Below, one piece after another: positions 1 to 20,000 of a stretch of 20,000 nt of DNA. Within the stretch, counting starts at the first letter, position 1, and each line of letters starts with the position of its first letter. The stretch is from an uncultured virus (IMG/VR IMGVR_UViG_3300032295_003754). Its lineage: Duplodnaviria; Heunggongvirae; Uroviricota; Caudoviricetes. The notes under the pieces are model-generated. The model was not told the DNA's origin. It saw only the letters and a program-made list of their open reading frames with translations, and made no database searches. Made by a program: the position numbers and the translations under genes. Location of the stretch: IMG/VR virus record IMGVR_UViG_3300032295_003754; one strand, written 5' to 3'.

Positions 1-450
1 GGTTATTTGAGGAGTGCACAATTCAATAAAGTTTTCCCTATCAGGTATTTCCCAAGTTGCACCATTGAAAACTGATAAACCATTAACAAGTTTCATATAA
101 TACTGAACGTGATAATTTGAATCGATACTCTTTAGTAATTTCTCAACCATTTCATCTGTAATGAATGGTCTAGCAGCATCATGAATGAGAATATTTTCAC
201 AATCATCGATAGTATCCAAAGCTTTGCTTATTGAATCAATCCTAGAATCTTTATCGTTTATCACAACCTCAGATTGAATCTTTGCAGCACAATCAGAGTT
301 AGTAACAACAACAACTCTATCAAGGTGCCGATATAAAACATCTATAGAATGTTGGATGATTGGTTTACCATCTATAAGACATAACTGTTTTGGCACATCC
401 GAACCAAATCTTGTAGATTTACCAGCTGCTAAAATGACACCTACATTCAT
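1..450 (-). CDS. ispD: IspD/TarI-family sugar-alcohol-phosphate cytidylyltransferase (partial, runs off the left end; absent from ORF track)
   Basis: Manual translation from ATG at 450: MNVGVILAAGKSTRFGSDVPKQL...ILIHDAARPF...CTPQ. LAAGxxxR, PKQ, HDAARP and TPQ are IspD/TarI signatures. IspD versus TarI cannot be resolved. Confidence 0.85.
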   Translation of the reverse strand, partial: MNVGVILAAGKSTRFGSDVPKQLCLIDGKPIIQHSIDVLYRHLDRVVVVTNSDCAAKIQSEVVINDKDSRIDSISKALDTIDDCENILIHDAARPFITDEMVEKLLKSIDSNYHVQYYMKLVNGLSVFNGATWEIPDRENFIELCTPQIT

Positions 451-494
451 ATAAATAAATATTATTTTTTTTTAAAAAGTTAAGAAATTATATT

Positions 495-502
495 TATATT
501 TG
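495..502 (+). promoter_or_regulatory. Bacteroidota-type -7 promoter element TATATTTG
   Basis: Matches TAnnTTTG; 7 nt before the uvrC ATG. Confidence 0.65.
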
Positions 503-509
503 TTACCAA

Positions 510-1778
510 ATGCACCCAGTATTAGAATCTAAAACAATACCAAAATCTGCCGGTTGTTACCTTTTCAAAAATGATAAGGAACAAGTAATCTATGTGGGTA
601 AATCAAAATATCTACCCAAAAGAGTTACATCCTACTTTCAGAAAAATCATGACGATATAAAAACTAGAACCTTAGTTGAAGCAATTAGGGATGTTGAGTT
701 TGTTATCTGTGAATCAGAATCAGAATCACTTGTAGTTGAAGAAAATCTAATCAAACTATATCAACCAAAGTTTAATATCCGAGGTAAAGATGATAAAACT
801 ATCAGACTACATCTTACCATTCTCAATGAACCATTCCCAAGATTAGAACTTGAAAGAGGAACTGAAAACTCTGTAAATGGTATTCACTTAGCTCAGTTCA
901 CATCAGGAATGCACGCAAGAGAGGTGTATGATTTATTACATAGAATATTTCCCCTCCGTAGTTGCTCCTATGATTTAAGTGAACAAAACTTAGAAACTAA
1001 AAAGTTCAAACCTTGTTTGGAATGGAGTATGGGTAATTGTTTAGCTCCTTGTCTTGGTGAACTTAAAAAAGTTATCTATACCAAATGGATTTCAGAGATA
1101 AAAGACATCTTTAATTTCAAACCACAAGCTGCTATGAAATCACTTGTTAGACTTAGAAACTACCATGCAAAAAAACTTGAGTTTGAAAAGTGTGCTCACA
1201 TTCAAGGAAGGGTCGAATCACTAAACCTCCTTATGAAAAAGTTAGAACCACTAAGACTTAATCGCACAAGAGATAATCTACAAGAGATTGGTAAGTTTTT
1301 AGGATTCAAAGAAACACCACTTATCATCGAATCATTTGATAACTCACATACATCAGGTCAAGATGGTGTTGCTTGTTCAGTTAGGTTTGTTATGGGTAAA
1401 CCAGAAAAATCTTCTTATAGAAAGTTTATTATCAAAGAAGCAAAAGTAGGTGATGACTATGCATCATTTGAAGAAGTCCTTGAAAGAAGATTTACAAGGA
1501 TTCTCAAAGAAGGTACACAACTACCTAATCTAGTTATTATGGATGGTGGTAAAGGACAGGTTAATGTGGCAAAGGAAATATTCAAACGGTTAAACTTAAA
1601 TATAGATTTGATTGGAATATCAAAAGACCATAGACATAAAGCTAGGATGTTGCATATGTCAAATGGTGAGACACTAGACCTTTTTAAGATTCCACACTTT
1701 GAAATATTTTCAAAAATATCAGAGGAAGTTCATAGATTTACAATTAAATTTCATAAACATAGAAGAGATAAGATATGA
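510..1778 (+). CDS. uvrC: UvrC-like excinuclease (GIY-YIG + Cys-rich + UVR + RNase H-like; no C-terminal HhH)
   Basis: GCYLF/IYVGKSK GIY-YIG, PKFNI, CxxxxxGNCLAPC, LEFEKCA, ESFDNSH, DDYASF, DGGKGQ, EVHRF. Confidence 0.92.
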   Translation: MHPVLESKTIPKSAGCYLFKNDKEQVIYVGKSKYLPKRVTSYFQKNHDDIKTRTLVEAIRDVEFVICESESESLVVEENLIKLYQPKFNIRGKDDKTIRLHLTILNEPFPRLELERGTENSVNGIHLAQFTSGMHAREVYDLLHRIFPLRSCSYDLSEQNLETKKFKPCLEWSMGNCLAPCLGELKKVIYTKWISEIKDIFNFKPQAAMKSLVRLRNYHAKKLEFEKCAHIQGRVESLNLLMKKLEPLRLNRTRDNLQEIGKFLGFKETPLIIESFDNSHTSGQDGVACSVRFVMGKPEKSSYRKFIIKEAKVGDDYASFEEVLERRFTRILKEGTQLPNLVIMDGGKGQVNVAKEIFKRLNLNIDLIGISKDHRHKARMLHMSNGETLDLFKIPHFEIFSKISEEVHRFTIKFHKHRRDKI

Positions 1779-2086
1779 GTATAGAGGTAAAAACTAAAAC
1801 TACTGGGTTTGGTTCACCAGCCGAAACCTATGTAGATAAACGATTAGACTTAAATGATTTAATACCCATGGATGTTATGACCACTTATTATTTTAAATAT
1901 GCTGGTGAAGATAAACATGGTGTAAGGTCAGGAGATATTCTTGTTGTAGATAAGTCAATAGATCCTGAAACAAATGATTTGGTCTTAACTAAATCAGATA
2001 AAATTAATTTGGAACAATTCAATAACCAACCTAATATATGGGGAACAATAACATGGACTTTAAGTCAAAAGAAAAGATTGCAATAA
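1775..2086 (+). CDS. umuD: UmuD-like (S24 family) protein, apparently lacking catalytic residues
   Basis: GFGSPAETYVDKRLDLNDLI matches the UmuD GFPSPA..Y....DLN motif; GDILVVDKS; IWGTITW; ATGA overlap with uvrC; directly upstream of umuC. Confidence 0.8.
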   Translation: MSIEVKTKTTGFGSPAETYVDKRLDLNDLIPMDVMTTYYFKYAGEDKHGVRSGDILVVDKSIDPETNDLVLTKSDKINLEQFNNQPNIWGTITWTLSQKKRLQ

Positions 2087-3240
2087 TTGACGCCAATAAT
2101 TTTTATTGCTCATGTGAAAGGGTTTTTCAACCCAAGTATGAGGGTGTAGCAACTGGCGTCCTATCAAACAATGATGGGTGTTTTATTGCCCGTAGTCAAG
2201 AGGTAAAGGATATGGGAATTAAAATGGGTCAACCAGTTTTCCAAGTGGAAAATGAAAAAAAGACCAAGATTAAAATGTTCTCCTCTAACTACGCTCTATA
2301 TGGTGATATGAGTGATAGGATTGTAAATCTACTAAAAAGACTTGTCCCAAGAGTTGAGGTTTATTCTATTGACGAATCCTTCCTTGACTTAACTCATATA
2401 CCGGAAGATAAAATATTAGAAGAGATTTCAAGTATCAAAAGAACTATACAAAAGTTAACTGGTATTCCAGTTTCAATTGGTGTAGCGCCTAATAAAACTT
2501 TGGCTAAACTATGTAACCACTTATCAAAGAAAGGTGATGGTGTTTGCTCTTATTGGCATATAGATAGGTCTAACCTTTACAACTTGGAGATTGATGAAGT
2601 CTGGGGTATTGGTAGAAAGTATAAAAAAAGACTCTTAAACATCGGTGTCAACACAGTGGATAAGTTTATGAAAATGGATCCTGCCCACGTTAGAAAGATG
2701 TTACACGTTACTGGTCTTAGGACTTGGAGTGAACTTAACGAATGGTTATGTCACCCAATACAAACTAAGTTTAAAGTTCCAAAGATGATTACTTGTTCAA
2801 GGAGTTTTGGTTCTACTGTATGGGAACCAGCTCAAGTTAAGAATGCTTTTTGGACCTTTCTTATGAACTGTCATAAAAAGTTAATAAAGGAAAGATTGGA
2901 GGTAACAAGGGTTAATTTATTTGCTACAACTAATAGGTTTGATGATAACTATTTTGTTTGGTCTATACAAGTTAGTTTAACAGAACAAACTGATAGTATT
3001 GATAAGATTTGGAATCAGATAGCACCATACCTTAGTGAAATGCCTGTAAGACTTTATTATAAAGCTGGTATAAATTTTATCAACTTAAAACCAAATAATC
3101 AAAGACAATTAGGTATATTTGTGGGTAGTGAAAATGAAATAGAAAAACCAAATGTTGACCATCAAAAGTGGCTTACAAGGAGGGAGTTTTTATCAAAGGA
3201 GTTTACTACAAGTTGGGATGATATACCATTAGCTTTTTAA
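2053..3240 (+). CDS. umuC: Y-family DNA polymerase V subunit UmuC (start at 2053 or 2038)
   Basis: IDANNFYCSCE, LSNNDGC, SSNYALYGDMS, YSIDESF, VWGIG, SRSFG, and UmuC-type C-terminal W..RR..LS..FTT.W.D. Confidence 0.93.
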   Translation: MDFKSKEKIAIIDANNFYCSCERVFQPKYEGVATGVLSNNDGCFIARSQEVKDMGIKMGQPVFQVENEKKTKIKMFSSNYALYGDMSDRIVNLLKRLVPRVEVYSIDESFLDLTHIPEDKILEEISSIKRTIQKLTGIPVSIGVAPNKTLAKLCNHLSKKGDGVCSYWHIDRSNLYNLEIDEVWGIGRKYKKRLLNIGVNTVDKFMKMDPAHVRKMLHVTGLRTWSELNEWLCHPIQTKFKVPKMITCSRSFGSTVWEPAQVKNAFWTFLMNCHKKLIKERLEVTRVNLFATTNRFDDNYFVWSIQVSLTEQTDSIDKIWNQIAPYLSEMPVRLYYKAGINFINLKPNNQRQLGIFVGSENEIEKPNVDHQKWLTRREFLSKEFTTSWDDIPLAF

Positions 3241-3243
3241 AAA

Positions 3244-3501
3244 ATGGAACTTAAAGAATACATACTAAAAACTGATTATGCCTTTTGGGGAAAAGGTGGT
3301 AGAAAGGTTCTATATTCAGCTGGTAGTAAACTATTAGTTGAAAAAGAAGTGCTATCAACAAATATTGGACAAGAATCAATTTATTATTACTGCTATTCCA
3401 AACCCAATGTTTTATTAGGATATTATGATGAAGAAGAGTTTTTTGAAATATTTATGAGTTTGGAGGAAGCAAGGGATAAAAAAATTAGCGATATTATTTA
3501 A
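3244..3501 (+). CDS. hypothetical protein
   Basis: 85-aa ORF starting 3 nt after the umuC stop. Confidence 0.7.
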   Translation: MELKEYILKTDYAFWGKGGRKVLYSAGSKLLVEKEVLSTNIGQESIYYYCYSKPNVLLGYYDEEEFFEIFMSLEEARDKKISDII

Positions 3502-3507
3502 TATATA
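3500..3507 (+). promoter_or_regulatory. AATATATA putative phage (late) promoter motif
   Basis: Recurrent intergenic motif upstream of gene starts. Confidence 0.5.
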
Positions 3508-3525
3508 AAAAAACCTAAATAATTT

Positions 3526-4245
3526 ATGAAACACCTAAAAATATTTGAAGATTTTGAAGCACAAGGAACTATCTATCCTGAGATACAAAAAATGATTGAT
3601 GGAAACGATTTCCTAAAAGGAAAGATTGTTGCTGATAAAAATACAGTATATGAGGCAGGCAACTTTATCATTCTTTTAGGAGACCTTTCCCACATCACAG
3701 ATGCTCACGTTGATGAAACTATTCCAGGTTCAAAGTTCAATAAAGGGGTTGATTTGAAAAAAGCTATCATTAATCTTGTATCAAATAATAAACCAAGTCA
3801 AATGACTGCGGGTTTTGGACCTTCTGAAAAAGAGGTTAGTGACCCGAAAGAAGCACAAAAGTTCAAATGGTTGGGATTAGATTCTAAAACAGATGTTGGT
3901 ATAGAGAATGTGCAAAAATCTGAACCAAATTCCGAAGAGTTCAAATCGATGAATGTTTATACATATAAAGATTCGAGAGGTAATGAATTCAAAATCAAAG
4001 TTAAAGAAGGTGAAGGTGAAAAAACTACTTTCCTTAGTTTTATAGGTGCTAAACTTGGTATGATTGGAGATAAGGTTGTTCTTTCTGTAATGACCGCTTT
4101 CCCTGGTAAGAATGCAGTTTCTATTGCTAATAGAAATGACTTTATTAAAAATGGATTTTATTTCACTACACAAAATAAAGAAGTCATCGAAAAGTCCCAA
4201 GGTTCTGTTTCAGAAAGTTTCAAAAGAATAAGAAAGTTCAAATAA
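3526..4245 (+). CDS. hypothetical protein with MKHLKxFE leader; possible toxin-like RNase domain
   Basis: N-terminus MKHLKIFEDF; HITDAH..GSKF and late TAFP motif. Confidence 0.8.
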   Translation: MKHLKIFEDFEAQGTIYPEIQKMIDGNDFLKGKIVADKNTVYEAGNFIILLGDLSHITDAHVDETIPGSKFNKGVDLKKAIINLVSNNKPSQMTAGFGPSEKEVSDPKEAQKFKWLGLDSKTDVGIENVQKSEPNSEEFKSMNVYTYKDSRGNEFKIKVKEGEGEKTTFLSFIGAKLGMIGDKVVLSVMTAFPGKNAVSIANRNDFIKNGFYFTTQNKEVIEKSQGSVSESFKRIRKFK

Positions 4246-4248
4246 AAT

Positions 4249-4275
4249 AAAAACTCTCTTTAAAGAGGGTTTTTT
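4249..4275. terminator. bidirectional intrinsic terminator
   Basis: aaaaactctctt-ta-aagagggtttttt inverted repeat between convergent units. Confidence 0.7.
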
Positions 4276-4289
4276 AATTTCAAATACTA

Positions 4290-4385
4290 TGAAAAAGTGA
4301 AAAACAGGAGTAGCGAATTCCTGTTTTTCTTATAGCCTAAACTATAACCGGTCCTAAATTGTGACACTCAAGTCACCGGTACATT
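4290..4385 (-). ncRNA. candidate structured non-coding RNA of unknown family
   Basis: Adjacent stems: 4299-4309/4319-4329 (11 bp), 4330-4335/4342-4347 (6 bp), and 4347-4351/4376-4380 enclosing 4362-4365/4372-4375. AATATATA motif on the minus strand at 4388-4395; no ORF. Confidence 0.45.
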
Positions 4386-4396
4386 CTTATATATTA

Positions 4397-4738
4397 TTAC
4401 ACAAATCCCTTATCACGAACTAAGTTGATAGCCTTAGCCCTTTCACCCTCCTTTTCTGGGTCCATATCATTCACGACATATCTAACTCCCCTTCCAATAC
4501 CAAGTAATAAATTATCAAACGGTATTTCAAAACGAATCAACTCTTTCAATGTGTGAACATAAAGTGAGTTTGGTCTGGCACTTGTTAAGATAATATGACT
4601 ACCTCTTTCCCTTTCTTGATTGAGGTAATCGAGTGTTGATTGAATAATTTCGGGTGTGGTTTCTTCATAAGTCCCGAACTTTCTATATTTGAATATAGTG
4701 CCGTCGATATCACAAAAAATTGTGTCTTGCTTTTCCAT
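4397..4738 (-). CDS. small HAD-superfamily phosphatase
   Basis: DIDGT motif I, LTSAR motif II, VVND motif IV. Confidence 0.8.
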   Translation of the reverse strand: MEKQDTIFCDIDGTIFKYRKFGTYEETTPEIIQSTLDYLNQERERGSHIILTSARPNSLYVHTLKELIRFEIPFDNLLLGIGRGVRYVVNDMDPEKEGERAKAINLVRDKGFV

Positions 4739-4747
4739 TAAAATCTT

Positions 4748-5131
4748 TTAAAGATTTTCCCTACAAAAGTTTTTAACTTCTTCAAAATCTTCCGCCATAT
4801 AGTACCTTATTAATCCGCCTTTCCTTTGTAGTTCCTCTGAAATGAATGCATCTGTTGTAAATCTTATTAGATAATATGGAGCATCATCCTTTGGTTCGAA
4901 TAGCTTTACAATTAAGAATTTTTTATTTGGTAGAACACCAAACATTTGAATTCTACCACCTTTTATTGTTGGTAAATATTTCAAAGTCCCACCAATTCTT
5001 ACAATCTCTTGAAATAGGTATGCTGGTATAGGAGTGTTTTCTGTCGCACTAAAATCACTATATTCTTTATCAGAAATTTCCTGTGGCATTCTATTTTGGA
5101 AGAAACTATTAAACTCTGTTAAATATAACAC
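4748..5131 (-). CDS. hypothetical protein (GTG start) with leader-like N-terminus
   Basis: MLYLTEFNSF; AATATATA at 5136-5143 on the minus strand; DD..YY/YY..ED pattern shared with the 13.8-18 kb paralogs. Confidence 0.7.
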   Translation of the reverse strand: MLYLTEFNSFFQNRMPQEISDKEYSDFSATENTPIPAYLFQEIVRIGGTLKYLPTIKGGRIQMFGVLPNKKFLIVKLFEPKDDAPYYLIRFTTDAFISEELQRKGGLIRYYMAEDFEEVKNFCRENL

Positions 5132-5160
5132 TTATTATATATTAAATTATATCAAATATT

Positions 5161-6120
5161 ATGTCAATATACTTAGTGCAATGTTCAGGATGTGATAAAG
5201 AAAAACAAACTATCGGTATTTCGAATTATATCAAAGTCCTTTTTTCTACATATAGAGTCAATTCTATAATAAACCCAGAAAAGTTCACTCCGTGTGTGAG
5301 TAAAACAACCTCTTGGTTGTATGACCAGTTCTATGAAAATAAAGAATATATCTATGAAGGTGAATGGAAGGAAGAAGGTGGATTAGCTTTCGATAATTGT
5401 TCCATGTTCCTAGATAATGCTTTATTTGCTTGGGAAGGTAGTAATAGACTTTACTATTTTAAAGAAAATATCCGTTATAATCTTCAAGCTGACCACCAAT
5501 CATATTTCCCCAATCAAGAGTGCACACATAGCACTTGTGGGTGGAAATTCTATGTAATGCCATCTGATAATATAAACTGTGAACCATTTCAAAATCAATT
5601 GATGGCTCGTGAACCTAACTCTATTGATTTGAAATATACTAATATTCCACAAAATATTAGAGATTTATATCTATCCATCATAGAGAAATTCCGAATAATC
5701 GAACCTATTAGAAATCATGTGAATAGTCAAGTAGAAAAGATAGGTGGTGATTATTTATCTGTTCATATCAGAACTTGGAATACATTTGGTAATTTGAGTG
5801 ACCAAAGGTCTTCAAATGATAGATATAATTGGTACCTATCTCAAAGAGATAACTTTGTAAACGCTATAAACAGAAATCCTTTGAAAAAATGTTTCATTTC
5901 AACGGATAATATGGACGAGATAAAACAACTTTTACCAAATATAATTGATAAGGAAATCTATTTTTATGAAAAAAACAGTGATTTAACCGATTTACAGAAT
6001 GACTTTTCTGAACTTTTAACACTTTCAAAGTGTAATTATTTTATCGGTTCCAACTTATCAACTTTCTCTGAACTCTCTTGGTGGTACGGAGGATGTAAAG
6101 CACCTGTTGAAATATATTAA
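5161..6120 (+). CDS. GT-B fucosyltransferase-like glycosyltransferase (NodZ/O-FucT-like)
   Basis: SVHIRT, FISTD and LSKCNYFIGSNLSTFS motifs typical of GDP-fucose-binding fucosyltransferases. Confidence 0.7.
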   Translation: MSIYLVQCSGCDKEKQTIGISNYIKVLFSTYRVNSIINPEKFTPCVSKTTSWLYDQFYENKEYIYEGEWKEEGGLAFDNCSMFLDNALFAWEGSNRLYYFKENIRYNLQADHQSYFPNQECTHSTCGWKFYVMPSDNINCEPFQNQLMAREPNSIDLKYTNIPQNIRDLYLSIIEKFRIIEPIRNHVNSQVEKIGGDYLSVHIRTWNTFGNLSDQRSSNDRYNWYLSQRDNFVNAINRNPLKKCFISTDNMDEIKQLLPNIIDKEIYFYEKNSDLTDLQNDFSELLTLSKCNYFIGSNLSTFSELSWWYGGCKAPVEIY

Positions 6121-6121
6121 T

Positions 6122-6156
6122 AAAAAAAGTGGGATTTTAGATCCCACTTTTTTTTT
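6122..6156 (+). terminator. intrinsic terminator
   Basis: aaaaaaagtgggat-tttag-atcccacttttttttt. Confidence 0.85.
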
Positions 6157-6175
6157 ATTTTCAAATTATTTTTTT

Positions 6176-6183
6176 TATATTTG
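6176..6183 (+). promoter_or_regulatory. Bacteroidota-type -7 promoter element TATATTTG
   Basis: TAnnTTTG after a terminator, 14 nt before ATG 6198. Confidence 0.6.
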
Positions 6184-6197
6184 TGAATAAATATACA

Positions 6198-6950
6198 ATG
6201 TACAAAAAAATAGAAGAGTTCTGCGGAGTTAAAAATAAAGGTAATGCAAACCAGAACGGCACCAAAATGCCCAATCGTGTAAAATGGATTAAGAAACTAT
6301 TAGAAACTGAAAATATCCCATTCGAGATTGACAGTTGGCAAAAAACAAAATCAAATTCTTTTTGGAATATTGTCCTACCAGGCACTGATGGAAAGTTTAT
6401 CACAGCTCACCATGATATCGTGAATGCTGAATCTGACAATGCAAATGATAATTCGGCATCAGTAATCAATGCCATTATGACTAAAGTAAACTCACCAAAT
6501 ACAACAGTGATTTTACTTGATGGTGAGGAGATTGGTGGAGTTGGTTCAGAAAGAGCAGCTAAGCAAATCAAAATGGGATATTGGGGTGAATGTGATTTTG
6601 TCTTGAACTACGAACTCACTGGTAGAGGTGGTAAATATTTTTTCGTCGGTGACTACGAACAGGAAATAACAGAAAAAATATTTAAACAATTTGGATGTCC
6701 AAAAGTAAAAACACCGTTTAACGATTCCGTAATCTTCCAAAAACATGGAATTAACTCAACTGTTATCAACCCTTTACCACCAACTAAAGACCCGAATAGT
6801 CAATCAAAACAAGTTTTGTGGAATGATGAAATCGTTCTCGATTATTCATTGTTATATAATTGTCATAGTATGTCAGATAGTTTGGAAACTATCGATATAT
6901 ATGATATGAAAGATTTTGTAGAAAATGTCGTCCTTGAAATACTAAAATAA
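6198..6950 (+). CDS. M28-family zinc metallopeptidase
   Basis: TAHHD, ANDNSASV, DGEEIGG, NYELTG and CHSMSD zinc-ligand motifs; start moved to ATG 6198. Confidence 0.85.
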   Translation: MYKKIEEFCGVKNKGNANQNGTKMPNRVKWIKKLLETENIPFEIDSWQKTKSNSFWNIVLPGTDGKFITAHHDIVNAESDNANDNSASVINAIMTKVNSPNTTVILLDGEEIGGVGSERAAKQIKMGYWGECDFVLNYELTGRGGKYFFVGDYEQEITEKIFKQFGCPKVKTPFNDSVIFQKHGINSTVINPLPPTKDPNSQSKQVLWNDEIVLDYSLLYNCHSMSDSLETIDIYDMKDFVENVVLEILK

Positions 6951-6960
6951 TATAAACCAT

Positions 6961-7371
6961 ATGAAAAAACTATTACTAACCCTCACACTATTTGCTTATT
7001 CATTTTTAGCAAATGCCCAACTCACACCAGTTAAACTAAGGTCAAGCCACTTTGCACAAAAACATACCAACTCTGATGGGTACTGGACTGATTTTAGTGA
7101 TTGGGCTAGTAGTGATATTTTAATTCTTGCTGAGCAAAATCGTGTCACAGTATATTCTGAAATCAAACAAGTTTATGATGTTATAGAACAAAAATCCGAA
7201 ACTGTTAAAGACAATACCAAAACTATTACCTATGATTGTTTAGATGAAAATGGTTCAAGATGTCATATGTCTTTTACTCACGTTTATAAAAATGGTGAGG
7301 TAACAGAATCCTATTTACATTTTTCCTTTTCAAACCTAGTTCTGGTTTATAAAATCTATAAACTCGACTAA
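6961..7371 (+). CDS. secreted/periplasmic hypothetical protein
   Basis: Sec signal MKKLLLTLTLFAYSFLANA|Q. Confidence 0.75.
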   Translation: MKKLLLTLTLFAYSFLANAQLTPVKLRSSHFAQKHTNSDGYWTDFSDWASSDILILAEQNRVTVYSEIKQVYDVIEQKSETVKDNTKTITYDCLDENGSRCHMSFTHVYKNGEVTESYLHFSFSNLVLVYKIYKLD

Positions 7372-7384
7372 AATATATACTACT

Positions 7385-7564
7385 ATGAAGGGGTTATTTT
7401 TTATTATAATATTTTTTTTAAGTTGCACTCCTCAAAAACCAAATGCAATTAGAAGAGCTGTCCCAAAAGTTGAGATTGATAAAAAGGATGGTAGAATAAA
7501 GGGCAGAGATAAGTTTGATAACAGAGATAGGGTGGAATATTTTAACGAAATACAACATAAGTAA
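7385..7564 (+). CDS. small putative lipoprotein (59 aa, not in ORF track)
   Basis: MKGLFFIIIFFLSC-TPQKPNAIRRAVPK...; lipobox-like LSC; AATATATA at 7372-7379; fills the intergenic gap. Confidence 0.65.
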   Translation: MKGLFFIIIFFLSCTPQKPNAIRRAVPKVEIDKKDGRIKGRDKFDNRDRVEYFNEIQHK

Positions 7565-7595
7565 TCAAAAAAATATAATAAGAAAAAAAAAGTTA

Positions 7596-7802
7596 ATGGA
7601 AAAACAAGTACAATCGAAAACAGCTATGATTCTAGTTTCTTTCTTTGTTGGAAATCTAGGCATTCATCGTTATTTGATGGGATATTCAAACTGGTGGTTA
7701 CAACTCCTCACCTTTGGTGGTTGTGGAATCTGGACCCTTGTAGACTTTATCAGAATCATCACTGGTGATATGAAAATGGCTGATGGTAGAGAACTTATCT
7801 AA
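7596..7802 (+). CDS. TM2-domain membrane protein
   Basis: SKTAMILVSFFVGNLGIHRYLMG...LLTFGGCGIWTLVD; start moved to ATG 7596. Confidence 0.85.
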   Translation: MEKQVQSKTAMILVSFFVGNLGIHRYLMGYSNWWLQLLTFGGCGIWTLVDFIRIITGDMKMADGRELI

Positions 7803-7807
7803 AAAAT

Positions 7808-7836
7808 AAAAAGTCAGTAAAATCTGACTTTTTTTT
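7808..7836 (+). terminator. intrinsic terminator
   Basis: aaaaagtcag-taaaat-ctgactttttttt. Confidence 0.8.
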
Positions 7837-7837
7837 G

Positions 7838-7845
7838 TATATTTG
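7838..7845 (+). promoter_or_regulatory. Bacteroidota-type -7 promoter element TATATTTG
   Basis: 4 nt before ATG 7850. Confidence 0.6.
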
Positions 7846-7849
7846 TATT

Positions 7850-8149
7850 ATGAGAAAACTAATCTTTTTCGGACTTTTTACATTCACATCTTGTATCTAT
7901 ACCGGGCCAATCCCACAACCAACTCCAATTTATAATACAGGTCCCTACTATTATTATCAAAATCCAGCACAGAGAGATTGTAGTTGCGGATATGTAAATT
8001 ACAAAGGTGTGGACCAATATGGTGTTTATTTTATTGATGTTCAGAATCAATGTTCAGGGAATATCAAAAGATTCACTTTTGAGAAATCAGATTGGGTGAA
8101 TTATGAAATTTCAGATCCAATCTGTATGACACAAAATTCTGCTTGGTAG
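7850..8149 (+). CDS. putative lipoprotein, Cys-containing
   Basis: MRKLIFFGLFTFTSC lipobox-like; CSCG, NQCSG, PIC. Confidence 0.7.
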   Translation: MRKLIFFGLFTFTSCIYTGPIPQPTPIYNTGPYYYYQNPAQRDCSCGYVNYKGVDQYGVYFIDVQNQCSGNIKRFTFEKSDWVNYEISDPICMTQNSAW

Positions 8150-8181
8150 AAACAATCCTCCCAATTTTCAATATAACCTAT

Positions 8182-9018
8182 ATGTCAAAACCTCTTTTTA
8201 TGTGGGCTGGTGGTAAGAATAAAATGATTAAGAAATACTTACCCCATATGCCCGAATCTGTTAAGGAATACAGTGAGCCCTTCTTTGGTGGTGGAGCTAT
8301 GTATTTGTATGTTCAGAAAACTTATCAACCAGAAAAATGTTATATCTCTGATACGAATGAGGGTATTATTGAAATCTATCGTTCAATCAAAAATAATCCA
8401 GAAGAGTTTAAAAAATATCTAAGATACTTTGACTCTAAGTACATTCCTTTGGATATAGTTGAAAGGAAAAAACTTTACTTTAAAGTAAGACATGACCATG
8501 CATATAACTATACAAATTGGAATAAAGTCCAAGAAAGTGCCACACTTTACTTTCTGATGAAAACTGGATTCAACGGTATCTGGCAAATAAATAAAAATAC
8601 AAATGGTAGATTTGGAACACCTGCTGGACTTTTAAAACAAAAAGAAAGTTGTTTCAATTTTGATTTGATTGATGAATGGCACAAACTCCTCCAAAACACC
8701 GAAATCATTTGTGGTGATTGGAAAACCTGCCCAACCGGTGACTTTACTTTTATTGACCCACCTTATAGAGATTCGTTTACAACCTATGGAACTGGTTGGG
8801 GTGATAATGAATGTGACGAGTTAATGAGATTGGCTCAGAATATTGATGGTAAAGTATTCCTATGTAACCGTGATGATGGTAGTGATTTCTTTGAGAACAG
8901 ATTGGGTAAATATCAAATCCACAGATTCGATTATAAATACACTGCTGGTCGTAGGAAAAAGACTGCAACAGGATTCGAAGCTAAACCAGCGGTTGAGATA
9001 TTAATGTCCAAGGATTAA
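8182..9018 (+). CDS. dam: Dam-like (D12 class) N6-adenine DNA methyltransferase; target site unknown
   Basis: WAGGK, EPFFGGGA, FNG, DPPY; start moved to ATG 8182. Confidence 0.88.
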   Translation: MSKPLFMWAGGKNKMIKKYLPHMPESVKEYSEPFFGGGAMYLYVQKTYQPEKCYISDTNEGIIEIYRSIKNNPEEFKKYLRYFDSKYIPLDIVERKKLYFKVRHDHAYNYTNWNKVQESATLYFLMKTGFNGIWQINKNTNGRFGTPAGLLKQKESCFNFDLIDEWHKLLQNTEIICGDWKTCPTGDFTFIDPPYRDSFTTYGTGWGDNECDELMRLAQNIDGKVFLCNRDDGSDFFENRLGKYQIHRFDYKYTAGRRKKTATGFEAKPAVEILMSKD

Positions 9019-9482
9019 TCTGTCCACTCATAAGGTTCGTCACTCAAAGAATCAAAAAACTTTCTTAACCTTTCTTTGAATGAATTACCATATTCTCTTG
9101 GGAGTTTTTTATTAAACTCCAATTCGTACTTGAGTATCATTTCTTGTCTTATCTGAGGGTCCATATTTGGATTGACATCAGTTAATCTAAGACCATAAGA
9201 TTGCCTGACAAACCAAGAAGCGATATTGTTAAAACTCCTTTGACTTATCAATCTTAGAGGAACGTTTATAAGCCCATCACTAAAAAACTTTGGAATAGTA
9301 TCGTCACTAATTCTTATTTGTTGACAATAATCAGAAAATAAACAAAAGGCACCACTATCGCTTTCCTTAATCACTGTGATAGCTGTTCTTATCTTTGGTT
9401 CATATGTTTCATCACAGATTATTTTAAACTGTGAATAACTAACTAAGGGAAATAAAAACAATACAAATAAAAACTTTCTCAT
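9015..9482 (-). CDS. secreted hypothetical protein
   Basis: Signal peptide MRKFLFVLFLFPLVSYS|Q. Confidence 0.7.
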   Translation of the reverse strand: MRKFLFVLFLFPLVSYSQFKIICDETYEPKIRTAITVIKESDSGAFCLFSDYCQQIRISDDTIPKFFSDGLINVPLRLISQRSFNNIASWFVRQSYGLRLTDVNPNMDPQIRQEMILKYELEFNKKLPREYGNSFKERLRKFFDSLSDEPYEWTD

Positions 9483-9525
9483 AGTATTATTTATTATATT
9501 TTTTTTTATTTAAATGACATTTCGT

Positions 9526-9533
9526 TATATTTG
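9526..9533 (+). promoter_or_regulatory. Bacteroidota-type -7 promoter element TATATTTG
   Basis: 4 nt before ATG 9538. Confidence 0.6.
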
Positions 9534-9537
9534 TAAT

Positions 9538-9774
9538 ATGGAAAACGAACTGAACGATTACGGACTACTTGTATTCAAACACAAGACCAATAAAAATATC
9601 TTTCTACAAAGGTCATTCAAATGGATTGATAGAATCACCATGATTGACGAAGCAGAAGGAAGACAAATCATAGACACTTTTAAGTTCTCGGAATTTGATT
9701 TGAGCTCTTGGGAAGCTGTGACAAGAGAAGAATACTCAAAAGCTAAGAAATCCTTTAAGGAGATGTATAGTTGA
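9538..9774 (+). CDS. hypothetical protein
   Basis: ORF with start moved to the ATG after the promoter motif. Confidence 0.7.
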   Translation: MENELNDYGLLVFKHKTNKNIFLQRSFKWIDRITMIDEAEGRQIIDTFKFSEFDLSSWEAVTREEYSKAKKSFKEMYS

Positions 9775-9786
9775 TATATAATAACT

Positions 9787-10074
9787 ATGGTTACTTTACA
9801 AATTATATTCTTTACTATTCTGTATATGGTGCCCTCTGTTATTGCTTTTTTTAGAAAGAAACGAAACAGATGGGCTTTATTTTCCCTAAATACTTTCCCT
9901 TCTTTCGAGTTTCTTGTTGTTCAATTATTAAACTTTATAAACGAGGATTTGAATCTAAGTATAGACCTCGACACATTTGTAGATACTTTGATTTATTGTT
10001 GGTTGGTTAGTTTTATCTGGTCACTCTTGTGGGAGAACAAAGAGGAAAATTCAGATATTACATTTAATATATAA
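9787..10074 (+). CDS. superinfection immunity (T4 Imm-like) membrane protein
   Basis: LYMVPSVIAFFRKKRNRWALFSLN...WLVSFIWSL fits the Imm pattern Y..P.IIA..R...N...IF.LN...W...LIW. Confidence 0.6.
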   Translation: MVTLQIIFFTILYMVPSVIAFFRKKRNRWALFSLNTFPSFEFLVVQLLNFINEDLNLSIDLDTFVDTLIYCWLVSFIWSLLWENKEENSDITFNI

Positions 10075-10101
10075 AAAAAGTCAAAAAATAATAAATTTAT
10101 T

Positions 10102-10455
10102 ATGAAAAATAAAATTTCTAAATTCGAAGATTACCAGATTAACGAAGAGTTAGTTGTGAATCTGCAAGGTGGTGTGGGTTCAGAAGGGGGTATTGGTTCT
10201 GACCTAGTTGGTTCTATTATGAATAATATCGCCGCTTTCTTCGGACATGAAGGTTCTAAAGCAACCATCGTAGTTGATAATCTTGCTAAAAAAGGTTTAA
10301 TTCCTGATGACAATCAAACTAAAAAGATGTTTATTCTTCGCTTAGCTGAAAGGTTAGAAAAATTACCAGTGAAACAAGCAGTTCTTCAAACCGTTGAAGA
10401 GCTGAAGAAACGTGGATTTATCGAACCCAACGTGCCAATGGATCCAGAGGCATAA
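10102..10455 (+). CDS. hypothetical protein with KFE..INE leader
   Basis: MKNKISKFEDYQINEE; AATATATA at 10066-10073; followed by a terminator. Confidence 0.75.
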   Translation: MKNKISKFEDYQINEELVVNLQGGVGSEGGIGSDLVGSIMNNIAAFFGHEGSKATIVVDNLAKKGLIPDDNQTKKMFILRLAERLEKLPVKQAVLQTVEELKKRGFIEPNVPMDPEA

Positions 10456-10472
10456 ACCACTCTAAAGAAACC

Positions 10473-10500
10473 AAACCCATCCTAACCGATGGGTTTTTTT
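10473..10500 (+). terminator. intrinsic terminator
   Basis: aaacccatc-ctaacc-gatgggttttttt. Confidence 0.8.
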
Positions 10501-10538
10501 ATTTTTGGAAAATCCCACTTATAAATATATAAGTTATT

Positions 10539-11729
10539 ATGGGACCTTTTGAACGATTGAACGAGAATATTGAAAAACTACAAGATTTGAGTTTTAAAAC
10601 CGAACTTGATATTGAAAAATTTATGATGCCTGACGAGGAGGTTGCAAAAAATATTATCAAAATAACAACTCCTGAACTCACAGAGGACCAAGTAAATTTG
10701 ATGGTTGAATCACCAGCTAAACTTAAAGGTAAAATTGACAATTCTCTATCCGAAGAGGAAAAACAAAGAAGAAAAGAGCAAATCGACGCTAATCACCAAA
10801 TCTTCAAGAATAAGAAGAAAGAAATAAAAAAAAAGGCAAAGGAAAAGAAAAAGGAAATCAAAATTGCCTTTTATAATCTAGTCAGGGAGGTAAAAGCTTT
10901 GATTAAGAAAATGATAACATCCCTAATCCAGGCAGTGAGTTCCATAGCTGCTATTGCAGTAGTAATAGCCGCGCCACCTTGGAATATACCATTAGCAATA
11001 TCTTATTGTATGGCAATTGTTGATATTATTCTAACATTGTTATCCCAAATAAAAGCCATAATGCCTTTCACACCAGCTCTACAAGAGTTGAATCTTGTTT
11101 GTGTTCCTAAAAAACTTGCTACACTAGCAAACATAATAAATGCTTTTATATTATTGATACTTGGTATCCAAAACAAAGTAAATATTTTAGATGCCATAAT
11201 CTCGGCACTTTTAGCATTTATGATACCATTCTTAAGTGGTGGAAATGGTAAACAAAAAAACCTTAATAATAATAGTAAACGGTTAAGAGACCTTGGACAT
11301 TTTTCCGCATTAGATGGTAATAACGAAAAGAGGTTTAATGTAGATGGTCAAAGTATCAGAGCAAATGACCAAGAATCCGCAGAGGAGATAAAATCAATAT
11401 TGGATAGATTCAAAGTAGATTATAATTCACAGTCTTGTAGTGATTTCAAAGATCCTGCAATGAATGATGTAATGAACGGCACTTTGTTAAAACAACTACA
11501 AGATTCATTCACCAAATCAGATGATGATTTGATAAAAGAAACAGGTGTGGAATTCTATGAGGTGTATGATGTGAAATTGCCCGATGGTAGAATTTTAACT
11601 GAACAGACCAAAGATGATTTGAAACTTTTGGAACAAGTTTATACTCTTGTCTATGAGGGTATAAGTGACCTCACTGAAAAGGCTAAACAAATGGCCGAGG
11701 ACCAGGAAGCTGGTAATTATGACGAGTAA
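10539..11729 (+). CDS. hypothetical helical protein with a Lys-rich coiled coil and long hydrophobic segments (possibly virion/membrane)
   Basis: 396-aa ORF; AATATATA at 10524-10531. Confidence 0.75.
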   Translation: MGPFERLNENIEKLQDLSFKTELDIEKFMMPDEEVAKNIIKITTPELTEDQVNLMVESPAKLKGKIDNSLSEEEKQRRKEQIDANHQIFKNKKKEIKKKAKEKKKEIKIAFYNLVREVKALIKKMITSLIQAVSSIAAIAVVIAAPPWNIPLAISYCMAIVDIILTLLSQIKAIMPFTPALQELNLVCVPKKLATLANIINAFILLILGIQNKVNILDAIISALLAFMIPFLSGGNGKQKNLNNNSKRLRDLGHFSALDGNNEKRFNVDGQSIRANDQESAEEIKSILDRFKVDYNSQSCSDFKDPAMNDVMNGTLLKQLQDSFTKSDDDLIKETGVEFYEVYDVKLPDGRILTEQTKDDLKLLEQVYTLVYEGISDLTEKAKQMAEDQEAGNYDE

Positions 11730-11759
11730 CAACCACTTGGTTAAAAAAAAGAATATTTT

Positions 11760-11987
11760 ATGAGTTGGATTATTGACCCCAAAGATGAACACCCACTATG
11801 GAGAAACTATATGGATAAACTAAATACACTCCCTCAAAAAGAACAAGTAAAGTGGATGAAGGAAATAAAACTCCCAACCTCCTTTGCATTTCCAATAGGT
11901 AAACAACACGCCACTTTGAGTCAAGATGAATTTCTTGATAGATTAAAAAACGATTCAACCTTTAATGAAATGTGGGGGGAAATCTAA
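11760..11987 (+). CDS. hypothetical protein
   Basis: 75-aa ORF fitting the gap. Confidence 0.65.
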   Translation: MSWIIDPKDEHPLWRNYMDKLNTLPQKEQVKWMKEIKLPTSFAFPIGKQHATLSQDEFLDRLKNDSTFNEMWGEI

Positions 11988-11989
11988 TC

Positions 11990-12472
11990 CTACTTTACAT
12001 TAATACTAATCTTAATATCCTTTGGCGCGGTTTGATTCCCACCAAAAAATGGTTTCAAAATCAGTTTTATGGGAAATAAATCTGATTTCTTTCTAGAGAG
12101 TGTTAAATAAGTATCTTTGAAATAAAGATAAAAGTAATTCCTAGATATTATTATCCTAGCCCCATAAGTTAACCCGTACTGTAACTTTATGGAGTCACTC
12201 ACCAGTCTTATACCATCATCATAACAATATAAACAAACCTCATAGTGATTTTCATCAACTGCCCTCCAACATATCCTAGCAGATGATGTGTGATGATTCC
12301 AATCATTAGATAATCCAAACATCTTATTCCAATCCCATTTATCCTCACCTATTAATTCATAGTGTGATTCCTTTTCAATCTTGAATTGAAACTTGATACT
12401 CTTCCTAAATGTGAAAAGAGGAAAAGTAAACCAGTTTGAATAGTGTTTTCCTTTTTTAATTAAATAATCCAT
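11990..12472 (-). CDS. hypothetical beta-rich protein (possibly ConA/lectin-like fold)
   Basis: Aromatic alternating strands, DWNKMFG, SARICWR, PFFGGN..AP; AATATATA at 12479-12486 on the minus strand. Confidence 0.65.
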   Translation of the reverse strand: MDYLIKKGKHYSNWFTFPLFTFRKSIKFQFKIEKESHYELIGEDKWDWNKMFGLSNDWNHHTSSARICWRAVDENHYEVCLYCYDDGIRLVSDSIKLQYGLTYGARIIISRNYFYLYFKDTYLTLSRKKSDLFPIKLILKPFFGGNQTAPKDIKISINVK

Positions 12473-12484
12473 TGAACTTATATA

Positions 12485-13090
12485 TTATTTCCAAAACAAA
12501 ATCTCCCAAGCCAATTTCAACCTTGTGAGAAAACTAACTCGAACCTCCTTACGAGACTCAACCCACTGACATCTTTCTCTGATAACCTCCATCATTATAT
12601 TTTTAATCTCGGATTCTGTGAATGAGTCAATTTTCATATAACAACTATTATCACTAGGATTGTACTTGTTGAATCCAAGTAAATGTGCGATATTTAATTC
12701 TTTTCCTATAACACCATCAGGATGAGCACCCTCACCAGTACAAAAGGTAACATAACTCATGTCCTTATTGATTTTTCTACAAATAAATGGATTTTTATAC
12801 CACCTCTGAATCGCATTTCCAGCATCTTGCTGTTTCTTTGCCTCAAATGCACAAATCAAAACATCATCATAAAACCACACACCACCATCTGGCGCACACC
12901 CACCTATATGGCCGGGTATCTGGTCCTTTGTTAGTTTCAACTGAACCTTCAACTTGGGAAACTCCCTCTTCAAAGTTTCATAAACATCGTTTTTTACATC
13001 TTTACACTGTGTATCCAAAAGTCTCGCTCTAGCATCTGTTGCGACCATACCATTTTGAATACCTCCCATAAATCGTTTTGTGTTTTCCAT
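12485..13090 (-). CDS. EcoRI-like type II restriction endonuclease (PD-(D/E)xK)
   Basis: PDGG...EAKKQ...AGNAIQRWYKN parallels EcoRI PDGG...EAKHQ...AGNAIERSHKN. Confidence 0.75.
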   Translation of the reverse strand: MENTKRFMGGIQNGMVATDARARLLDTQCKDVKNDVYETLKREFPKLKVQLKLTKDQIPGHIGGCAPDGGVWFYDDVLICAFEAKKQQDAGNAIQRWYKNPFICRKINKDMSYVTFCTGEGAHPDGVIGKELNIAHLLGFNKYNPSDNSCYMKIDSFTESEIKNIMMEVIRERCQWVESRKEVRVSFLTRLKLAWEILFWK

Positions 13091-13098
13091 AAGTGATA

Positions 13099-13106
13099 CA
13101 AAAATA
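13099..13106 (-). promoter_or_regulatory. Bacteroidota-type -7 promoter element TATTTTTG
   Basis: 8 nt before the endonuclease ATG. Confidence 0.55.
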
Positions 13107-13153
13107 ATAAAAAAATTTAAAACTCCAAAATAATTATTAATAAAATAATCTAT

Positions 13154-13465
13154 ATGAAAACTTTATTTATCTCAACTTTTATTATTTTTCTATTAATGAG
13201 TTGTAATCAAAAGACTCAAGAAAAAAATTCTTATCTAAAACAAACCATACTAAATCAATCTATTATTAATGATGGTAGAACACTATTCGAAAACCAATGT
13301 TTTATGTGCCATAGAAAACCACAAACACTTGATTTAAATAAGTTAGATACAGTAACATTCTATCATAAAAAAGGTCTGAACTTTCCTCACCTATCAGAAC
13401 AAGATAAAACCAAAATCATTAGATACTTGAGAGTATTTGAAAAAGATACCTTAATATGGGAATAA
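13154..13465 (+). CDS. lipoprotein with c-type cytochrome CxxCH motif
   Basis: MKTLFISTFIIFLLMSC lipobox-like; GRTLFENQCFMCH; C-terminal LS..D...II.YL helix. Confidence 0.7.
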   Translation: MKTLFISTFIIFLLMSCNQKTQEKNSYLKQTILNQSIINDGRTLFENQCFMCHRKPQTLDLNKLDTVTFYHKKGLNFPHLSEQDKTKIIRYLRVFEKDTLIWE

Positions 13466-13466
13466 T

Positions 13467-13498
13467 TTTGGTTTCATAAACTATTATCATTACCTTTG
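13467..13498 (+). promoter_or_regulatory. Bacteroidota-type promoter, -33 TTTG and -7 TACCTTTG
   Basis: TTTG 13467-13470, 20-nt spacer, TACCTTTG 13491-13498, ATG at 13503. Confidence 0.7.
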
Positions 13499-13502
13499 TT
13501 AA

Positions 13503-13817
13503 ATGAAATCACTCCTAATATCCCTCTTCCTTATTTTTATTTCCAATCAAATAATTGCCCAAACCAATTATAATACAATACTCAACCAACCAAAAGATAC
13601 ATTAACCAAACCTATCAATCTAAATATTATTAAAGCAAAACGATTGAATAGTGCCGCACACCTTATGTTTGCAGCTTCTGTACTATCAAGTATTGTTATC
13701 TATAACACCAGTCCAACATCCGCTTTAATTTTCGCAATACCGGCAAGTTTAGCTATCGGTGGAATGGGACTACACATTCGCTCTGCACATTTTGAACCAA
13801 AGTCAGAAGAAGAATAA
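13503..13817 (+). CDS. hypothetical membrane protein with signal peptide
   Basis: Signal peptide ending IIA|Q plus two hydrophobic helices. Confidence 0.7.
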   Translation: MKSLLISLFLIFISNQIIAQTNYNTILNQPKDTLTKPINLNIIKAKRLNSAAHLMFAASVLSSIVIYNTSPTSALIFAIPASLAIGGMGLHIRSAHFEPKSEEE

Positions 13818-13827
13818 TTCAATCAGT

Positions 13828-14520
13828 TCACAGATTGAATAACTTTGTTTTGTAAGACTTATCATATTGTAATGAATACCCACTAGGATTATATCGTATA
13901 CTTGCAATGTGCTTACCCTTATCAAAGAAATAAAAGTTTTTAAGATTACTATCTCTAATCACTGGATATTTATCACATAACTCTAAAAACTTATCATAAT
14001 CTATTTCTTTAGACTCAGAATCTAATTCCCTTAAAGGTGATTTAAGCAAACTCATAGTCTTTTCATTCCCAATATATGGTGTGGTCTTTTCAGCCCACTC
14101 TTCAAACCCATCCCATCCATCAATAACATAATTTAAATAAACCATTGAAATGGATTTTGGAAATACTACAGGAACATTCACCTGCATAACAAAATAATCA
14201 TCATTGTAATAATTAATACGAAAATCAGGCTCCATTCCAACCTCAGTCTTATAATATAATGTAAGTGCATTAGGTATCCTCTGTGTAGTGCCATTAAATT
14301 TAATACCAGTAACCTCTGGTTTTAAATAACCATTTATAATCCTTGATATCCTTTCCTTATCACCTTCAGTTATTTCCTGTCTACCTTTTATATCTTGTAA
14401 ATCATCCATCATATAATCATACTCATCCTCATCTAAATCCATATAGGTTTTATTCTGTCTGTTGAATATATCCCATATTTCAGATTCGTTTATTTGATTA
14501 AATGGTTTAAGGTATTTCAT
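13828..14520 (-). CDS. hypothetical protein with MKYLK leader
   Basis: Start moved to ATG 14520: MKYLKPFNQINES. Confidence 0.75.
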   Translation of the reverse strand: MKYLKPFNQINESEIWDIFNRQNKTYMDLDEDEYDYMMDDLQDIKGRQEITEGDKERISRIINGYLKPEVTGIKFNGTTQRIPNALTLYYKTEVGMEPDFRINYYNDDYFVMQVNVPVVFPKSISMVYLNYVIDGWDGFEEWAEKTTPYIGNEKTMSLLKSPLRELDSESKEIDYDKFLELCDKYPVIRDSNLKNFYFFDKGKHIASIRYNPSGYSLQYDKSYKTKLFNL

Positions 14521-14533
14521 AGTATTATTTATA

Positions 14534-15574
14534 TTACATACAGTCAAAGGCAACTAATTCATCACCACGATAACCCATATTTTCACCATGTATATCTGTT
14601 ACCGGAATTCCATTTTTTATACCAGACTCATAGACCTTACACACACCTTTAACAAAACTATTAAAAGCTTCCTCTGAAATATTTTTTCCCCTAAATTCTT
14701 TCTTTAGTTCTATACCAATCCCAATTTCATCTTCACTATATTGGGGAATAATTTCCTCATCATCAAACATTACAAACTTATAAACATCTTTGATTGTTTT
14801 GTCACTTGGAGCATTGAAATCAATCGGTCCTTTTTGAAATGTTGATTTCGCTGGATTTCTTAAATATAATAATAAAACCTTCATTATACATTTCTCATCA
14901 TCATTTAAAGTCCTTGTTAACTTTTCTAAACAAACTATATAAGCCTTTTCCATCTTAACACTATTATCCTTTCTCTTCATATCAACAAACCTTTTGATAT
15001 TCTCTTCATCATTAAATTCCTTGAAATCACCGTGTCTCGATCTTATTTCCTCACCCTTCTTTAACTCTATCTCACCTTCAGCATTTAATTTACCAGCTAC
15101 CTTATCAGTGGGAAACTTCATGTTAACACCAGGTCTAGCTGGACCATATGTTCTACTCCAAACATTCGCCGGTGGTAAATCTACCTCCTTAACCCAATAA
15201 TATGAAGCAAAGTGAGGAACCCCACCACCCTTAGTTAAATCAATCATTTTTTTACTACCAGCAACCTCTGCCTTATTCTGTGTGAACTTTATAACCTTAT
15301 TCTCAGAGGATGTGTTCTTTTCACCATAGAAATTCTTTGAAAAAAAGTCATTAGGTAATTTCTGACCACCTTTCCAATCAAAAGCTAATCCAATACAACC
15401 AGCTCCCATATATTTAAGATTCTGATTAGGGAAATTCATTTGCATAAAGTTCCTTAACTGCAATATATCCCCACCAAAGGTTTGCTTAAAAGTGTTTTCT
15501 GTCTTTGGATCTAATTTACCAAAGTTGTAAATTAACTCCTCATTTATAAATTTATCAAAAGTTAGTATTCTCAT
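14534..15574 (-). CDS. protein-kinase-like fold protein with leader
   Basis: Start MRILTFDKFINEE; GAGCIG Gly loop, KVIKFT, CLEKL hinge, DIHGEN catalytic loop, LVAFD. Confidence 0.7.
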   Translation of the reverse strand: MRILTFDKFINEELIYNFGKLDPKTENTFKQTFGGDILQLRNFMQMNFPNQNLKYMGAGCIGLAFDWKGGQKLPNDFFSKNFYGEKNTSSENKVIKFTQNKAEVAGSKKMIDLTKGGGVPHFASYYWVKEVDLPPANVWSRTYGPARPGVNMKFPTDKVAGKLNAEGEIELKKGEEIRSRHGDFKEFNDEENIKRFVDMKRKDNSVKMEKAYIVCLEKLTRTLNDDEKCIMKVLLLYLRNPAKSTFQKGPIDFNAPSDKTIKDVYKFVMFDDEEIIPQYSEDEIGIGIELKKEFRGKNISEEAFNSFVKGVCKVYESGIKNGIPVTDIHGENMGYRGDELVAFDCM

Positions 15575-15590
15575 AGACATATATATTATT

Positions 15591-16133
15591 TTAACCGCCA
15601 AAACTTATTTTGATATACTCTTTAATAGCATAAACATTAGTTCCTATAATACCATACTCAGAATGATGAGCACCATCTGTCATTAACTCTAATATATCTT
15701 TTGATGATATCTCATCAGTAGTACCTTCATACCTAACTTTGAACCTATCCTCTAATTCATACTTATGTGTCTTTGGTTTAAATGGTGTATAAACATGAGT
15801 GTATTTATACTCAATGTTAATCTTAGTTTCATATATTTCTAACTCACCTAAGTCTAAATTACCACCTTCTAAATCATCCATAGTGGTAACTACAAATGAT
15901 GGAAAATCACATACAAATATTTTGCCTTTACTATTTATCTCCTTAATAAAGTTAACTATATCTAATAAGTGTTTTTCATTAAACTCTTTATAAGAATTGA
16001 AATCTATATCCTTTATTTCACACTCTATACCTTCTTTGTTGTATTCTTCGACAGTATCAAATATCTTATCCATACGGATTTCTATAAGTCTGTCTAGTTC
16101 ATTATAAGATTCAAATAGTTTTAAATGTCTCAC
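15591..16133 (-). CDS. hypothetical protein with (M)RHLKLFES leader (GTG start)
   Basis: GTG at 16133, 4 nt after AATATATA (16138-16145); this start removes the overlap with the upstream gene. Confidence 0.75.
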   Translation of the reverse strand: MRHLKLFESYNELDRLIEIRMDKIFDTVEEYNKEGIECEIKDIDFNSYKEFNEKHLLDIVNFIKEINSKGKIFVCDFPSFVVTTMDDLEGGNLDLGELEIYETKINIEYKYTHVYTPFKPKTHKYELEDRFKVRYEGTTDEISSKDILELMTDGAHHSEYGIIGTNVYAIKEYIKISFGG

Positions 16134-16143
16134 AAAGTATATA

Positions 16144-17457
16144 TTATTCCACACCCTCATAATCTTTCCTAATCTTATCAAATAACCTAACCAATAATCC
16201 AGATAAACACTCAAATCCATCACACTCACAATGTATGTATTCATCATCAGGGTCATCATAGTTCTTATACTGAACTTCATAGTAATCATCTTCCATTTTT
16301 AATACCCTCAAAACGTGTGTAGATTCACCCATTTCACCCATGGCTAATGTGAACTCAGTACTATCACTAAAGTTAGTTGAAATATAATCTTCGTTCAAGG
16401 TTTCAAGTAGTTTATTGATAAACATTTTCTCAGATTGATTGAAAGGTTCACGGTTGTTCATACGGATTCTTGATGAGCCGAAAATATAATCACCATTTTC
16501 ATCTAAAAGATTTCTTGGTTCTGGCACTTCATCAAAATATGATTCATTAGTTTTATTTTGACCAATCAATTCTCTATATCCTTGGAATATTTCTTTTAAA
16601 AACTTTTCCCAACATTCATAACCATCACAACGGTATGACTTTGTTCCACCATCACTATCGTTTCCTTCCCAAACATTCACATAGTAGAATTCATCATCAT
16701 TCTTATATGATGTGAGGCTTCTTATCACAGTCGTAGATCTAAGATCAGGATAAATTCCATCATGTCCATTCACCATACTAAAACTTAGCTGTGAATCTCC
16801 AATTTCTAGCGCATCTATTTTATGTTTCAGAGGTATCGTATCATTCAAAGAAATGAATAATTCCTTTTCTTCTTGATTGAAATCTATTTCTTCAGCATTG
16901 TTAACCTCATCATCCCATTCATTATCATCCATGAGTTCTGGTTCTGGTATTTCATTAAATGATTCTTTTAGTATCTTATGTGTCTGTTGGTCTATTTCAT
17001 AACACTTATCAACCATCCAATTTTTCCATAGTCTTGGATTTGATATAATCTGATCAAACTCTTCTATTTCCATTCTACCATAGATGGTTTGGTCTTGTGG
17101 ATATTTTTGGTAGTTCGTAAAATCCGTTCCAACATTTCTATAACCATATCCAGATTGAAAATAAACATAAGGTTCATCACCCTCAGTCTTCATAGTAGAA
17201 AACTTGGTATTGAATACCATTTTAGCATCCAAATAACTATATTTAAAATAAAACATTATATGTTGTTTTACCTTTGAATCATAGTTGATATTTATATCAG
17301 TCTTTCTCACATTCATAGTAAGTCCTATTGTGGTTTTACTACTAAACCTCATATGAATAGATTGTCTTGATAAACTTTCAAATTGTTCGCGTGTTAGTAT
17401 ATCTGGATTTATTTCCCTAGAGAAACCAAATGATTCAAATAACTTTAAATGTTTCAT
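16144..17457 (-). CDS. hypothetical three-module protein with MKHLKLFESF leader and two ~140-aa internal repeats
   Basis: Repeats begin ESFNEIPEP and ESYFDEVPEP and end CDGYEC and CDGFEC. Confidence 0.8.
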   Translation of the reverse strand: MKHLKLFESFGFSREINPDILTREQFESLSRQSIHMRFSSKTTIGLTMNVRKTDININYDSKVKQHIMFYFKYSYLDAKMVFNTKFSTMKTEGDEPYVYFQSGYGYRNVGTDFTNYQKYPQDQTIYGRMEIEEFDQIISNPRLWKNWMVDKCYEIDQQTHKILKESFNEIPEPELMDDNEWDDEVNNAEEIDFNQEEKELFISLNDTIPLKHKIDALEIGDSQLSFSMVNGHDGIYPDLRSTTVIRSLTSYKNDDEFYYVNVWEGNDSDGGTKSYRCDGYECWEKFLKEIFQGYRELIGQNKTNESYFDEVPEPRNLLDENGDYIFGSSRIRMNNREPFNQSEKMFINKLLETLNEDYISTNFSDSTEFTLAMGEMGESTHVLRVLKMEDDYYEVQYKNYDDPDDEYIHCECDGFECLSGLLVRLFDKIRKDYEGVE

Positions 17458-18275
17458 GATAAGTCAAGACTATTTATGTAATCCAAAAGGATTTGTGGAT
17501 TATTACACATGTGTCTAAAATCCTCTTCTTCAAATCTAAAGTAAAATTTCCTTTGAACACTTTCATGTTCTATATCCTTAGCGCCAGGTACAAACTGATC
17601 CTTCCAATTCTCATAAAAATATGAAAGTGTATAAATTGGTTCATCATCACCAACTTTCCTCTTTGTGAAAGATATTCTTTTATTAATTTTAACAATTCCA
17701 CTCACTTCAAATCCAGGTGCTGGTTTTTCCCATTCAATTGTAAAAAATTCAACACCTATTTTTGATGGGCCATATGATGATTTCCAATCAGAATCAAGAT
17801 TTGATTTAAATGTTTTTACAAAATCTAAACCCAAATCAACTACCCTTCCTTTATCTCGGATATTCCAATATTCTTTTTGACTGATTTGGTCTAAATGAAA
17901 ATCCAAGAATGATTCTGTGATTACATCAGTTTTTGGAAAAATCCTAAAACTAACAAATCTCTGTGGAAAGTTTTTTATTTCTAAGTTCATATCCAGACCC
18001 ATCCCCTTTAACCTTCTAGTAATACCCACCATCCTTTCATCCCATAAGGGATTATCCAACCAATCAGAATCTGATAAATCCTTCCATATAGAATGAATAG
18101 TGACCTGTAACTCCTTATTTACAATCATAGGATGGATAAGAACCTTACCCTCATCAGCAAAGTCAATGAAAAGGTCCTCAATGTCCTCTAAATCAACATT
18201 CCATAAATCACAAATCTGCTTAGCATATTGTGGACCGTGATATTCAAACCCCTCAAACCTCCTCAGATGCTTCAT
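17454..18275 (-). CDS. hypothetical two-module protein with MKHLRRFE leader
   Basis: ATGA overlap with the downstream gene; internal VITESF. Confidence 0.8.
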   Translation of the reverse strand: MKHLRRFEGFEYHGPQYAKQICDLWNVDLEDIEDLFIDFADEGKVLIHPMIVNKELQVTIHSIWKDLSDSDWLDNPLWDERMVGITRRLKGMGLDMNLEIKNFPQRFVSFRIFPKTDVITESFLDFHLDQISQKEYWNIRDKGRVVDLGLDFVKTFKSNLDSDWKSSYGPSKIGVEFFTIEWEKPAPGFEVSGIVKINKRISFTKRKVGDDEPIYTLSYFYENWKDQFVPGAKDIEHESVQRKFYFRFEEEDFRHMCNNPQILLDYINSLDLS

Positions 18276-18621
18276 ACTTATAATAAATTAAATTTATAAC
18301 CCCATAGTATTTAGGGTGGTTATGTCTGTATAATTGTGAACAACCACTGAACTTTAATCCATAATCCTGCATTATTTGACTATGAATCGGTGCAAGTTCA
18401 TTTTTTATTTTATAATAAACATCCATAGGTGAGTGTTCGTATCCGTGTGGAAGGTATATCTTTACTTGCATCCTTTCCATTCTTGGACCAGCATCTAACT
18501 CGTCCAAAACCACTTGAATACCAGCCCCTAAATCATCGGTAATACCAATAAACAAATCCTCGATTTGTTCATCGAACTTATCACTTATTAAGGACTCATT
18601 AAATCTCTTTAAATGTTTCAC
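18253..18621 (-). CDS. hypothetical protein with MKHLKRFNES leader (GTG start)
   Basis: AATATATA at 18627-18634 on the minus strand. Confidence 0.75.
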   Translation of the reverse strand: MKHLKRFNESLISDKFDEQIEDLFIGITDDLGAGIQVVLDELDAGPRMERMQVKIYLPHGYEHSPMDVYYKIKNELAPIHSQIMQDYGLKFSGCSQLYRHNHPKYYGVINLIYYKYEASEEV

Positions 18622-18648
18622 ATATCTATATATTCAAATAATCGATGA

Positions 18649-19020
18649 TTATTTCTTATTTCTGATTTGAGTTTTCTTTTTAGATGCTTCACATTTAGAT
18701 TTTATATAATCATGAGCTCTTTTTAATCTTTCTTTTGTATCTGGGTCTTTTGCTCTTTTATGAGCCACTCTTAACCTTTGTTCGATGAGGTTTAGTATTT
18801 GTGATTGTCTTTTATGTGATTTAGATTTGAATGATTGACTATTAATTGTTTGTTGAACATCTTCTTTAGTTCTGAACTTAACTGATACTGTATCATTAGG
18901 GTTTTCATCTGTATAAAGTCTTCTACTGGAACCTTTTGGTTTTTTACCAGTTCCTACTTTTGGGTCATTAGATTCTTCGAGTAGTTCTACAAAATCATTA
19001 AAATCACATAAGTGTTCCAT
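18649..19020 (-). CDS. basic hypothetical protein with leader
   Basis: Start moved to ATG 19020: MEHLCDFNDFVELLEE, then the Lys/Arg-rich DPKVGTGKKPKGSSRRLYTDENP domain. Confidence 0.75.
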   Translation of the reverse strand: MEHLCDFNDFVELLEESNDPKVGTGKKPKGSSRRLYTDENPNDTVSVKFRTKEDVQQTINSQSFKSKSHKRQSQILNLIEQRLRVAHKRAKDPDTKERLKRAHDYIKSKCEASKKKTQIRNKK

Positions 19021-19034
19021 ATAGCTCTCTTCAA

Positions 19035-19748
19035 TTAGAATTTTATAAACCAAGCTTTAACTGGTATACCTAATTGTAAAGCTATAGTAGTTCTTTTGTG
19101 GCCACCTACAAGGTGATAAGGTTTACCTTCTTTATTTTTCAAGTTGATTATAAATGGTGCTGGTTTAGATATTGATTTTTTTTTAACCAGTTCATCATAT
19201 GTTATTAGATATCTTTCCATATCAGCTGAAATTTGAGATAAATCAGTTTTTAATCTACTTCTTAAATCTTCAATACCTTCCACACCTGATTTAAAAGATA
19301 TTTTACCCCATATTCCACCTTGGCCAGAGTTAGGTCCAAATACTTGAGTGAAATCGCCCATATTACCGGTTTGTTTAACTTTGTCTAAAGACCAGTCTTC
19401 AAGTTTGCCTGATTTGATTAGGTTAAATACTTCCTTCTTAATATCTGATGGTGGATTTTCTTTAAAACTTTCCATTTCAGATTCAAGTCCAATACTATCT
19501 GGATTTTTACCAATAATCAATTTTCGTATCTCTTCTTTATCAGTTGTTCCTTTCTTTAAGTATTTAGATACGATGTAATGATATAAACTTGGTAATTTAG
19601 AATAAACCTTATCAAAGTTTTCTTTTATGAAGAAGAATTCTACATTATTAAGTAACTCATGCATTTCTTGATTAATCAATTCATCGGTTGGTCCTTCCCA
19701 AGAAATTGAATACTCTTGAAACTCTTCGTATAACTTTAAATATCTCAT
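19035..19748 (-). CDS. protein with MRYLKLYEEF leader and C-terminal ParB/Srx-like motif
   Basis: PAPFII...YHLVGGHKRTTIALQLG; AATATATA at 19770-19777 on the minus strand. Confidence 0.7.
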   Translation of the reverse strand: MRYLKLYEEFQEYSISWEGPTDELINQEMHELLNNVEFFFIKENFDKVYSKLPSLYHYIVSKYLKKGTTDKEEIRKLIIGKNPDSIGLESEMESFKENPPSDIKKEVFNLIKSGKLEDWSLDKVKQTGNMGDFTQVFGPNSGQGGIWGKISFKSGVEGIEDLRSRLKTDLSQISADMERYLITYDELVKKKSISKPAPFIINLKNKEGKPYHLVGGHKRTTIALQLGIPVKAWFIKF

Positions 19749-19820
19749 TAAAAAAAATAATATTTTAATTATATATTATTTTTTTATATACTAAATATAA
19801 ATCCAAATATCTAAGGAACT

Positions 19821-19988
19821 TTATGAATAATAGAGTTCTAACATAAGTGATTGTTCCCCATCATTTAAGGAATCTACAATTTCCATTAGTTCATCTACAA
19901 CATCATGGGATGCTTCACCATAAGTATCGATTTGGTCATTCGCCTTTTTTTGTAGGTAGATTGCTCTTTCAACTTTAGTCTGATTCAT
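19821..19988 (-). CDS. small acidic hypothetical protein (55 aa, not in ORF track)
   Basis: MNQTKVERAIYLQKKANDQIDTYGEASHDVVDELMEIVDSLNDGEQSLMLELYYS; TACCTTTG 4 nt upstream. Confidence 0.65.
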   Translation of the reverse strand: MNQTKVERAIYLQKKANDQIDTYGEASHDVVDELMEIVDSLNDGEQSLMLELYYS

Positions 19989-19992
19989 AAGA

Positions 19993-20000
19993 CAAAGGTA
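19993..20000 (-). promoter_or_regulatory. Bacteroidota-type -7 promoter element TACCTTTG
   Basis: Matches TAnnTTTG; 4 nt before ATG 19988. Confidence 0.55.

Follow-up and report, generated by a model that had tools for sequence, protein, structure and literature searches.

A predicted small RNA family of viral contigs whose invariant segments are complementary to the helix 69 region of 23S rRNA

The locus and its predicted RNA

The window, by which we mean the whole 20,000-nt stretch of DNA from an uncultured virus that was analysed, contains two convergent ORFs separated by a gap at 4246-4396. The ORF table showed this gap to be the longest stretch without a long ORF, which bears out an earlier sequence-only reading of this DNA that had described it as the largest non-coding gap. 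The 161-nt gap region folded with z-scores of -4.47 on the minus strand and -5.13 on the plus strand, and none of 200 shuffled sequences folded as well. The hairpins and motifs described in the sequence-only reading were all found where it had placed them on the minus strand, and the terminator that it had noted at 4249-4275 is present and terminator-like in both directions. The features of the locus are as follows.

3526-4245 (+): ORF of the convergent pair flanking the gap
4249-4275 (both strands): second hairpin, bidirectional and terminator-like, which serves the convergent gene at 3526-4245 (+)
4292-4383 (-): predicted small RNA of about 92 nt, both ends predicted, with three hairpins and then a U tract
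4376-4380 / 4347-4351 (-): stem P1, ACCGG/CCGGT, enclosing hairpin H1 and a 3' bulge (span 4347-4380)
4372-4375 / 4362-4365 (-): hairpin H1, TGAC-TTGAGT-GTCA
4352-4361 (-): bulge, CAATTTAGGA
4349-4358 (-): invariant block 1, UUUAGGACCG (TTTAGGACCG), complement of 23S rRNA 1920-1929, with G1929 matched by a U-G pair
4342-4346 / 4331-4335 (-): hairpin H2, TATAG-TTTAGG-CTATA (span 4331-4346)
4319-4329 / 4299-4309 (-): hairpin H3, GAAAAACAGGA / TCCTGTTTTTC, an 11-bp stem with a 9-nt loop, ATTCGCTAC, at 4310-4318
4310-4321 (-): invariant block 2, GGAAUUCGCUAC, the loop plus two stem pairs, complement of 23S rRNA 1930-1942 with one 23S A unpaired
4292-4298 (-): U-rich tail, ACUUUUU, after H3
4388-4395 (-): promoter-like AATATATA box lying upstream, with 7 nt between it and the first paired base
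4397-4738 (-): ORF of the convergent pair and upstream co-oriented gene, 113 aa, weak similarity to HAD phosphatases; its stop codon lies 1 nt from the AATATATA box

The Pfam matches of the 4397-4738 (-) ORF had E-values of 4.5e-4 to 1.2e-3 and were under the curated cut-offs. H3, with 11 bp followed by ACUUUUU, has the form of an intrinsic (Rho-independent) terminator; a consensus terminator scan made no call there because its loop limit is 8 nt and the H3 loop has 9 nt. Both copies of TTTAGG had been described as unpaired. In the minimum-energy fold the first copy sits instead in an alternative G-U-rich stem, but the fold proposed in the sequence-only reading is the one conserved in homologues. 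The gap holds a real, conserved gene for a predicted small RNA, either stand-alone or part of a 3' UTR.

Elsewhere in the window, Pfam matches identified an IspD-like nucleotidyltransferase (1-450), a UvrC-like nuclease with GIY-YIG and RNase H domains (510-1778), a Y-family (ImpB/UmuC) DNA polymerase (2038-3240), and a Dam-type methyltransferase (8143-9018). The majority of the remaining ORFs had no Pfam match.

Members and distribution of the family

A blastn search of the region against 50,697 phage records returned one match, a perfect 38-nt stretch covering hairpin 3 in the uncultured phage LR756502.1 (642 kb). This genome carries a single copy with unrelated flanks, and the whole three-hairpin element is present there with compensatory changes in the stems. 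When four family members were searched against cultured phages, the uncultured LR756502.1 alone was returned by blastn, in which the shared core of 15-20 nt falls under the E-value limit. Pattern searches were more productive: the 19-mer of hairpin 3 was found at 14 loci in viral contigs, and two looser patterns gave at least 121 matches each. Pooling yielded at least 183 distinct sequences, of which three without a T after the loop were dropped; the 180 that were analysed received no further curation, and a few chance matches may remain among them. Two features define membership, and the window has both: block 1, YUUAGGACC(G), lies unpaired between hairpins 1 and 2, and the last hairpin carries the loop AAUUCGCUAC (4310-4319) closed by covarying pairs.

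In one genome per species of 185,579 bacterial and archaeal species, the family pattern matched 20 times, which is about the number expected by chance according to our own estimate. The family architecture was seen in two of these 20 matches only (L147 and L150), both on MAG contigs. A covariance model, R1, was built from 15 close homologues. It matched the window at 4292-4393 (-) with 89 bits and an E-value of 1e-23, a match that arises by construction, the window being among the 15 seeds. Family members outside the seed scored 24-56 bits. Each of five large phage genomes (165-642 kb) had one strong copy, and the other R1 matches in them had E-values of 0.0096 or worse. A second R1 match in the window, at 6031-6160 (+), was rejected as a further copy; it is an ordinary terminator. 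The sole contig seen with two copies is a viral contig of 36.7 kb, where the copies, separated by approximately 780 nt, follow a ribonucleotide-reductase gene and a 137-aa ORF, respectively (L045 and L046).

The sequence-only reading recognised no named family, and Rfam 15 agreed, with no match at the gathering threshold in the window or in 20 homologous loci. At E-values up to 10, Rfam returned only weak, terminator-driven matches, the best of which was SpF39 on the other strand (37.9 bits against a threshold of 60). ARAGORN found no tRNA or tmRNA genes in the window, and a tRNA lay within 2.5 kb at only 1 of 60 homologous loci, so the family is not linked to tRNAs. Our literature search retrieved no paper with the element's 15-mer or its complement, and none relevant on RNAs complementary to 23S rRNA or to rRNA in general. 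The motif was absent from the six supplementary files of Fremin et al. 2023 (PMC10690425) that were searched, and the family may be present, unnamed, in that catalogue. By these comparisons, the element is a member of a large, widespread, and uncatalogued family of predicted RNAs that occurs almost exclusively in viral contigs, and the family appears to be new relative to Rfam and the searchable literature.

Covariation and the transcribed strand

The homologues show compensatory changes, in keeping with the earlier view of the element as a structured RNA that is preceded by a promoter-like box and ends in a terminator of its own. In the R1 alignment of 76 matches, whose fit leans towards the structure of the model, standard pairs made up 88.6% of cells compared with 67.3% in shuffles, and the covariation score was 0.569 compared with 0.196 in shuffles (0 of 500 reached it) and at most 0.189 in controls with slid partners. 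In H3, 96.7% of cells were paired across these 76 sequences, and nine of ten pairs had changed on both sides. The pairs that close the AAUUCGCUAC loop covary (GG/CC, AC/GU, UG/CA, and CC/GG), as do the pairs of H2. Among the 15 close homologues, the basal P1 pair is A-U in 10 and U-A in 5, and the inner hairpin is present in all 15 with differing sequences, leaving the block UUUAGGA unpaired.

Three properties favour an RNA of the minus strand: G-U pairs are frequent and A-C pairs rare in the stems, a T-rich tail follows H3 in 100 of the 180 members, and the upstream gene is usually co-oriented. A comparison of folding energies between sense and antisense favoured the sense strand in 75 of 180 members.

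The promoter-like box and the genomic context

The window contains 11 copies of AATATATA, compared with 3.5 expected, and none of 200 shuffles reached 11. The sequence-only reading had noted that the copy next to the element is followed by no protein gene. This holds: the other ten copies each precede the start of a same-strand ORF of at least 59 aa by 4-28 nt, and the copy at 4388-4395 alone does not. The ten are listed below.

3500-3507, 5136-5143, 7372-7379, 10066-10073, 10524-10531, 12479-12486, 15580-15587, 16138-16145, 18627-18634, and 19770-19777: other copies of the box, often as AATAATATATA

In seven of the ten genes the box lies 4-7 nt before the start codon. If the box is a -10-like promoter element, many mRNAs of this phage would be leaderless or nearly so. 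A TATATA box is also found 6-8 nt before CCGG, the first paired base, in 10 of the 15 close homologues, with unrelated flanks. In the window's subtype, this spacing fits a putative promoter that starts the RNA at P1.

Across the family, the upstream gene is co-oriented at 53 of 69 loci and opposite at 5, and the downstream gene is convergent at 14 and absent at 16. The setting is one of replication and nucleotide-metabolism genes; those downstream include nrdB-, HAD-, Nudix-, kinase-, and clamp-like genes, identified partly by eye. No neighbour is constant, and thus no linked protein partner is apparent. In 30 of the 180 members the element begins right after the stop codon of a ribonucleotide-reductase gene, at the C-terminus of the large subunit, and has no promoter box. 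One ribonucleotide-reductase gene upstream of a family member (L063:1463-2464) contains a remnant of an intein-splicing domain, below the Pfam cut-off.

This context bears on a purely cis-acting explanation, in which the element is the 3' UTR of the upstream gene with its intrinsic terminator, acting in termination and mRNA stability, and the conserved bases serve terminator or RNase functions with no role in trans. The co-oriented upstream genes, the 30 members placed directly behind the reductase stop codon, the frequent T-rich tail, and the HAD-like stop codon 1 nt from the box in the window are all as such an explanation predicts. The sequence-only reading had named as its own counter-case an element that behaves only as the 3' UTR or terminator of the HAD gene, and the box-less copies behind reductase genes make this partly true of the family. 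However, termination needs neither an invariant 10-nt loop nor an invariant upstream block amid varying stems, 58 non-reductase members lack a T tail entirely, and the promoter-like box keeps a fixed spacing in 10 of 15 close homologues. The complementarity to rRNA described below would also be left unexplained, and we consider a purely cis-acting role improbable. Regulation of a downstream gene by a riboswitch or cis attenuator, for which that gene should be co-oriented, does not suit the window, where the element is followed by a second terminator and then by a convergent gene.

Complementarity to 23S rRNA

The only bases that are invariant in the family are two blocks, YUUAGGACC(G) and the loop AAUUCGCUAC, and the stems vary around them. 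Comparison with E. coli rrlH showed that CGGTCCTAA corresponds to 23S rRNA 1920-1928 and GTAGCGAA to 1930-1937, one base apart. Together with their flanking bases, blocks 1 and 2 are the reverse complement of the contiguous segment 1920-1940, with one A unpaired. This segment takes in the 3' strand of helix 69 together with the nucleotides that follow. The two blocks occur in the same 5'-to-3' order as the target, and the element is thus not a simple captured antisense; its blocks would act as two separate recognition modules and not as one continuous antisense.

Positions that the search patterns leave free agree with pairing. Opposite G1929, 93 of the 180 members have C, 75 have U, 12 have A, and none has G; opposite C1920, 155 of 180 have G. 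The complementarity extends further in the window, where bases 4335-4347 in H2 are the complement of 23S 1907-1919 (the 5' strand and loop of helix 69); a gapped alignment of 4335-4358 to the 23S antisense matched at 21 of 24 positions with one gap. Another member, L007, shares 21 of 22 bases with the minus strand of 23S 1907-1928 (local blastn, E = 8.6e-6), and seven members gave this HSP. Searched against E. coli genomes, L007 gave no match at E-values up to 10, the database being too large for a 22-nt match.

Energy calculations placed the best site for the block-1 segment of the window within the rRNA operon at 23S approximately 1905-1930, with -31.6 kcal/mol compared with -23.4 +/- 2.0 for shuffles (0 of 100 as good). 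When self-structure was counted, the two best of 156 rRNA windows were 1877-1932 and 1905-1960. Folding of the whole RNA with duplexfold gave long-loop structures. For the loop of hairpin 3 alone, a 16S rRNA site was nearly as good (-12.5 compared with -12.8 kcal/mol). The perfect-antisense form of this loop had no matches, the loop always lacking one U, and the sole match to a perfect 22-mer against helix 69 was a contig with a true rRNA gene. One of the blocks also contains a sense 8-mer identical to 23S 2662-2669; a link to the sarcin-ricin loop by this route was judged coincidental.

The sequence-only reading had proposed that repeated UUUAGG loops bind a protein, and this is not supported by comparison with the homologues. 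The second TTTAGG is present in only 1 of the 15 close homologues, the window itself, where it is a degenerate remnant of the helix 69 antisense, and the first belongs to the invariant block complementary to 23S rRNA. A sponge of the CsrA/RsmA type, or another decoy with repeated motifs, was rejected on the same count of the second TTTAGG and on the GGA of H3, which is base-paired and gives way to other pairs in 68 of 180 members.

More generally, the RNA could bind a protein or ligand, as a decoy or sponge or as an aptamer or attenuator embedded in a terminator that controls read-through into nucleotide-metabolism genes, the match to rRNA being a coincidence. Aptamers and protein-binding sites typically have invariant unpaired bases carried on stems that vary, many copies lie upstream of the co-oriented nucleotide-metabolism and clamp-like genes listed above, and the invariant absence of one U fits a constraint on shape. 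In the window and in LR756502, however, the next gene is convergent and leaves nothing downstream to regulate, and the neighbouring genes vary, with no linked protein partner. By our own estimate, two blocks would match adjacent rRNA segments by chance about once in 100,000, before the extension into helix 69 and the other architectures described below are considered. We regard such a binding RNA as distinctly unlikely.

A site that acts as DNA was also considered. It could be an origin or priming signal for single-strand synthesis, or it could resemble rDNA and serve a homing endonuclease as a target or a recombination site. Homing endonucleases and introns have an insertion hotspot in the 23S region that is matched; small HNH-type proteins, recognised by eye from C-terminal motifs, are encoded just upstream in L001 and L095, and the hairpins fold on both strands. 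The rDNA-like halves are, however, permuted, so that no contiguous site exists, and HNH neighbours were found for 2 of the 19 upstream proteins examined, none of them called by Pfam. The bias towards G-U over A-C pairs points to RNA of the minus strand, and the T tail and the co-orientation of genes (53 of 69 loci) fit transcription. A DNA-level site, including the structured DNA site or origin that the sequence-only reading had offered as its second option, is therefore very improbable.

Other RNA architectures with complementarity to rRNA

Antisense to this part of 23S rRNA is also found in unrelated RNA architectures of viral and metagenome contigs. Two loci, L282:301-375 (+), which is on the same contig as L294, and L298, contain a perfect continuous 21-nt antisense to 23S 1920-1940, followed after approximately 25 nt by an 11-bp canonical terminator with a U7 tract; the terminator stem and flanks differ between the two. 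In L290 the 21-mer is located inside the loop of a terminator-like hairpin, as judged by eye, and L281 and L299 carry 41-46 nt of antisense. These last three loci are not rRNA genes; their antisense segments (21-46 nt) fall within 23S 1917-1961, and L299 is on a 37.5-kb contig. Of 19 metagenome matches, 11 were true rRNA genes with HSPs of at least 183 nt. The pairs L285/L296 and L287/L288 contain 23S-like fragments of 59-63 nt that end exactly at the helix 69 boundary, one of them on a 287-kb contig; they could be an interrupted rRNA gene (an intron or intervening sequence) or another antisense element.

A subfamily without a terminator, comprising 51 sequences (L010, L018, L170, and 48 others), is a larger relative in which block 1 is located in a hairpin loop. 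Its members have an extra hairpin with the loop GGCUGCU, complementary to 16S rRNA 520-526 in the 530-loop region. Minus-strand HSPs at 16S 517-528 were obtained for 39 of the 51, and the fifth base of the loop varies. The conserved 3' tail of this subfamily, AAAGUGAGCA, has no rRNA complement.

Proposed mode of action

The reading that we favour, with slightly better than even confidence, is that the RNA acts by pairing with host 23S rRNA through the displayed block 1 and the loop of H3. From the computed family, structure, conservation, and complementarity, we infer a transcription start, pairing in vivo, and a consequence for the ribosome as follows. Transcription would start from the AATATATA box and run from approximately 4383 to 4292, where H3 would end it; the same hairpin would also terminate the HAD-like gene upstream. 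Stems P1/H1, H2, and H3, which vary and covary, would form a scaffold for the invariant segments: the bulge that follows H1 would present block 1, and the H3 loop, with its YUNR-type UUCG, would present block 2 as AAUUCGCUAC. H2 of the window copy would add complementarity to 23S 1907-1919. Since pairing requires helix 69 to open, the likeliest partners would be nascent or unassembled 23S rRNA and free 50S subunits. Such pairing would disturb the maturation of the large subunit or its use at the inter-subunit bridge region, and might block assembly, block subunit joining, or lead to nuclease cleavage.

Several points weigh against pairing. Nucleotides 1920-1924 of 23S rRNA are already paired within helix 69, and this part of the rRNA is folded in mature ribosomes. 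An 11-nt hairpin loop cannot make all ten pairs without opening its stem, and the invariantly missing U hints at a constraint beyond simple pairing. In the predicted minimum-energy fold of the window, block 1 would be sequestered in a G-U-rich stem. The searches for variants matched to actinobacterial 23S rRNA, which gave none (see below), and the folding-energy comparison, which did not favour the sense strand, also count against it. Short matches arise by chance, such as the sense 8-mer and the 16S site for the H3 loop mentioned above, and it is hard to see how a single small RNA would affect thousands of ribosomes.

A bolder and more tentative extension, which we think possible although doubtful, is that the element is a portable phage RNA "warhead". 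Its loops would pair with the most conserved rRNA (23S helices 69 to 70, and the 16S 530 loop in one subfamily) and mark rRNA that is nascent or in free subunits for misfolding or nuclease cleavage. Host ribosome production would then be shut off, ribonucleotides would be freed for the adjacent ribonucleotide reductase, or ribosomes would be re-tuned for the phage. If this extension is true, it would provide the first known case of a viral RNA that acts on host rRNA through base pairing.

Pairing as such, if real, would mean that a phage RNA, and not a protein, acts directly on host rRNA where the two subunits are bridged. With a target this close to universal, the same RNA could work in any host, which would explain why the identical element is found in phages that have neither neighbours nor base composition in common. 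Pairing would represent a new class of phage-host interaction and would offer a natural antisense design, already tested by evolution, against a region that has been studied as a target for antibacterials.

Relation to known systems

The systems closest in design are CopA/CopT of plasmid R1, RNA I/RNA II of ColE1, and OxyS-fhlA. In these, as in the predicted phage RNA, a stably folded small RNA with a terminator hairpin presents complementary segments in a loop (YUNR-type UUCG) and a bulge and makes contact at two sites. The predicted partner of the phage element is rRNA, however, and not an mRNA or a replication primer; the element is encoded in trans by phages of many hosts, and its pairing is predicted. 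With snoRNAs, archaeal guide sRNAs, and ribosome-associated ncRNAs it shares a short exact complementarity to a conserved and functionally central rRNA segment. Unlike the snoRNAs and guide sRNAs, the element is viral and not cellular, has neither a C/D nor an H/ACA box and no linked enzyme gene, and has its two blocks in the order of the target and not as an interrupted antisense.

The trans-acting sRNAs that derive from 3' UTRs in bacteria and phages also bear a terminator, and they resemble the element in their position at the 3' end of a co-oriented gene and in the terminator shared with it; a separate promoter-like box is present in some lineages of the element. In contrast to such sRNAs, the element keeps the same seed in phages that differ greatly in base composition and neighbours, which would be unexpected for an sRNA tuned to the mRNAs of one host. 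T-box leaders and the EBS2/EBS1 segments of group II introns resemble it only in how they would work, by bipartite recognition with segments in the 5'-to-3' order of the target. They share neither sequence nor structural homology with the element, which has no Rfam match, and the window has no downstream gene to control.

Two minor observations concern rRNA sequences. At 17051-17069 (+) of the window, within the coding region 16144-17457 (-), 18 of 19 bases match the antisense of the 5'-terminal 19 nt of E. coli 16S rRNA, a match that is probably due to chance (E = 0.1 in a search of the window against the operon). Searches for RNA variants matched to the actinobacterial form of 23S rRNA gave no matches; the 23S target in a Rhodococcus genome (G004, reached through L141) has two differing bases in the helix 69 3' strand, and that in a Paenibacillus genome is identical to the E. 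coli target.
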